Source: an uncultured Spirochaetaceae bacterium
GTDB taxonomy: Bacteria > Myxococcota_A > UBA9160 > UBA4427
Length of the DNA: 64,000 nt
Reading direction: 5' to 3'
Assembly: GCA_964474355.1 (NCBI GenBank)
Contig: CAYYSY010000172.1
Span: 16,526 to 80,525 of the forward strand
Shown here: one piece after another, positions 1 through 64,000 of the stretch
Position numbering within the stretch: the stretch's first letter is position 1
Layout: each line of letters starts with the position of its first letter
Program-made: the position numbers and the translations under genes
Notes under the pieces: generated by a model
The model's input: only the letters and a program-made list of their open reading frames with translations
What the model was told of the DNA's origin: nothing
Database searches by the model: none

Positions 1-179
1 TGAGTCATCGCAGCAACGTGCTGCTCGACGAGGCGGGTCACCCGGTGCTGCTCGACTTCGCCTCGGCGCTCTGCGCGCCACCCGGCGGGCTGCGCCACCG
101 GCTGCTCGTGGCGGCCTTCGGCTGGGTCGATCGGCGCGCGGTACGGAAGTGGCGCAGGAAGCTGGCCGCTCCGAGCTGA
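1..179 (+). CDS. 3' end of a kinase-like protein (partial; continues upstream of the window)
   Basis: Frame 3 is open from the window edge to TGA 177-179. The translation ..SHRSNVLLDEAGHPVLLDFASA.. resembles the catalytic loop (HxxxxN) plus DF(G/A) of the protein/LPS-kinase fold. Codons are GC3-rich. Confidence 0.4.
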   Translation, partial: SHRSNVLLDEAGHPVLLDFASALCAPPGGLRHRLLVAAFGWVDRRAVRKWRRKLAAPS

Positions 180-247
180 GGCGCTGGCTCGAATCGATCT
201 CGCAGGGGGCCCCGTGCGCGGCCCGACGTGGCGGCGAAGCGCGCCTG

Positions 248-883
248 CTACGACTCGCCCTGGGCCGAGCCGGGGGCCGCGCCGGGGGCCGCGGCGGCCG
301 GGTCCGGCAGTGCGATCGCCGGCGGCTCGACGGGAGCCAGCCGCGCGATGTAGTGGCGGTAGCACTCGAGGGTCAGTCGAGCGTCGTCGAGGGCGCGATG
401 GGCGACGCCGCCTTCCGGAAGCATCCCGGCCGTCGTCGCGGCCTGGCGGAGCGACAGCCCGCCGAGCTTCTCGCCCGCCACCAGCGACCACGCTTGATAG
501 AGCGTCGCGAGGTCGATCACGTGGTAGTCGAAGGGGTAGGGGATCTCGCACTTCTTGTAGGCGCGCTCGAGGAAGAGCACGTCCATGCGGACGTTCTGGC
601 CGGCGGGTACCACGACCTTGTCCTTCGGCAGCATCTCCGCGACCTCGGTCAGCACCTGCCGGACGCCCGGCGCCACCGCCCAGAGCTCGGCGTCGTAGCC
701 GAACATCTTCGCGGACTCCGGCGTGATGCGTTCCGGGCGCGCGGCCACCCGCCACTGCTTCTCGCCCAGCTCGACCAGGCGATCGTCGGTGACGATCACG
801 CCGACCTCGGTGATGTCGTGGAGCTCTGGGTCGAGCCCCCCGAACTCGCAGTCGAGAAAGGCGAAGGCGAATTCGCGCGCCAT
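248..883 (-). CDS. DEDDh-family 3'-5' exonuclease (DnaQ/epsilon-like)
   Basis: 211 aa. Exo motifs FLDCEFGG (DxE), GQNVRMDVLFL (D) and HRALDDA (Hx4D). ATG start. Confidence 0.8.
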   Translation of the reverse strand: MAREFAFAFLDCEFGGLDPELHDITEVGVIVTDDRLVELGEKQWRVAARPERITPESAKMFGYDAELWAVAPGVRQVLTEVAEMLPKDKVVVPAGQNVRMDVLFLERAYKKCEIPYPFDYHVIDLATLYQAWSLVAGEKLGGLSLRQAATTAGMLPEGGVAHRALDDARLTLECYRHYIARLAPVEPPAIALPDPAAAAPGAAPGSAQGES

Positions 884-996
884 GGGTTCTCCTGCCGGTG
901 GCGACCGGCTGAGGGGGTCACGAGCGGGGTGTGGACCGGCCAGCTCGGCGCGCCCAGGCGGGGCGGCGGCAGCGGAGGCGACCGGATCGGAAGGGG

Positions 997-1074
997 TGGT
1001 GCTCCCTACGGGACTCGAACCCGTGTTTGAGCCTTGAGAGGGCCCCGTCCTAGGCCTCTAGACGAAGGGAGCAC
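997..1074 (-). tRNA. tRNA-Glu (anticodon CUC)
   Basis: Reverse complement is GTGCTCCCTTCGTCTAGAGGCCTAGGACGGGGCCCTCTCAAGGCTCAAACACGGGTTCGAGTCCCGTAGGGAGCACCA. It aligns with the canonical tRNA-Glu cloverleaf: anticodon loop CTCTCAA, GGTTCGAGTCC T-arm, encoded CCA. Confidence 0.9.
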
Positions 1075-1404
1075 GTGCTCGCGGGGTCGCGAGCGGGCGC
1101 AAACTAGCCATTGGCCGGGGCAGCTGCAAGCCGGCTCCCTGTCCGCCCGAATTCGTGCCCGGCACCCGGCCAGGCGCCGGTTGCGCTCCCGCGCGAATCG
1201 GTGCGCGGGTACGCGAATCATGAGAGCCGCATCACGTTCGCGGGTGACGCAGAACGTCCCCTGGTTGCGTGGTCCCGGGCTCCGGCGGGGAGGATCAGCA
1301 CACGAGCTGCCACCCCCGGAATGCGCAGCGTCCGGTCTACCGGACCAGAAGTTCTCAAGGATCGGGCCCCAAGCGGCCGATGAGGAACGTGATGGACGTC
1401 CTCT

Positions 1405-1420
1405 TGGCACGTCCGTTGCT
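1405..1420 (+). promoter_or_regulatory. sigma-54 (-24/-12) promoter upstream of pilA
   Basis: TGGCACgtccgTTGCT matches the consensus TGGCAC-N5-TTGCW exactly. It lies 178 nt upstream of the pilA start, in a 520-bp intergenic region. Confidence 0.6.
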
Positions 1421-1597
1421 CTCTCTGAGGGGCGAGAGCCGAGTGCTGTGAGCGGCCCGCGGCACGGCGCATGCGACGACACCGAGGCGGGGGAAGGGTT
1501 CATCCCGCCGGAGTCGCGTTCGCGAGCCGGGCCGTCGATCGACCGGACGCTTGACTGTGAGCCGGTCGTGTCGCGAGAAGACTAAGGAGGTGGCCGA

Positions 1598-2158
1598 ATG
1601 ATGATTCGATCCCGCCAGCAGAAGGGCATGACGTTGCTCGAGCTCATGATCGCAGTGGCGATCATCGGCATCCTCGCGAGCGTCGCGATTCCGTCGTTCA
1701 GGAACTACCAGTACAACGCCCGCACGGCAGAGGCGAAGGCGAACCTCGGTGCGCTGGCTCGCACGCAGCAGGCCTACTTCTCCGAGTTCAACGTGTACGT
1801 CGGCGTGTTCCCGGAGCCGATCACGACGCTCGCGATCCCGCCGTCGACCGTGAAGCGCGATTCTGCGTCGGTCGGCCCCGCGTTCTTGACCGTCGGATGG
1901 GCGCCCGAAGGCAACGTGTTCTACGACTACGACACGCACATCCCGGGCGACGGCGCGCCGGGTGCCTGCCCGTGCGCGGCCGGCCCCTGCTTCACCGCGT
2001 CGGCCTATGGCGACGTGGACGGCAATGGTACCCCGGCCGTGATCTCCTACGGGCAGCCCGATTCCATGGGGAACATGTGCAGCGGCGGGTTCGGCGGCGC
2101 GGCGCCCGCGCGGCCGAACGAGCCCGTCCACGACGTGATCGGGACCGGCCGCTTCTAG
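1598..2158 (+). CDS. pilA: type IV pilin (major pilin-like)
   Basis: Class III signal peptide MMIRSRQQKG|MTLLELMIAVAIIGILASVAIPSF, with G-1 and E+5. Four C-terminal Cys residues (D-region). AAGGAGG RBS 8 nt upstream. Confidence 0.85.
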   Translation: MMIRSRQQKGMTLLELMIAVAIIGILASVAIPSFRNYQYNARTAEAKANLGALARTQQAYFSEFNVYVGVFPEPITTLAIPPSTVKRDSASVGPAFLTVGWAPEGNVFYDYDTHIPGDGAPGACPCAAGPCFTASAYGDVDGNGTPAVISYGQPDSMGNMCSGGFGGAAPARPNEPVHDVIGTGRF

Positions 2159-2218
2159 CCACGATTCCAACCGCCACCACAGCGACCGCAGTCGCGCCGG
2201 GGGGAGGACTGCGAAGAC

Positions 2219-3223
2219 ATGAAGGCGAAGTTCGTCGGCAGCCTGGCCCTGTTGGGGGCGCTGGCCTTCACCGGACTCGTCCATACCCGGATCGATCCCC
2301 GGACGCGGGTCGACCAGGGTGAAGCGTACGTCCCGAAGCCCGAGACGGCGAAGGTGGCCGCGGTCGGCTTCGACGCGGTGATGGCCGACTACTACTGGCT
2401 TCAGGCGATCCAGGTCGTAAGCGGCGGCACCATCGTCGACGAGGAGGTCGCACTCCACGTCGGCAAGCTGATCGACGTCGTGACGACCCTCGATCCCTGG
2501 GTCGATCATCCATACCGCTTCGCGGCGGTCTGGATGACCGAGGGTGAGGAGAACGTTCGCATGGCGATCGACCTGCTGCGCCGCGGCGTCGAGCACCATC
2601 CCGACGAGTGGCGCAACTGGTTCTATCTCGGCTTCGACCACTTCTACTACCTCGGTGAGAACGAGGAGGCGGCGGAAGCGCTGCAGACGGCCTCGAGCCT
2701 GCCCGGCTCGCCCGCGTACCTGCCGCGTCTCGTTGCGCGCCTGCGCTCGGCGACCGCCGACATCGACGTGTCGGCGGTCTTCCTGCGACAGCTGCTCGAG
2801 TCGACCGACGACGAGGAGCGTCGCGCGACGTATCAGGCCGCCCTCGACGAGATCGAGGTCGAGCAGAAGGCGCGATTCCTCGACCGCGCTCGCGAGGCCC
2901 ACCGCAAGCTCGCGGGCTACGACGCCGTGCTGATCGAGGAGCTGACCGCCGAGCCGTACCGGGTCATCGAGAAGCTGCCGCGCCCGTTCCCCGACGCGCT
3001 GCCTGCGTCGGCGGCACCCGATGCGAAGTGGGTGATCGACGACGACGGGCGAACCGTCTCGACGTACTACGGCGCTCGCTACGAGGTGCACCACACGGCC
3101 AGTGGCGCCGGATTCGTGAAGCGCGGCACGCAGCAGACGCAGCCGGAGGAGAGCGAGGCCTCGCCGGAAGACGGTGCTCCGGATGCCCGCGAGAGAGACG
3201 AGGGGGGAGCGGAAGATGTCTGA
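2219..3223 (+). CDS. pilG: membrane-anchored/secreted protein, PilG-like by position (accessory to the PilH/PilI ABC system)
   Basis: 334 aa with an N-terminal hydrophobic anchor MKAKFVGSLALLGALAFTGLV and good GC3 codon bias. It overlaps the next gene by 8 nt. The order pilA-X-ABC ATPase-ABC permease-pilD matches Myxococcus pilA-pilGHI-pilD. The symbol is assigned by synteny only. Confidence 0.55.
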   Translation: MKAKFVGSLALLGALAFTGLVHTRIDPRTRVDQGEAYVPKPETAKVAAVGFDAVMADYYWLQAIQVVSGGTIVDEEVALHVGKLIDVVTTLDPWVDHPYRFAAVWMTEGEENVRMAIDLLRRGVEHHPDEWRNWFYLGFDHFYYLGENEEAAEALQTASSLPGSPAYLPRLVARLRSATADIDVSAVFLRQLLESTDDEERRATYQAALDEIEVEQKARFLDRAREAHRKLAGYDAVLIEELTAEPYRVIEKLPRPFPDALPASAAPDAKWVIDDDGRTVSTYYGARYEVHHTASGAGFVKRGTQQTQPEESEASPEDGAPDARERDEGGAEDV

Positions 3224-4205
3224 TGAGGCGAAGCCGGTCGTCTCGGTGAAGGACGTGGTCAAGGATTTCCGGCCGGGGCTCGGCCTGCGCACGAAGCGCG
3301 TGCTGCACGGTGTGTCTTTCGACGTGCACGAAGGCGAGATCTTCGGCTTCGTCGGCCCGAACGGTGCCGGCAAGACCACGACGCTGAAGGTCCTGATGGG
3401 GTTGATCCGCGCGACCTCGGGTCAGGCGTCGATCCTCGGCCACGACGTGTCGGAGAGCGCGTACCGGAACCACATCGGCTTCTTGCCCGAGAACCCCTAC
3501 TTCTACACCTATCTCACGGCCCGCGAGATCCTCGGCTTCTACGCGACGCTCTGTGGTCTGCCCGCGAGCGAGCGCGCGGCCCGTGTCGAGCTGCTGCTCG
3601 AGCGGGTGGGGCTCGCGCATGCCGCCGATGCACGGCTGAAGACCTACTCGAAGGGCATGTTGCAGCGGGTCGGGATCGCGCAGGCGCTGGTCCACGACCC
3701 GGAGGTCGTCTTCCTCGACGAGCCGATGAGCGGTCTCGATCCGATCGGACGCAAGGAGATCCGCGACATCATCCTGCGGCTGCGCGACGAGGGGAAGACC
3801 GTGTTCATGAACACGCACATCCTCTCGGACGTCGAGATGATCTGCGATCGCGTCGCGATCATCGTGAATGGTGCGATCCGCTACGAGGGCCTCATCGAGA
3901 ACTTCATCCCCGAGGACGGCATGCGGACGGACGTCATGCTGAAGAACATCACTGCAGAGACGGCCACCGCTCTCGAGGACGGGCTCGAGTGCGAGCTGAA
4001 GGGACTCGGCGAGCAGATCGAGGTGCGCGTGCACGACAAGCTCGTCGAGCCGCTGCTGCGAAAGGTGCTCGACTACGGCGGCGAGGTGGTCTCGGTGACG
4101 CCTGCCCGCATGACCCTCGAGCACATCTTCTTGAGCACCGTCAATGAGGCGCGTCACGACGACGTGCCCGCCAGCGAGACCGGCGACGCGGAGGCGAGCG
4201 AATGA
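3216..4205 (+). CDS. pilH: ABC transporter ATP-binding protein (PilH-like)
   Basis: Walker A GPNGAGKTT, signature YSKGMLQRVGIA, Walker B VVFLDEPMSGLD. Start taken at MSDEAKP (3216), not the ORF-track M at 3174. Confidence 0.85.
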   Translation: MSDEAKPVVSVKDVVKDFRPGLGLRTKRVLHGVSFDVHEGEIFGFVGPNGAGKTTTLKVLMGLIRATSGQASILGHDVSESAYRNHIGFLPENPYFYTYLTAREILGFYATLCGLPASERAARVELLLERVGLAHAADARLKTYSKGMLQRVGIAQALVHDPEVVFLDEPMSGLDPIGRKEIRDIILRLRDEGKTVFMNTHILSDVEMICDRVAIIVNGAIRYEGLIENFIPEDGMRTDVMLKNITAETATALEDGLECELKGLGEQIEVRVHDKLVEPLLRKVLDYGGEVVSVTPARMTLEHIFLSTVNEARHDDVPASETGDAEASE

Positions 4206-4975
4206 TCACGGCACGAATCTCGGCCATCGCCGGCAACACCGTGCGCGAGGCCGTGCGGAACAAGCTGCTCTACACGCTGCTCTTCTTCGCCGTAGCCGTG
4301 ATCGGCTGCGCGGTGCTCGTGGCGAGCCTCTCCTACGTCGAGGGCAATCGCATCATCCAGGACGTCGGCCTCGCTGCGATCCGGCTCTTCAGCCTCGGCA
4401 TCGCGGTCTTCGTCGGCATCGGCCTGATCCACAACGAGGTCGAGCGCCGCACGATCCAGACGATCCTCTCGAAGCCGGTGTCCCGGGCGGAGTTCCTGCT
4501 CGGCAAGTATCTGGGGCTCCTCGCCACGGTGTGGCTGCAGGTTGCGATCATGGGCGTCGCGTTCGTGATCGTGTCGCTCGCATCCGGTGCGCCGCTCGGA
4601 GCTGGCGTCGCATGGGCGCTGCTGCTCTTCTGCATGGAGCTCGCGGTGATCGTCGCGGTGGCCACGCTCTTCTCTTCGTTCACGACGCCGCTCCTCGCGT
4701 CGCTCTTCACCGTCGGCATCTGGGTGGTCGGGCACCTGACCCGCGACCTCCTCGCGCTCGGCAAGCAGGCCGATCAGGAGAGCGTGCAGTGGGTGACGGC
4801 CTTCCTCTATCGGGTGCTGCCCGATCTCGAGGCGTTCAACCTCACCATCGAGGCGGTGCACGGCCTGCCCATCGAGAGCGGAGAGGTCGTCTGGCCTATG
4901 CTCCTCGGCATCGGCTACTCGGCCGTCCTGCTCATCGTGGCCATCCAGGTCTTCCAGAAGCGCGACATGAAGTAG
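4202..4975 (+). CDS. pilI: ABC-2 type permease (PilI-like)
   Basis: 257 aa and polytopic (about 6 hydrophobic helices). ATGA start/stop overlap with the ATPase gene. Confidence 0.8.
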   Translation: MITARISAIAGNTVREAVRNKLLYTLLFFAVAVIGCAVLVASLSYVEGNRIIQDVGLAAIRLFSLGIAVFVGIGLIHNEVERRTIQTILSKPVSRAEFLLGKYLGLLATVWLQVAIMGVAFVIVSLASGAPLGAGVAWALLLFCMELAVIVAVATLFSSFTTPLLASLFTVGIWVVGHLTRDLLALGKQADQESVQWVTAFLYRVLPDLEAFNLTIEAVHGLPIESGEVVWPMLLGIGYSAVLLIVAIQVFQKRDMK

Positions 4976-5039
4976 TGAAGGAGCAGCGAGGCGGCGCGGT
5001 GCAGGCCGCGCGCCCGCGAGGTGACGCTTGACGATCTCC

Positions 5040-5918
5040 ATGCCGGCCTATCTGGTGTTCGTGGCGACGTGTTTCGGTCTGGTGATCGGCTCGTTCCTCA
5101 ACGTCGTGATCTACCGGCTGCCGAACGGGCAGTCGGTGGTGCATCCGCCTTCCCACTGCCCGAGCTGCGGTGCGAGCGTTCGCGCCTTCGACAACGTACC
5201 CGTGCTCGCATGGCTCTGGCTGCGCGGCAAGTGTCGCGACTGCAACTCGGGCATCTCGGCACGCTATCCCGCGATCGAGGCCCTGACGGGCGCGACGTTC
5301 GGTCTCATTGCATGGCAGTTCGGCATGACGCCGCTCTCCATCCTCTACATGCTCTTCGCGGCCGCGTTGATCACGGCGTCGATGATCGACTTCGACCACC
5401 AGATCATTCCCGACGAGATCTCGCTCGGCGGCCTCGCCGTGGCGCTCGTCGCGGTGCCGTCGGCGACGGCATGGATGGGCCACATGTCGCTGGTCGACGC
5501 CGCGGCGTTCAGCGTCATCGGCGCCTTGATCGGCGGCGGCTCGCTCTGGATCGTCGCCTTCACCCACGCGCGCGTCTCGGTGGCGATGGGGCGCGAGTTC
5601 GCGCACTGGCCGGGCGAGGGCGAGGCGCTGCCGCGGCCGGGTGAGGCCGACTATTGGCTCTGGTTCCCCGGCCTCGGCCTCGGCGACGTGAAGCTGCTCG
5701 CGATGATCGGCGCCGTGCTCGGGCCGTGGGGCGTGCTCGACACCATCGTCGCGGCCTCCGCGGTGGGGCTCGTGATGGGCGTGGGATGGGCGCTCGTGAA
5801 GCACAGCTGGGAGAGCCCGTTCGGCTTCGGCCCGGCGCTCGGCTTCGGCGCTCTGCTCGCGCTGCTGATGCCAGAGCACCTGATCGTGCTGCTCGCCCGA
5901 TCGCAAGGCGTCGCCTGA
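5040..5918 (+). CDS. pilD: prepilin peptidase / N-methyltransferase (A24 family)
   Basis: GLVIGSFLNVVIYRLP, Cys-rich CPSCG...CRDC motif, ARYPAIEALTG, and two Asp-containing TM regions. ATG at 5040 is preferred over the in-frame TTG at 5028. Confidence 0.9.
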   Translation: MPAYLVFVATCFGLVIGSFLNVVIYRLPNGQSVVHPPSHCPSCGASVRAFDNVPVLAWLWLRGKCRDCNSGISARYPAIEALTGATFGLIAWQFGMTPLSILYMLFAAALITASMIDFDHQIIPDEISLGGLAVALVAVPSATAWMGHMSLVDAAAFSVIGALIGGGSLWIVAFTHARVSVAMGREFAHWPGEGEALPRPGEADYWLWFPGLGLGDVKLLAMIGAVLGPWGVLDTIVAASAVGLVMGVGWALVKHSWESPFGFGPALGFGALLALLMPEHLIVLLARSQGVA

Positions 5919-6011
5919 CGCGCACGCGCAGCGTGCGAACGGCCACGCTGATCTCGATGTGATTCGGGGGGGCGTGGCGCGGGCCTGGACAGAGCGCTGC
6001 GCCCCGCCGCC

Positions 6012-6087
6012 TGGTTCCCCAGCATGGATTCGAACCATGATTCGCGGATTCAGAGTCCGCTGTCCTGCCGTTAGACGACCGGGGAAC
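6012..6087 (-). tRNA. tRNA-Gln (anticodon CUG)
   Basis: Reverse complement is GTTCCCCGGTCGTCTAACGGCAGGACAGCGGACTCTGAATCCGCGAATCATGGTTCGAATCCATGCTGGGGAACCA. Anticodon stem GCGGA/TCCGC, loop CTCTGAA, encoded CCA. Confidence 0.9.
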
Positions 6088-6211
6088 AGGCGTGGAACGC
6101 GGCGCCATGAGCGCCGGGACCCCGGCGCCTCGGGCGACGGGGCGGCAGACATTAACGGATCGGCCGAGCGCCCTCAAACCTGACGACCGCATCTGGCCAC
6201 CGGGGCCTCGT

Positions 6212-7639
6212 TCAGCCCTCACCCGCATCGGCTGCCCGGGCCCCGATCAGCGCGATGGCGTCGCGGAGCCGGGTGAGCGTGCGCTCGCGTCCCAGCACCG
6301 CCAGGGTCTCGTAGATGCCCGGAGAGTTGGGCCCGCCCGTCACCGCTACGCGGACGGGCTGCGCGAGCTTGCCCATCTTCGTGTCGTGCGCCTCGACCAC
6401 CGCGTCGAAGGCCGGCTCGAGGGCGGCCTCGGTCCACTCATCGAGGGCTTCGAGGCGCGGCACGAGATCCTGCAGCAGGGGCAGCGCGACGGGGCGGAGG
6501 TGCTTCTTTGCGGCCTTCTCGTCGAGCTCGATGTCGTCGCGGACGAGCCAGCGCGTCTGGCTCGCCATCTCGGCCAGCGTGTGGCTGCGCTCGCGGAGCA
6601 GATCGAGCAGTCCGTCGAGCCCGGCGCTCTGCTCGACCGGCTTGTCGGCCACCTCGTCGAGCCAAGGGCGCACCCGCTCGAAGAGTGCGTCGGCGGGCAG
6701 TGTCTTCAGCCAGTGCTGGCCGAGCCATGCGAGCTTGGCCTCGTCGGCGTGGGCGCCGCTGCGGCCGACGTGCTCGAGGTCGAAGAGGCGGGCGATGTCG
6801 TCGAGCGAGAAGACCTCTTCGTCGCCGTGTGACCAGCCGAGGCGCATGATCCAGTTGACGAGCGCCTCCTGCAGGTGCCCGTGCTCACGGAACTCCTGGA
6901 TCGACACGTTGTCGCGTCGCTTCGAGAGCTTCTTGCCGCCCGGGCCCACGATCAGCGGCACGTGCGCGTAGATCGGAGGCTCCCGATCGAGCGCGTGGTA
7001 GAGCGCGACCTGCAGCGGCGTGTTCGGGTGATGATCCGCGCCGCGGATCACGTGGGTGATGCCCATGTCCAAGTCGTCGACCACGACCGCCAGATGAAAG
7101 ACGGCCGTGCCATCGCTGCGCAGGATGATCACGTCGCCGATCTGCGACGCGTCCTGGCCGCTCGGACCGAAGACGAGATCGTCGAAGCCGAGCATGCCCT
7201 CCTTCGGCAGTCGCAGACGCACCGTGTGCTCGCCGCAGTCGGGGCCGTGCCCCGCATCGCGGCAATGTCCGTCGTAGATGCCGCGTCCGCCGCTGGCTTC
7301 GTCGCGGCTGCGCACTTCGTCGAGGCGCTCGCGGCTGCACGTGCAGCGGTAAGCGCGGCCCGACTCGAGCAGCTGGTCCACGACCTCTCGGTGCCTCGCC
7401 CGGTGATCGGTTTGCCGATACGGGCCCTCGTCCCAATCGAGGCCGAGCCAGCGCATGCCTTCGATGACGGCTTCTTCGGATTCGAGGGTGGAGCGGTCGC
7501 GGTCGGTGTCTTCGATGCGGAGGACGAAGGTGCCTTGGTTCCTCCTCGCGAAGGCCCAGTTGTAGAGGGCTGTTCGGGCGGAGCCCAGGTGGAGGTAGCC
7601 GGTCGGGCTCGGGGCGAATCTGGTTCGGATGTTGGACAT
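6212..7639 (-). CDS. gltX: glutamyl-tRNA synthetase
   Basis: MSNIRTRFAPSPTGYLHLGSARTALYNWAF (HIGH-type motif), KLSKR motif, 475 aa. Confidence 0.95.
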   Translation of the reverse strand: MSNIRTRFAPSPTGYLHLGSARTALYNWAFARRNQGTFVLRIEDTDRDRSTLESEEAVIEGMRWLGLDWDEGPYRQTDHRARHREVVDQLLESGRAYRCTCSRERLDEVRSRDEASGGRGIYDGHCRDAGHGPDCGEHTVRLRLPKEGMLGFDDLVFGPSGQDASQIGDVIILRSDGTAVFHLAVVVDDLDMGITHVIRGADHHPNTPLQVALYHALDREPPIYAHVPLIVGPGGKKLSKRRDNVSIQEFREHGHLQEALVNWIMRLGWSHGDEEVFSLDDIARLFDLEHVGRSGAHADEAKLAWLGQHWLKTLPADALFERVRPWLDEVADKPVEQSAGLDGLLDLLRERSHTLAEMASQTRWLVRDDIELDEKAAKKHLRPVALPLLQDLVPRLEALDEWTEAALEPAFDAVVEAHDTKMGKLAQPVRVAVTGGPNSPGIYETLAVLGRERTLTRLRDAIALIGARAADAGEG

Positions 7640-7698
7640 GAGGCGGGCGAGGATAACGGGCCGAGGGGGTGGGTGGATCGCGTGTTTGGGAGCTGGGG

Positions 7699-7831
7699 AC
7701 GGGATTTTCGGGTGTCGTCCTCGCCTTGCGGCGGGCTGGCTCTACCGGGGAGGACCGTTTGCTCGCCGCGGGCCGTCGGGGCAACCATGCGAGCCCGCCT
7801 CCAAGCTGCGGGCGACACCCGAAAATCCCGT
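7699..7831. repeat. perfect 19-bp inverted repeat separated by 95 nt (long hairpin)
   Basis: acgggattttcgggtgtcg (7699-7717) is the exact reverse complement of cgacacccgaaaatcccgt (7813-7831). The spacer has further internal complementarity (ggcgggct/agcccgcc, tcctc/gagga). Confidence 0.85.
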
Positions 7832-8158
7832 GGTCCGCGTCGGCGCCTCGCGCCCTTCGAAGATCCTGTCCTCGTGCGGGCCCTTGGCCCGCGGCGTCGA
7901 CCCGGGTCGGGCAGGGAGGGCCAGCGTTCTCTTTGTGGGGCGCGGCAGGGGTCGGGGCTCTGCCGGGTGGGTTGGCCGCGTTCGGTGCGGTGGGTTGCGG
8001 CGGGCTGTCCTGTGCGGAGTTGGGGGCCCTCCGGGGGTGGTTTGGCGGTGGGGGGTGGGTCTGCTAAGAACTGGCCCGCTTCGAAGGCGGCGGGGTGACT
8101 CGAAGTCGCTGGATTGGAAGGGGTTTTCTGGTCCGGTGTGTGGGTGGTGCCGAGGGCG

Positions 8159-8746
8159 ATGAAGCTCTTCGTCGACAGGATCGAGGCTTCACCGACGTCG
8201 GAGCGGTTCGAGGCCGGCGGCGACTGGTGGTCGGACCGGTCCGGGGCGAGTGCCTCGGACTTCGAGATGGTCGAGCCGCCGGTGTTCGTGGTGAACGTGC
8301 ACCGGATGGGGCGCGATCTGTATCTCGACGGAACCTTCGAGGCTCGGGTCGAGGCGACATGCAGCCGATGCCTCAAGCGCTATCGTCAGCCGCTTCGCGA
8401 TGCCTGGCGGCTCGTGCTCGAGCCCGCCGAAGGCGCCGAGATGCCCGATCCGGAGAGCGCGGAGACGCTGGCCCAGGACGGAATCTGCCTGGGTGAAGAG
8501 CTGGAGGTGGGCTGGTATCGGGGCAAGGAGCTGAAGCTCGACCGCCTCTTCGACGAGGTGGTGGCGCTGGCTCTGCCGCTCGTCCCGCTGTGCCGAGAGG
8601 ATTGTCCGGGCCTTTGCCCGGTGTGTGGACGTGACCTGTCCACCGACGAGTGCGACTGCGAATCGACCTTGCCCGACTCGCCCTTCGCCGCCCTGGCGGC
8701 GCTGCGGACGAGCGGGCCCGAGACAGAGACCGACACAGAGAGCTGA
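8159..8746 (+). CDS. yceD: YceD/DUF177 family protein (large-subunit ribosomal accumulation protein)
   Basis: Lies directly upstream of rpmF. C-terminal CxxC...CxC cluster ([23 protein letters not shown]) typical of DUF177. Start taken at MKLFVDRI. Confidence 0.8.
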
Positions 8747-8809
8747 AGGCTCTCGAGACAACGAGCTGAAGGCTCTTGAACAACGAGCTGAGGGCTCTGA
8801 AGAGAGAAC
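8740..8809. repeat. three tandem units (23/22/25 bp) at the yceD stop / rpmF start
   Basis: gagctgaaggctctcgagacaac / gagctgaaggctcttgaacaac / gagctgagggctctgaagagagaac. Unit 1 contains the yceD TGA (8744-8746). The array ends 4 nt before the rpmF ATG. Confidence 0.9.
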
Positions 8810-8813
8810 CGAG

Positions 8814-8996
8814 ATGGCCGTACCGAAGCGAAAGACCTCGAAGGCGAAGCGCGACAAGCGCCGCAGTCACGATGGCCTGTCGAGCCCCGCTCGCAGCAAC
8901 TGCCCCCAGTGCGGCGCACCGAAGGTGCCCCACCGCATCTGTGGCAGCTGCGGCGAGTACAAGGGCCAGACCGTGATCGAGATCGACGAGGATTAG
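8814..8996 (+). CDS. rpmF: 50S ribosomal protein L32
   Basis: [19 protein letters not shown]... with CPQCG...CGSCG zinc ribbon, 60 aa. Confidence 0.95.
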
Positions 8997-9003
8997 TCGG
9001 CAC

Positions 9004-9948
9004 GTGCTGTCGCTCCTCTTCCCCGGTCAGGGGTCCCAGTCCGTCGGTATGGGCCGGGACGCCTTCGATGCGTCCCCGGCTGCGCGCGCCGTGTTCGAGG
9101 CGGCGGACGACGCGCTCGGCTTCTCGCTCTCGAAGCTCTGCTTCGAAGGGCCCGAAGACCAGCTCGTCCGCACCGAGAACCAGCAGCCCGCGATTCTGGC
9201 GACGAGCATCGCGCTGCTCCGCGCGCTCGAAGCCGAGGTGGAGCTCGCGCCCGCATATGTCGGCGGGCACAGCCTCGGCGAGTACTCGGCGCTCGTCGCC
9301 GCCGGCGCGATCGGCTTCGAAGACGCGGTGCGCACCGTCGCGAGCCGCGGCCGCTTCATGCAGGACGCCGTGCCCCAGGGCGAGGGCGCGATGGCGGCCG
9401 TCATGGGCGCGACACCCGAAGAAGTCGGCGCCGCCTGCAAGGCCGCCGCTGACGAGCTCGGTCGCGTGGTCACGCCCGCCAACTACAACAGCGGTGCGCA
9501 GACCGTGATCGCCGGAAACACCGATGCCGTTGCCCTCGCCTGTCAGAAGGCGAGCGACGCGGGCGCGAAACGCACCGTCGACCTGCCGGTATCCGCCCCG
9601 TTCCACTGCGCGCTCATGGCGCCTGCGGCCGAGCAGCTCACGCCGCTCCTCGATGCCCTGGCGGTCGAGAAGCCGCGCCTCCCCATCGTCACCAATGTCG
9701 AGGCCGAGCCCAACGAAGATCCCGCGCGCGTGGCGGCGCTGCTCCGCGAGCAGGTGACCGCACCCGTGCGCTTCACCGAGATGATCCAGCGGCTGACCGG
9801 ACTCGGGGTCACCCACTACCTCGAGGTCGGGCCCGGGCGGGTCCTCTCGGGTCTCGTGGCTCGAATCGAGCGGCGCTCGAAGCGCGCGAGCTTCGGCAGC
9901 ATCGAAGATCTCGAGGACGTCAAGGCCTTCCTGAGCGAGGGTGGCTGA
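9004..9948 (+). CDS. fabD: malonyl-CoA:ACP transacylase
   Basis: [18 protein letters not shown] active-site motif, 314 aa, GTG start. Confidence 0.95.
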
Positions 9949-10103
9949 GAAGTCGAGTCGTCTCTGAACGGGGTCTGAGGTGCTCCACGCGACGATCCGG
10001 CGGGCGGGTCGTGCAGAAATCGGCAAGAATCCGGGGGACCGGCGCGGCGAAAGGCCGTTCGGTCGCGGCTCTGTTTCTGGATCCAGTTCGGAGGTTCGAA
10101 GGC

Positions 10104-10358
10104 ATGGCGTCAGGCGAAGCGGGATCGCTCGAAGAGCGCGTGACCGGTCTGATCGTGGAACAGCTCGGCGTGTCGGCCGAGGAGGCGAGCCTGAAGGCCT
10201 CCTTCATCGAGGACCTCGGTGCCGACTCTCTCGACATCGTCGAGCTCGTCATGTCGTTCGAAGAGAACTTCGACATCGAGATCCCCGACGAGGACGCCGA
10301 GAAGATCCAGACGATCGGCGACGTCGTCACCTATCTCCAAGAGCACGTCGAGGCCTAG
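10104..10358 (+). CDS. acpP: acyl carrier protein
   Basis: [15 protein letters not shown] phosphopantetheine-attachment motif. Start at MASGEAGS (10104) inside the longer ORF-track frame. Confidence 0.95.
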
Positions 10359-10362
10359 GAAG

Positions 10363-11619
10363 TTGCCGGATCGCGATCCGTCGCAGCGGGTCGTCGTCAC
10401 CGGCCTGGGTTGCGCGTCGCCGCTCGGACTCTCCGTCACCGAGACGTGGGACGCCGCGATCGCTGGCCGCTCTGGCGCCGCCACGATCCAGGCCTTCGAC
10501 CCCGAAGGCTATGCCTCCACCATCGCCGCCGAGGTGAAGGGCGACCTCGATCTCGGGGACGTCGAGCCGAAGGAGGCCCGGCGCATGGACCGGGTCGTCA
10601 AGCTCGCGTTGCACGCGACCCGCGAGGCGTTGATCGACTCGAAGCTCGAAGTGAGCGACGCCAATCGCGACCGGGTCGGCGTCGCCGTCGGCTCGGGCAT
10701 CGGCGGCCTCGAGACGCTCACCTCCAATCAGAACACGTTGATGGAGAAGGGCCCGCGCCGCGTCTCGCCGTTCACCATTCCGATGTCCATCGCGAACATG
10801 CCGAGTGGCCTGATCTCGCTCACGCACGGCCTGCGTGGACCCAACCTCTGCCACGTGAGCGCGTGCGCGACCGGTGCCCACGCGCTGGGCGAGTGCATGC
10901 ACTTGATCGCGCGCGGCCAGGCCGACGTCATGGTCGCCGGCGGCAGCGAAGCGCCGATCCAGCCGCTCGGCGTCGCGGGCTTCGCGGCGATGAAGGCGCT
11001 GACCACGCGCAACGACGAGCCCGAGCGGGCGAGCCGCCCCTTCGATCGCGGCCGCGACGGGTTCCTGATCGGCGAGGGCGCCACCGTCCTCGTGCTCGAG
11101 AGCCTCGCGCATGCCCGGGCGCGCGGGGCGCGCATCCATGCCGAGATCGTGGGATACGCGGCCACCGCCGACGCCCACCACATGGTAGCTCCCGATCCCG
11201 ACGGAGCCGGCGCGGCGCGCTGCATGCAGCTCGCCGTGGAGAGCGCCGGGCTCCCGCTCGAGTCCATCGACCACGTGAACGCGCACGCGACCAGCACGCC
11301 GGCGGGCGACCCCACCGAGGTGAAGGCGCTGCGGACCGTGTTCGGCGACCACGCCGACCGCATCGCCGTGTCTGCAACGAAGTCGATGACGGGCCATCTG
11401 CTGGGCGCCGCGGGCGCGCTCGAGGCGCTCTTCTGCATCAAGGCGCTCGAGACGGGGGTACTTCCGCCGACGATCAACCTCGAGGACGTCGACGACGGCT
11501 GCGCCCTCGACCACGTCGCGAACGTGGCGCGGACGCAGTCGATCGCCGTCGCGCTCTCCAACTCGTTCGGCTTCGGCGGCACCAACGCCGCGCTCGTCAT
11601 CACCCGGCCCGATCTCTGA
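10363..11619 (+). CDS. fabF: 3-oxoacyl-ACP synthase II
   Basis: RVVVTGLG..., active-site ACATG, and the HATSTPAGD / NSFGFGGTNA motifs. Proposed TTG start is 5 nt after the acpP stop, so the start is uncertain. Confidence 0.9.
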   Translation: MPDRDPSQRVVVTGLGCASPLGLSVTETWDAAIAGRSGAATIQAFDPEGYASTIAAEVKGDLDLGDVEPKEARRMDRVVKLALHATREALIDSKLEVSDANRDRVGVAVGSGIGGLETLTSNQNTLMEKGPRRVSPFTIPMSIANMPSGLISLTHGLRGPNLCHVSACATGAHALGECMHLIARGQADVMVAGGSEAPIQPLGVAGFAAMKALTTRNDEPERASRPFDRGRDGFLIGEGATVLVLESLAHARARGARIHAEIVGYAATADAHHMVAPDPDGAGAARCMQLAVESAGLPLESIDHVNAHATSTPAGDPTEVKALRTVFGDHADRIAVSATKSMTGHLLGAAGALEALFCIKALETGVLPPTINLEDVDDGCALDHVANVARTQSIAVALSNSFGFGGTNAALVITRPDL

Positions 11620-11752
11620 GCCCGGGCGCGCTGATGGTCACCCGGCCCGATCTCTGAGCCCGGGCCCCCCGATCTTCACTCGGCCCGATCTCCGAGCCCG
11701 GGCCCCCCGATCTTCACCCGGTCCGATCTCCGAGCCCGGGCGCGCTGGGCGC
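11601..11752. repeat. 4 x 38-bp tandem repeat starting inside the last fabF codons
   Basis: Units 11601-11638, 11639-11676, 11677-11714 and 11715-11752 (cacccggcccgatctcTGAgcccgggc...). Units 1-2 keep TGA; units 3-4 have CGA instead. Confidence 0.9.
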
Positions 11753-11940
11753 GCCGATTCGCTGCATCGGGCCTGCCGGTCGCCTGTGCGGCGGAACCCC
11801 GATGGCCCGTCCGCTATCCTCCGCGCCAACCCGAAAGCCCCGCGCCCGTCCGTCCGCCGTGCCGTGCCCCGATCCCGCCATGCCCCCACATGACGAGATG
11901 TCCCGGGGCCGCTCGTCCGGCGGTTCGAAAGGACCCCTCG

Positions 11941-13209
11941 ATGCCCGACAGCCCCACCCCGAACATGGACCGCGTCGATTCCGAGATCGCCGGACTCGTG
12001 CGCCGGGAGGGACGCCGGCAGGCGCTCTCGATCGAGCTGATCGCGTCCGAGAACTTCGTCTCCGAGGCAGTGCTCGAGGCGGTGGGCTCGGTGCTCACGA
12101 ACAAGTACGCCGAGGGCTACCCCGGGCGCCGCTACTACGGCGGCTGCGACGTCGTCGATCAGGTCGAGCAGCTCGCCATCGACCGCGCCAAGCAGCTCTT
12201 CGGCGCAGATCACGCGAACGTGCAGCCGCACTCGGGCTCCCAGGCCAACGCAGCCGTCTACCACGCGTTGCTCCAGCCCGGCGACACCGTCCTCGCCATG
12301 AACCTCGATCACGGCGGCCACCTGACGCACGGCTCGCCCGTCAACTTCTCGGGCAAGACCTACACGATCGTGCCCTACGGCGTGTCGCGCGAGAACGAAA
12401 CCATCGACATGGACGAGCTGCGAAGGCTCGCTCTCGAACATCGTCCGAAGATGATCCAGTGCGGTGCCACCGCGTACTCGCGCATCATCGACTTCCCCGC
12501 GTTTCGCGCCATCGCCGACGAGGTCGGTGCGCTGCTCTTCGCCGACATCGCCCACATCGCGGGCCTCGTCGCTGCGGGCGTGCACCCGACCCCGATCGGC
12601 CACGCGCACGTCGTGACCACGACCACGCACAAGACCCTGCGCGGCCCGCGCGGCGGTCTCATCATGTGCGACGCCGACTTCGCGAAGAAGATCAACAGCG
12701 CGATCTTCCCGGGCCTGCAGGGTGGGCCGCTCATGCACGTCATCGCGGGCAAGGCGGTCGCGTTCAAGGAGGCGCTCTCGCCCGAGTTCAAGGGCTACGC
12801 CGAGGCGATCGTCGCCAACGCTCACACCCTGGCCGAGGCGCTGCAGGGCCACGATCACAAGATCGTTGCGGGCGGCACGGACAACCACCTCTTCCTGCTC
12901 TCGTTGATCGGGAAGGACGTGACGGGCAAGGCGGCGCAGCTCTCGCTCGACGAGGCCGGCATCACCGCGAACAAGAACATGGTGCCCTTCGATCCCGAGA
13001 AGCCGATGGTCACGTCCGGCGTGCGCATGGGCACACCGGCGGTCACGACTCGCGGCATGGGCACGCCCGAGATGGAGCGCATCGCCGGCTTCATCCACCG
13101 GGTGCTCGAGCACCCCGGCGACGTCGCAGAGCTCGCACGGATCCGCGGCGAGGTCGAGGAGCTCTGCCGCGCGTTCCCGCTCTACGCGAGCCGCTGGACG
13201 GACGAGTAG
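11941..13209 (+). CDS. glyA: serine hydroxymethyltransferase
   Basis: [23 protein letters not shown] (PLP-Lys motif). Start at MPDSPTP. Confidence 0.95.
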
Positions 13210-13219
13210 GGGGCCCCGC

Positions 13220-13720
13220 TTGCGCTGTCCGTACTGCGGCGACGACGGGAACCGGGTGATCGACAGCCGGGTGGCGAAGGGGCTGTCGGAGATCCGTCGC
13301 CGGCGCGAGTGCGAGGAGTGCGGGCGACGCTTCACGACACGCGAGCGTGTCGAAGAGACCCTCCCGAAGGTGATCAAGCGCGACGAGCGTCGCGAGGAGT
13401 ACGACCGCGCGAAGCTCGTCCACGGGCTCGAGAATGCGTGCGTCAAGCGACCGGTCTCGGCCGACGCCATCGAGCGACTCGTCGAGCGCGTCGAGCGGCG
13501 TCTGCAGGAGAGCGGCGCTGCCGAGGTGTCGACCCAGGAGATCGGGGAGCGGCTGCTCGAGGGGCTCGTCGCGATCGACACCGTCGCCGCGGTGCGTTTC
13601 GCGTCCGTGTTCCGGAACTTCGAGAGCACCGAGGACTACGCTGCGTTCTTCGAGCGCCTCGGCGACTCGGAGGGCCCGCGCCCGCCGCTGAGGGTGGCGG
13701 GTGACGAGGGCGGCGGGTGA
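13220..13720 (+). CDS. nrdR: transcriptional repressor NrdR
   Basis: (M)RCPYCGDDGNRVIDSR...RRRECEECGRRFTTRERVE zinc ribbon plus ATP-cone. TTG start. Confidence 0.95.
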   Translation: MRCPYCGDDGNRVIDSRVAKGLSEIRRRRECEECGRRFTTRERVEETLPKVIKRDERREEYDRAKLVHGLENACVKRPVSADAIERLVERVERRLQESGAAEVSTQEIGERLLEGLVAIDTVAAVRFASVFRNFESTEDYAAFFERLGDSEGPRPPLRVAGDEGGG

Positions 13721-13830
13721 GCGCTGCTCGCGACCGCGCCAAGCAAGGACAGCGGGTGAGCGCTGCTCGTAACCGCGCCAAGCGAGGACAGCGGGTGAGC
13801 GCGCGAAACGGGGACAGCGTGTGAGCGACG
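13713..13830. repeat. tandem copies of the nrdR-stop / ribD-start junction (2 x 39 bp plus 2 partial)
   Basis: gcggGTGAgcgctgctcg..ccgcgccaagc.aggaca at 13713-13751 and 13752-13790; truncated copy at 13791-13816. The final copy gcgtGTGAgcgac carries the ribD GTG (13821). Confidence 0.9.
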
Positions 13831-14981
13831 CGGCGCGACTGGAGGCGATGATGCGGCTCGCGCTGGCGAGCGGTCGTCGCGGCCTCGGCATCACCCATCC
13901 CAACCCGAGCGTCGGCGCCGTGGTCTTCCGCGGTGATCGCGTGCTCGGCCGCGGTCATACGCGCCCGCCCGGTGGCCCCCATGCCGAGGTCGTAGCCCTG
14001 CGCGCGGCCACCCGCCGTCACGGCGCCGCGGCCGTACGGGGTGCCTCGATGGCGGTGACCCTCGAGCCCTGCTGCTTCACCGGCCGGACACCGCCTTGCA
14101 CCGAAGCGATCCTCGATGCTGGCATCGCCCGGGTGGCGGTGGGGATGCGCGACCCGCATCCGCGTGTGAAGGGCCGCGGGAGCCAGCGCCTCGAAGCGGC
14201 GGGGGTGCGTGTGGTGCGCGACGTCCTCGAGGCCGAGTGCCGCGAGCTGCACCGCGGCTTCTCTTCGCTGTGCGAGCGTGGGCGCCCCTTCGTGACGCTG
14301 AAGCTCGCGACGAGCCTCGACGGTCGCATCGCCACGGCCAGCGGCGAGTCGCGCTGGATCACGGGCGCCGAGGCGCGTCGTTTCGTCCACCGGCTGCGCG
14401 CGCGCGTCGATGCTGTGATGGTCGGCTCGGGGACCGCGCTCGCCGACGACCCCGATCTCACGGCCCGTCACGGCGATCGCGTCCTGCGCCGGCCGGATCG
14501 GGTGCTGGTCGACTCGCGGCTCCGCGTGCCCGCGAGCGCGCGCCTTCACATGGGCCACGCCGGCGCGCGGACCCTGGTGCTGGCCTCTGCGCGAGCGCGC
14601 GGTCGCAAGGCGATCGAGGCATCGGGCTCCGAGCTCGTCGAGGTGCCCGGCCGGACCGGCGCACTCGATCTCGAGCGCGGGCTCGAGCTGCTGGGAGAGG
14701 CCGGTCTCACGACCGTGCTGGTCGAGGGCGGGGGCGGCCTCGCGGCCGCGTTGCTGCGGGCGGGGCTCGTCGACGAGCTGCACTGGATCATCGCGCCGAA
14801 GCTCCTGGGCGGCGACGCCGCGCCGGCGCTCGGTCCCCTCGAGCTCGCGAAGCTCTCCGATGCGCCCGAGCTCGAGGTGCTTCGGACAAGGCGCCTCGGA
14901 CGTGATACACACGTGCACGCGCGGCCAGTTGCAGTCGCAGTCGAGCGTGCCCGACGCCGGCCTTCGCGAGGCTCCCAGTGA
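13821..14981 (+). CDS. ribD: bifunctional riboflavin deaminase/reductase
   Basis: HAEVVAL and TLEPCCFTGRTPPC (CMP/dCMP deaminase zinc site), plus a C-terminal RibD reductase domain. GTG start. Confidence 0.9.
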   Translation: MSDAARLEAMMRLALASGRRGLGITHPNPSVGAVVFRGDRVLGRGHTRPPGGPHAEVVALRAATRRHGAAAVRGASMAVTLEPCCFTGRTPPCTEAILDAGIARVAVGMRDPHPRVKGRGSQRLEAAGVRVVRDVLEAECRELHRGFSSLCERGRPFVTLKLATSLDGRIATASGESRWITGAEARRFVHRLRARVDAVMVGSGTALADDPDLTARHGDRVLRRPDRVLVDSRLRVPASARLHMGHAGARTLVLASARARGRKAIEASGSELVEVPGRTGALDLERGLELLGEAGLTTVLVEGGGGLAAALLRAGLVDELHWIIAPKLLGGDAAPALGPLELAKLSDAPELEVLRTRRLGRDTHVHARPVAVAVERARRRPSRGSQ

Positions 14982-15487
14982 ACGTCTATCCCTCGAATCT
15001 CGACGCATCCGGGCTGCGCTTCGCGGTCGTGGTCTCGCGCTTCAACCACCCGATCAGCGCGGCGCTGCTGGAGGGCTGCGTGGAGACGCTCGAGTCGCGG
15101 GGCGCCTCGAGCGACGACGTCGACGTCGCCTGGGTGCCGGGCGCGTTCGAGATTCCGCAGGCGTGTCGCGTCCTCGCGGAGACGGGGCGTTACCACGCAC
15201 TCGTGACCCTGGGCTCGGTGATTCGCGGCGGCACTCCGCACTTCGACTACGTCTGCATCGGTGTCACCGACGGCGTGCGCGAGGTCATGCGCGACACCGG
15301 TGTACCGGTGGCCTTCGGCGTGCTGACCCTCGACGACGTCGATCAGGCTCTCGAGCGCACCGGTGGCTCGCACGGTCACAAGGGCGAGGAGGTCGCGCTC
15401 GCTGCCATCGAGATGGCCCGTCTCGTCCCCGAGCTTGCGCGGGGCGCGCGGGCGCACGTGCCGACCCGCGTGAAGGAGGTCGGCTGA
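14978..15487 (+). CDS. ribH: 6,7-dimethyl-8-ribityllumazine synthase
   Basis: RFAVVVSRFN..., WVPGAFEIP, GSVIRGGTPHFDYV. GTGA overlap with ribD. Confidence 0.9.
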   Translation: MNVYPSNLDASGLRFAVVVSRFNHPISAALLEGCVETLESRGASSDDVDVAWVPGAFEIPQACRVLAETGRYHALVTLGSVIRGGTPHFDYVCIGVTDGVREVMRDTGVPVAFGVLTLDDVDQALERTGGSHGHKGEEVALAAIEMARLVPELARGARAHVPTRVKEVG

Positions 15488-15547
15488 GCCGTGACCGCGA
15501 CCCTTAGAGCAGAGGTCCGCTGAGCGATGGCCGCCGCGAGCTCGAAG
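15476..15547. repeat. two imperfect 36-bp copies of the ribH-stop / nusB-start junction
   Basis: gaggtcggcTGAgccGTGaccgc (15476-) versus gaggtccgcTGAgcgATGgccgc (15512-). About 20 of the first 26 positions are identical by hand alignment. Confidence 0.75.
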
Positions 15548-16159
15548 TCTGCTTCGCGCCACAAGGCGCGTGAGCTCGCGTTGCAGGTGCTCTATGCCGT
15601 CGATCACTCCGAGGGCGCACGGGCGCGCAAGGCTTCGAGTGATGCGTCGGCGGATGTGGGGGCCTCCGATGCCGGCAGTGAGCCGGGGGCGCCCGCCGAG
15701 CCCGCCGAGCCCGCTGAGCCGAGCGTGCCCGAGCGCAGGCGGCGGCTCCCGGTGGAGCTCCCCGGGCGAGGCCCGAGGCCGAAGGCGCCGATGTGGGCAC
15801 CCTCCGAACCGGCCACTCCGGAGCAGACCTTCGACGCCATCGCCGAGCACTTCGAGATGGCCGCCGGCGCCCGCGCCTTCGCCCGCGAGCTGGCGCTCGA
15901 GACCCATGCGCGTGAGAAGGAGCTCGACGCGCTGATCGGCGCCCACGCCCGCAACTGGCGCGTCGACCGCATGGCCGTGGTCGATCGCAACATCCTGCGC
16001 CTGGCGACCTGGGAGCTGAGATTCAGCGACACGCCGACCGCCGTCGTGCTCGACGAGGCGGTGAACCTCGCCCGCCGCTTCGGCGACGACCCTTCACCGG
16101 GCTTCGTGAACGGCATCCTCGACGCCATCGCCCAGGGTGTGCGACCGGCGCCGGCGTGA
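15527..16159 (+). CDS. nusB: transcription antitermination factor NusB with a ~70-aa low-complexity insertion
   Basis: SRHKARELALQVLYAVD ... DRMAVVDRNILRLATWEL ... VVLDEAVNLARRFG. 210 aa, against roughly 140 aa typical for NusB. Confidence 0.85.
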   Translation: MAAASSKSASRHKARELALQVLYAVDHSEGARARKASSDASADVGASDAGSEPGAPAEPAEPAEPSVPERRRRLPVELPGRGPRPKAPMWAPSEPATPEQTFDAIAEHFEMAAGARAFARELALETHAREKELDALIGAHARNWRVDRMAVVDRNILRLATWELRFSDTPTAVVLDEAVNLARRFGDDPSPGFVNGILDAIAQGVRPAPA

Positions 16160-16304
16160 GCACACACGCCGGTTTCGTGAGGAGCGCCGTCGCCCCCGCT
16201 CCCACGTTCTTCGGGACGATTGCCATCGACGCTGCGCCCACGCATTTGGTGACGAACGTCCTCGACGTCCCCGACCGGGGCGTGCGACCATCGCCGGTGT
16301 GAGC
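16103..16304. repeat. diverged duplicate of the nusB 3' end, offset 143 bp
   Basis: 16103-16161 versus 16246-16304: 44 of 59 nt identical by hand alignment. FVNGILDAIAQGVRPAPA* versus LVTNVLDVPDRGVRPSPV*. Weaker similarity continues further upstream. Confidence 0.8.
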
Positions 16305-16925
16305 GCACGGCTCTCGATCGAAATCGACTCGCGTCCGTTCGAGCGCGTGGACGCAGACGTCGCCGTTGCAGGCCTCTTCGAGGACGACCGGCCGCTGCGA
16401 GGTGGTGCGGCGCGCGCCGATTGGCGCCTCTGTGGGCTGCTCTCCCGCCTGATCGTCGACGAGCGCATCTCGGGCGCACCGGGGGATGCCGTGCTCGTGC
16501 CCTCGGACTCGAGGCTGCGCGCGCCGCGGGTCCTGGTCCTCGGGCTCGGACCGCGCGGCAAGCGCTCGCTCGCCCAGGTGCAGGATCTCGTACGGGATGC
16601 GGCCGACCGTGTGATCGGGCTGGGGCTCACGAAGATGGCCCTCGGGCCGATGGGCTTCGCCGGCGACGACTGGCCGCGCCACGCCGACGCGGTGGTCGGC
16701 GCCGGGCTCGAGGCCGTGAGCGCGGCCGACCGTCCGCTCGAGCTCAGCCTCGTGGTTCCGGGTGCCGCCGAGGCGCGCGCCCGCGCGAGCTTCGGCGCCG
16801 TGATCGACGCCCTCGGTCGTCCGTCGATCGAGCTCGTCCGCCGGGACGACCGCAGGGCCGCCGATGGCCCCGCGCGTCGCCGCAAGACCCCCCAGGGGTC
16901 GCCGCCGCTCCATCGATCCCCCTAG
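16299..16925 (+). CDS. hypothetical protein with peptidase-M17-N-terminal-like (macro-like) domain
   Basis: DADVAVAGLFEDD...RVLVLGLGPRGK pattern resembles the leucyl-aminopeptidase N-domain; no catalytic domain is present. The GTG start at 16299 was chosen from the junction structure and is uncertain. Confidence 0.55.
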   Translation: MSARLSIEIDSRPFERVDADVAVAGLFEDDRPLRGGAARADWRLCGLLSRLIVDERISGAPGDAVLVPSDSRLRAPRVLVLGLGPRGKRSLAQVQDLVRDAADRVIGLGLTKMALGPMGFAGDDWPRHADAVVGAGLEAVSAADRPLELSLVVPGAAEARARASFGAVIDALGRPSIELVRRDDRRAADGPARRRKTPQGSPPLHRSP

Positions 16926-17068
16926 AACCGATCGCCGATCTCCCTCCCGACCGCCTCCGTTGCGCGAGGTCTTCAAGTCGAGCTGCCTATGGCCGATGGG
17001 TTGATTCAGGCACCGGCCGGCGTCGGCGGCGTTTCTTTGCCGTCGTGCGTGTGCGTCACGGGGGGACA

Positions 17069-19186
17069 ATGAGCCTGGTCGGCAATCTCGAGGATCTCAG
17101 CCTCGGCGACATCCTCCAGATCATCAGTCTGTCGCAGAAGTCCGGCGTGCTCTCCGTCCAGACGGGTGGGGGTGAGGGCCGCATTGTCTTCGTGGGTGGA
17201 CTCGTGCGCGGCGCGGCCGTCGAAGGGGGCGCCCGCGATCTGAAGAGCGTGCTGGTCCAGGGCGGGTTCCTCGACGAGGCGGGCTGGACAGCCGCTGCGG
17301 CGCAGGCCGCCTCGGAGGGCACCCCCATCGGCGCCGCCATCGACGCGACGACCGACCTCACCGCCGAGCGCATCGACTCGCTGTGCCGAGAGGCCGTCGA
17401 GTCGGCGGTCGTCACCATGTTCACGTGGCAGAAGGGCGACTTCAGCTTCGACGTCCGCACCGAGCCTGCCGAGGGCGATCCCGACCTGCTGCTCCCGATG
17501 GGCATGAACGCCCAGTACCTCGCCATGGAAGCCGCGCGCATGCGCGACGAGACCAGCTCGGACGATCTGGCCGATGCGGCGCCCGCGCCGACGGCGAAGG
17601 CCGAGTCGGCGAACGAGAGCACGGCCTCGCCCGCTACGGACGTGAGCGCCTTCGATGCGATGAGCGCGGAAGAGATGTTCGGGGTGGTCCCGGGTGACGC
17701 GGACGACGCTGCGGGCGACGGAGACACCCGGCATCTCGAGGCGGCGCCCGTCCACGAAGAACTCCCGCCGGTTACCGGCGAAGACCTGATCACGGCGGCA
17801 GACGCGCTCGCGCGCGCGACGCTCGAGCGCGTCGAGGCCGCACTCGGCGACGACGATGCGCCGGACTTCGTCGGTGATCTCTCGAAGCCGGGCCCCGACG
17901 ACACCCAGGACTTCGACATCACCGAGTTCGACGAGTCGGAGGGCGCGGGGCAATCGTCCCCGACCGAGCCGATCGCCGACGCCGATCTGATCGAGTTCTC
18001 CGAGGCCGACGTCATCGAGCCCGAGCCCTTGCCGGAAGGCGCCGCCGCAGTCGACCCCTTCGCGGTGCACGACGACGTGAAGCTCGCGGGCGACGAGCTC
18101 GAGCTCGACGGCCCCGAGCTCGAGGTCGATCGACCGCCTGCTGCTCAGGGTGGCGACGAGGAGTCCGCACCGAGCCAGACCGCGGCGACCGACTGGACGA
18201 AGCTCGGCGCGCGCCCCGTCGTCGTCGTCGACGAGTCGCTGTCGGCCCTCGAATGGGTGAAGGAGCACCTGCGGGAGCGCTTCTCCCAGGTCCACATCTT
18301 CCAGCGCAGCGACCAGGGGCTCGCGCGGATCCGTCAGTACCTCGTGCGTGGCTCGGCGCCGATCCTGCTCGTGGCGCCGGACATCCGGGTCGATCATCTG
18401 TCCGGCCTGCGCAATCCGCGCGACTTCGTCGACCGGCTGAAGGCGCAATCGCGCCGGATCGACGCCGTCTGGCTCGTGTCCGAGGACGCCGACGCCGTGG
18501 ATGCGGCTCAGCGAAAGGGCGCCTCGCTGCGTCGGCCGAGCGACGATCGCATGCGCTGCGCCGTCGGCAGCGACGAGCTCGACGCCGAAGGGCTCGCCCT
18601 CGGTGACCGTCTCGGCGAGATCCTGACGGTCGCGTCGACGGCGGCAGATGGAGGCGAAGGCGCCCCTGCGCGCGGCTCGTCTGCAACGCTGGCGCGACTG
18701 CGCGACACGACGCGGCAGCTCGGCGACGCGTCGAGCGGCGGCGAGATCCTGCCGCTGGTCATTCGCTTCGCGAGCGAGATCTTCTCGCGGGTCGCGATGT
18801 TCATGGTGCGAGACGACATCGCGACGGGCCTGGGGCAGGTCGGCCTCGACCGCTGCGGCGGGCCGGACGACGACGCCTTCCGGAAGGTGCGGATCCAGGT
18901 CTCGACCACCGGCTGGATGCGGGAGGTCGTCGAGACCCGATCGTCGGTCGACGGTGCGCCCGCGGATCCGGGCGACCGCGAGCTCGCCGGCGCGCTCGGC
19001 GACCGTGTCCCCGAGGTCGCCTACTGCGCGCCCATCGAGAGCGCCGGCCAGGTCGTGGCACTGCTCTACGGCGACAATCTGCCCGATTCCAGCCCGACCG
19101 GGGACACCAGCGCCCTGGAGGTCGTGCTGCACCACGCCGGGCTGGCCCTCGACCGGGCCGCCCTCGAGCGCGCGCTGCAGGAGTAG
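17069..19186 (+). CDS. DUF4388 (PatA-N-like) domain protein with acidic linker, receiver-like segment and C-terminal GAF-like domain
   Basis: MSLVGNLEDLSLGDILQIISLSQKSGVL (DUF4388 signature). A D/E-rich linker of about 230 aa. VVVVDES...LLVAPDI receiver-like segment. C-terminal ...VAMFMVRDD...QVVALLYGDN GAF-like domain. ATG at 17069 lies inside the longer ORF-track frame. Confidence 0.75.
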   Translation: MSLVGNLEDLSLGDILQIISLSQKSGVLSVQTGGGEGRIVFVGGLVRGAAVEGGARDLKSVLVQGGFLDEAGWTAAAAQAASEGTPIGAAIDATTDLTAERIDSLCREAVESAVVTMFTWQKGDFSFDVRTEPAEGDPDLLLPMGMNAQYLAMEAARMRDETSSDDLADAAPAPTAKAESANESTASPATDVSAFDAMSAEEMFGVVPGDADDAAGDGDTRHLEAAPVHEELPPVTGEDLITAADALARATLERVEAALGDDDAPDFVGDLSKPGPDDTQDFDITEFDESEGAGQSSPTEPIADADLIEFSEADVIEPEPLPEGAAAVDPFAVHDDVKLAGDELELDGPELEVDRPPAAQGGDEESAPSQTAATDWTKLGARPVVVVDESLSALEWVKEHLRERFSQVHIFQRSDQGLARIRQYLVRGSAPILLVAPDIRVDHLSGLRNPRDFVDRLKAQSRRIDAVWLVSEDADAVDAAQRKGASLRRPSDDRMRCAVGSDELDAEGLALGDRLGEILTVASTAADGGEGAPARGSSATLARLRDTTRQLGDASSGGEILPLVIRFASEIFSRVAMFMVRDDIATGLGQVGLDRCGGPDDDAFRKVRIQVSTTGWMREVVETRSSVDGAPADPGDRELAGALGDRVPEVAYCAPIESAGQVVALLYGDNLPDSSPTGDTSALEVVLHHAGLALDRAALERALQE

Positions 19187-19362
19187 CGCCCGGCCTCGAT
19201 CCGAGGGGGCGCGCCCACATCGGGCAACACCTGATAGACGCCTCCAGAGACCCGCGAAACACCCGCGGGCGGCCGACCGAAGTGCCCCGGTTACCTCAAG
19301 AAAGACCGATCCGGGCCGATACGACAGAGGGTCCAGTACGCCAACCCGCCGGGGAGAGGGCC

Positions 19363-19749
19363 GTGCAGCGCATCCTGATCGTCGAAGATTCAGCGACCAT
19401 GCGGTCGTTGCTGGTGTCTTGCCTCGAAGAGCTAGGCGAGCCGGTGAAGATCACCGAAGCCTCGAGTGGATTCGAAGCGCTTCGCTATCTGCCGCGCGAC
19501 GAGTTCGACCTCGTGGTGACCGACATCAACATGCCGGACATCAACGGTCTCGAGCTCGTGTCGTTCGTCAAGAACAACGAGAAGTACCAGGGTATTCCGC
19601 TGGTGATCGTTTCGACCGAGGGGTCGGACCGCGATCGGGACAAGGGCCTCGAGCTCGGTGCCGACGCGTATCTGGTCAAGCCCTTCGAGCCCGAGCTCCT
19701 GCGACAGACCGTGCGTGATCTGCTCGCCGGCTCGCGCGACGCGGGGTAG
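19363..19749 (+). CDS. cheY: CheY-like single-domain response regulator
   Basis: ILIVEDSATMR...DLVVTDINMPDING...GADAYLVKPF. GTG at 19363 with a GGGGAGAGGG RBS. An in-frame GTG at 19282 is also possible. Confidence 0.9.
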   Translation: MQRILIVEDSATMRSLLVSCLEELGEPVKITEASSGFEALRYLPRDEFDLVVTDINMPDINGLELVSFVKNNEKYQGIPLVIVSTEGSDRDRDKGLELGADAYLVKPFEPELLRQTVRDLLAGSRDAG

Positions 19750-19753
19750 AACC

Positions 19754-21961
19754 GTGGCCGCGCGCAAGTCGAGGGCGAAGCCGGCCAAGGCGGTCGCCAA
19801 GAAGGCGGGGCGCGCCAAGGCGTCGGCCCGCAAGCGCACGTCGTCCGCCGGTCCGGGTGGCGACGGCAAGGCGTATCGCGAGTTCGTCTCCGAAGCAGAG
19901 GAGATCCTCGAGCGCATGCGCGAGGACCTCGCCGATCTCTACGATCAGCGCGACTCGCGAGACGAGGTCGAGCCCGATCTCGTGAACCGTATCTTCCGCA
20001 GCGCCCACTCGCTGAAGGGGCTCGCGGGCATGTTCGGGCTCGACGGCATCGGCGAGATCGCGCATCACCTCGAAGACATCCTCGATGGGCTCCGCCTCGG
20101 ACGCATTCACACCGACGCTCCGGCCATCGATCTGCTGGACGAGGCCACGGCGCTCATCGCGGTCCTGATGGGGCAGCTCGAGGGTCCGAGCTCGGGAGAG
20201 ACCCCGGAGAGCCTCGAAGCAGTGGCGGCGCTCGTCGCTCGGATCGATGGCGCGGTCGAAGAGGAGCCCGAGGGCGACGACGAGCTCGCGGGTCTCGATC
20301 TCGACCCCTCGCTGCTGCGTGCCCTCACCGAGTACGAGGAGCACCGGCTGCGCGAGAACGTGCGGCGCGGCCGGCACGTCTCGCTCGTCGGCGCGACCTT
20401 CGAGATCATCGCGTTCGAGGAGGGCCTCTCCGAGCTCTCCGCAGCGGTGCGCGAGGTCGGCGAGGTGGTGTCGACCCTGCCCTCGCCGGGCGACGCGCCC
20501 GAGAGCCAGATCCGGTTCTCGCTGCTGGTCGCCACGGACGTCAGCGCCGACCAGCTCGCCGAACGACTCGACATCTCGGATGCGAGCGTGCGCGCGGTGA
20601 AGCAGGGCGACGCGCCCGAGCCCGAAGCCGAGCCTCCGGTTGCGGCTGAGAGCGAGCCGGCCCCGGCCGAGGCCGCGCCCGCTGCGAGTGCGCCGGACGC
20701 CGCGCCCGCGCCGCCCAGCGCGGCGATCGAGGGCGATCGCGAGAATGCCGAGATCGAGTCGCTGCGTTCGATCAGCGACACGGTCCGCGTCGACATCCGC
20801 AAGCTCGACGAGCTGATGAATCTCGTCGGCGAGCTGATCGTGCAGCGCAACGCCATCGCCAACGTGGCGGGCAACCTCATGGCCGACCCGGCCACGATGC
20901 GCACCGGCGCCGAGCTCGCCAAGACCAACAAGCTGCTCGACCGCAAGCTGAAGGAGCTGCAGGCCGGCGTGCTCGACGTGCGCATGGTGCCGCTGCGGCA
21001 GATCTTCGAGAAGCTGTCGCGGGTCGTGCGCCGGCTCCGCCGCGATCACGAGAAGAATGTGACGCTCAATTTCAAGGGCGCCGACACCGAGCTCGACAAG
21101 CTGATCGTCGAGCAGCTCGTCGATCCGCTGATGCACGTGGTGCGCAATGCCTTCGACCACGCCGTCGAGTCGGCCGACGAGCGGCTCGCTACCGGCAAGC
21201 AGTCCGAGTGCGAGATCTTGATCCAGGCCTTCCAGCGTGGGAATCACGTGGTGATCGAGGTGGTCGACGACGGCCGCGGCATCGATCCCGAGCGGGTGCG
21301 CGCGAAGGCTGAAGAGCGCGGGCTCGTGGCGGCCGATCAGGTGCTCACCGCGAAGGAGACGCTCGACCTCGTCTTCGCACCGGGCCTCTCGACGCGTGAA
21401 GAGGTGAGCGAGCTCTCCGGACGCGGCGTCGGCATGGACGTCGTCCGCCAGAACCTCGCCGACCTCGGCGGCATGGTGGAGCTCGAATCGACGTTCGGTG
21501 TGGGCACGACGGTCACGATGACGCTGCCGATCACCCTGGCGATCATCCAGGCGTTGATCGTGGGGGTCGGCGAGGAGCGCTTCGCGATTCCGCTCAACAG
21601 CGTGCTCGAGACGCTGCTCGTCGAGGAGTCGGAGATCCAGGCGAGCGAGGGCCGCCGCATGCTGAACCTGCGCGGTGACGCGCTGCAGCTGCGACCCCTG
21701 GCCGACGAGTTCGAGCTGTTCAGCATTCGCGACGACGGCAAGCAATACGTCGTCGTGCTCGGCATGGGCGATCAACGCCTCGGCCTGGTCGTGGACCAGC
21801 TCCACGGCCAGCAGGACACGGTCATCAAGCCGATCAAGGGCCCGATCCGCAACATCCCGGGCATCGCCGGCGCCACCGAGCTGGGTGATCAGAGCGCGAT
21901 CCTCGTTCTCGACGTGTCGCATCTCGTCAACGAGGCGGCGAGACGGAGGGAGGTCGCGTGA
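19754..21961 (+). CDS. cheA: chemotaxis histidine kinase CheA (HPt-dimerization-HATPase-CheW-like; no P2 or receiver domain seen)
   Basis: HPt motif FRSAHSLKGLAGMFG. H-box-less dimerization region. N/G1/G2 boxes (NAFDHAVE, DDGRGID, GRGVGMDVV). C-terminal CheW-like domain. GTG start 5 nt after the cheY stop. Confidence 0.95.
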   Translation: MAARKSRAKPAKAVAKKAGRAKASARKRTSSAGPGGDGKAYREFVSEAEEILERMREDLADLYDQRDSRDEVEPDLVNRIFRSAHSLKGLAGMFGLDGIGEIAHHLEDILDGLRLGRIHTDAPAIDLLDEATALIAVLMGQLEGPSSGETPESLEAVAALVARIDGAVEEEPEGDDELAGLDLDPSLLRALTEYEEHRLRENVRRGRHVSLVGATFEIIAFEEGLSELSAAVREVGEVVSTLPSPGDAPESQIRFSLLVATDVSADQLAERLDISDASVRAVKQGDAPEPEAEPPVAAESEPAPAEAAPAASAPDAAPAPPSAAIEGDRENAEIESLRSISDTVRVDIRKLDELMNLVGELIVQRNAIANVAGNLMADPATMRTGAELAKTNKLLDRKLKELQAGVLDVRMVPLRQIFEKLSRVVRRLRRDHEKNVTLNFKGADTELDKLIVEQLVDPLMHVVRNAFDHAVESADERLATGKQSECEILIQAFQRGNHVVIEVVDDGRGIDPERVRAKAEERGLVAADQVLTAKETLDLVFAPGLSTREEVSELSGRGVGMDVVRQNLADLGGMVELESTFGVGTTVTMTLPITLAIIQALIVGVGEERFAIPLNSVLETLLVEESEIQASEGRRMLNLRGDALQLRPLADEFELFSIRDDGKQYVVVLGMGDQRLGLVVDQLHGQQDTVIKPIKGPIRNIPGIAGATELGDQSAILVLDVSHLVNEAARRREVA

Positions 21962-22470
21962 GCGAGTCGACTGACGTCGGAGGTGATTGGGAGGATCTCG
22001 CCCGGACCGCCTCGGTGAGGCACGGCGGAGAGGACGACGGCGGGGCGTTGATGCTGCGCGAGCTGCTCTCGTTCGAGCTCGCCGGGTCGCCTTACGCGAT
22101 TCCGGTGGAACGCGTCCGCGAGATCGTGCGGGTGCGCGAGCTGACGCACGTGCCGCGCGTGCCCGATTGGGTGCGTGGCATCGTCACCCTGCGCGGTGAG
22201 GTGGTGCAGGTGATCGACCTGCGGATGCGACTCGGTCTTCGCGCCGACGATACGAACCGGCGCAGTCGGATCATCGTGCTCCATGGCGACGACGATCGCG
22301 TCACCGGCGTGCTCGTGGACTCGGTGCGCGAGGTGCTGCGCGTCGAGGAAGAATCGTTTTCACCGTCGATGGACTCGGAGTTGGGCGCCGTCGCGGAGCT
22401 CTGTCTCCGCGACGAGGAGTTCGTCTCGGTCATCGACGTCGACAGGGTATTGGACCTCCGTGCCGACTGA
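21958..22470 (+). CDS. cheW: CheW coupling protein 1
   Basis: LLSFELAGSPYAIPVERVREIV...VRGIVTLRGEVVQVIDLR. GTGA overlap with cheA. Confidence 0.9.
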   Translation: MSESTDVGGDWEDLARTASVRHGGEDDGGALMLRELLSFELAGSPYAIPVERVREIVRVRELTHVPRVPDWVRGIVTLRGEVVQVIDLRMRLGLRADDTNRRSRIIVLHGDDDRVTGVLVDSVREVLRVEEESFSPSMDSELGAVAELCLRDEEFVSVIDVDRVLDLRAD

Positions 22471-22581
22471 TTCGGATACGGGGATGGCAACACTCCGCGT
22501 CGACTGACGCGGACACGGGGATGGCAACACTCCGCGTCGACTGACGCGGACACGGGGATGAAGCGAGTTCGTGCAGACTGA
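22464..22581. repeat. 3 x 37-bp tandem repeat of the cheW1-stop / cheW2-start junction
   Basis: Units 22464-22500, 22501-22537 and 22538-22574, followed by the start of a fourth (gacTGA, to 22581). Each unit has the form cgacTGA..ggacacggggATG...... Confidence 0.9.
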
Positions 22582-23068
22582 AGCCGCACAGACCTTCGTG
22601 GGCGAGAACCAGGTCAATCTCGCCTGCTTCGAGACGGAAGGGCGCCTCTATGCCCTCGACGTGTCGCAGGTGCGCGAGATCGTCCGCTCCCAGGCGGTCA
22701 CGCCGCTCCCGATGGCACCCTCGCTGATCGAGGGCGTCGTCGACCTGCGCGGCGCGGTGATCCCGGTGCTCGATCTCGCGCGCGTGCTCGGCGGCACGCC
22801 GCCCGAGGAGACGGCGCAGTCGCGGATCGTGGTACTCGACTGTGACGGCCTCGTGCTCGGTCTCTTCGTCGCTTCGGCGACGGACGTGCTCTCGGTCGAT
22901 GCATCCCGTCTCGAGGACGTCCCGGAGCTCGCCAGCCAGGCCGGGTATGACGCCGTCCGTCACGTCGTGCGCCGCCCCGGCGCAGCCCCAGTCATGGTCC
23001 TTTCGCTCGAGCACATTCTCGAGAACGTCTACAAGTCGGCGATCGCAGGCCCCGAGGAATCGCGATGA
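22571..23068 (+). CDS. cheW: CheW coupling protein 2
   Basis: LACFETEGRLYALDVSQVREIV...IEGVVDLRGAVIPVLDL. The GTG start lies inside the third repeat unit. Confidence 0.85.
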   Translation: MQTEAAQTFVGENQVNLACFETEGRLYALDVSQVREIVRSQAVTPLPMAPSLIEGVVDLRGAVIPVLDLARVLGGTPPEETAQSRIVVLDCDGLVLGLFVASATDVLSVDASRLEDVPELASQAGYDAVRHVVRRPGAAPVMVLSLEHILENVYKSAIAGPEESR

Positions 23069-25644
23069 ACCCCGAATCCCTACCGACGTCCACCGAGCTT
23101 CGCGGGAAGCTGAGACGCGTAGATCAGATGGTGGCGCTGCCTGCGCTCGTGCTCATCTGGACGTATGTCGCTTCGGCCGTGGACTTCCGGCCCGGCGAGC
23201 TCGTCCCGATGTTCGTGACTCTGGGCATCTACGCCGCCGGCACCGTGTTGATGATGGAGTGGCTGCGCGGTCGCCAGTTCGTGGCGCTGGGTCGGGTCCT
23301 CGATGCGCGTGACGAAGCGCCGCTCACACACGACGAGCTCGCCGCCGGCTTCGCCACGGCCGTCTCGCTGCCTGCTACGGCCGCGAAGACCGTCGCGCTC
23401 GTGTGGCTCGCGCCGGGGATCGTGGTGCCCCTGGTGCTGGCTGCGATCGGGCACACCTCGTGGATCGGGTTCGAGCGCTGGAGCGTGCTGCTGGTCGCCG
23501 TGGTCTGCGGTGCGATGGTCTCCGTCGGCTTCCTCTTCTTCCTCGCCAAGAGTGCCCTCGAGCCGGTGCGCGAGGCGGTCGGCCTGCGAATCGAGGACAG
23601 CGACGAGCGCGAGCGCGCCGTGAAGCCGCTTCCGATGGCGACGAAGGTGCAGTTCGTCGTGCTCGGCGCCGTGCTGACGACCCTGTTGCTGACGGTCTCG
23701 CTCGCCTGGTCCCGTTCGACCGTGGCGGTCGATGCCCAGGCGATGGAGTGGCAGCAGCGCGTGCTCTCGGCGCTCGCGACGAAGATGCGCTCGGCCACGT
23801 TCAGCGAGGCGCGGCTCGACGTGCTGCCTCTCGATGCGATCCTGCCCCACGACGTCGATCTGGTCGTCCTCGACCAGGGCGACGATGCCAGCGCCGTCAG
23901 GCTCGGCAGAGACCGCGAGCCCGCCGATCTCCGCTCCGTGTCGGATGCGCCGGAGCAGGTGGGCCAATCGTCCGCGCTCGTCACCGGTTATGTCACCAGC
24001 TGGAAGCGTCTGCCCGACGGACGCGTCCTCGTGGCGGCGATCGACCGCGCTGATCTCCAGCTCGGCTTCGGGGCCTTCGGCTCGGTGCTCGGCCTGCTCA
24101 CGCTGCTGACGAGCGGCGTCGCCGTCGCGCTCGCGTGGCTGCTCTCGCGGGACATCCGCCGGGCGGCGGAGGTGCTGCAGGCGGAGGCCGACCGGCTCGC
24201 GTCCGGCGACCTGCGCCGGGGTCGGGTCTGGGAGGCGGAGGACGAGATGGGCGGCCTCGGCCGCGCCTTCGAGCGCATGGGCGCGTCGCTCCGCAAGACC
24301 GTGGGCGGCGTGGCGCATACCGCCGACCGCGTCGAGGCTGCGGTGGCCGACATCTCCGCCGTGTCGCGCAGCGTCGCGGTCGCGAGCGCCGATCAGGTGC
24401 GTCGCATCCAGCAGGCCAGCGATCTCATGCTCGAGATCAACCAGCAGGTGCGCGGCGTCTCCGACAGCGCCCAGGCGCTGAACCTCTCCGTCGAGGAGTC
24501 GAGCAGCTCGATCCTCGAGCTCGGCGCCGCGGGCGACGAGCTGAACGACACCGCCACCGTGCTCTCGGGCAAGGTCGACGAGGTGTCGGGATCGATCGAG
24601 CAGATGGTCCGCAGCGTGAAGGAGGTCGGCTCGACCAGCGAGCAGCTCTCCGACGCGGCGGCCGAGACGTCCTCGAGCATGGAGGAGATGGCGAGCTCGA
24701 TGCGCGCAGTGGACACCACCGCCGAGGCGACCGCCAGCCTCTCGAACGACGTGGTGTCGCTCGCCGAGCGCGGCCAGCAGCGCGTCAGCCAGACGATGAG
24801 CGGCATGGAGGCGATTCGCGACGCGACGGACGCGGCCGAGAAGGTGATTCGCGGCCTGGGCGCCCGGACCAACGAGATCGGTGGCATCCTCGATGTGATC
24901 GACGACGTCGCCGACGAGACGAATCTGCTCGCGCTGAACGCCGCCATCATCTCGGCACAGGCCGGTGAGCACGGCCGCGCCTTCTCGGTGGTGGCCGACG
25001 AGATCAAGGAGCTCGCCGACCGGGTCCTCGCGTCGACCAAGGAGATCGGCTCGCTGATCCGCAATGTGCAGGAGGAGAGCGAGGCCGCGGTCGGAGCGAT
25101 CGAGGCCGGCAGCCAGAGCGTGGCCGGTGGCGTCGAGCTCTCGGCCGAGGCGGGCAGCTCCCTCGAAGAGATCACGCGTGCGTCTCGCGAGAGCGGCACG
25201 CGCATCGGAGAGATCGTCTCGGCCGTGCGCGAGCAGACGAAGGCCACGGGTCACGTGGTCTCGCTCATGGAGGCGGTGCGCGAGGGCGTCGACCACATCT
25301 CTCTCGCGCGCACAGAGCAGGACGGCGCCAACGAGGTCGTCTATCGCTCGTCGGTCACGATGCAGGAGGTCGCCCAGCAGGTGCGGCGCACCACCGAGGA
25401 GCAGTCGCGCGGCTTCGGCCGGATCCGCGAGAGCATCGAGGGGGTGCGCGAGGCGGTCGAGCAGATCAACGGGTCGCTGCGCGACCAGTCGAGCGCGTGT
25501 GCCCAGGTGGCCGAGTTCCTCGAGCAGGTGGCCGACGGCACCCGCTCGAACGAGGATGCCGCCCAGCGCATGGGTGACTCGATGCGCGTCATGATGGAGC
25601 AGGCGGAGGCGCTCCGTGCGGACCTCGAGGAGTTCCGCCTCTAG
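23065..25644 (+). CDS. mcp: methyl-accepting chemotaxis protein with multi-pass N-terminal membrane domain and HAMP
   Basis: About 6 hydrophobic helices, then HAMP (...LASGDLRRG...), then the highly conserved hairpin ETNLLALNAAIISAQAGEHGRAFSVVADEIKELA. ATGA overlap with cheW2. Confidence 0.95.
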   Translation: MNPESLPTSTELRGKLRRVDQMVALPALVLIWTYVASAVDFRPGELVPMFVTLGIYAAGTVLMMEWLRGRQFVALGRVLDARDEAPLTHDELAAGFATAVSLPATAAKTVALVWLAPGIVVPLVLAAIGHTSWIGFERWSVLLVAVVCGAMVSVGFLFFLAKSALEPVREAVGLRIEDSDERERAVKPLPMATKVQFVVLGAVLTTLLLTVSLAWSRSTVAVDAQAMEWQQRVLSALATKMRSATFSEARLDVLPLDAILPHDVDLVVLDQGDDASAVRLGRDREPADLRSVSDAPEQVGQSSALVTGYVTSWKRLPDGRVLVAAIDRADLQLGFGAFGSVLGLLTLLTSGVAVALAWLLSRDIRRAAEVLQAEADRLASGDLRRGRVWEAEDEMGGLGRAFERMGASLRKTVGGVAHTADRVEAAVADISAVSRSVAVASADQVRRIQQASDLMLEINQQVRGVSDSAQALNLSVEESSSSILELGAAGDELNDTATVLSGKVDEVSGSIEQMVRSVKEVGSTSEQLSDAAAETSSSMEEMASSMRAVDTTAEATASLSNDVVSLAERGQQRVSQTMSGMEAIRDATDAAEKVIRGLGARTNEIGGILDVIDDVADETNLLALNAAIISAQAGEHGRAFSVVADEIKELADRVLASTKEIGSLIRNVQEESEAAVGAIEAGSQSVAGGVELSAEAGSSLEEITRASRESGTRIGEIVSAVREQTKATGHVVSLMEAVREGVDHISLARTEQDGANEVVYRSSVTMQEVAQQVRRTTEEQSRGFGRIRESIEGVREAVEQINGSLRDQSSACAQVAEFLEQVADGTRSNEDAAQRMGDSMRVMMEQAEALRADLEEFRL

Positions 25645-25709
25645 CGCGAGCAGGCGGATTCGAATGCGGGGCCGGACGTCGTCCGGCCTGGATGCGGAAG
25701 GAAGTGAAG

Positions 25710-26714
25710 ATGATTGCAGCGTGCCCGAAGTGCGGAGCCAAGTACCGGGTCGACGAATCCAAGATCGGGGCCGAAGGCGCGCGTCTGCGCTGCGCCAAGT
25801 GCCAGGCCGTCTTCCGGGTGCGCGCGCCCCAGGCCGCGGCTCCCGTGGCAGCCGATCCGGTCGTGGCAGAGACCCCCGCCCCGCCGCCCGTGGCCGAGGC
25901 TCCGGCCGCGGCACCGCCCCAGGCCGAGGCCGCGGCGCCCCAGGCGGCGGCTCCTGCGACCTCGTCCGACGAGATCGAGATCGACCGTGAGCGCTGCGTG
26001 CTCATCGCCGACCCCGACGAGGCCGCCGGCAAGACCACCGCGAGCGCGGTCGCGAGCTGGGGCCTGCAGCCGCTGCTCGTGCACGATGGCGTCGAGGCGA
26101 TGATGACGATCCAGCGCGAGCTGCCCTCCGCCGTGGTGCTCGACGCGGCGCTCCCGAAGATGTTCGGCTTCCAGATCTGCGAGGTGATGAAGCGCAACGA
26201 GAGCCTGAGCGGCATCAGGGTCGTGCTCGTCGGCGCGATCCACAACGAGGAGCGCTATCGCCGGCCGCCGTCCGAGATGTATGGGGCCGACGTCTACCTC
26301 GAGCAGCCCGACCTGCCCGACGGCCTGAAGCCGCTGCTGCAGCAGTTCGGTCTGCCGGTGGACGGTGCGCCCGCGACGGCCCCCGTGTCGTCGATGCCGG
26401 AGCCCGCGGCCGCACCGGTAGCCGCGGCCGCGGCGCCTGCGGCCGCGCCGGAGCCCGCCGCCGACCCGGCGCTCGCCGAAGAGCGCGAGAAGGCCGAGCG
26501 GCTCGCGCGCATCATCGTGTCGGACATCGTCCTCTATCAGGGCGAGAAGTTCGATCAGGCCATCGCGGCTGGCAACGTGCTGGAGTCGCTCGATAGTGAA
26601 GTCGAGGAGGGGCGCAAGCTCTTCCGCCAGCGCATCGACGAACGGGTACGTGACGAGCGCGACCATCTGACGGACGAGCTCCTGCGCGTGGCCCGGGAGC
26701 GAGGCATGCAATGA
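25710..26714 (+). CDS. MJ0042-type zinc-ribbon + receiver (REC) domain protein with conserved C-terminal helical domain
   Basis: MIAACPKCGAKYRV...LRCAKCQAVFRV zinc ribbon. Pro/Ala linker. REC-like CVLIADPDE...VVLDAALPKMFG...VVLVGA. Start at 25710 with a GGAAGGAAG RBS. Confidence 0.75.
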   Translation: MIAACPKCGAKYRVDESKIGAEGARLRCAKCQAVFRVRAPQAAAPVAADPVVAETPAPPPVAEAPAAAPPQAEAAAPQAAAPATSSDEIEIDRERCVLIADPDEAAGKTTASAVASWGLQPLLVHDGVEAMMTIQRELPSAVVLDAALPKMFGFQICEVMKRNESLSGIRVVLVGAIHNEERYRRPPSEMYGADVYLEQPDLPDGLKPLLQQFGLPVDGAPATAPVSSMPEPAAAPVAAAAAPAAAPEPAADPALAEEREKAERLARIIVSDIVLYQGEKFDQAIAAGNVLESLDSEVEEGRKLFRQRIDERVRDERDHLTDELLRVARERGMQ

Positions 26715-28810
26715 GCGTCGAAGCGAACGATCGCGAACGACAGATCATCCACCACGACCTCGGCAGCCCCGACGAGGAGGTGCGCCGGCTCGCCGTCGAG
26801 CGCGTCGCCTGTCTCGGCGTCGACGAGGCGCTGCCGCCGCTGCTCGATGCGCTCGGCGATGGATCATGGCGCGTGCGCAAGGCCGCCGTGGCACGGCTCG
26901 TCGCCATCGAGGCGGCCGACCACGTCGAGCGCGCACTGATCGAGGCGCTGGCCGACGGCGAGAATCCCGGCCGCCGCAACTCCGCGTTCGAGGCGCTGGT
27001 GTCGATGGGGCCGCGGGTCGTGCCCACTTTGATCGACCACCTCGACTCCGACGACGTCGACGTCCGCAAGCTCATCGTCGACGCCCTCGCGGGCATCGGT
27101 GACGTCGTCGCGACGCCCACCCTGATCGGGCGACTGAGAGACGACGACCCGAACGTGCGCGCAGCCAGCGCCGACGCGCTCGGCGTCGTCGGTGGACCGG
27201 GCGCCGGCGAGGCGATGACGCGCTCGGCGATCGACGACACGGAGGACACGCTCGTCCGGCTGTCGGCCTTCCGCGGCCTGGCGCGTATCGAGCACGCCGT
27301 GAACGTCGGCGATCTCGATTCGGCCCTCGAGGACTCCCTGCTGCGGCCGGCGGTCTTCGGGCTGCTCGGCGAGGTCGGTGGGAGCGACGCCATCGGCTGT
27401 CTGATCGACGGCCTGGGCCTCCCGTCCCGATCGTGCCGGGAGGCGGCGATCGGCGCACTGCTCAAGATGCTCGACCGCGGCGAAGGCGAGGCGCGACTCG
27501 CGCTCGCGTCGCGAATCATCGATGGCGGTCGAAGCCAGGCGGGGCTGATCGAGGCCTGCACCGATCGGCTCCCGGACGCCGATCTGGCGACCCGAATCGT
27601 GCTGATCCAGTTCCTCGGTCTCGTAGGAGATCCATGCTCGGTCGTCCCGATCCTCGAGGCAGGACGTGACGAGGCCATGGAAGAGGTCGCGCAGTCGACG
27701 CTCGTCGACTGGGGCGACGACGCGCTCATCGCGCTCGAGAATGAATGGGATCGCCTCGACCCCGATCTGCGCGGGGCTGCGTGCACGCTGATCGGCCGGG
27801 TCGGTGGTGAGCGTGCGCCGCTGCTGCTCCGCTCGGCGATCGAAGACGCGGATGCATCGCTGCGTGCCGCAGCGGCGCGTGCCATCGGCGATTGTCACTG
27901 CGCCGAGCTGATGCCGCTGCTCGTCGAGCGGCTGGAGAGCGCGGCCCTCGACTGCGACGACGACACCGATGAGGAGCCCGCAGCGATCGTATCCGCTCTC
28001 GTCGAGCTCGCTCGCTGGGATGCCGACGCCGACGCCGGCCTGGTGCCGGACATGGTGTCCCTGCTGGCCGAGCGGCTCGAGACCGCGGAGGACGAGGGGC
28101 GCGTGGCCGTCGCCACCGTGCTCGGTCGGGTCGGTCGAGCCGAGGACGAGGAGCTGATCGTCCACCTGCTGAAGGACCCCGACCCACAGGTACGCCGCAG
28201 CGCGGTGGGCGCGCTCGCGCGTCTCGAGCCCGGTGCGGCCTCGGAGCCGTTGCGTCTGGCACTCGCCGACGAGTCGGCCATGGTGCGGCTCGCCGCGGCG
28301 ACCGCGCTCGGCGAGGCGATGAATACGCAGGTGATCGACGACCTGCACCGGCTGATCCACGACGACGATGCGCGCGTGCGCTCGGCTGCGGTGCGCGGCA
28401 TCGGCCAGCACGCCGACCGGGAGCATCTCGCGCCCGAGCGAGCCGTGTCGCTGATCGAGAACGTGCTTTTGGGCGATGCCATGGTGGCGCTCGCTGCCGT
28501 CGACGCGCTCGCCGCAATCGGTGGCTCCCACGCCGCGGAGGCCGCGCTCAAGGTCCTCGAACGCGACGAGCCCGAGCTGGTGCAGTCGGCCGTTGCGTGC
28601 ATCGGCCGTCACGGCGACTCGGAGACCGTGGCCGAGCTGCTGCCGATCGTCGCGCACGAGAGCTGGCTGGTGCGGAGCGAAGCGATCCAGACGATGGCCG
28701 ACAGGCGCGTGGTGCAGGCGGTGCCCGCGATCCTGCGCCGACTCGAGACCGAGCAGGATTCGTTCGTGCGCGACACGATCCTGCGTGCCCTCAAGAGCCT
28801 GGAGGACTGA
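26711..28810 (+). CDS. HEAT-repeat (PBS-lyase-like) protein, about 18 repeats
   Basis: A reiterated D..VR..A..ALG pattern runs through all 699 aa (DEEVRRLAVERVACLG, SWRVRKAAVARL, DVDVRKLIVDALAGIG, DPNVRAASADALG ...). ATGA overlap with the upstream gene. Confidence 0.85.
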   Translation: MSVEANDRERQIIHHDLGSPDEEVRRLAVERVACLGVDEALPPLLDALGDGSWRVRKAAVARLVAIEAADHVERALIEALADGENPGRRNSAFEALVSMGPRVVPTLIDHLDSDDVDVRKLIVDALAGIGDVVATPTLIGRLRDDDPNVRAASADALGVVGGPGAGEAMTRSAIDDTEDTLVRLSAFRGLARIEHAVNVGDLDSALEDSLLRPAVFGLLGEVGGSDAIGCLIDGLGLPSRSCREAAIGALLKMLDRGEGEARLALASRIIDGGRSQAGLIEACTDRLPDADLATRIVLIQFLGLVGDPCSVVPILEAGRDEAMEEVAQSTLVDWGDDALIALENEWDRLDPDLRGAACTLIGRVGGERAPLLLRSAIEDADASLRAAAARAIGDCHCAELMPLLVERLESAALDCDDDTDEEPAAIVSALVELARWDADADAGLVPDMVSLLAERLETAEDEGRVAVATVLGRVGRAEDEELIVHLLKDPDPQVRRSAVGALARLEPGAASEPLRLALADESAMVRLAAATALGEAMNTQVIDDLHRLIHDDDARVRSAAVRGIGQHADREHLAPERAVSLIENVLLGDAMVALAAVDALAAIGGSHAAEAALKVLERDEPELVQSAVACIGRHGDSETVAELLPIVAHESWLVRSEAIQTMADRRVVQAVPAILRRLETEQDSFVRDTILRALKSLED

Positions 28811-29745
28811 TGCTCGAGGGCGGCGCCGCAGGCCTGACCATGACCGACGCCGAGTTCCGCATGTTCTGCGAACTCATCAAGTCGCGTTGTGGGCTGCACT
28901 TCGACGAGGACTCCCGGTTCATCGTCGAGAAGCGCCTCGCGCGCCGCGTGCAGGAGTGCGGCGTGGGCAGCTTCGCCGGCTATCACCTGCTGCTTCGGGA
29001 CGGCTCCGCCGGTGACGAGGAGTTCTCGAACGTCGTCGACACGCTCACGACCAACGAGACGTACTTCTTCCGCGAGCTCGGGCAGATACGTGCCCTCCTG
29101 GACGAGATCATCCCCGATCTGGTCCTGCGCCGGCGAGCCGCGGGCATCGAATCGCCGATCGGCATCTGGTCGGCCGGCTGCTCGAGCGGCGAGGAGCCCT
29201 ACTCGATCGTCATCCTCGCGAAGGAGGCGGGCCTGGACGTCGGTCGCGACATCCGCGTCTATGCGTCGGACATCTCGAAGTCGATGCTCCACCGCTCGCG
29301 CAGGGGCATCTACCGCGAGGCTTCCTTCCGCGAGACGAGCCCGTACATCCGTGACAAGTATTTCGACACGAAGGACGGCCAGACGCGGATCTCCGACGAC
29401 GTGAAGGACCATGTCGACTTGATTCACCTGAATCTGCTCGATCGAGACAAGATCGCGCTGCTCGGCACGATGGACGTGATCCTCTGCCGCAACGTGATCA
29501 TCTACTTCGATCTCGAGACGAAGCAGCGCGTCATCGATACGTTCCACGACAAGCTCAAGCCCGGAGGCTATCTGCTGCTCGGTCACTCCGAGTCGCTCAT
29601 CAACGTGTCGAGCGCGTTCGAGCTGAAGCACCTGACCCGCGACCTCGTCTACCGGCGCCCCGTGCCCGGCGAAGAGCGCGAGGATCCGTGGCACACGATC
29701 GCCGGCGGTACGGCGGCCAGCCTCGCACCGGGGAAGGGCCGCTGA
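28810..29745 (+). CDS. cheR: chemotaxis protein methyltransferase
   Basis: TTNETYFFRE, IWSAGCSSGEEPYS, CRNVIIYF. TGATG overlap with the HEAT gene. Confidence 0.9.
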   Translation: MLEGGAAGLTMTDAEFRMFCELIKSRCGLHFDEDSRFIVEKRLARRVQECGVGSFAGYHLLLRDGSAGDEEFSNVVDTLTTNETYFFRELGQIRALLDEIIPDLVLRRRAAGIESPIGIWSAGCSSGEEPYSIVILAKEAGLDVGRDIRVYASDISKSMLHRSRRGIYREASFRETSPYIRDKYFDTKDGQTRISDDVKDHVDLIHLNLLDRDKIALLGTMDVILCRNVIIYFDLETKQRVIDTFHDKLKPGGYLLLGHSESLINVSSAFELKHLTRDLVYRRPVPGEEREDPWHTIAGGTAASLAPGKGR

Positions 29746-30830
29746 TGGATCATCGAAACCTGATTCGCGTGCTCGTGATCGACGACTCGGCGTTCAGCCG
29801 GCAGGCGATCACCCGGATGCTGAGCACCTCGCCGCTCGTCGAGGTGGTCGGCGTGGCCCGCGACGGCGAGGAGGCGATCCACAAGACCCTCGACCTCGAG
29901 CCCGATCTGATCACCCTCGATCTCGAGATGCCCCGCATGGACGGCTTCACGTTCCTGCGGCTCATCATGTCCAAGCGGCCGACGCCGGTGATGGTGATCA
30001 GCGGCCGATCGGGCGAGGACGACGTCTTCAAGGCGCTCGATCTGGGCGCGGTGGACTTCATCGCGAAGCCGACGCCGCACGCGACACCGGAGCTCCAGAC
30101 GATCCACCAGGAGCTGATTCGCAAGGTCCACGCGATTCGCGAGCTGCGCATCGACAAGGTCAAGGACCGCATTCGCAAGGCGCCCCCGGTGCTCTCGCGG
30201 CGCCACCGCACGGTGGCCTCGGTACCGCCCGTCGTCGTGATCGGGTCGTCGACCGGTGGCCCCGCCGCGCTGATGCAGACCTTCGGCGCATTCACCGAGG
30301 CGCCGCCATGTGCGTTCCTCGTCGCCCAGCACATGCCCGAGGGCTTCACCCGCGGCTTCGCCGAGCGCCTCGATCGACTCACACCGTTTTCGGTGAAGGA
30401 GGCGAGCGGTGGCGAGGAGCCCGAGCGCGGCACGGTGCTGATCGCGCCCGGCGGTCGTCACCTCGAGCTCGACGCCGAGCGTGGCCGGATCATCTCGCGG
30501 GTCTACCAGAGCCAGCCGAGCGACAAATACACGCCGTCGGTGGACCGTCTCTTCGAGTCGGCCGCCAAGCACTTCGCGAGCGATCTGCTCGCAGTCGTGC
30601 TGACCGGCATGGGCGACGATGGACGTCAGGGAGCGTTGGCGGTGCGTGAATCAGGCGGGACGGTGATTGCGGAGTCGGAGGAGACGGCAGTGATCTACGG
30701 CATGCCCCAGCAGGTCGTGCGAGCCGGCGCGGCGAATCGCGTACTGCCACTGAACGAGATTCCGACGGCGATCCAATCTGGTGTTGCGCGAGAAACGCAG
30801 CGAGCCGGTATGGGGAGGGATTCCCGATGA
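29745..30830 (+). CDS. cheB: chemotaxis response regulator protein-glutamate methylesterase
   Basis: REC (VLVIDDSAFSR...LDLEMPRMDG) plus esterase (VVVIGSSTGGPAAL, HMPEGFT, GMGDDG). Confidence 0.95.
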   Translation: MDHRNLIRVLVIDDSAFSRQAITRMLSTSPLVEVVGVARDGEEAIHKTLDLEPDLITLDLEMPRMDGFTFLRLIMSKRPTPVMVISGRSGEDDVFKALDLGAVDFIAKPTPHATPELQTIHQELIRKVHAIRELRIDKVKDRIRKAPPVLSRRHRTVASVPPVVVIGSSTGGPAALMQTFGAFTEAPPCAFLVAQHMPEGFTRGFAERLDRLTPFSVKEASGGEEPERGTVLIAPGGRHLELDAERGRIISRVYQSQPSDKYTPSVDRLFESAAKHFASDLLAVVLTGMGDDGRQGALAVRESGGTVIAESEETAVIYGMPQQVVRAGAANRVLPLNEIPTAIQSGVARETQRAGMGRDSR

Positions 30831-31660
30831 GCAACGGGGGACGGAACCCGCACGATCGAGGGGAAGCGGTCCTCGCGATCTTCAAGCGCGGCGCCGACTT
30901 CATGAAGCAGCTCATGGACGAGAACGAGGGGCTGCGGAAGCAGCTCGCGGACGTCCATGGGCGGCAGGAGACCGCGTCCCAGTCGGACAGCGAGTGGGAT
31001 GCCCTGCGCGTGGAGTTGGCGGAGAAGATCGAGAACCTGGAAAGCGAGCGTGAGAACATCATGGCTCAGCTGCGCTCGGTGGAGTCGGAGAACCAGCAGT
31101 TCGCCGAGCGCTACCTCGAGATCGAAGAGGAAAACAACAACCTGGCCAACCTCTACGTGGCCAGCTACCAGCTGCACTCGACCCTCGACCCGAGCGAAGT
31201 GCTGAAGGTCATCGTCGAGATCGTGATCAACCTGATCGGTGCGGAGCTCTTCTGCGTGTACGTGTGTGAGGAGGAGGTCGGCATGCTGAAGCCGGTGGCG
31301 AGCGAAGGCTCGCCGGTTTCGTCCTTCCCGCCGATCCCCCTGGATTCGGGGGCCGTCGGTGAGGCCGTGCAGAGCGGTGACGTGTTCACGGACGATCCGA
31401 ACCTGGAGCACGGGGAGGGTGCGGACGCCATCGGCGAGCCCGTCGTCTGCATCCCGCTGCGCGTCGACGAGAAGCCGGTGGGCGCGATCGTGATCCACAG
31501 GCTGCTGCAGCAGAAGGACGGCTTCTCGCCGCTGGACCACGAGCTCTTCACGCTCATGGCGGGTCACGCGGCGACGGCGATCTTCGCATCGCAGCTCTAC
31601 GCACAGTCCGAGCGCAAGTTGAACACGATTCAGGGATTCATCGATCTGCTGACCAAGTAG
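30827..31660 (+). CDS. coiled-coil + GAF domain protein
   Basis: N-terminal heptad-rich region (LRKQLADV...IENLESERENIMAQLRSVESENQQFAERYLEIEEENNNLANLY), then a GAF-like domain (LKVIVEIVINLIGAELFCVYV...PVGAIVIHRLL). ATGA overlap with cheB. Confidence 0.8.
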   Translation: MSNGGRNPHDRGEAVLAIFKRGADFMKQLMDENEGLRKQLADVHGRQETASQSDSEWDALRVELAEKIENLESERENIMAQLRSVESENQQFAERYLEIEEENNNLANLYVASYQLHSTLDPSEVLKVIVEIVINLIGAELFCVYVCEEEVGMLKPVASEGSPVSSFPPIPLDSGAVGEAVQSGDVFTDDPNLEHGEGADAIGEPVVCIPLRVDEKPVGAIVIHRLLQQKDGFSPLDHELFTLMAGHAATAIFASQLYAQSERKLNTIQGFIDLLTK

Positions 31661-31716
31661 GGTCGAGACGGCTATCCGGGCGCGCCGCATGCGGCCCGGA
31701 CACAGCGAGTGAGGAG

Positions 31717-32100
31717 TTGGCCATGGCGGGACATCGCATTCTGATCGTCGAGGACAGCCCGACGATGCGACAGTTGCTGGTCTTCGCGCTCAAGCGAATG
31801 AAGGACGTCGACATCGTCGAGGCCCAGGATGGCATGGACGGTCTTCGAAAGGTGACGGGAGACGAGTTCGACCTCGCCTTCGTGGACATCAACATGCCCG
31901 TCATGGACGGACTCAAGCTGATCAGCCTGATCCGGGGCGAGGAGAACCTGGCCTCGATGCCGATCTGCGTGATCACGACCGAAGGCGCCAAGGAGGACCG
32001 CGAGCGAGCGCTCTCCCTCGGCGCCAACGAGTACCTGACGAAGCCGATCCAGGCGAACAAGGTCCTCGCGGTGGCGAAGAGTCTTCTCAAGATCGAGTAG
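31717..32100 (+). CDS. CheY-like single-domain response regulator (second copy)
   Basis: ILIVEDSPTMR...DLAFVDINMPVMDG...GANEYLTKP. Confidence 0.9.
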   Translation: MAMAGHRILIVEDSPTMRQLLVFALKRMKDVDIVEAQDGMDGLRKVTGDEFDLAFVDINMPVMDGLKLISLIRGEENLASMPICVITTEGAKEDRERALSLGANEYLTKPIQANKVLAVAKSLLKIE

Positions 32101-32128
32101 TGGCTCCGGGTTGGGCTAGTCTCCCGGG

Positions 32129-33163
32129 GTGCGGGCGTCCAGGCGCCCGCCCCGCCGTGGGACCCCCCGCCCGGGAGCCGGAACCCTGCATCTCGACGCA
32201 CTCACCAAGGAACTCTCGAAGGGGACGGTCCGCCCCGCCTACCTGCTCGCCGGCGAAGAGGCGCTCCATCGCGACGATGCCCTCGCCGTCCTCCGCGCGG
32301 CCGTCCTCGACGGCGGCGCGGACGACTTCAACTTCGACAGACTCGACGGTGCCCGCACCACGCCGCAGACCCTGCTCGAGAGCGTCGAGCGGCTGCCGGT
32401 GATGGCGACGCGGCGACTCGTGCTGCTCGTGGAGCCCGATGGCCGCCGCGCCGGCGCGAAGGCCCTGCTCGAGGCGCTGCCCGACGTGGTGAAGTCGCTG
32501 CGCGAGCGCGAGGAGACCGTGCTCGTCGTGACTGCGACGAAGGCCGACAAGCGTTCGCGCTTCTTCAAGTCGTTCGCCGATCCCGCGGCCGTCGTCGAGT
32601 GCGACCCGCCCAAGAACGGCAAGCCGCTCTTCAAGTTCATCGAGGCCGAGGCGAAGCGGCAGGGCATCGAGGTCGAGACCGGCGTGCCCGAGCTGCTCGC
32701 CGAGCGCATCGGGCCGCAGCTGCTGCTGCTGCGCCACGAGCTCGCGAAGGCGAGTCTGCTGGCGGGGCCCGGCGAGGTCGTGACGCGCGCCCACGTCGAC
32801 GCCTCCGCCGCCCAGGTGGCCGAGGAGCCGATCTGGGATCTGACCGATGCGATCGGGGAGGGCCGCGGAGGCCAGGCGATCGCACTGCTCGCGCGCCTGC
32901 TCGACGGCGGCAACGCCGGCGCGCCGCTGCTCGGCGCCCTCGCGAGTCACTTCCGCAAGCTCGCGATGGTGCGAGGCGGCGGCGACGTGCCCGGCCCGCC
33001 CTTCGTGAAGCAGAAGCTCGAGCGCCAGGCGCGCCGCTACACGTCGGCACAGCTGCTCCGCTGCCTGCGCGAGATCCACCACACGGACCTCGCGCTCAAG
33101 GGCGTCGGCTCTCTCCCCGAGGAGATCGCGCTCGAGCGGCTCGTCCTGGGGCTCTCGGGCTGA
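32129..33163 (+). CDS. holA: DNA polymerase III delta subunit
   Basis: ...RPAYLLAGEEALHRDDAL..., later AxxLLxxL and LKG motifs, about 340 aa. GTG at 32129 is the only canonical start upstream of the conserved N-terminus, so the start is uncertain. Confidence 0.75.
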   Translation: MRASRRPPRRGTPRPGAGTLHLDALTKELSKGTVRPAYLLAGEEALHRDDALAVLRAAVLDGGADDFNFDRLDGARTTPQTLLESVERLPVMATRRLVLLVEPDGRRAGAKALLEALPDVVKSLREREETVLVVTATKADKRSRFFKSFADPAAVVECDPPKNGKPLFKFIEAEAKRQGIEVETGVPELLAERIGPQLLLLRHELAKASLLAGPGEVVTRAHVDASAAQVAEEPIWDLTDAIGEGRGGQAIALLARLLDGGNAGAPLLGALASHFRKLAMVRGGGDVPGPPFVKQKLERQARRYTSAQLLRCLREIHHTDLALKGVGSLPEEIALERLVLGLSG

Positions 33164-33290
33164 GCGGCGCCCCGGCTCGTCACCGGCGAAGCAATCCGTT
33201 CACTCGATCCACGATCGAGCGGCTGGCTTCGGGCTTTCGGGGTAGGGCAGTGATCCTGGCTCGCACACGGTGCGCGGCGAGCCCCGCGGA

Positions 33291-33560
33291 TCAGCCCTGA
33301 GAGAGCGCGTTCACGCTGCGTGCGAGACGCGACACCGTGCGGTCGGCGCGGCGCTTCGGGATCACACCCTTGGTCGCAGCCTTGCGGATCGCGCGCTCGG
33401 CGGTCTTCAGCTTGTCCGAGGCGTCGGCGGCGTCGCCGCTGTCGATCGCCAGACGGAGCGCCTTGACGTGGGTGCGCATGCCGCTGCGCACGTGCTGGTT
33501 GCGCTTGCGGCGCCGCTCGGACTGGCGGATGCGCTTCTGTGCGGACTTGTGATGGGCCAA
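33291..33560 (-). CDS. rpsT: 30S ribosomal protein S20
   Basis: MAHHKSAQKRIRQSERRRKRNQHVRSGMRT... Confidence 0.95.
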   Translation of the reverse strand: MAHHKSAQKRIRQSERRRKRNQHVRSGMRTHVKALRLAIDSGDAADASDKLKTAERAIRKAATKGVIPKRRADRTVSRLARSVNALSQG

Positions 33561-33855
33561 CGGCCGTGTCTCCCGTGGGTCTGATCAGATGGGCGGCGCA
33601 TGTTAGGGCGGGGCGTCCCGGGTGTCGATGGCCTCTGCCGGGCACGGGACGCCGGGACCGCGAATCGGTCCGGGATGCGCTCGGCCGGGATCCGCCATGG
33701 GGCACCCGACACCGGGACCCGGCCCCATCGGCAGGCACGGCCCCCCGGGGCTTCGGTGCTTCGCGCACTCCAGCAGCGGTGCCGGTTCGCCGATACGCAG
33801 GTCGAACGCGTTCGCCTCGGAGGGATCGTTCGTTTTGCGAAGGATTCTACGTCGG

Positions 33856-35742
33856 GTGAGAGCCGTACGGCTCTGCGCCCTCGTCGTCATGTTGTTTCAG
33901 ATGGGTCTCGGAGCCGCGCTGGCCGAGGGCGAGCCACTCGATCCGGCGGCCGCCGAGACCGGTGCGCTGGCCGATTCGGCCCTGCCTGCCGTCATCGGTG
34001 CCGCGCCGGACGAGGCCCCGCCCGTGCCCGCAACGTCGCGCCTCGAGACGACTTGGTTCGAGACCGGGCCCGGCTACGTCAGCCGCGGCGCCCGCACCCG
34101 CGACGTGGCGCTCGCACTCGGCGTCGAGAACTTCGAGACCGCGGCGCGTGCGATGATCGCGACGTCGCGCGATGGCACCGAGCTCAGCCACGCGATGCTG
34201 GCCGTCACCCTCGCACCCGATCTGCCGATGGCGCACATGGCGCTCGCCAAGGCGCAGTGGAAGGACGGCGACTGGGTCGCCGCGGTGACCGCGGTGGCAT
34301 CGGGCCTCTGGGCGATCCCGCGCCATCCCGAGGCGAGTGTCTGGCTGGCGGGGTCGCTGCTCGTGATCTTCGCCGCCGTGCTGGTCTTCGGGGCCGTCGT
34401 CTTCATCGGCGCCGTCGGCATCGGCGCGGCATCGGCCGCGATCCACGACCTCGGTGATCTGGTCTCGAGGCGGATGCCCGACTTCGCGAAGGCGGCACTG
34501 TTCGCCTCGCTGCTTCTGGTGCCGGTGGTGCTGGGCGAGGGACTCATGGGCCTGCTGCTCGTGCTGCTCGTCGTCGGCGTCGCCTACGGCACCCAGCGCC
34601 ATCGTGGCGCCCTGCTCTCGGCGGCGGTGCTGCTGGTGCTCGGGCTCGAGGTCGTCTTCGGCCTGGCCGGCACCGTGCTCACCTCGTTTCGCGCCGACCC
34701 GGTGGCCGACGCCGTCCTCTCGGTGGCACGCGGCAACGAGACACCGCTCGAGATCGAGCGCCTGGAGGCGCACTCCGGCGAGCGCTTCGCCGCGCTGGCC
34801 CTGGCATCCCGGTCCCGGCGCTTCGGCCAGATCGACGAGACGTACGCGCGCTACGAGAAGCTCCTCGAAGAGGACCCCCGTGACGCCGTGCTGCTCACCA
34901 ACATGGGCAACCTGCTCTACGCGGCCGGCGAACACGACGGCGCCATCGAGTTCTACGAGCGCGCGGGCGGGCTCGAGGGCTCGGCGACCCTGTGGTTCAA
35001 CCTCTCGCAAGCCTACGCGCGCGCGTTCCGCATGGAGGAGCTCGAGACCGCGCTCCACCGCGGGCAGTCGATCGACGCCGCCCGCGTCGAGGAGCTCTCG
35101 AATCGCGGCGACACCGAGTTCGTCGCCGACCTCCCGCTCTCGATCTGGGCGCTTCGCGAACGCATGATCAGCCGCGCCGACGACGGTGCGCTCTCCACCG
35201 AGCTCGTCGGCGTGATCGCACCCGGCTGGCTCGGGCGGAGCTGGATGCATCTGGCCGGCGCGTTGGCGGCGGCGATGATGCTCGGCGTGGCGCTGGGCGG
35301 CGCATGGGAGCACTCGAGCACCTGCAACCGCTGCGGCCGGCGCATCTGCGTTCGCTGTGACGACCAGATCTGGAACGCCGATCTCTGCGACGGCTGCCAT
35401 CATCTCTTCCACCGGCCCCAGGGCACCGATCCGAAGCTGCGCACGGCGCGGATCAACGCGCTGCGTGCGCGCGAGGCGCGGCTCGAGAAGCTCTGGGTCG
35501 CGGTGTCGGTGCTGGTGCCGGGCGTAGCGGGGCTGCGCGCGCGGCGCCCGGACCTCGCGTTCACCGGCATCCTGCTCTTCGGATGGGCTGCGGCGATCTG
35601 GATCTGGCGCGACGGTGTCGTGCCCGATCCCCTGGCGCTCGGCGGCATCGGCCCGATGGCCTTCCTGCTCTCCGGCATGATGGCCGCCTTCTTCTATCTG
35701 CTCGTATTGCTTTCCGGGCTCATCATGCAGAGGAAACTCTAG
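33856..35742 (+). CDS. polytopic membrane protein with TPR repeats and a Cys-rich CxxC-x5-C..CxxC segment
   Basis: Signal-like (V)RAVRLCALVVMLFQMGLGAALA. Several hydrophobic helices. TPR-like AVLLTNMGNLLYAAGEHDGAIEFYERA. CNRCGRRICVRCDDQIWNADLCDGCHH. The start is uncertain (TTG 33835 / GTG 33856 / ATG 33889). Confidence 0.65.
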   Translation: MRAVRLCALVVMLFQMGLGAALAEGEPLDPAAAETGALADSALPAVIGAAPDEAPPVPATSRLETTWFETGPGYVSRGARTRDVALALGVENFETAARAMIATSRDGTELSHAMLAVTLAPDLPMAHMALAKAQWKDGDWVAAVTAVASGLWAIPRHPEASVWLAGSLLVIFAAVLVFGAVVFIGAVGIGAASAAIHDLGDLVSRRMPDFAKAALFASLLLVPVVLGEGLMGLLLVLLVVGVAYGTQRHRGALLSAAVLLVLGLEVVFGLAGTVLTSFRADPVADAVLSVARGNETPLEIERLEAHSGERFAALALASRSRRFGQIDETYARYEKLLEEDPRDAVLLTNMGNLLYAAGEHDGAIEFYERAGGLEGSATLWFNLSQAYARAFRMEELETALHRGQSIDAARVEELSNRGDTEFVADLPLSIWALRERMISRADDGALSTELVGVIAPGWLGRSWMHLAGALAAAMMLGVALGGAWEHSSTCNRCGRRICVRCDDQIWNADLCDGCHHLFHRPQGTDPKLRTARINALRAREARLEKLWVAVSVLVPGVAGLRARRPDLAFTGILLFGWAAAIWIWRDGVVPDPLALGGIGPMAFLLSGMMAAFFYLLVLLSGLIMQRKL

Positions 35743-35935
35743 TGCCCCATCCCGTGAGATCGTCTGCATTCGATCGCGTCTGCACGCCGCTCGCCGCGTT
35801 GCACTCGATCGCCGTAGCCCGCACTACGCCTCACTCGCGCGCCTTGCGAGCGGCGTGCAGCCACGCTCTCGGTGCACGCCGAGCAGAAGCCGACGTTTCG
35901 TACGGTCGACGTCGACCTCACGGGAAGGGGCACTG

Positions 35936-37057
35936 ATGGCCGTCGCGCTCCATGGCAATCTCAAGGACTTCGGCATCGCCGAGGTGTTCCAGCTGATCGG
36001 GCAGCAGCGCAAGACCGGGGTGCTCGAGATCAAGGGCCCCGATGCGCGTGTCCAGCTCGCCTTCGACGAGGGGGCGGTGGTGTGGGCATCGCCGGTGGGC
36101 AACAGCGAGTTCGCCGTGCTCGGCGACCGGCTCGTCCGATGCGGGCTCGTCACCAAGCCGAAGCTGCAGGACCTGATGGGTGAGAGCGCCGCGTCGGCCC
36201 GGGCACTGCCGACCCTGCTGGTGTCGAGCGGCGCCGTCGACCAGGCCGATCTCGACGAGATCAACGAGCTGCTCAGCCGCGAGACGATCTTCGCCGTCAT
36301 GCGCTGGACGGGCGGCTCGTTCCACTTCGACGCGCAGCCGGTCCATCACAGCACCCCGCCCGAGAAGCTGCTGGCCGCCGAGCAGATCCTGATGGACGGC
36401 CTGCGGATGCTCGACGAGTGGCAGACGTTCCAGGTGCTGGTGCCCGACGAGGACATGGTGTTCGAGCCGGTCGGTCAGCTCGAGGTCTATCGCCAGCAGG
36501 TGAGCGGTGATGCACGCGGGCGCTCGGACGGCGCCGAGCGCATCTTCCAGCTCGTCGACGGGCGGCTGACCGTGCGCCGCATCATCGATCTGTCGCGGCT
36601 CGGCACCTTCGAGGCGACGCGCATCCTCGCCGATCTGCACTCGGCGAACATGATCCGGCCGATGACCGGCGCCCCGGCCCGCAAGGCAATGAAGGTCGAG
36701 CGGGATCGGCCGCCGATCTTCGAGCAGGTCAAGCTCGTGGCGAGCACGGTGCTGCCGCTGGTGCTGCTCGCCGGGCTCGTGTGGCTCGGCTTCGAGGGAC
36801 GCGGTGCGCCGACCCGGCTCCGCGGCGACCCGGTGCCCTCGAGCCCGCTGGCCGACGTGCGCCAGGACTTCGAGCTGCGCCGGCTGCGACACGCCATCGA
36901 GACCCGCCGGATGATCACCGGCGACTGGCCCGAGACGCTCGAAGACACGGCCCCCCGCGACCTCGAGAGTGTCTTCGCGTTGACGGATTCGGAGGCGGCC
37001 CCCTACTATTACGAGCGTCGGGACGGCGGCATCCTGTTGCTGGCCCCGACGCGATAG
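35936..37057 (+). CDS. DUF4388 domain protein with C-terminal TM anchor
   Basis: MAVALHGNLKDFGIAEVFQLIGQQRKTGVLEI (DUF4388 signature). One hydrophobic helix LVASTVLPLVLLAGLVWLGF. Confidence 0.75.
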   Translation: MAVALHGNLKDFGIAEVFQLIGQQRKTGVLEIKGPDARVQLAFDEGAVVWASPVGNSEFAVLGDRLVRCGLVTKPKLQDLMGESAASARALPTLLVSSGAVDQADLDEINELLSRETIFAVMRWTGGSFHFDAQPVHHSTPPEKLLAAEQILMDGLRMLDEWQTFQVLVPDEDMVFEPVGQLEVYRQQVSGDARGRSDGAERIFQLVDGRLTVRRIIDLSRLGTFEATRILADLHSANMIRPMTGAPARKAMKVERDRPPIFEQVKLVASTVLPLVLLAGLVWLGFEGRGAPTRLRGDPVPSSPLADVRQDFELRRLRHAIETRRMITGDWPETLEDTAPRDLESVFALTDSEAAPYYYERRDGGILLLAPTR

Positions 37058-37140
37058 GACGCACGGTCCGTCGCGGCTCGGCCCGGCCCTGCGCCGGCAC
37101 CGAGGGTCAGCTGCACGATTTGAGCAGCGTTTCCGCGTAG

Positions 37141-38313
<1,173 letters not shown>

Positions 38314-38314
38314 A

Positions 38315-38770
38315 ATGCCGGTCCATCTCATCGGTCCGCCCGAGGGCAAGCGAGGGAGTCGCGCCGATGCGCGCCTGCTCGCGAGGCGCGCGCGCACTGC
38401 GATGAAGGCGCTCGGTCACGCCCGCTCCGAGCTCTCGATCGCGCTCGTCGACGACGCCGCGATCGCCGAGCTGAACGCCGGCTACCGCGACAAGCGCGGA
38501 CCGACCGACGTGCTCTCGTTCTCGCTGCTCGAGGGAGAGGACGCGGAGCATCGCGGCGGGCTGCTCGGCGACGTCGTGATCAGCGTGGAGACGGCGGCGC
38601 GCCAGGCCGCCGAGCGTCGCCGCGGTCTCGACGACGAGCTCGCTCGGCTCATGGTGCACGGGCTCTGCCACCTCGTCGGACACGATCACGAGCGCGACGA
38701 CGAGGCGCGCGAGATGGCGGCCGCCGAGCGGCGGCTGCGGCGGGCGATCCGCGAAGCCGAGGGCGGCTGA
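38315..38770 (+). CDS. ybeY: rRNA maturation endoribonuclease YbeY
   Basis: ...TDVLSFSL... and HGLCHLVGHDHE zinc motif. The ATG is 2 nt after the phoH stop. Confidence 0.9.
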   Translation: MPVHLIGPPEGKRGSRADARLLARRARTAMKALGHARSELSIALVDDAAIAELNAGYRDKRGPTDVLSFSLLEGEDAEHRGGLLGDVVISVETAARQAAERRRGLDDELARLMVHGLCHLVGHDHERDDEAREMAAAERRLRRAIREAEGG

Positions 38771-39033
38771 GCCGGCGCGAGCCCCGGCGGTGCGGGAACC
38801 GATCCGGCCGGGCGAACCCCCATCTGCTATCCATACGCGCGATCGAGGGACCGGACGCCGGCGGGGGGCACGATGCGCGCGGCGTCGCGAGACGTCGATC
38901 ATCCCCCCCCCACAGCGCCGACAGGCCGTGGCGCCGAGCACGAGCGAGACGTGCGAACGCGGCGACGTTCCGGTCGCACGGTGCGGCCCGGCCCCGCCCG
39001 GTACGGACGGACCGGGGATGGAGCCGCAGCCGA

Positions 39034-39088
39034 GAGCCAAGCGAGCCAACAGAGCCAAGAAGAGAAGAACGAAGAACGAGGAAGACGC
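39034..39088. repeat. purine-rich leader with 3 x 9-bp repeat immediately upstream of prfB
   Basis: gagccaagc gagccaaca gagccaaga, followed by agagaagaacgaagaacgaggaagacg. It ends 3 nt before the prfB ATG. Confidence 0.8.
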
Positions 39089-39091
39089 GAG

Positions 39092-40244
<1,153 letters not shown>

Positions 40245-40368
40245 AGCCGGTGTAGCGCCGGTGAAGAGCCGACCGGCAGCGCGCGTGCCGATCACGACGA
40301 TCGGTGGGCGGGCGGGTCGAACAGGCGAGTGAAGGCGCGACGAGAGTCGCGCGACAGGAGAGCCGGGG

Positions 40369-42369
40369 TTGGACCTCGTCACCCTCATCCGCGATGGACT
40401 CGGCGCCGCCGGCGGTGGACTCGCGCTCGGCTTCATCGTCGCGCTCGCGATCGGCATGATCGCCATGGCCCTGATCTACGTCGGGTCGGCGGTGATCGTG
40501 CTCGACCGCTTCGCGCGCGTCGCGCGCAACCCGGCCTGGGTCGCGTTCTTCGGCGCCGTGGTGAGTGCGCTCGCTGCTGCGGCCTATCTCAGCGAGTCGC
40601 GGCCCGAGCTGTCGCTCGCGGGCTGGTCCGAGTGGGGGCGCGCCTACGGCCAGACCGCAGGCGGCATCTGGGCCATCAGCCTGCTGCTCTCGGGGGTCAC
40701 GTGGCTCGTGCTGCGCGCATCGTCGGCGAACTCGGGGCGGCTCGGTGGGGCGGTGCTCGCCCTGCTCGGCATCGCGTTCGGCGCCATGGTCGGCGCGGCG
40801 GGCGAGGTGGCGCACGCGTTCGTACCGCCGCTCGCAGTCGCGCCGCTGGGTGCCGCGCTCACGTGGCGCCGCCGCCGCCGCGCGCCCGAGAGCGAAGGGC
40901 CGAGCGAGGGCGAGCGCGGCATCTGGATGCTCTGCCTCGGCTCGGCGAGCGGCATCGGCGTAGCGCTGCTGTACCCGCTCGGCGCCGACCTCGCCGGCAC
41001 CGTCGGCGCGGGCGCCATCGCGGGCGTCGGTGTGCTCACCCTCTTCGGGCTGCTCCCGCTGGCTGCGGCGGGGCTGGTCGGCATGCGCCGCTCGGTCGAG
41101 TGGTTCATCGCGCTGAGGTATCTCGTCGCGAAGCGGCGCCAGGTCTTCATCTCGGCGATCACCGCGATTTGCGTCGCCGGCGTCGCCGCTGGCGTCTGGC
41201 TCATCATCGTGGTGCTCTCGGTGATGAACGGCTTCGAGCAGACCTGGCGGCAGGAGATCCTCGGCAACCGCGCGCACTTCACGCTGCACAGCGGCTTCGG
41301 CCAGATCGAAGACGTGGACGACGTGATCGATCAGGTGCGCCACGCGCCGGGTGTCGTGGCCGCCTCGCCCTTTCTCGACGTCGACGGCATGGTGCGTGGG
41401 CGCCAGGGCGAGATCTTCAGCGTGCGCATACGCGGTGTCGATCCCGAGACGGTCGGGTCGGTCACCAGCCTCGACGAGGACATGCTTCACGGCAGCCTCT
41501 CGGCGCTCGAGCCAGCCGAGGTGGCCGAAGGCGCCGACCCCGTGAGCGAGGCGCCCGGCATCATCATCGGCCATCACCTGGCGCGTGGGCTCGCCGTCGA
41601 CGTCGGCGACGAGATGGTGCTGATCTCGCCCTTTGGCGGCCCGCCGACACCGCTCGGGCCGGGCCCGCGCCTCGCGCGATTCCGCGTCGCGGGTGTCTTC
41701 CAGTCGAGCTTCCATCAATTCGACGAGGTGTACACGTACGTGGCGCTCGGGGCGGCCCAGGAGTTCCGGCGCTCGGGGCCCGTCGTCGACGGCATCGAGT
41801 GCCTCACGACCGACTACTACCGATCGCGCCGCGTCGGCGACGCCGTCGCCGAGGCGCTCGGCTACCCGTTCTTCGCGCGCGACTGGAAGGACTACTACCC
41901 GGCGTTCTTCCAGGCGCTCAAGACCGAGCGGGTGTTGATGTTCCTGCTGCTCACGATGATCATGGTCGTCGCGGCGTTCGTGATCGTGACGACGCTCATC
42001 ATGATGATCATGGAGAAGTCGAGCGACATCTCGATCCTGAAGGCAATGGGCGCCCAGGACTCGCTCGTCGAGCGGATCTTCGCGCTCGAGGGGACGTTCA
42101 TCGGGCTCGCGGGGACCACGCTCGGCGTGCTCGCGGGCATCGCCGTGACGTCGCGCCTCTCGTGGATCCAGGATCGGATCGAAGCGCTGACCGGCATCGA
42201 TACGCTGCCGGCGAGCGTGTACCAGTTCTCGGAGCTGCCCTCGAAGGTCGACCCGGTGCAGGTCGGCCTCGTGGTGCTGATCGCGATGATCCTGTCGCTC
42301 GGCGCCACCTTGCTGCCGAGCCGGCAGGGCGCGCGGCTCGATCCGGCGGAGGGGCTGCGTCATGAGTGA
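40369..42369 (+). CDS. lolE: LolC/E-family lipoprotein-release permease with ~238-aa N-terminal multi-TM extension
   Basis: The canonical LolE part starts at [19 protein letters not shown] (ATG 41083). The same frame is open and GC3-biased back to TTG 40369 and encodes about 5 further hydrophobic helices. Confidence 0.8.
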
Positions 42370-43165
42370 AGCGACGGCCTCGAGCGATGTGACGCCCTCG
42401 AGCGGGACGACCGCCTCGAGCGGGATGGGAGCCTCGAGCGGGACGAGAACCGAGAACGAGGCGCCGGCGAAGCCCGTCATCGAGCTCGAGGGGCTGTGCA
42501 AGCACTTCGAGACCGGCGAGAGCCGGATCGAGGTGCTGAATGGCGTCGATCTCGAGCTGTATCGCGGCGACCGCGTCGCCATCGTCGGTCAGTCGGGCGT
42601 CGGCAAGTCGACTCTTCTCCACATCCTCGGCACCCTCGATCATCCAACCTCGGGCTCGGTGCGCTTTGGCGGCGAGGACGTGTTCGATCGCACCTCCGAG
42701 TCGCTGGCCGAGCTCCGTAACCGCTACCTCGGCTTCGTCTTCCAGTTCCACCATCTGCTGCCCGAGTTCAGCGCCGTCGAGAACGTGATGATGCCCGGGC
42801 TCATCCGGGGGCAGGCGCGTGACGAGATGCGCCCGGTGGCGGCGCACATGCTCGAGGAGGTCGGGCTCTCGCATCGACTCGAGCATCCGGTGGGCAAGCT
42901 GTCGGGGGGCGAGCGGCAGCGTGTGGCCGTCGCGCGCGCACTGGTGCTCGAGCCGCCGGTCGTGCTGGCGGACGAGCCGACGGGCAACCTCGATCCCGCG
43001 ACCGGCGACCACGTGGCCGAGCTGCTCTTCGACATGAACCAGCGCCGCGGCACGACCCTGGTCGTGGTGACCCACAGCGCGCGCATGGCCGAGCGCCTCG
43101 GACGCACGCTCGTGCTGCGGGATGGCCGGCTCGAAGAAGGTGTGGAGGACGCGGCGCTCGTGTGA
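42362..43165 (+). CDS. lolD: lipoprotein-releasing ABC transporter ATP-binding protein
   Basis: [38 protein letters not shown]. The N-terminus contains Ser-rich hexapeptide repeats. An internal ATG at 42425 is an alternative start. Confidence 0.9.
42377..42448. repeat. 4 x 18-bp in-frame tandem repeat at the lolD 5' end
   Basis: gcctcgagcgatgtgacg / ccctcgagcgggacgacc / gcctcgagcgggatggga / gcctcgagcgggacgaga. It starts 8 nt after the lolE stop. Confidence 0.9.
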
Positions 43166-43458
43166 GGGCAGGGCGGCTGCGCAGCAGCGGGCCGGCCGGC
43201 GCCTGCGACGGGCTTCGCCCATGCGGCGCAGTCTCTTCCGACACCGTCGGGCCGACTCCGGTTGCATCTTCTCGCAGGCTCGGGTTTTCGCCTCAACCCA
43301 TTGAGATTGAAGCGGAATCGACCGATTCGGAGTCTTGAAGGCACAGGCTGCCACTACTAGACTGCGCGGCGCCGCTCTGCCCCCCATACAGTCGCTCTCG
43401 ATTCTCGTGGTCCGGGTGGTCCGGCCTCGGCGGCCGGTGGCTCCTTCGGAGGGAACTC

Positions 43459-46400
43459 GTGCGCGCGCATCCGGTGGCTCCGGCCACCTCGTGGGCCATG
43501 CTCGTGATCGCGGTCGCGCTCGCCTTCGGCATCTGCCTGGGCGCGGCGGACGCACGGGCACAGGCGCCGACCGATGCGGGCGATGCTCCGCCGCCGCCGA
43601 CCGAGGCGCCCGCCTCGGAAGCGACCGAAGGCGAAGACCCCGCAAGCGCCGACGGTTCGCCGCGCAGCCAGGTCGCGGTGCTCCCCTTCCAGGTGCACAG
43701 CGCGCGACCCCTCGACTACCTCGTCGAGTCGCTGACGGAGCTCCTCGTCACGCGCCTCGAGTCCACCAACAAGGTCGACGTCCGTGACATGGAGGAGACG
43801 CGGGTCGCGCTCGGCGCAGATGCGGACCGCGACCTCACCGACGCGGAGGCGCGCGCCGTCGCGCAGCGGCTCGGCGTCGACGCCGTCGTCACGGGCAGCC
43901 TGACCGAGCTCGCCGGCCGCTACAGCCTCGACGTACGTGTCGTCAAGGCGACGGCCGGCGCACGTGCACACACCATCGTGTACACCGCCGAGAACGACAA
44001 GGACCTCGTCGCCCGGCTCGGCGAGCTGACCGAGCAGGTGACCCTGGCCTCGGCGGGCAGCGAGCTCGGCCGCATCATGAGCCTGCAGATCGAGGGCGCG
44101 GGCGACCTGGAGCCCCAATTCCGGTCGACGATCCGCAGTCAGGCCGGGCGCCCCTACGACCCGCTCACCGCCCAGGACGATCGTGACCGCATGCTCGAGC
44201 ACGAGCGCGTGTCGCGTGTGAACATCGAGACGGAGCGCGTCGAGGGCGGCGTGGCGCTGCTGTTCTCCGTGCTACGCACCGAGATGCTCGTCGGTCAGGG
44301 CGTGGTGGCGAAGTCGGGCGTGACCGTCACGTCGATCTCGATCGACGGCAACAGGCGCATCGAGACCGACGCGATCCTCACCCGCATCGAGACGAGGGAG
44401 GGGGAGCCGCTCTCGCGATCGAGGCTGGCCCGCGACGTGCGGGACGTCTACGGGCTCGGGTTCTTCCGCGCGGTGAACGTGTTCGCGGAGTCGAACGCCG
44501 ATGGCGTCGACCTGGTCTTCCGGGTCGAGGAGAACCCGGTGATCCGCCAGATCACGATCACCGGCAACGACAACGTCGACGGCGACGACATCCAGGACGT
44601 GCTGACGCTCACGACCGGGTCGACCCTCGACTACTCGCTGCTGCACGAGAACAAGGACCGCATCCAGCAGGTATACCGGGCGGAGGGCTACTACCTCGCC
44701 GAGGTCGACTTCGTGATGGAGGAGGTCTCCGACTCGGCCGTATCGATCGACTTCGTGGTCATCGAGAACGAGAAGCTCAAGCTGCGCAAGATCGACTTCG
44801 CCGGCAACGAGAACATCAAGAGCAAGGAGCTCCGCGACGGCTTCAATACCAAGACGCGCAAGTGGTACTCGTGGGCGACCGCGTGGTTCGACCGCACCGG
44901 CACCTACTCGGAGCCGATCTTCGCGCGCGACCTGCGCGAGGTCGAGAAGAAGTACACCGACCGCGGGTACCTGCAGGTCGAGGTCGGAGAGCCGCAGGTC
45001 GACCCCACCGAGGAGGGGCTCTTCGTCGTCGTCGAGGTGAAGGAGGGGCCGCAGTTCCGCGTCGGCCACATCGACGTGAGCGGCGACCAGACCGTCGATC
45101 TCGATGCGCTCCGCAAGAAGCTGAAGCTCGACGACGGCGACGTCTTCAACCGCTCTTACCTGACCCAGGACGTCGAGAGCCTCGAGCGGCACTACACCGA
45201 TCGCGGGTTCTACTTCGCGAGCGTCCAGCCCCAGACCCGCATCAAGCAGAACGAGAAGGTCGTCGACGTCCGCTTCGCCGTCGAGAAGGGCCCGCTCTAC
45301 TTCGTGCGGAACCTCGACATCGCCGGCAACACGCGCACGATCGATCCGGTGATTCGCCGCGAGATGGAGGTGGTCGAAGGCCAGCTCTACTCGGCGAGGG
45401 CACTGCAGATCAGCGACCGTCGCATCCGGGGCCTCGGCTACTTCGAGGACGTGAGCTTCGAGCCGAAGCCGACCCCCGACCCGTATCAGCTCGATCTCTC
45501 GGTGAACGTCGTCGAGCGGCCCACCGGCTCGTTCAGCTTCGGCGCCGGCTACTCGTCGCAGGATGGTCTGGTGTTCACCGGCTCCCTCTCTCAGTCGAAT
45601 CTCTTCGGTCGTGGCTACGGGGTGAACCTGTCCGTCGACATCGGCGGCCGGACGAGTCGCTATTTCTTCTCGGTCAGCGACCCGTACTTCATGGGCAGCT
45701 CGTTCAGCTTCGGCGGCACGATCTTCCTGACCGACGTCCGCTTCGACACGTTCCAGAGCAAGCAGCGCGGCTTCGACTTCGTCCTCGGCCACGCGCTCAC
45801 CGAGGACAAGACGGCCCGAGGCTTCATGCGATACAGCTGGTCGAGCCGCAAGGTGCGCCAGGACACCCGCGTGAACGCCGCCGCAACGATCTTCCGCGAG
45901 ATCCTGCAGGGCAACGAGAGCAGCAGCCTGCTGGGCTTCTCGTTCACTCGCGACACGCGCGACGACCGCTTCTCGGCGACTTCGGGCACGAACATGGGCG
46001 GCTCGATCGAGTACTCGGGCCTGGGCGGCTTCGCGAGGTACCTCCGCACCGAGTACCGCATCGGCTGGTATCTCGGCGCGCCGAAGTGGCTGATCGACCG
46101 CTCCTCGTTCGTGGCCACGGCGCGTCTCGGCTACGCGGTGCCCTTCAATCAGATCTCCGACTGGGACCTGACGATCTCCGACACCGACGCGTGCGAGGTC
46201 CGCAACTGCATCAACGTCGATACGCTGGATCAGATCGACACCGATCTGAGGCTGCCGCTCACCGAGCGCTACTTCCTCGGCGGCATCGGCAGCTTCCAGC
46301 TGCGCGGCTACCGCGCGCGCAGCGTGGGCCCGCGGCGCGCGATCCTCCAGCGCAGCGGCATCGCGGGTGAGGGCAACCTCTTCCATCCCGTGGGTACGAC

Positions 46401-46821
46401 GATCAACCGCCTCGCGAACGGCGACTTGCAGGCCGTCTGTAACGACGACGACATCTTCAGCCAGGGCGACGGCGATGGTAAGTGCAATACTTTGAATACG
46501 AAAGACATCGAGGATTTCAATGACATCGACGAGACCGACGTGGTCGGCGGCAACTCGTTCGCGTCGACGAGCTTCGAGTACCGGTTCCCGATCTCCGAGC
46601 AGGTGGGCCTGCAGGGCGTCGTCTTCATCGACGGCGGCAACGCGTTCTACGAGGGCGAGAACCTGTTCGATGTGACCGAGTGGCGCTACGGTACGGGAGG
46701 CGGGGTGTTGTGGTTCTCTCCCTTCGGCCCGCTCCAGCTCGTCCTGGGCTTTCCGATCAATCCGCGTTCCTTCGAAGACAGTCCCGTCTTCGAGTTCTCG
46801 GTGGGTGGTTTCGGGCTTTAG
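43459..46821 (+). CDS. bamA: outer membrane protein assembly factor BamA with extra N-terminal domain
   Basis: Signal peptide. Extra domain VAVLPFQVHS...LTELLVTRLE. Multiple POTRA repeats (ISIDGNRRIETDAIL..., ITITGNDNV..., IDFAGNENI..., IDVSGDQTV..., LDIAGNTRT...). C-terminal barrel with LRGY and a terminal ...FEFSVGGFGL. 1120 aa. Confidence 0.9.
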   Translation: MRAHPVAPATSWAMLVIAVALAFGICLGAADARAQAPTDAGDAPPPPTEAPASEATEGEDPASADGSPRSQVAVLPFQVHSARPLDYLVESLTELLVTRLESTNKVDVRDMEETRVALGADADRDLTDAEARAVAQRLGVDAVVTGSLTELAGRYSLDVRVVKATAGARAHTIVYTAENDKDLVARLGELTEQVTLASAGSELGRIMSLQIEGAGDLEPQFRSTIRSQAGRPYDPLTAQDDRDRMLEHERVSRVNIETERVEGGVALLFSVLRTEMLVGQGVVAKSGVTVTSISIDGNRRIETDAILTRIETREGEPLSRSRLARDVRDVYGLGFFRAVNVFAESNADGVDLVFRVEENPVIRQITITGNDNVDGDDIQDVLTLTTGSTLDYSLLHENKDRIQQVYRAEGYYLAEVDFVMEEVSDSAVSIDFVVIENEKLKLRKIDFAGNENIKSKELRDGFNTKTRKWYSWATAWFDRTGTYSEPIFARDLREVEKKYTDRGYLQVEVGEPQVDPTEEGLFVVVEVKEGPQFRVGHIDVSGDQTVDLDALRKKLKLDDGDVFNRSYLTQDVESLERHYTDRGFYFASVQPQTRIKQNEKVVDVRFAVEKGPLYFVRNLDIAGNTRTIDPVIRREMEVVEGQLYSARALQISDRRIRGLGYFEDVSFEPKPTPDPYQLDLSVNVVERPTGSFSFGAGYSSQDGLVFTGSLSQSNLFGRGYGVNLSVDIGGRTSRYFFSVSDPYFMGSSFSFGGTIFLTDVRFDTFQSKQRGFDFVLGHALTEDKTARGFMRYSWSSRKVRQDTRVNAAATIFREILQGNESSSLLGFSFTRDTRDDRFSATSGTNMGGSIEYSGLGGFARYLRTEYRIGWYLGAPKWLIDRSSFVATARLGYAVPFNQISDWDLTISDTDACEVRNCINVDTLDQIDTDLRLPLTERYFLGGIGSFQLRGYRARSVGPRRAILQRSGIAGEGNLFHPVGTTINRLANGDLQAVCNDDDIFSQGDGDGKCNTLNTKDIEDFNDIDETDVVGGNSFASTSFEYRFPISEQVGLQGVVFIDGGNAFYEGENLFDVTEWRYGTGGGVLWFSPFGPLQLVLGFPINPRSFEDSPVFEFSVGGFGL

Positions 46822-46898
46822 CGCTCCTCGCGGCCCGACCACGCGCCATGTGAGCGCGTGACGGCAGCTGACGAGACGAGCAATACAAGGAGTCATTC

Positions 46899-47420
46899 GT
46901 GAAGATCAACAAGGCAATCGTGGTCGTTCTGGCCTGTCTGTTCCTCGGCTGGGGACTCGGGGCCGACGACAAGGGCATGTCCATCGGCATCGTCGATCTG
47001 GACCAGGCGGTGCTCTCGACCGATGAGGGCAAGCACGCCCGCTCCGAGCTCGAGCGCCGCGCGCGCGAGGCGGAGATCGAGCTGAAGCCGATGATCGAAG
47101 AGCTGCAGGCGCTGATGACCGAGTACCAGCAGAAGGAGGCGATCAGCTCCGACGAGTGGAAGCAGGACAAGCAGCTCGAGGCCGCGGGGATGCGCAACCG
47201 CATCGAGTTCAAGCAGAAGGAGGTCCAGGCCCAGCTCGAGGTGCATCGCGAGCGCCTGGTGGCTCCGCTGCGGACGAAGCTCGTCGAGGTCGTCGACGCG
47301 ATCGGCCGCGAAGAGGGCTATGCGCTGATCCTCGTCCGCAACGCGCCGGGCGTGATGTACTCGCGCGAGGCCCTCGACATCACCGACCTCGTCATCAAGA
47401 AGTTCAACGAGAAGAAGTGA
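46899..47420 (+). CDS. skp: periplasmic chaperone Skp/OmpH
   Basis: Signal peptide (V)KINKAIVVVLACLFLGWGLGA, then a long charged helical region. Positioned after bamA. AAGGAG RBS and GTG start. Confidence 0.85.
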   Translation: MKINKAIVVVLACLFLGWGLGADDKGMSIGIVDLDQAVLSTDEGKHARSELERRAREAEIELKPMIEELQALMTEYQQKEAISSDEWKQDKQLEAAGMRNRIEFKQKEVQAQLEVHRERLVAPLRTKLVEVVDAIGREEGYALILVRNAPGVMYSREALDITDLVIKKFNEKK

Positions 47421-47424
47421 CGCG

Positions 47425-48195
47425 GTGATCCACCCCACCGCCATCGTCGAGCCGGGCGCGAAGCTCGGCGAAGGCGTGACGGTGGGCCCGTACGCCTTGA
47501 TCGGCGCCGGGGTCACGCTCGGCGAAGCCGTCGAGGTCGGCCCGCACGTCGTGCTCGCGGGTCGCACCACGGTGGGGGCGCGCACGCGCATCTTCGCGCA
47601 TGCGTGCCTTGGCCATGAGGGGCAGATCGTCGGTCCGCCGAGCGAAGACACCCTGCTCGAGATCGGCTGCGACAACGTGCTCCGAGAGCACGTGACGATC
47701 CATCGGGGCTCGTCGAAGGGCTGCGGCGAGACGAGGGTCGGCGACCGCAACTACCTCATGAACGGAGTGCACGTCGGCCACGACTGCATCGTGGGCTCCG
47801 ACTGCGTGGCCGCGAGCTTCACGGCGCTCGGCGGTCACGTCGAGATCGGCGATCACGCCGTGCTCGGCGCCTATACCGGGGTGCACCAGCACTGCCGGAT
47901 CGGCGAGTCCGCCATGACGGCCGCCGGGACGAAGGCGACGAAGGACGTGGCGCCCTACGTGACCGTGGCGGGCGATCGCGCGCGCCTCGTCGGGCTGAAC
48001 GGTGTGGGCCTTCGGCGGCGTGGCTTCGAGCCCGATGAGATCGCTGCACTGAAGCGGGCCTACCAGCGCGTGTTTGCGTCGGGCCTCCGCGTCGACGAGG
48101 CAGTGGCCGCGCTCGAAGCCGAGGGGACGCAGACGCCCCACGTGCGCAAGCTCGTCGAATTCGTGCGGAAGAGCGAACGCGGGGTCGTCCGCTGA
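47425..48195 (+). CDS. lpxA: acyl-ACP:UDP-GlcNAc O-acyltransferase
   Basis: (M)IHPTAIVEPGAKLGEGVTVGPYALIG hexapeptide repeats; 256 aa. Confidence 0.9.
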   Translation: MIHPTAIVEPGAKLGEGVTVGPYALIGAGVTLGEAVEVGPHVVLAGRTTVGARTRIFAHACLGHEGQIVGPPSEDTLLEIGCDNVLREHVTIHRGSSKGCGETRVGDRNYLMNGVHVGHDCIVGSDCVAASFTALGGHVEIGDHAVLGAYTGVHQHCRIGESAMTAAGTKATKDVAPYVTVAGDRARLVGLNGVGLRRRGFEPDEIAALKRAYQRVFASGLRVDEAVAALEAEGTQTPHVRKLVEFVRKSERGVVR

Positions 48196-48264
48196 GCGCA
48201 TGGCGCCATGTCGACCGCGTCCGCCATACGCCGCGCCAAGCCGAAGCGAGGGGTCGTCCGCTGA
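48168..48264. repeat. 69-bp-period in-frame duplication of the lpxA 3' end including the stop
   Basis: ggggtcgtccgcTGA at 48181-48195 and again at 48250-48264. The flanks are also similar (gaagagcgaacgc versus caagccgaagcga). Confidence 0.85.
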
Positions 48265-48370
48265 CGGCATCGAGCCACGCGCGAAGGAGGGGCGGCAGGG
48301 CGCGTCACCGAGCGGAGGCGGCCGCCCCGGCACCCTGTTAATCTCGCCCGCGGGCGGATCGGGGGGAGAA

Positions 48371-49222
48371 GTGCTGGGGCTGATCGCGGGCGAGGGGGCC
48401 TTTCCGATCGAGATCGCGCGCGCCGTGCGCGCCGCCGGTCAGCCCGTGCACGCGGTGGCCTTCGCCGAGCTCACCGACCCGAGCCTCGAGGGCCAGGTGT
48501 CCTCCATCGACTGGCTGCCGCTCGGCGCCGTCCGGCCGCTGCTCGACTCGCTGCACGGTGCCGGTGCCCACGACGTCGTGCTCGCCGGCAAGGTGGCCAA
48601 GACGCATCTCCATCGACCGGGCGTCCCCGTCGCCCCCGACCGCGAGGCGCTCGCGCTCTTCGCGAGCCTCGACGATCGCGCCGACGGCCGGCTGCTCTCG
48701 GCCCTGGCCGATCTGCTCGAGGCCGAGGGCTTCGAGCTGAAGCCCCAGGCCGAGTGGGTGCCCGACTGGATCGCCCGGCCCGGGGTGCTCGGCGAGACCC
48801 GACCGACCGAGCGGCAGCGCCTCGACATCGCGCTGGGCGCACCGATCGCTCGCAGCATCGCCGATCTCGACGTCGGCCAGTGCGTCGCCGTCGAGGCGGG
48901 CACGGTGCTCGCCGTCGAAGCGATCGACGGCACCGATGCGACGATCGAGCGTGCCGGCCGACTCGGCGCAGGGGAGGGCGTGCTCGTCAAGCTCGCTCGC
49001 CCGGTGCAGGATCCGCGCTTCGACCTGCCGGCGGTCGGCCCGCGCACCCTCGACGCGATGGCGAAGGCCGGTCTGCGCGCGCTGGCGATCGAGGCAGGAC
49101 GCACCCTCGTGATCGGGGGGCACGATCTCGCGCGTCACGCCGACGCGCTGGGCATCGCCGTGGTCGGCATCGACCCGCGCGACGCGGCCGGCATGGGCGT
49201 GGACATGGGGATCGCTTCGTGA
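48371..49222 (+). CDS. lpxI: UDP-2,3-diacylglucosamine pyrophosphatase LpxI (DUF1009)
   Basis: (V)LGLIAGEGAFPIEIARAVRAAG...LAGKV...DVGQCVAVEAGTVLAVEAIDGTDATIERAG. GTG start with a GGGGGGAGAA RBS. An in-frame ATG at 48200 is possible but lies inside the duplicated lpxA tail. Confidence 0.8.
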   Translation: MLGLIAGEGAFPIEIARAVRAAGQPVHAVAFAELTDPSLEGQVSSIDWLPLGAVRPLLDSLHGAGAHDVVLAGKVAKTHLHRPGVPVAPDREALALFASLDDRADGRLLSALADLLEAEGFELKPQAEWVPDWIARPGVLGETRPTERQRLDIALGAPIARSIADLDVGQCVAVEAGTVLAVEAIDGTDATIERAGRLGAGEGVLVKLARPVQDPRFDLPAVGPRTLDAMAKAGLRALAIEAGRTLVIGGHDLARHADALGIAVVGIDPRDAAGMGVDMGIAS

Positions 49223-49260
49223 GGAGCGCACGGGCGGGGGGCATCGGCGTGCAAGGGCGC

Positions 49261-49336
49261 ATGGGCGAGGGCCGTGCCGACGTGAAGGACCGTATTCATG
49301 GCGGCGAGGGCCGGGCCGTCGTGAAGGACCGCATTC
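49261..49336. repeat. two copies (37 and 39 bp) of the oxidoreductase start region
   Basis: atgggcgagggccgtgccgacGTGAaggaccgtattc / atggcggcgagggccgggccgtcGTGAaggaccgcattc, 34 of 37 identical. Both GTGs are in frame, 39 nt apart. Confidence 0.9.
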
Positions 49337-50283
49337 GTGTCGGCGTGATCGGCGTGGGCTACATGGGCCGGCTGCATGCCGAGAAGCTCGCCGCGCTCGC
49401 GCTCGACGACGAGGGGCTCGAGTTCGTCGGCGTCGCGGACGTCCGCCCCGAGCGCGCGCGCGGTGTCGCGAACCGGCTCGAGACGTCGGCGTGGCCCGAC
49501 CATCGCCCGGTGTTCGAGCAGGCGGACGCGGTCGTGGTGGCCGTGCCGACGGTCAGCCACTTCGACATCGTGCGCGACGCGCTCCATGCCGGCGTCGACG
49601 TGCTGGTCGAGAAGCCCATCGCCGCGACCCTCGACGAGGCAGAGCAGCTGCTCGCGCTCGCGCGTGCCGGCGAGCGCATCCTGCAGGTCGGCCATCTCGA
49701 GTGGTTCAACGGCGCAATGAGCGTGATCCGCGAGCACATCCGCGCGCCGCGCTTCATCGAGGTGCACCGGCTCGGGCCCTTTCCCGATCGGGCGACCGAC
49801 ATCGACGTGGTGCGCGACGTCATGATCCACGACCTCGACATCCTGCAGCAGACCCTCGGCGAGGCGCCGGCCGAGATCGACGCAGTGGGCGTGCCGATCC
49901 TCTCGCCCGAGGTCGACATCGCGAACGCGCGGCTGCGCTTCCCCGGCGGCTGCGTCGCGAACCTGACCGCGTCGCGTGTCACGAGCACGCCGACGCGCAA
50001 GATCCGCTTCTTCCAGCCCGATGCCTACTTCTCGGTCGACTTCCTCGAGCAGGCGGCGGTCGCGATCCGTCGTGAGCCGGGCGAGGCCGGGGCCCCGGGC
50101 GCGATGAAGCTCGAGAAGCTCGACGTCGATCGGGGCGATGCGCTCGTCGCGCAGCTGCGGGACTTCATCGGCGCCGTGCGCACCCGTCAGCGCCCGGAGG
50201 TCGACGGAGTCGATGGCCTCGATGCACTGCGCACGGCGGGGCGCGTGATCGAGGCGATGGGGCCCGTGGGCGTGCTCGACTGA
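49321..50283 (+). CDS. Gfo/Idh/MocA-family NAD(P)-dependent oxidoreductase
   Basis: (V)KDRIRVGVIGVGYMGRLHAEK Rossmann N-terminus, later EKPIA. Alternative in-frame starts at GTG 49282 and ATG 49261 lie in the duplicated copy. Confidence 0.8.
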   Translation: MKDRIRVGVIGVGYMGRLHAEKLAALALDDEGLEFVGVADVRPERARGVANRLETSAWPDHRPVFEQADAVVVAVPTVSHFDIVRDALHAGVDVLVEKPIAATLDEAEQLLALARAGERILQVGHLEWFNGAMSVIREHIRAPRFIEVHRLGPFPDRATDIDVVRDVMIHDLDILQQTLGEAPAEIDAVGVPILSPEVDIANARLRFPGGCVANLTASRVTSTPTRKIRFFQPDAYFSVDFLEQAAVAIRREPGEAGAPGAMKLEKLDVDRGDALVAQLRDFIGAVRTRQRPEVDGVDGLDALRTAGRVIEAMGPVGVLD

Positions 50284-50313
50284 GACGGGTCGGCCGCTCT
50301 CCACCGCACGTGG

Positions 50314-50365
50314 CCCGTAGAGAGAGCCCGTAGAGAAAGCCCGTAGAGAGAGTCCGTAGAGAGAT
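50314..50365. repeat. 4 x 13-bp tandem repeat between the oxidoreductase gene and lpxB
   Basis: cccgTAGagagag / cccgTAGagaaag / cccgTAGagagag / tccgTAGagagat. The TAGs at 50318, 50331, 50344 and 50357 cover all three + frames. Confidence 0.95.
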
Positions 50366-50371
50366 TCCGCC

Positions 50372-51559
50372 ATGCCCCCCCCTCCCGGTGCGACGCGCCG
50401 CATCCTCTTCTCCGCGGGCGACGTGTCGGGCGATCTCCACGGCGCCGCCCTCGCTGCCCGACTCCGCGAGCGCCGAGGCGACCTCGAGCTCGCCGGCCTC
50501 GGCGGCCGCGCGATGCAGGCGGCCGGCGTCGAGCTCGTCGCCTCGAGCGATGCACTGGCGATCGGCGGTCTCGTCGAGGTGCTGCGCGCGCTCCGCGCCG
50601 TGCACGCCACGCGGCGGGCGCTCCTCGAGCACGCGCGCGCGCATCCCCCCGACCTCGTCGTGCTGATCGACTCGGGCGGGTTCAACCTGCCGCTGGCACG
50701 CGCGCTTCGCCGCCGCTGCGAGGCGAAGATCCTCTACTTCGTGGCGCCCCAGGTCTGGGCGTGGCGGCGCGGACGCATTCGCAAGCTCGCGCGCCGCGTC
50801 GATCGCGCTGCCGTGATCCTGCCCTTCGAGGCGGAGCACTACGCGGGGACCGGCCTGACGGTCGACTTCGTGGGCCATCCGCTCGTCGACGAGCTCGCGG
50901 CGGAGGGCGCCGCCGGGTCGGAGGCGAAGCGATCGAGTGCACGCGCGCGACTCGGCGTCGAGGGCGATGCGCTGGTCGTCGCGCTGATGCCGGGGAGCCG
51001 GCGCAACGAGGTCGACGCGCATCTGCCGATGCAGCTCGAGGCCGTGGCGCGGCTGCGCGAGCGGTGGCCGGATCTGCGCGCGCTCGTCGCCGTCGCGCCT
51101 TCGATCGAGCGAGGCCGCATCGACGCGCTCGTCGCTGCCGCGCCGGGTGAGGTCGGGGCCGCCGTCCGCATCGTCGAGGGCGACTCGCGCGGCGTGCTGC
51201 GTGCGGCGGACGCGGCCCTGCTGAAGCCGGGCACGGTCACCACCGAGGCGATGCTGCTCGGCGTGCCCATGGTGGTGATGGCACGCGCGCACCCGCTGAC
51301 GGCCGCCGTCGTGCGGCGTCTCCTGCGCGTCCCACACCTCGCCATGCCGAATCTGGTGGCGGGGCGCCGCATCGTGCCCGAATACTGGCAGGAAGAGGCC
51401 ACGCCCGGTGGCCTGGCCGATGCACTCGCCGGGCTGCTCGGTGGCCCGGAGCGCGAAGCACAGCTGGTGGCGCTCGGCGACGCGGCCGAACGGCTCGGCC
51501 CCGGCGGCGCCATCGATCGGGCGGCGGACGTCGCGCTCTCGATGCTCGACGAGCGCTGA
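50372..51559 (+). CDS. lpxB: lipid-A-disaccharide synthase
   Basis: RILFSAGDVSGDLHGAAL..., VDFVGHPL, PGSR..E, KPGTVTTEAMLLGVPMVV. Confidence 0.9.
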   Translation: MPPPPGATRRILFSAGDVSGDLHGAALAARLRERRGDLELAGLGGRAMQAAGVELVASSDALAIGGLVEVLRALRAVHATRRALLEHARAHPPDLVVLIDSGGFNLPLARALRRRCEAKILYFVAPQVWAWRRGRIRKLARRVDRAAVILPFEAEHYAGTGLTVDFVGHPLVDELAAEGAAGSEAKRSSARARLGVEGDALVVALMPGSRRNEVDAHLPMQLEAVARLRERWPDLRALVAVAPSIERGRIDALVAAAPGEVGAAVRIVEGDSRGVLRAADAALLKPGTVTTEAMLLGVPMVVMARAHPLTAAVVRRLLRVPHLAMPNLVAGRRIVPEYWQEEATPGGLADALAGLLGGPEREAQLVALGDAAERLGPGGAIDRAADVALSMLDER

Positions 51560-51599
51560 GACTACTTCGAGAGGCGAGAGCCAGAGAGGAGAGACGCCC

Positions 51600-54140
51600 G
51601 TGCGCTGGATCGGCCATGGCCTCATCGCTTTCGCGACACTGCTGCTCGCTCCGATCGCCCTGGTCGCGGCGCTCGCGCGTCCGACCTGGCGAGCCGGGCT
51701 GCGCGAGCGGCTGCTCGCGCCACGGCGGCGCGCGGACCGGCCGATCTGGATCCACGCGGCGAGCGTCGGCGAGGCGGCGGCGGCCGACGCGCTGATCGAC
51801 GGACTGGGGCCGAAGGCGCCCCCGCTCTTCCTCACGGCACAGACGATGACCGGACGCGCTCGGCTCTCTGCTCGCCACCCCGAGCACTCCTGCCGGCTCG
51901 TCCCCTTCGATCACCCCTGGCTCACGGGCCGCGCGCTCGCGCGCGTGCGTCCACGGGCGCTGGTGCTGGTCGAGACCGAGGTGTGGCCGGCGCTCGTCGC
52001 GGCCGCCCATCGTCACGGGGTACCGGTGGTCGTCGTCTCCGGGCGGATATCCGAGCGCGGGTATCGGGCACGGCACGAGCTCGCGCCGCTCTTTCACGGC
52101 ACGTTCTCGAGGCTGGCGGCGGTCGGGGCGCGCACGCGCGAGGACGCCGACCGATTCGTCGCGCTGGGCACGCCCGAGACGCGGGTGCGCGTCACGGGCG
52201 ACCTCAAGTGGGTGAAGCCGCCCGAGCGAGCGCCGGTCGCGGACGAGATCATGCGTTGGATCTCGCGCCACCCGACGGTCGTGCTGGGCAGCACCCACCC
52301 CGACGAGACCGGTGAGCTCGTCGCGGCCATCGAGGTGGTGCGCGCGCGCGGCCGCGACGTGCAGTGGCTATGGGCGCCTCGGCATCCGGGCGGTGCGGAG
52401 GCGCTGCTTCGCCGGCTCGATCGCGCGGGCGTGCGCGCCGTCCTGCGCTCTCGGCTCGACGCCGAAGCGCGCGAGAGCGTCGACGTGCTCGTGCTCGACA
52501 CCCTCGGCGAGCTGCGCGCCATCTGGCCGCAGGGAATGCTGGCCGTGGTCGGCGGCACCTTCGGCGCCACCGGTGGCCACGATCTGCTCGAGCCCGTCCA
52601 CGCAGGACGCCCGGTGCTCTTCGGGCCGAATACGTCGGGCGTCGCCGCGATGGCGCGCGCGCTGGTCGACGCCGGCGCGGCGATCCAGGTGGGCGACGGC
52701 GCAGCGCTCGGTGGTGAGATCGCGCGTCTGCTCGATGCGGCGCCTGAGCGCGCCGATCGCGTGTCGCGGGGCACCGCGCTCCTCGAGGCCGGTCGCGCGG
52801 CCCTCGACGCGCACGTGAAGCTCGTCCGCGACGCCGCGGCCGGGCGGCTGCCGGTGGCGCCCGAGGCCGAGCGGCTCGCGCTCGCTTCGACCGAGGCGCC
52901 CCGTGGCCTGTACTCGCGCACGGGCCCCGCCGCGCTTGCGCCCGTGCGCGCCGTGCTCGTGCTCGCGTCGCAGCTCTACGCCTGGGCTGCCCGGCTCGAC
53001 CGCCGCACCGGGCGTCTGGGCACGCGCCGCACGATGCGGCTCCCCTGCGCCGTCGTGTCGGTGGGCGGCTGGCTCGCCGGCGGCGCGGCGAAGACCCCCG
53101 TCACGCTGTGGCTGGCCCGGGCGCTCCGCGACCGGGGCCATCGCGTGGTGGTCGTCACCCGGGGCCACGGCGTCCGCCTCGGTCGCCGGCGCGTCGAGAT
53201 CGCGTCCCACGGTGCGGGGCCCTGTGCGCCGGCCGAGCAGGTCGGCGACGAGGCGCTCGTCATCGCTCGCCACGCGGAGGGCGTGCCGGTGCTCGTGGCG
53301 CGCGACCGCTACCGGGCGGGGCTCTGCGCGGTGGCCGAGTTCGACTGCGAGGTGCTGCTGCTCGACGACGGCTTTCAGCACTTCGCGCTGCACCGCGATC
53401 TCGACCTCGTCTGCCTCGACGCCGCAATCGGCCTCGGCAACGGACGCGTCCTGCCGGCGGGCCCGCTGCGCGAGTCGCCGCGTGCGTGGCAGCGTGCGGA
53501 CGCTCTCGTCGTCACCGGCGGACCGCTCGACGACACCGATGTCGAAGCGATCGAGTCGCACGCGCCGGGGCTTCGCCGATTCGCGGGCGAGCGTGGCGTG
53601 CGCGGCTGGCGGGGGCAGAGGACGGGCGAGGCGCTGGCGCCGGACGGGCTGGCGGGGCAACGCGTGGGGCTGCTCGCGGCGCTCGCCGATCCTTCGGGCT
53701 TTCGCGCGCTCGCCGAGCGCTGCGGCGTCGAGGTGGGCGCGGTGCGCCTGGCCCCCGATCATCACGCGTGGCGGCGCGAGGAGATCGCCTCGCTCGGTCG
53801 CCGCCGCTGCACGATCTGGATCACGACCGAGAAGGACGCCGTGAAGATCGACCCCGCATGGCTCGGCCCCGGCGTCGCGCTCTTCGTGCTCGAGATGGAC
53901 TGGGAGCCCGCCGCGCTGCCCTCGCTCACGCGCTTCGTCGAGCGCCGCTGCGGGCTGGAGCGCCGCGGCCAGGTGGAGCGCTGCGGCGAGGTGGAGCGCC
54001 GCGGCCAGGTGGAGCGCCGCGGCCAGGTGGAGCGCCGCGGCCAGGGGTCGAAGACCCGGACGGCGCCCGCCGCCTCGGATCAGCGAGCCCCGAGCGCGCC
54101 GGCCAACGACTCGCTCCAGCGGGCGGTCGGCTCGCAATAG
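51600..54140 (+). CDS. apparent fusion: Kdo transferase (WaaA/KdtA) + tetraacyldisaccharide 4'-kinase (LpxK)
   Basis: N-terminal half: IWIHAASVGEAAAADALI..., GGTF...GGHDLLEP (WaaA). C-terminal half: VVSVGGWLAGGAAKTPVTLWLARALRDRGHRVVVVTRGHG (LpxK P-loop), LLDDGFQH. There is no stop codon between the halves. GTG start with a GAGAGGAGAG RBS. Confidence 0.8.
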   Translation: MRWIGHGLIAFATLLLAPIALVAALARPTWRAGLRERLLAPRRRADRPIWIHAASVGEAAAADALIDGLGPKAPPLFLTAQTMTGRARLSARHPEHSCRLVPFDHPWLTGRALARVRPRALVLVETEVWPALVAAAHRHGVPVVVVSGRISERGYRARHELAPLFHGTFSRLAAVGARTREDADRFVALGTPETRVRVTGDLKWVKPPERAPVADEIMRWISRHPTVVLGSTHPDETGELVAAIEVVRARGRDVQWLWAPRHPGGAEALLRRLDRAGVRAVLRSRLDAEARESVDVLVLDTLGELRAIWPQGMLAVVGGTFGATGGHDLLEPVHAGRPVLFGPNTSGVAAMARALVDAGAAIQVGDGAALGGEIARLLDAAPERADRVSRGTALLEAGRAALDAHVKLVRDAAAGRLPVAPEAERLALASTEAPRGLYSRTGPAALAPVRAVLVLASQLYAWAARLDRRTGRLGTRRTMRLPCAVVSVGGWLAGGAAKTPVTLWLARALRDRGHRVVVVTRGHGVRLGRRRVEIASHGAGPCAPAEQVGDEALVIARHAEGVPVLVARDRYRAGLCAVAEFDCEVLLLDDGFQHFALHRDLDLVCLDAAIGLGNGRVLPAGPLRESPRAWQRADALVVTGGPLDDTDVEAIESHAPGLRRFAGERGVRGWRGQRTGEALAPDGLAGQRVGLLAALADPSGFRALAERCGVEVGAVRLAPDHHAWRREEIASLGRRRCTIWITTEKDAVKIDPAWLGPGVALFVLEMDWEPAALPSLTRFVERRCGLERRGQVERCGEVERRGQVERRGQVERRGQGSKTRTAPAASDQRAPSAPANDSLQRAVGSQ
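53955..54044. repeat. 5 x 18-bp in-frame tandem repeat in the C-terminal tail of the WaaA-LpxK ORF
   Basis: ctggagcgccgcggccag, gtggagcgctgcggcgag, then gtggagcgccgcggccag x3. Peptide LERRGQ VERCGE (VERRGQ)x3. Confidence 0.95.
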
Positions 54141-54937
54141 GCGTCGACGAGCACCTTCCAGCCCGATTCGAGGGCCGGGCGCGCTTCGGGGCGACGCTCG
54201 ATCGATCGCCGCAGCCGAGTGAGCTCTCGGCGCCGTCGCGATGGCGCGGCCGGCGTCCCGGCGTGGCCCCCCTGCAGGTCGATGACCCTGACCGACATGT
54301 CCGTGGGATCGTGCAGCAGATTCGTCACCGCGAGATCGGCGTGACCGCCGCCGGCATCGTGGAACGCGCGAATCGTCTGACCGAAGCGCCGGCAGAGATC
54401 GCTGACCTCGCCGCTCACGCGCATGCCGCGGTCGCGCTCGAGCGCGTGGGCGAGCGCGCTGGCGCCGTCGAGCGCGTGCTGCACGAAGACCGTCCCGACG
54501 ATGGCCCGCCAGCCGAGGGCGTCGCGCAGGCCGGCGGCGACGACGGGCTCGAGCACCGGTGCACCGCGCCGGTGCAGCTCGGCCGTGACCTCGATCTCGT
54601 GGGCGACCCGGGCGAAGCGCGGCACGCGGCCGGCGAAGAGCGGGCCGAGGGCGCCTCCCTTGAGCGCGCGCTTCACGAACACCGGACCCCGCTCGGTCTC
54701 GAGGATGCACGTGGCGGCGCGTCCCGCGTTGCGCGTTCGATCGGGCACGAGCCCGTCCGTCAGGGCGCCGAGCCGCGCGGCATCGGTGAGGCCCGCCGCG
54801 CGGAGCGCCTGCTCGTAGGTCGCCGCGACGAGCAGGCGTACGCGTCCCTCGCGCACGACGACGAAGGAGGGCGCTGCCTCGGGGTCGTCTGCGGGCTCGG
54901 CCGGAGCGGGGAGCGAGGCGGTCCGCGGGTCTTCCAC
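54080..54937 (-). CDS. lipopolysaccharide kinase (Kdo/WaaP) family protein, KdkA-like
   Basis: VFVKRALKGG..., catalytic-loop-like GGGHADLAVTNLLHDP, ...RVIDLQG. GTG start. Convergent, overlapping the WaaA-LpxK tail by 61 nt. Confidence 0.7.
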   Translation of the reverse strand: MEDPRTASLPAPAEPADDPEAAPSFVVVREGRVRLLVAATYEQALRAAGLTDAARLGALTDGLVPDRTRNAGRAATCILETERGPVFVKRALKGGALGPLFAGRVPRFARVAHEIEVTAELHRRGAPVLEPVVAAGLRDALGWRAIVGTVFVQHALDGASALAHALERDRGMRVSGEVSDLCRRFGQTIRAFHDAGGGHADLAVTNLLHDPTDMSVRVIDLQGGHAGTPAAPSRRRRELTRLRRSIERRPEARPALESGWKVLVDAYCEPTARWSESLAGALGAR

Positions 54938-55027
54938 GTCGGGGTATCCTACGGCGCACGCCCGGCCGGGACCACGACGCCGGGCTTCCGATCCGAACCG
55001 ACGAGGCGCGACATCCGCGAGCGAAGC

Positions 55028-56173
55028 GTGCAGAACCCGGGTGGGGCTTCCGGAGCGGCTCGGCCGGACGAGCCGCGCCGCGTGCTCGTCGTGCGCCTCG
55101 GCGCCTTCGGCGACGTCGTTCGGACGCTGCCCGCGGCCTTCGCGCTACGCAGGCGCCTGCCCGGGGCCCGGCTCGCGTGGCTCGTCGAGCCCGGCTCGGC
55201 GCCGCTGCTCGAGCGTCTGCCCTGGCTCGACGAGGTGCTGGTCTTCCCGCGCTCCGAGCTCGAGGCGGCGCTGGCCCGCTGGCGCGCGGGGGCGTTGCTC
55301 GGCCGTGGACTCGACGTCCGGCGGACGCTGCGCGATCGCGGCTTCGACTGCGTGGTCGACTTCCACGGCATCCTGAAGAGCGGCGTGCTCACGCGCTGCA
55401 CCGGGGCGGGCCGGCGCGTGGGGCTCGCGCCCGCGCACGTGCGTGAGGGCGCGGCCTTCTTCTACACCGAGCACGTCCGTCCGCCCGTCGATCCGTGCTC
55501 GCGGTGGGCGCGCAACGCCGCGCTCGCCGCGCAGCTCGGCGCGAGCGTCGATGCCACGCCGATCCCCGGCCTCGCGCCGAGCGACACCGCGCAGCCGCGC
55601 GGCAGGCACGCCGTGCTGCATCCCGGCTCGAGCGCCGGCACGCCGCACAAGCGTTATCCGGTGCAGCGGTTCGCGGAGGTCGCGCGCGTGCTCGCGCGCG
55701 AGCTCGGCGCGCCGTGCGTCGTCACGTGCGGCCCCGACCCCGTCGAGCGCGCGCGGGCGAGGGCGCTGGTCGAGCGCGCGGGCGACGCCGCGCAGGTCGC
55801 CGAGACGGGGGGCGATGTCGGCGCGTTGATCTCGCAGCTCTCGTCCGCGCGCGTGGTCGTGAGCGGCGACACCGGTCCGCTGCACCTCGCATCGCTGCTC
55901 GGCACGCCGGTCGTGCAGATCCTCGGTCCCACCCATCCGGTGCAGAACGAGCCCTGGCCGCACACGCCCTGGGCGCGCGCGCATCTGCCGCTGCCGTGCA
56001 GCCCGTGTCGCCGGGGCTGTGACGCCGCGCCCTGCATGGAGCTGCTCCCGGTCGCCGACATCGTGGACGCCGCGCGCCGGGCGCTCGCGTGGGCCTTCGC
56101 CGCCTCGCCGGCGCACGTCGCTCCGGCGAGCGCGGGCGCGCCGAAGCGGGCGTCGGCTGGAGTGCTCGCGTGA
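55028..56173 (+). CDS. glycosyltransferase family 9 (LPS heptosyltransferase)
   Basis: RVLVVRLGAFGDVVRTLPA..., HPGSSAGTPHKRYP, SGDTGPLHLASLLGTPVV. The GTG start is uncertain. Confidence 0.8.
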   Translation: MQNPGGASGAARPDEPRRVLVVRLGAFGDVVRTLPAAFALRRRLPGARLAWLVEPGSAPLLERLPWLDEVLVFPRSELEAALARWRAGALLGRGLDVRRTLRDRGFDCVVDFHGILKSGVLTRCTGAGRRVGLAPAHVREGAAFFYTEHVRPPVDPCSRWARNAALAAQLGASVDATPIPGLAPSDTAQPRGRHAVLHPGSSAGTPHKRYPVQRFAEVARVLARELGAPCVVTCGPDPVERARARALVERAGDAAQVAETGGDVGALISQLSSARVVVSGDTGPLHLASLLGTPVVQILGPTHPVQNEPWPHTPWARAHLPLPCSPCRRGCDAAPCMELLPVADIVDAARRALAWAFAASPAHVAPASAGAPKRASAGVLA

Positions 56174-57240
56174 GCGCGCTGGCCGACGCCGCTCGCATCG
56201 TCGTTCGTGCGCCGAACTGGCTCGGTGATCTCGTGATGGCGACGCCCGGGCTGCGCGCGCTCCGCAAGCACGTGCCCGACGCGCACGTGACCGTCCAGCT
56301 GCCCGCGGCGCTCGCGCCGCTGCTCGAGGGCTCGCCCCACGTCGACGCCATCGTCGCGATGGACGGACGGCCGCAGGGCGTGCGTGCGCTGTGGCGCGAG
56401 GCGCGCAGGCTGCGCGCCGCGGGCCCCTTCGACTACGGGGTGTGCCTGCCCGAGAGCCACTCGTCGGCCTTGATCCTGCGCGCGGCCGGGGTGCGGCGCG
56501 TCGGTGGCTTCGCGCGCGGCGGGCGGGGCTGGCTCCTGCACGACGCGATCGCGGCGCCGGCCGAGTGGGGACGCCGCCGCATGGTCGCGCGCGAGGTCTT
56601 CGTGCTGACCCTGCTCGAGCGGCTGGGCTGCCCCGGCGACGGCACGGCGCTCGAGCTGCACGCGACCGACGCTGCGGAGCGCACCGCGCAGCGGCTGCTC
56701 GATGGCCTCGGTCACGGGCGCCGGATCGTCGGGCTCGCCCCCGGTGCCTCGTTCGGTCCCTCGAAGCAATGGCCCGCGGCGTCCTTCGCGGAGCTCGCGG
56801 ATCGCTTCGCCGAGGCCGGCGACGACGTGGTGCTCGTGGGCTCGCCCGGCGAGCGTGATCTGGTCTCGCGGATCGGTGAGCGGATGCGGCACGAGGCGCG
56901 CTCGCTCGCCGGCGAGACGGGTCTCGGCGTGCTGCCCGCCGTCCTGCGGAGGCTCTCGCTGCTCGTCTGCAACGATGCCGGCGCGCGGCACGTCGCGGTG
57001 GCCTGCGGCGTGCCCACGACCGTCTTCATGGGGCCCACCGCGCTCGAGAAGACCGGCGAGAATCTCACGCAGGTGGCCGTGCTGACCCACGACGTGCCCT
57101 GCCGGCCCTGCTACCAACGCCACTGCCCCGTCGGCCACGAGTGCATGACGGGGATCACGCCCGGTCGCGCCTTCGACGCCGCGACGCGACTGCGCGCGGC
57201 GTGCGAGCAGGCGGCCACGACCCGACGGGAGTGCATGTGA
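56170..57240 (+). CDS. glycosyltransferase family 9 (LPS heptosyltransferase, WaaF-like)
   Basis: IVVRAPNWLGDLVMATPGLRAL, APGASFGPSKQWP, CNDAGARHVAVACGVPT. GTGA overlap with the previous gene. Confidence 0.8.
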   Translation: MSALADAARIVVRAPNWLGDLVMATPGLRALRKHVPDAHVTVQLPAALAPLLEGSPHVDAIVAMDGRPQGVRALWREARRLRAAGPFDYGVCLPESHSSALILRAAGVRRVGGFARGGRGWLLHDAIAAPAEWGRRRMVAREVFVLTLLERLGCPGDGTALELHATDAAERTAQRLLDGLGHGRRIVGLAPGASFGPSKQWPAASFAELADRFAEAGDDVVLVGSPGERDLVSRIGERMRHEARSLAGETGLGVLPAVLRRLSLLVCNDAGARHVAVACGVPTTVFMGPTALEKTGENLTQVAVLTHDVPCRPCYQRHCPVGHECMTGITPGRAFDAATRLRAACEQAATTRRECM

Positions 57241-58283
57241 GCCCGGTTCGCAAACAGCTCGACGCGACCTTGCAGCGCTTCGAGCACCTCGAGGTGCTCG
57301 TCGTGGGCGACGTCATGCTCGACGAGTACCTGCTCGGCGAGGTCGATCGCGTGAGCCCGGAGGCGCCCGTCCCCATCGTCGCCGTAGAGCGCGAGGTACG
57401 CGCGCTCGGGGGCGCCGGCAACGTCGTACGCAACCTCGTGGCGCTCGGGGCGAGCGCGCGGCTCTGCAGCGTGGTCGGCGACGACGACGAGGGGCGGCGC
57501 ATCGTCGACCTGCTGAAGGAGCTCGGCGTCGACACGTCGGGCATCGTCGTCGACGATGCGCGGCGCACTACGCGCAAGACGCGCATCGTCGCGCGTGACC
57601 AGCAGATGATCCGGGCCGATCGCGAGGACGTGGAGCCGCTCGGCGACGACGCGCGCGACGCGCTCGAAGCGCGCGTGCGCGCTTCGCTGCGCGGCACCGA
57701 CGGTGCCGCCCTCGTCGACTACGGCAAGGGCGTGCTCGCCCCCGATGCTGCGCGCCGCCTCGTCGCGATGTGCGGCGAGGCCGGCGTCGATGTCGCCGTC
57801 GATCCGAAGGGGCATCTCGACGCCTACCGGGGGGTGCGGCTCGTGAAGCCCAATGCAGCCGAGGCGGCGGCGCTCCTGGGCGAGCCCGAGGTGTTGCCGG
57901 CGGCGTCCGGGCAGGGCGCGCACGCGTGGGCCAGGCGGCTGGGCGAGCGCCTGCCGGGCGCCGACGCCGCGCTCACGCTCGGCGGCGAGGGCATGGTCGT
58001 GCTCGAGGCCGGGTCGAAGGGAGCGCCCGAGCTGGTGCCCACGGCCTCGCTGGACGTCTACGATGTGCAGGGCGCCGGGGACACGAGCCTCGCCGCGCTC
58101 TGGCTCTCGCGGCTGGCCGGGGCGTCGCTCGTCGACGCGGCGCTGGTCGCGAATGCCGCGTCGGGCGTGGCCGTGTCGAAGGTGGGCACGGCGACGGCGA
58201 GCCGCGACGAGGTGCGCGAGCGGCTGGCCCGGGTGCTCGCGGCGGGCGCGCGCGAAGACGACGACGACGGAGGATCGCGATGA
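57237..58283 (+). CDS. D-beta-D-heptose 7-phosphate kinase (RfaE/HldE domain I type; no adenylyltransferase domain)
   Basis: VLVVGDVMLDEYLLGEVDRVSPEAPVPIV...GGAGNVVRNL...DVQGAGDT (PfkB-type). 348 aa. Confidence 0.85.
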   Translation: MSPVRKQLDATLQRFEHLEVLVVGDVMLDEYLLGEVDRVSPEAPVPIVAVEREVRALGGAGNVVRNLVALGASARLCSVVGDDDEGRRIVDLLKELGVDTSGIVVDDARRTTRKTRIVARDQQMIRADREDVEPLGDDARDALEARVRASLRGTDGAALVDYGKGVLAPDAARRLVAMCGEAGVDVAVDPKGHLDAYRGVRLVKPNAAEAAALLGEPEVLPAASGQGAHAWARRLGERLPGADAALTLGGEGMVVLEAGSKGAPELVPTASLDVYDVQGAGDTSLAALWLSRLAGASLVDAALVANAASGVAVSKVGTATASRDEVRERLARVLAAGAREDDDDGGSR

Positions 58284-59173
58284 TTCGCAGCATGACCGGC
58301 TTCGGCCGCGCCACCTTCGAGGTGGGACAGACGGTGTTCGAGGTCGAGATGCGGAGCGTGAACCATCGCCATCTCGACGCGCGGGTGAAGCTGCCCCGCG
58401 CGCTCTCCGATCGCGACGCAGAGGTGAAGGCGGCGATCCAGGCGCGGCTCGGCCGGGGCAAGGTCGACTGCAGCGTCTCGGTCTCGGGCCAGGCGGCCGC
58501 GCTCCAGGGCCGGGTGCAGGTCGATGCCGACGTGGCCGGTCAGTACGTCGACGCGGCGCACGCGCTCGCGGACGCCCACCGGCTGACCGGCGCGCTCGAC
58601 GTGTCGACCCTGCTCGGCATGCCGGGCGTGGTGCGCGTGACCGAGGTCGAGTGGGCCGACGACGACCTCGCCGCCGGGCTCGGGCGGGCGGTGGCCGAGG
58701 CGCTCGCCGCGCTCGAAGCGATGCGGGCCGCAGAGGGAGCGTCGTTGCAGGCGGAGCTCGAAGGGCGGCTCGACCGCGTGCTCGAGCTCGTCGGACAGTT
58801 CGAGGCGCGCTCGGGGCTCGTGGTCGAGGCGGCGAAGGAGCGCCTCAAGAAGCGCGCCGAGCAGCTGCGCCAGGAGACGGGCAGCTTCGACGACGCGCGA
58901 CTGCACCAGGAGATCGTCATCGCGGCCGACCGCCTCGACATCACCGAGGAGCTGGTGCGGCTGCGCAGTCACGTCGATCAGTTTCGCGCGATCCTCGCCG
59001 AGGGCGACGCCGGAAAGCCGGTGGGCCGGCGCCTCGACTTCCTGCTGCAGGAGATGGGGCGCGAGGCGAACACGGTGGGCTCGAAGGCGAACGACGCGCC
59101 GCTCGCCCACGACGTCGTCGAGCTGAAGGCGGAGCTCGAGCGGCTCCGCGAGCAGGTGCAGAACGTTGAGTAG
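58280..59173 (+). CDS. yicC: YicC-family stress-induced protein
   Basis: MIRSMTGFGRA...EMRSVNHRHLD...GREANTVGSKAND...[18 protein letters not shown]. Confidence 0.9.
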   Translation: MIRSMTGFGRATFEVGQTVFEVEMRSVNHRHLDARVKLPRALSDRDAEVKAAIQARLGRGKVDCSVSVSGQAAALQGRVQVDADVAGQYVDAAHALADAHRLTGALDVSTLLGMPGVVRVTEVEWADDDLAAGLGRAVAEALAALEAMRAAEGASLQAELEGRLDRVLELVGQFEARSGLVVEAAKERLKKRAEQLRQETGSFDDARLHQEIVIAADRLDITEELVRLRSHVDQFRAILAEGDAGKPVGRRLDFLLQEMGREANTVGSKANDAPLAHDVVELKAELERLREQVQNVE

Positions 59174-59244
59174 GGCCTGTCTCGGTAGAAGCGTGGTGGA
59201 TCTCGCCGGCCGGCTCACTCCGCGAGCAGGTGCAGAACGTTGAG
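59144..59244. repeat. 27-bp direct repeat of the yicC 3' end, 74-bp period
   Basis: ctccgcgagcaggtgcagaacgttgag at 59144-59170 (followed by TAG) and identically at 59218-59244 (followed by CAG). Confidence 0.95.
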
Positions 59245-59335
59245 CAGCGTCTCGACCCGCAAACCGGCCAAGGCCGCGGCGAAGCGTGCGACCGCGCGGG
59301 CGCCGGAGCGCCCTGCGGGCACCGACGTCCCGACC

Positions 59336-59587
59336 ATGATCAGCATCGGCTACGGCAACCTCGTGACCGCCGCGCGAGTGATTGCGATCGTATCGCCGCA
59401 GTCGAACCCGATGCGACGCCTGCGCGAAGAGGCGAGCGAGCGCGGGAAGCTCATCGACGCGACCGAGGGCCGACGCACGCGCTCGATCCTCGTGACCGAC
59501 AGCGACCACGTGATCCTGTCGGCGATCAACCCGGAGACCATCGCGGCGCGTCTCTCGCCCGAGGATCTGGAGGAAGATGGAAGTTGA
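59336..59587 (+). CDS. remA: RemA/DUF370 family regulator
   Basis: [29 protein letters not shown]...[37 protein letters not shown] aligns along its whole length with Bacillus RemA. The ORF-track TTG at 59240 lies inside the duplicated yicC tail. Confidence 0.8.
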
Positions 59588-60296
59588 CCGGGCTCGAGCG
59601 ATATCGAAAGGGGAGTCAGGCGTGACCGGGCCCGCGCGCAAGGGAATCGCCTTCGTCGTGGCCGCGCCGAGTGGCACCGGCAAGACGACGATCTGTCACG
59701 CGGTGGTCGACGCCGACGATCAGATCGTGCACTCGATCTCGCACACGACGAGGCGGCCGCGCGAAGGCGAGGAGGATGGCATCCACTACCACTTCGTCGA
59801 CGCACAGACATTTCGGCGGATGGTCGACGACGGCGAGTTCCTCGAGCACGCGAGCTACAACGGCAATCTGTACGGCACGAGCCGCGAAGCGCTGCGCGTC
59901 GAGATGGAAGAGCGCGGCCGGGACGTGCTGCTCGAGATCGAGGTGCAGGGTGCGCAGCAGCTGCGCGAGAGGGACACCGGTGCGTGCTTCATCTTCTTGC
60001 TGCCGCCGAGCCTCACCGAGCTGGCGCGGCGCCTGCGGGCCCGGGGCACCGACGACGAGGAGACGATCAACAAGCGGCTCGCGATCGTCGACAACGAGCT
60101 GAAGGCCGTCGGACATTTCGACTACGCGGTCGTGAACGACGACCTCGATGACGCGATCGCCGCGGTGGCCGGGATCGTCGCCGCCGAACGCTCCGGCGAC
60201 GCCGCTGCGATCGAGCGCACGGCGGAGCGCCACGGGCGCGAGCGAGTCTGGGCCACGTGGCGCGAGGCCAACGAGAAGGACCTCCCGGCGAGCTGA
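59577..60296 (+). CDS. gmk: guanylate kinase
   Basis: [35 protein letters not shown]. The start is either ATG 59577 or GTG 59622. Confidence 0.9.
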
Positions 60297-60381
60297 CGCG
60301 GCGCACCCGGCCCGGTTTGCCGCGCGCGGGGCCGACCCCTAATCTACGGCAACCCCGCGTCACGCAAGGTGTTTTCGCCCG

Positions 60382-62550
60382 ATGCTCCGCTTCAACGACA
60401 TCGCCGACCGGATGATCGAGCACAATCCGGACACGGACCTCACGCTGCTCCAGAAGGCCTACGTCTTCAGCGCGAAGGTGCACGAGGGGCAGGAGCGGCT
60501 CAGCGGGGAGCCGTACCTCATCCACCCGCTCGAGGTGGCCTACCTGCTCGTCGACATGCGCGTGGACGACGAGACCGTCGCCGCCGCGCTCCTCCACGAC
60601 ACGCTCGAGGACACGCTCACCACCAAGGAGGAGCTCGAGCAGGTCTTCGGCCAGAAGGTCGCGTTCCTGGTCGAGGGCCTGACCAAGATCGCGAAGATCG
60701 AGTTCAAGAGCGCCCGCGAACGCCAGGCCGAGAACTTCCGCAAGATGCTGATCGCGATGTCGACGGACATCCGCATCCTGCTGATCAAGCTCGCCGACCG
60801 GCTCCACAACATGCGGACGCTGAAGTTCATGAGCGACGATGCGAAGCATCGCATCGCGCAGGAGACGATGGACATCTACGTGCCGCTGGCCCATCGCCTC
60901 GGCATCTACTGGATGAAGCAGGAGCTCGAGGCGCTCTCGTTCCGCGAGCTGCACCCGAACCTCGTCGAAGAGCTCGAGCGGCAGGTGAAGGGCAGCCGCG
61001 AGGAGCGAGAGCAGTACGTCGAGGAGGTGATCGACACGATCTCGGCGAAGCTCGCGAGCGCGGGGCTCGAGGCCGAGGTCGCGGGCCGCTTGAAGGAGCT
61101 GTCCTCGATCCACAAGAAGATGCAGGCCCAGGCGCTCGCCCTGCACCAGATCTACGACATGATCGCTTTTCGGGTGGTGCTCGCGGGCAACGACGCCGAC
61201 TGCTATGGGGCGCTCGGGCTGATCCACTCGATGTGGCCGCCGGTGCCCGGCCGCTTCAAGGACTACGTCGCGCTGCCCAAGCCCAACGGGTATCGCTCGC
61301 TGCACACCACCGTGATCGGTCCCTACGGCGAGCGCATGGAGGTGCAGATCCGCACGGCGGAGATGCACGACGACGCCGAGTTCGGCATCGCGGCGCACTG
61401 GAAGTACAAGGAGGGGGTCGCCGACACCGGCGGTGACGAGCGGCACTTCGCGTGGCTGCGCGAGCTGCTCGAGCGCCAGCGCGAGGTGACCGATCCCCAC
61501 GAGTTCCTCGACGCGGTGAAGATGGATCTCTTCCCGGCCGAGGTCTTCGTGTTCACGCCCCAGGGCGAGGTGCTGAACCTGCCCCGCGGTGCGACGGCCC
61601 TCGACTTCGCGTACGCGATCCACACCGAGATCGGCAATCAATGCGTCGGTGCGCGCGTGAACGGCAAGCAGGTCTCGATCCGTCACGAGCTGCAGGACGG
61701 CGACACGGTCGAGGTGCAGACCGACCCCTATCAGCAGCCGCGCAAGGACTGGCTCGACTTCGTGGTCTCGAGCAAGGCGCGCAGCAACATCCGTCACGCG
61801 ATTCGCGTGGTCGAGCGCAATCGCGCGCGTCAGCTCGGTGAGGACATCCTGAACCGCGAGCTGCGTCGCGCCGGGCTCTCGCTGAGGAGCGTGCGTGACA
61901 GCGGCGAGCTCGCCGCGGCCGCCGCGGCCGAGATCCGTGACGGCACCGAGGACGACCTGTTCGCGTCGATCTCCTACGGCAAGCTCGCCGCGTCGAAGGT
62001 CGTGAAAAGGCTGAAGGGCGACGCCGAGGAGCCGCCGCCGGACGAGCGCCCGAGCGTGGTGCCGAGTCGCATCCGCAACCTGTTCAGCCGCACGCGTGAG
62101 ACCCACGACGGCTCGGGCATCCGCGTCTCGGGGCACAACGACGTGCTCGTGCGGATCGGCGGCTGCTGCGACCCGTTGCCCGGCGACGAGATCGTGGGCT
62201 TCGTGACCCGCGGCCGCGGCGTCACGGTCCACAGCCGCGGCTGCCCCCGCACCTTCGAGCTCGACACCGACCGGCGCATCGACGTCGACTGGGACGACGG
62301 CGATGGCCACGAGCGGCGCACGAAGATTCGCGTGCACACGAAGGACGCCCCCGGTGTGCTGGCGAAGGTGACCAACGCGATCTCGTCCTCGGGCATCAAC
62401 ATCGCCGGCGTGAAGGTGACGACGGACGCGAACGGCCAGGCCACGCAGAACTTCGAGCTCTGGGTCGGCGACGCGAAGACCTTGCAGGGGGTGATGCGCG
62501 AGATCCGGCGGGTGAAGGGCGTGATCGGCGTCGACCGCGTGCGCGGCTGA
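60382..62550 (+). CDS. spoT: bifunctional (p)ppGpp synthetase/hydrolase (RelA/SpoT homolog)
   Basis: HD domain (HPLEVA...HDTLEDT), synthetase (YRSLHTTV...EVQIRT), TGS (VFTPQGEV..LP.GAT.LDFAY) and C-terminal ACT. 722 aa. Confidence 0.95.
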   Translation: MLRFNDIADRMIEHNPDTDLTLLQKAYVFSAKVHEGQERLSGEPYLIHPLEVAYLLVDMRVDDETVAAALLHDTLEDTLTTKEELEQVFGQKVAFLVEGLTKIAKIEFKSARERQAENFRKMLIAMSTDIRILLIKLADRLHNMRTLKFMSDDAKHRIAQETMDIYVPLAHRLGIYWMKQELEALSFRELHPNLVEELERQVKGSREEREQYVEEVIDTISAKLASAGLEAEVAGRLKELSSIHKKMQAQALALHQIYDMIAFRVVLAGNDADCYGALGLIHSMWPPVPGRFKDYVALPKPNGYRSLHTTVIGPYGERMEVQIRTAEMHDDAEFGIAAHWKYKEGVADTGGDERHFAWLRELLERQREVTDPHEFLDAVKMDLFPAEVFVFTPQGEVLNLPRGATALDFAYAIHTEIGNQCVGARVNGKQVSIRHELQDGDTVEVQTDPYQQPRKDWLDFVVSSKARSNIRHAIRVVERNRARQLGEDILNRELRRAGLSLRSVRDSGELAAAAAAEIRDGTEDDLFASISYGKLAASKVVKRLKGDAEEPPPDERPSVVPSRIRNLFSRTRETHDGSGIRVSGHNDVLVRIGGCCDPLPGDEIVGFVTRGRGVTVHSRGCPRTFELDTDRRIDVDWDDGDGHERRTKIRVHTKDAPGVLAKVTNAISSSGINIAGVKVTTDANGQATQNFELWVGDAKTLQGVMREIRRVKGVIGVDRVRG

Positions 62551-63335
62551 TGGCCTCGTCCCCCGATCAGCGCGTACGACTGAGCGCCTGCGTCATGGCC
62601 GCCGACGACCCTTCGTTTCTCGAGCGCTGCCTGAAGGCGCTGCACTTCGTCGACGAGATCAACGTGCTGCTCGACGCGCGCCACGGCGATGCGTGCATGG
62701 CCGTCGCCGAGGCCCACGCGCATCACGTCGAGTCGCATCCCTACGAGGGCGACCTCGACCAGCGCCGCCGCTCGATCGCCATGGCCAGCCACGACTGGGT
62801 GCTCGTGGCCGACCCGGACGAGATCGTGAGCGACGCGCTCGCGACCGAGATCGCCCGGGCGATCGCCCAGGCGCCCGACGACCTGTACGGCTTCGAGCTC
62901 GATCGCGTGACGTGGCACCTCGGCCGTTGGATCGAGCACGGTGAGTTCCACCCCGACTGGAAGCTCCGAGTGGTGCGGAAGGCGCATGCGCGGGTGGCCG
63001 GGCTCGACCCCCATGGCCGCATCGAGGTCGATGGGCGGGTCGAGCGCCTGCGCGGCCGCTTCGAGCACTACAGCTACCGCGACCTCGCCGACCAGGTTCG
63101 GCGCATGCTCTTCTTCAGCGGAGAGGCGGCGCGCGCGATGCACGCCGAAGGGCGCCGCGCGCGCTTCTCGCATCTCGTGCTGCGGCCGCCGGCGCGCTTC
63201 CTGCGCGGCTATCTGCTGAAGCAGGGCTTCCGGGACGGCTGGCCGGGCTTCATGGTCGCGGTGATCACGAGCTTCTACGTGTTTCTCAAGTACGCGCGGC
63301 TCTGGGAGCTCGAGCTGACCTCGCGGCGCCGTTGA
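62550..63335 (+). CDS. glycosyltransferase family 2 (LPS-core type)
   Basis: LSACVMAADD...WVLVADPDE (DxD-like), later RFEHYSYRDL. TGATG overlap with spoT. Confidence 0.75.
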   Translation: MASSPDQRVRLSACVMAADDPSFLERCLKALHFVDEINVLLDARHGDACMAVAEAHAHHVESHPYEGDLDQRRRSIAMASHDWVLVADPDEIVSDALATEIARAIAQAPDDLYGFELDRVTWHLGRWIEHGEFHPDWKLRVVRKAHARVAGLDPHGRIEVDGRVERLRGRFEHYSYRDLADQVRRMLFFSGEAARAMHAEGRRARFSHLVLRPPARFLRGYLLKQGFRDGWPGFMVAVITSFYVFLKYARLWELELTSRRR

Positions 63336-64000
63336 CGTCGCCGGGCGAGAGCCCGGTCAGCTCACGGAAGCGCGCGCTGCGCGCGACCACGTCTGCCAGC
63401 GGGCCGTCCTCGGCGATGCGCCCCCGATCGAGCAGCAGCACGCGGTCGGCCCGGCGGATCGTCGACGTGCGATGCGCGACCACGAGCACCACGCGGTCGC
63501 CGCGCAGCCCCTCGATGGCGTCCTGCACGAGCCGCTCGGTCTCGACGTCGAGGGCGCTGGTCGCCTCGTCGAAGACGAAGATGGAAGCATTGCGCAGCAG
63601 CGCGCGCGCCACTGCGATGCGCTGGCGCTGTCCGCCCGAGAGGCGCAAGCCGAGCTCGCCGAGGCGCGTGTCCGGGCCATCGGGCAGCTCGCCGAGAAAG
63701 TCTTCCACCCGCGCTGCGCGCAGGGCGGCCGACACCTCTGCGTCGGAGGCGTCCGGGCGCCCGTAGCGCACGTTCTCGGTGAGCGTCGCGTCGAAGAGGA
63801 AGGGCTCCTGGCCGACGAGGGCGACGGCGCCGCGCAGGCTCTCGCGCCGCACGCCGCGCACGTCGAGGCCGCCCACCTCGATCACGCCCGCATCGGGGTC
63901 GTGGAAGCGCAGCAGCAGATCGACGAGCGTCGTCTTGCCCGCGCCGCTCGCGCCGACGAGCGCGGTGACCTCGCCGGGCGCGAGCTCGAAGCGCACGCCC
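63286..64000 (-). CDS. ABC exporter ATP-binding domain, MsbA-like (partial; N-terminus beyond the window end)
   Basis: GASGAGKTTLVDLL, LSGGQRQRIAVARALL, IFVFDEATSALD. The frame is open to the window edge. Confidence 0.8.
   Translation of the reverse strand, partial: GVRFELAPGEVTALVGASGAGKTTLVDLLLRFHDPDAGVIEVGGLDVRGVRRESLRGAVALVGQEPFLFDATLTENVRYGRPDASDAEVSAALRAARVEDFLGELPDGPDTRLGELGLRLSGGQRQRIAVARALLRNASIFVFDEATSALDVETERLVQDAIEGLRGDRVVLVVAHRTSTIRRADRVLLLDRGRIAEDGPLADVVARSARFRELTGLSPGDVNGAARSARAPRAART

What the first reader, a model, noticed from the sequence alone, without database searches (positions are those of the whole stretch)
22456..22581. cheW1/cheW2 junction triplicated, giving three 7-codon mini-ORFs
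The cheW1 end ctccGTGccgacTGA (22456-22470) matches 12 of 15 nt of gttcGTGcagacTGA (22567-22581), which contains the cheW2 start GTG (22571). This implies an ancestral 11-nt gene overlap.

Between the two copies, 37-bp units each carry acGGGGATG plus 7 codons plus TGA:
- ATG 22484-22507: MATLRVD*
- ATG 22521-22544: MATLRVD*
- ATG 22558-22581: MKRVRAD*

Each mini-ORF ends like CheW1 (..LRAD*). The last one overlaps the cheW2 start, so translation of cheW2 could depend on termination and reinitiation through these mini-ORFs.
Basis: seen in the sequence. Interest (0 to 1): 0.6.

Follow-up and report, generated by a model that had tools for sequence, protein, structure and literature searches.

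The report
Tandemly duplicated cheW1/cheW2 gene junction
A 37-base piece spanning the point where two chemotaxis genes used to overlap has been copied three extra times, which pushed the genes 100 bases apart and left a chain of tiny leftover reading frames; relatives show how overlapping genes were separated and rejoined here, but whether the leftovers still pass ribosomes on is untested.

Summary
Window 22456-22581 holds four head-to-tail copies of the junction motif ctccGYGYMGACTGA at 37-nt spacing, and three 7-codon ATG...TGA mini-ORFs. The last one stops on the cheW2 start. Four independent assemblies carry the identical array.

Ten related loci have no spacer, and cheW1 ends inside cheW2 as GTGCAGACTGA, an 11-nt overlap. 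Other relatives carry spacers of 24, 62, 66 and 95 nt made of degraded copies of the cheW1 tail.

The gene tree implies at least two independent duplications and one collapse back to the overlap. The array is therefore an in-situ junction duplication that separated two overlapping genes. It is not a mobile element.

The mini-ORFs are relics of the last eight cheW1 codons. They have no usable Shine-Dalgarno sequence. Only the window's lineage and its sister keep them; the other lineages lost the relic stop, and two of them gained a well-placed ribosome-binding site.

A termination-reinitiation relay is geometrically possible, with 13-nt gaps, but published distance data suggest it would be leaky. 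Hairpins with compensatory changes are the better-conserved feature.

Similar 38-39-nt duplications sit on other gene boundaries in this window.

The parts
19658..21961 (+). cheA (Hpt, dimerisation, HATPase and CheW-like domains). The start codon is uncertain. Its stop TGA 21959-61 overlaps the cheW1 GTG as GTGA.
   Evidence: ORF list, Pfam, sequence
21958..22470 (+). cheW1, 170 aa, ending ...VLDLRAD*. It has a strong Shine-Dalgarno sequence, GGAGGGAGG, upstream.
   Evidence: Pfam CheW E 1e-33; anti-SD duplex -13.2 kcal/mol
22456..22581 (+). Tandem array: U1 22456-22492 (begins with the last 15 nt of cheW1), U2 22493-22529, U3 22530-22566, partial U4 22567-22581 (holds the cheW2 start). U2 and U3 are identical over their first 31 nt.
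   Evidence: TRF, the repeat finder, sequence
22471..22570 (+). 100-nt non-coding spacer created by the duplications. It shows no codon-phase GC signal (0.62/0.64/0.64), while both flanks show a strong one.
22456..22483 (+). Hairpin 1, an 11-pair stem with one bulge. The cheW1 stop TGA lies in its loop, and its 3' arm ends on the GGGG just before ATG 22484. Energy -15.3 kcal/mol.
   Evidence: p 0.03-0.06 against shuffled downstream sequence
22484..22507 (+). Mini-ORF 1, MATLRVD*. It is a relic copy of the last cheW1 codons (VLDLRAD*) and starts 13 nt after the cheW1 stop.
22494..22513 (+). Hairpin 2, a perfect 8-bp stem tccgcgtc/gacgcgga with loop gact. Energy -14.6 kcal/mol. It contains the mini-ORF 1 stop.
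   Evidence: (I1)
22521..22544 (+). Mini-ORF 2, MATLRVD*, identical to mini-ORF 1. It starts 13 nt after the previous stop.
22531..22550 (+). Hairpin 3, identical to hairpin 2. Its 3' arm can alternatively pair with gttcgtg, which contains the cheW2 start (-12.4 kcal/mol).
22558..22581 (+). Mini-ORF 3, MKRVRAD*. Its TGA (22579-81) is the relic cheW1 stop and overlaps the cheW2 GTG.
22571..22581 (+). GTGCAGACTGA, the ancestral 11-nt overlap motif. It now serves only as the start of cheW2.
   Evidence: Identical motif forms the real cheW1/cheW2 overlap in L035, L013, L033, L036, L032 and L014
22571..23068 (+). cheW2, 165 aa. The start is supported by relatives of the same length, by ATG at the same position in L027 and L022, and by mostly synonymous changes in codons 2-10. 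Its stop overlaps the mcp ATG as ATGA.
23065..25644 (+). Methyl-accepting chemotaxis protein gene (HAMP and MCPsignal domains), coupled to cheW2 by a 4-nt overlap.

Best explanation
The array is an in-situ tandem duplication of the cheW1/cheW2 junction.

Shown:
- The ancestor had cheW1 ending inside cheW2 (GTGCAGACTGA, an 11-nt overlap).
- A segment of about 35-38 nt holding the last roughly 11 cheW1 codons and the embedded cheW2 start was duplicated head to tail. The most likely cause is replication slippage.
- The first copy kept the cheW1 stop and the last copy kept the cheW2 start, so the two genes were separated.
- The array then expanded, decayed and, in one lineage, collapsed back to the overlap.
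- In this genome two of the units were re-amplified recently.
- The three mini-ORFs are relics of the cheW1 tail. The Val codon became ATG, and the relic stops are the old cheW1 TGA.

Inferred:
- The spacer replaces tight overlap coupling with a weaker, structured link.
- Hairpins at or after each stop limit free ribosome entry.
- cheW2 is translated by a minority of ribosomes handed on stepwise through the mini-ORFs, by weak de novo initiation at the GTG, or by both.
- The expected result is less CheW2 and MCP per CheW1, with looser coupling.
- Unit number would set how much.
For: Origin:
- Ten relatives have the overlap, and others have spacers of 24, 62, 66, 66 and 95 nt.
- The spacers align with one another and with the cheW1 tail. 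Examples: L029 ATGGCGAATCTCAGTGCAGACTGA against cheW1 GTGCTCGAACTCCGTGCCGACTGA; L034 and L011 share CCGCGTC...ACGCG with the window's units.
- The unit is absent elsewhere in the window.

Release of constraint after separation:
- The cheW1 Ala codon is GCA in the six closest overlapping relatives, where it is fixed by the cheW2 CAG codon. It is GCC or GCG in all seven spacer-bearing sequences.
- The Arg codon, fixed as cGT by the GTG, becomes cgc, aga, agg or cgg.
- The relic TGA is lost (ACC GAG) in L003, L011 and L034.

History:
- The clade {window, L029, L035, L034, L011, L003} has bootstrap 100.
- L030/L031 (24-nt spacer) fall in the sister clade among overlapping members.
- L035 (overlap) is nested. 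Four derived sites are shared with window+L029 and three with L029. None place L035 outside.

Function:
- The mini-ORF ATGs have only GGGG abutting the ATG, a spacing of 0. The cheW2 GTG has no well-spaced Shine-Dalgarno sequence, whereas cheW1 has a strong one.
- Stop-to-ATG gaps are 13 nt. Published reinitiation falls 40-80% at +14 nt and is about zero at +38 nt (PMC10666635).
- Spacer junctions fold better than shuffles (z -2.65 in the window, -3.6 in L003). Overlap junctions fold worse or equal (z 0 to +2.2).
- The internal hairpin keeps 80% pairing, with three pairs changed on both sides (6 of 500 shuffles reach this).
- A hairpin encloses the cheW1 stop in 5 of 6 spacer lineages.
Against: - The functional part rests on no expression data. 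The organism is known only from metagenomes.
- The tree uses about 1 kb and NJ. The (L029, L035) and (window, L029, L035) nodes have only 73% bootstrap.
- Hairpin statistics are individually weak (p 0.03-0.16, and one lineage fails). The lineages are not independent, and G+C-rich palindromic repeats fold easily.
- Predicted structures are degenerate, because arms of different units can pair with each other.
- Distance rules for reinitiation come from E. coli and Haloferax, not from Myxococcota.
- No copy-number variation was seen among the four near-identical assemblies.
Confidence: 0.7

Rival explanations
1. Selected mini-ORF relay. Ribosomes finishing cheW1 reinitiate at ATG 22484, then 22521, then 22558. 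The last termination, on top of GTG 22571, delivers them to cheW2. The chain is maintained by selection, and cheW2 expression depends on it.
For: - Every relic TGA has an in-frame ATG 21 nt upstream, and the gaps are a uniform 13 nt.
- The last stop/start geometry equals the ancestral overlap.
- The cheW2 GTG lacks a well-spaced Shine-Dalgarno sequence.
- Sister lineage L029 also links cheW1 to cheW2 by two 7-codon ORFs. In one of them a 4-nt deletion is matched by a new ATG 4 nt upstream (ATGAATGGCGATGCTCCACGCTGA).
- The lineages that lost the relic TGA have Shine-Dalgarno-like sequences instead: L011 GGGAG at +4 and L030 GGAG at +7.
- Short ORFs that deliver ribosomes to a coupled gene are a recognised mechanism (PMC12548453).
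Against: - ATG...TGA units are what a recent duplication of the cheW1 tail gives without any selection. U2 and U3 are identical copies, so there are only two independent observations here.
- The chain is absent in four of six spacer-bearing sequences.
- Three steps at 20-60% each would pass only about 1-20% of ribosomes (inference from PMC10666635).
- There is no usable Shine-Dalgarno sequence.
- Hairpins overlap each mini-ORF.
Confidence: 0.25
2. The hairpins are the functional part. They are stable stem-loops at and after the stops. They would act as translational insulators, like ribosome termination structures, and/or as 3'-exonuclease barriers. Either way they would uncouple cheW2-mcp expression from cheA-cheW1. 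On this reading the mini-ORFs are irrelevant.
For: - A hairpin of -14 to -22 kcal/mol is present in every spacer lineage. It is made partly from different sequence and shows compensatory changes: T-A to C-G and G-C to A-T between the window and L029.
- The cheW1 stop sits in a hairpin loop in 5 of 6 lineages, including the independently arisen L030/L031 spacer.
- Overlap junctions are less structured than shuffles, and spacer junctions are more structured. This matches the published pattern: structure is depleted at distances under 25 nt and enriched at 25 nt or more (PMC7518266).
Against: - Only five to six related sequences are available, and the individual tests are weak.
- Quasi-palindromes can be perfected by template-switch mutation without selection (established knowledge).
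- The registers differ between lineages.
- L034 lacks the local hairpin.
- There is no U-tract and no terminator-like site.
- No RNA data exist.
Confidence: 0.3
3. Neutral junk. The array is a selectively neutral slippage product with no effect on expression, and cheW2 initiates independently at its GTG.
For: - Similar 38-39-nt duplications lie on other gene boundaries in the same 64 kb. This argues for a general mutational tendency.
- The array decays quickly in sister lineages and can be lost (L035).
Against: - Inserting 100 structured nucleotides into an 11-nt overlap is expected to change coupling (PMC10666635; PMC7518266).
- Every other junction in the operon is a 4-nt overlap.
- Coupling of chemotaxis genes is known to matter in E. 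coli (PMC2716512).
- There are compensatory changes in the stems.
Confidence: 0.25
4. A mobile or dispersed repeat (MIRU-, REP- or MITE-like) inserted between the genes, or an assembly artefact.
For: The array is intercistronic, holds small ORFs and holds palindromes, as MIRU and REP elements do.
Against: - The unit occurs nowhere else in the window.
- Its sequence is a copy of the adjacent cheW1 tail, and each lineage's units resemble its own tail.
- There is no Rfam match.
- Four independent assemblies are identical.
Confidence: 0.03

Closest known systems
MIRU-VNTR loci of mycobacteria (Supply et al. 1997, as described in PMC12548453 and PMC3184786)
   Same: Both are short tandem units in the intercistronic region of an operon. 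Both contain small ORFs in the gene orientation whose ends are coupled to the flanking genes' stop and start codons. Both have G+C-rich internal inverted repeats, and unit number differs between lineages.
   Different: MIRUs are a dispersed, apparently mobile family of about 40-50 loci with 40-100 bp units that insert at start codons. Here the unit is made from the local gene junction itself and is not found elsewhere in the window. Only the last mini-ORF overlaps a flanking codon; the first starts 13 nt after the cheW1 stop.
Translational coupling by termination-reinitiation at short overlaps (PMC6728339, PMC10666635, PMC12548453)
   Same: The ancestral -11 overlap, and the -4 overlaps at cheA/cheW1 and cheW2/mcp, are the classic geometry. 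The last mini-ORF reproduces that geometry on the cheW2 start.
   Different: The real upstream gene now ends 100 nt away. That distance abolishes coupling in tested pairs unless the mini-ORFs act as stepping stones.
Leader-peptide or uORF delivery of ribosomes (for example plasmid R1 tap/repA from my own knowledge; uORF coupling in PMC12548453 and PMC13285730)
   Same: In both, a short non-functional ORF terminates on or next to the start of the real gene.
   Different: Those leader ORFs have their own ribosome-binding site and are single. Here there are three in series without a Shine-Dalgarno sequence, and they are fed, if at all, from an upstream gene.
Ribosome termination structure (Chemla et al. 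2020, PMC7518266)
   Same: Both involve stable structure at or just after a stop codon where the intergenic distance is 25 nt or more, and no such structure at overlapping junctions.
   Different: The published structure is a statistical, sequence-unspecific signal tested in a synthetic E. coli operon. Here the stop lies in the hairpin loop, and function is untested.
Engineered 'decompression' of overlapping genes by duplicating the shared segment (T7 and phiX174 refactoring; from my own knowledge, not checked here)
   Same: The logic is the same. Duplicate the overlap so that each gene keeps its own copy and can change freely.
   Different: Those were designed. This one arose naturally, expanded, decayed and reverted.

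Membership tests
Tandem duplication / VNTR | Head-to-tail copies of one unit | tested here: met
   Period 37, 2.8-3.4 copies, 92% matches
Tandem duplication / VNTR | Unit number varies between related genomes | tested here: met
   0, about 1, about 2 and about 3 units across related lineages. No variation among four near-identical assemblies.
Junction duplication of overlapping genes (proposed here) | Relatives without the array have the two genes overlapping at the repeated motif | tested here: met
   GTGCAGACTGA overlap in 10 loci
Junction duplication of overlapping genes (proposed here) | First copy evolves as the upstream gene only and last copy as the downstream gene only | tested here: met
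   GCA becomes GCC or GCG and cGT becomes other Arg codons in cheW1. ACT GAA becomes ACC GAG in cheW2 of three lineages.
MIRU | Dispersed family with many copies per genome | tested here: not met
   No other copy in 64 kb. The whole genome was not available.
MIRU | Intercistronic position within an operon, same orientation | tested here: met
   Lies between cheW1 and cheW2. The neighbouring junctions are 4-nt overlaps.
MIRU | Internal ORF whose ends overlap both the stop of the upstream gene and the start of the downstream gene | tested here: not met
   The downstream end is met: TGA 22579-81 lies on GTG 22571. The upstream end is not: there is a 13-nt gap, and three separate ORFs, because 37 is not a multiple of 3.
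MIRU | Sequence similarity to MIRU consensus; mycobacterial host | not tested
   Relatives are Myxococcota MAGs. No MIRU sequence was compared.
Termination-reinitiation coupling | Stop and next start overlap or lie within about 10-20 nt | tested here: met
   Spacings are +13, +13, +13 and -11 nt. The range comes from PMC10666635.
Termination-reinitiation coupling | Downstream translation depends on upstream translation | not testable with these tools
   Needs reporter fusions or ribosome profiling
Ribosome termination structure | Structure of -6 kcal/mol or stronger at or just after the stop, more stable than expected, with intergenic distance of 25 nt or more | tested here: inconclusive
   -15.3 kcal/mol around the cheW1 stop, p 0.03-0.06. 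Similar in 5 of 6 lineages, but individually weak. Whole-spacer z is -2.65.
Intrinsic terminator / sigma-70 promoter / known RNA family | Stem plus U-tract; -35/-10 hexamers; Rfam model match | tested here: not met
   0 terminator-like and 0 promoter-like sites in 21900-23100. No Rfam match in the array; the only hit (E 0.47) lies inside cheW2 at 22665-22749.

The most novel reading that the evidence does not exclude
The array is a heritable, copy-number-tunable translational attenuator built from the gene junction itself. Each 37-nt unit is one termination-reinitiation step: a hairpin that blocks free ribosome entry, then an ATG, six codons and a stop. Each step passes on only a fraction of the ribosomes leaving cheW1. 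Gain, loss or complete collapse of units by slippage would then reset the CheW2 and MCP to CheW1 ratio. The same process would act at other operon junctions of this genome, for example the nrdR-ribD bridging ORF.
Probability: 0.15. Interest if true: 0.75.

Novelty: new variant of a known kind. Interest (0 to 1): 0.45.

Why it matters
Work on overlapping bacterial genes explains gain and loss of overlaps by point mutations in start and stop codons. The three overlap-evolution papers I searched do not mention duplication at all.

This locus gives a sequence-level series of states: overlap, then one unit, then two, then three, and back to overlap. It shows a different route. Slippage duplicates the junction, each gene keeps its own copy, and the codons that were locked by the overlap start to drift.

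The route is reversible and has happened at least twice at the same junction.

The locus also offers a natural test bed for how far, and through what, ribosomes can be handed from one gene to the next. The literature on this is contradictory. The operon is a chemotaxis operon, where coupling is known to affect pathway robustness in E. coli.

If the relay or hairpin effects are real, unit number would be a simple evolutionary dial for subunit ratios. If they are not, this is still a tidy, datable example of an ordinary mutational process.

Tried and rejected
- **Dispersed or mobile repeat.** The 37-mer and a 17-mer core were searched in the window with up to 3 mismatches. Only the array matched, plus one chance-level hit at 49198.
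- **Assembly artefact.** Rejected: three other contigs are identical.
- **Strain-level copy-number variation.** None among the four assemblies.
- **Internal promoter or intrinsic terminator.** None found.
- **Known RNA family.** None in the array.
- **Shine-Dalgarno-driven initiation of the mini-ORFs.** The only purine run abuts the ATG.
- **One clear secondary structure and start-codon accessibilities.** Predictions change with the length of context, because unit arms can pair across units. I do not rely on them.
- **A simple trend of closer relative meaning longer spacer.** This broke down: L035, at 90% CheW2 identity, has the overlap. That led to the tree and the collapse inference.
- **An ancestral GTGA overlap for the second array (nrdR-ribD).** The one relative I could fetch (L038, genome OZ252299) has a non-repetitive spacer of about 150 nt instead, so that origin stays open.
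- **An exact-protein look-up of NrdR.** It returned only a 630-nt contig that ends inside the repeat.
- **P0007's contig.** It had no DNA available. Its gene coordinates show a 24-nt gap.
Full report
**1. What is in the sequence.**

The region belongs to a chemotaxis operon. It runs response regulator (19282-19749), cheA (to 21961), cheW1 (21958-22470), cheW2 (22571-23068) and an MCP gene (23065-25644), all confirmed by Pfam. cheA/cheW1 and cheW2/mcp are joined by 4-nt overlaps, GTGA and ATGA. Only cheW1 and cheW2 are 100 nt apart.

Tandem Repeats Finder gives 22456-22560 with period 37, 2.8 copies and 92% matches. The repeat finder gives the same three registers.

Reading, the units are:
- U1 22456-22492, which begins with the last 15 nt of cheW1
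- U2 22493-22529
- U3 22530-22566
- a partial U4 22567-22581, which contains the cheW2 start

The motif ctccGYGYMGACTGA therefore occurs four times. Each ATG lies 13 nt after the preceding stop, and the last TGA overlaps GTG 22571 by 11 nt.

The unit occurs nowhere else in the window. Three independent metagenome contigs are identical through the array.

**2. Relatives show the ancestral state.**

I searched genome and metagenome collections with CheW2 and looked up contigs of its closest homologues. This gave 18 informative junctions.

| Junction state | Loci |
|---|---|
| No spacer, 11-nt overlap ...ctccGTGCAGACTGA (minor variants GTGCGGACTGA, ATGCGAACTGA) | L035, L013, L033, L036, L032, L014, L007, L004, L012, L027 |
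| 8-nt overlap | L022 |
| 24-nt spacer | L030, L031, and by gene coordinates P0007's contig |
| 62-nt spacer | L029 |
| 66-nt spacer | L003, L011 |
| 95-nt spacer | L034 |
| 100-nt spacer | the window |

**3. The spacers are made of copies of the cheW1 tail.**

- In L029 the segment before cheW2 reads ATGGCGAATCTCAGTGCAGACTGA. The same genome's cheW1 ends GTGCTCGAACTCCGTGCCGACTGA.
- In L030/L031 the 24-nt spacer plus the first 11 nt of cheW2 (35 nt) parallels the last 35 nt of cheW1 (gtactggagc against gtacggagc).
- L034 ends ...gcagagctccGTGCAGACC, which resembles its own tail ctcgagctca.
- L011 and L034 share CCGCGTC...ACGCG with the window's units.

The mini-ORFs are therefore the last eight cheW1 codons (V-L-D-L-R-A-D-stop) with the Val codon changed to ATG.

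A possible slippage site is the pair of TGA triplets 38 nt apart in the overlap-state sequence: gTGAtcgac ... cTGAagcc in L035. This is my inference.

**4. Separation released the codons that the overlap had locked.**

- In the six closest overlapping relatives the cheW1 Ala codon is GCA, because its A is the middle base of the cheW2 CAG codon. In all seven spacer-bearing sequences it is GCC or GCG.
- The Arg codon, fixed as cGT by the GTG start, has become cgc, aga, agg or cgg.
- On the cheW2 side, ACT GAA (which holds the relic TGA) has become ACC GAG in L003, L011 and L034.

This is what is expected if the first copy now serves only cheW1 and the last copy only cheW2.

**5. History.**

I built a neighbour-joining tree of 480 nt of cheW1 plus cheW2.
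- The window, L029, L035, L034, L011 and L003 form one clade with bootstrap 100.
- L030/L031 fall in the sister clade together with overlapping members (bootstrap 66).
- L035, which has the overlap, is nested. It pairs with L029 at 73%, and the window joins that pair at 73%.

A site count agrees. Four derived sites are shared by window+L029+L035, three by L029+L035, and none unite the five spacer-bearing members against L035.

The units of the window, L029, L034 and L011 share derived features that the cheW1 tails lack (ATGGC, CCGCGTC). The simplest history is therefore:
- one duplication in the ancestor of this clade
- an independent one in L030/L031
- later expansion to three units in the window and in L034
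- decay beyond recognition as repeats in L003 and L011
- a precise collapse back to the overlap in L035, by deletion between the direct repeats GTGCMGACTGA

In the window, U2 and U3 are identical over 31 nt, so the last amplification is recent.

**6. Do the mini-ORFs work as a relay?**

For:
- The geometry fits.
- The cheW2 GTG has no well-spaced Shine-Dalgarno sequence, while cheW1 has GGAGGGAGG (-13.2 kcal/mol).
- L029 also links cheW1 to cheW2 with two 7-codon ORFs. One is kept open by a replacement ATG after a 4-nt deletion.
- L011 and L030/L031 have no mini-ORF ending on the cheW2 start, and they have GGGAG or GGAG at a proper distance instead.

Against:
- The mini-ORFs are exactly what a young duplication leaves behind.
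- Their only purine run (GGGG) touches the ATG.
- Four of six spacer-bearing sequences lack the chain.
- In native gene pairs a +14-nt gap cost 40-80% of reinitiation and +38 nt abolished it (PMC10666635).

By inference from those figures, three 13-nt steps would pass roughly 1-20% of ribosomes, while a bare 100-nt gap would pass almost none. A leaky relay is therefore possible, but a requirement is not shown.

**7. Hairpins.**

- U2 and U3 each form a perfect 8-bp stem, tccgcgtc-gact-gacgcgga, at -14.6 kcal/mol.
- Four of the five differences between U1 and U2 fall in this stem. They turn two mismatches and a wobble into Watson-Crick pairs.
- Across the window, L029, L034 and L011, 80% of cells pair. 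Three pairs changed on both sides, a count reached by 6 of 500 shuffles. Slid registers give at most 50% pairing.
- In 5 of 6 spacer lineages, including the independent L030/L031 event, the cheW1 stop lies in the loop of a hairpin formed with the sequence just downstream (p about 0.03-0.1 each).
- Spacer junctions fold better than shuffles (z -1.1 to -3.6). Overlap junctions fold no better or worse (z 0 to +2.2).

This matches the reported depletion of structure after stops at closely spaced genes and its enrichment at distances of 25 nt or more, where it inhibited reinitiation in a synthetic operon (PMC7518266).

The evidence is suggestive, not strong. There are few, related sequences. Palindromes can also be perfected by template-switch mutation. 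There is no promoter-like or terminator-like site and no Rfam match in the array.

**8. Not unique in this genome.**

Other 38-39-nt tandem duplications in the window also lie on gene boundaries.
- The nrdR/ribD junction (13713-13832, period 39) also has a 100-nt spacer. A 35-codon ORF there starts at GTG 13717, overlapping the nrdR TGA as GTGA. It ends at TGA 13822-24, overlapping the ribD GTG 13821 as GTGA.
- The 3' end and stop of a gene I read as ketoacyl-synthase-like, from its C-terminal residues only (11600-11741, period 38).
- The start region of a gene I read as a Gfo/Idh/MocA-type oxidoreductase, from its N-terminal residues only (49264-49345, period 39).

This points to a general mutational tendency rather than a cheW-specific device. 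For nrdR/ribD the one relative I could fetch has a non-repetitive spacer of about 150 nt, so its origin is open.

**9. Comparison with known systems.**

The closest analogue is the mycobacterial MIRU-VNTR. These are intercistronic tandem units with small ORFs coupled to the flanking genes (PMC12548453; PMC3184786).

The array works like one in outline, but it fails the membership test. It is not dispersed, it is made from the local junction, and only its downstream end overlaps a flanking codon.

Overlap-evolution papers that I searched attribute loss of overlap to point mutations or gene loss and do not mention duplication. That is absence in a limited library, not proof of novelty.

**10. 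Verdict.**

- Observation: confirmed.
- Evolutionary interpretation: confirmed and extended, with at least two origins, expansion, decay and reversal.
- Functional interpretation: plausible in a weak form and untested.

This is a new variant of a known kind of feature. It has moderate interest as a clean natural example of gene de-overlapping. It would have higher interest only if unit number is shown to tune CheW2 expression.

Noticed in passing
window 13713-13832 (bridging ORF 13717-13824): There is a 39-nt tandem array between nrdR (stop 13718-20) and ribD (GTG 13821), again with a 100-nt spacer. Each unit carries GGGTGAGCG. A 35-codon ORF (VSAARDRAKQGQRVSAARNRAKRGQRVSARNGDSV*) overlaps the nrdR stop as GTGA and the ribD start as GTGA, which is coupling geometry at both ends. 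Relative L038 (OZ252299) has a non-repetitive spacer of about 150 nt instead.
   Followed up: partly
window 11600-11741: There is a 38-nt tandem array of 3.7 copies. It duplicates the last codons (...ITRPDL), the TGA and a gcccgggc palindrome of the gene ending at 11619. I read that gene as ketoacyl-synthase-like from its C-terminal residues only. The later copies have lost the stop (TGA to CGA).
   Followed up: partly
window 49264-49345: There is a 39-nt tandem duplication of 2.1 copies covering the start region (GTGaaggaccgcattc...) of a gene I read as a Gfo/Idh/MocA-type oxidoreductase from its N-terminal residues only. It is in frame, so an upstream GTG would add 13 residues that repeat the N-terminus.
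   Followed up: partly
window 42372-42446: An 18/36-nt repeat encodes a Ser/Gly/Thr-rich stretch (ASSD/ASSG...). It lies at the very N-terminus of an ORF I read as an ABC-type ATPase from its residues only, 10 nt after an ATGA stop/start overlap at 42362-65.
   Followed up: partly
whole window (TRF table): Of the seven tandem repeat rows scoring at least 100 (each a different array), five have periods of 36-39 nt. Four of those include a gene start or stop, and the fifth begins 10 nt after one. Why this length recurs is unexplained.
   Followed up: no
L035 209-219 versus L029 687-774: Two closely related contigs differ by the presence (62 nt) or complete absence of the spacer. The one without it has a perfect GTGCAGACTGA overlap. 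This is apparently a precise deletion between the direct repeats that restored the ancestral arrangement.
   Followed up: yes
L030 883-932 and L031: An independent 35-nt junction duplication gives a 24-nt spacer. The copied Leu-Glu codons (ctGGAGc) have become a GGAG ribosome-binding site 7 nt before the cheW2 GTG. A 6-8-bp hairpin (gcggac-tgag-gtccgc) holds the cheW1 stop in its loop.
   Followed up: yes
L037 (630-nt contig) and P0121: A short-read assembly of the same organism breaks inside the nrdR-ribD array. The identical NrdR protein is on record in NCBI on an 81.8-kb contig, probably the source of this window.
   Followed up: no
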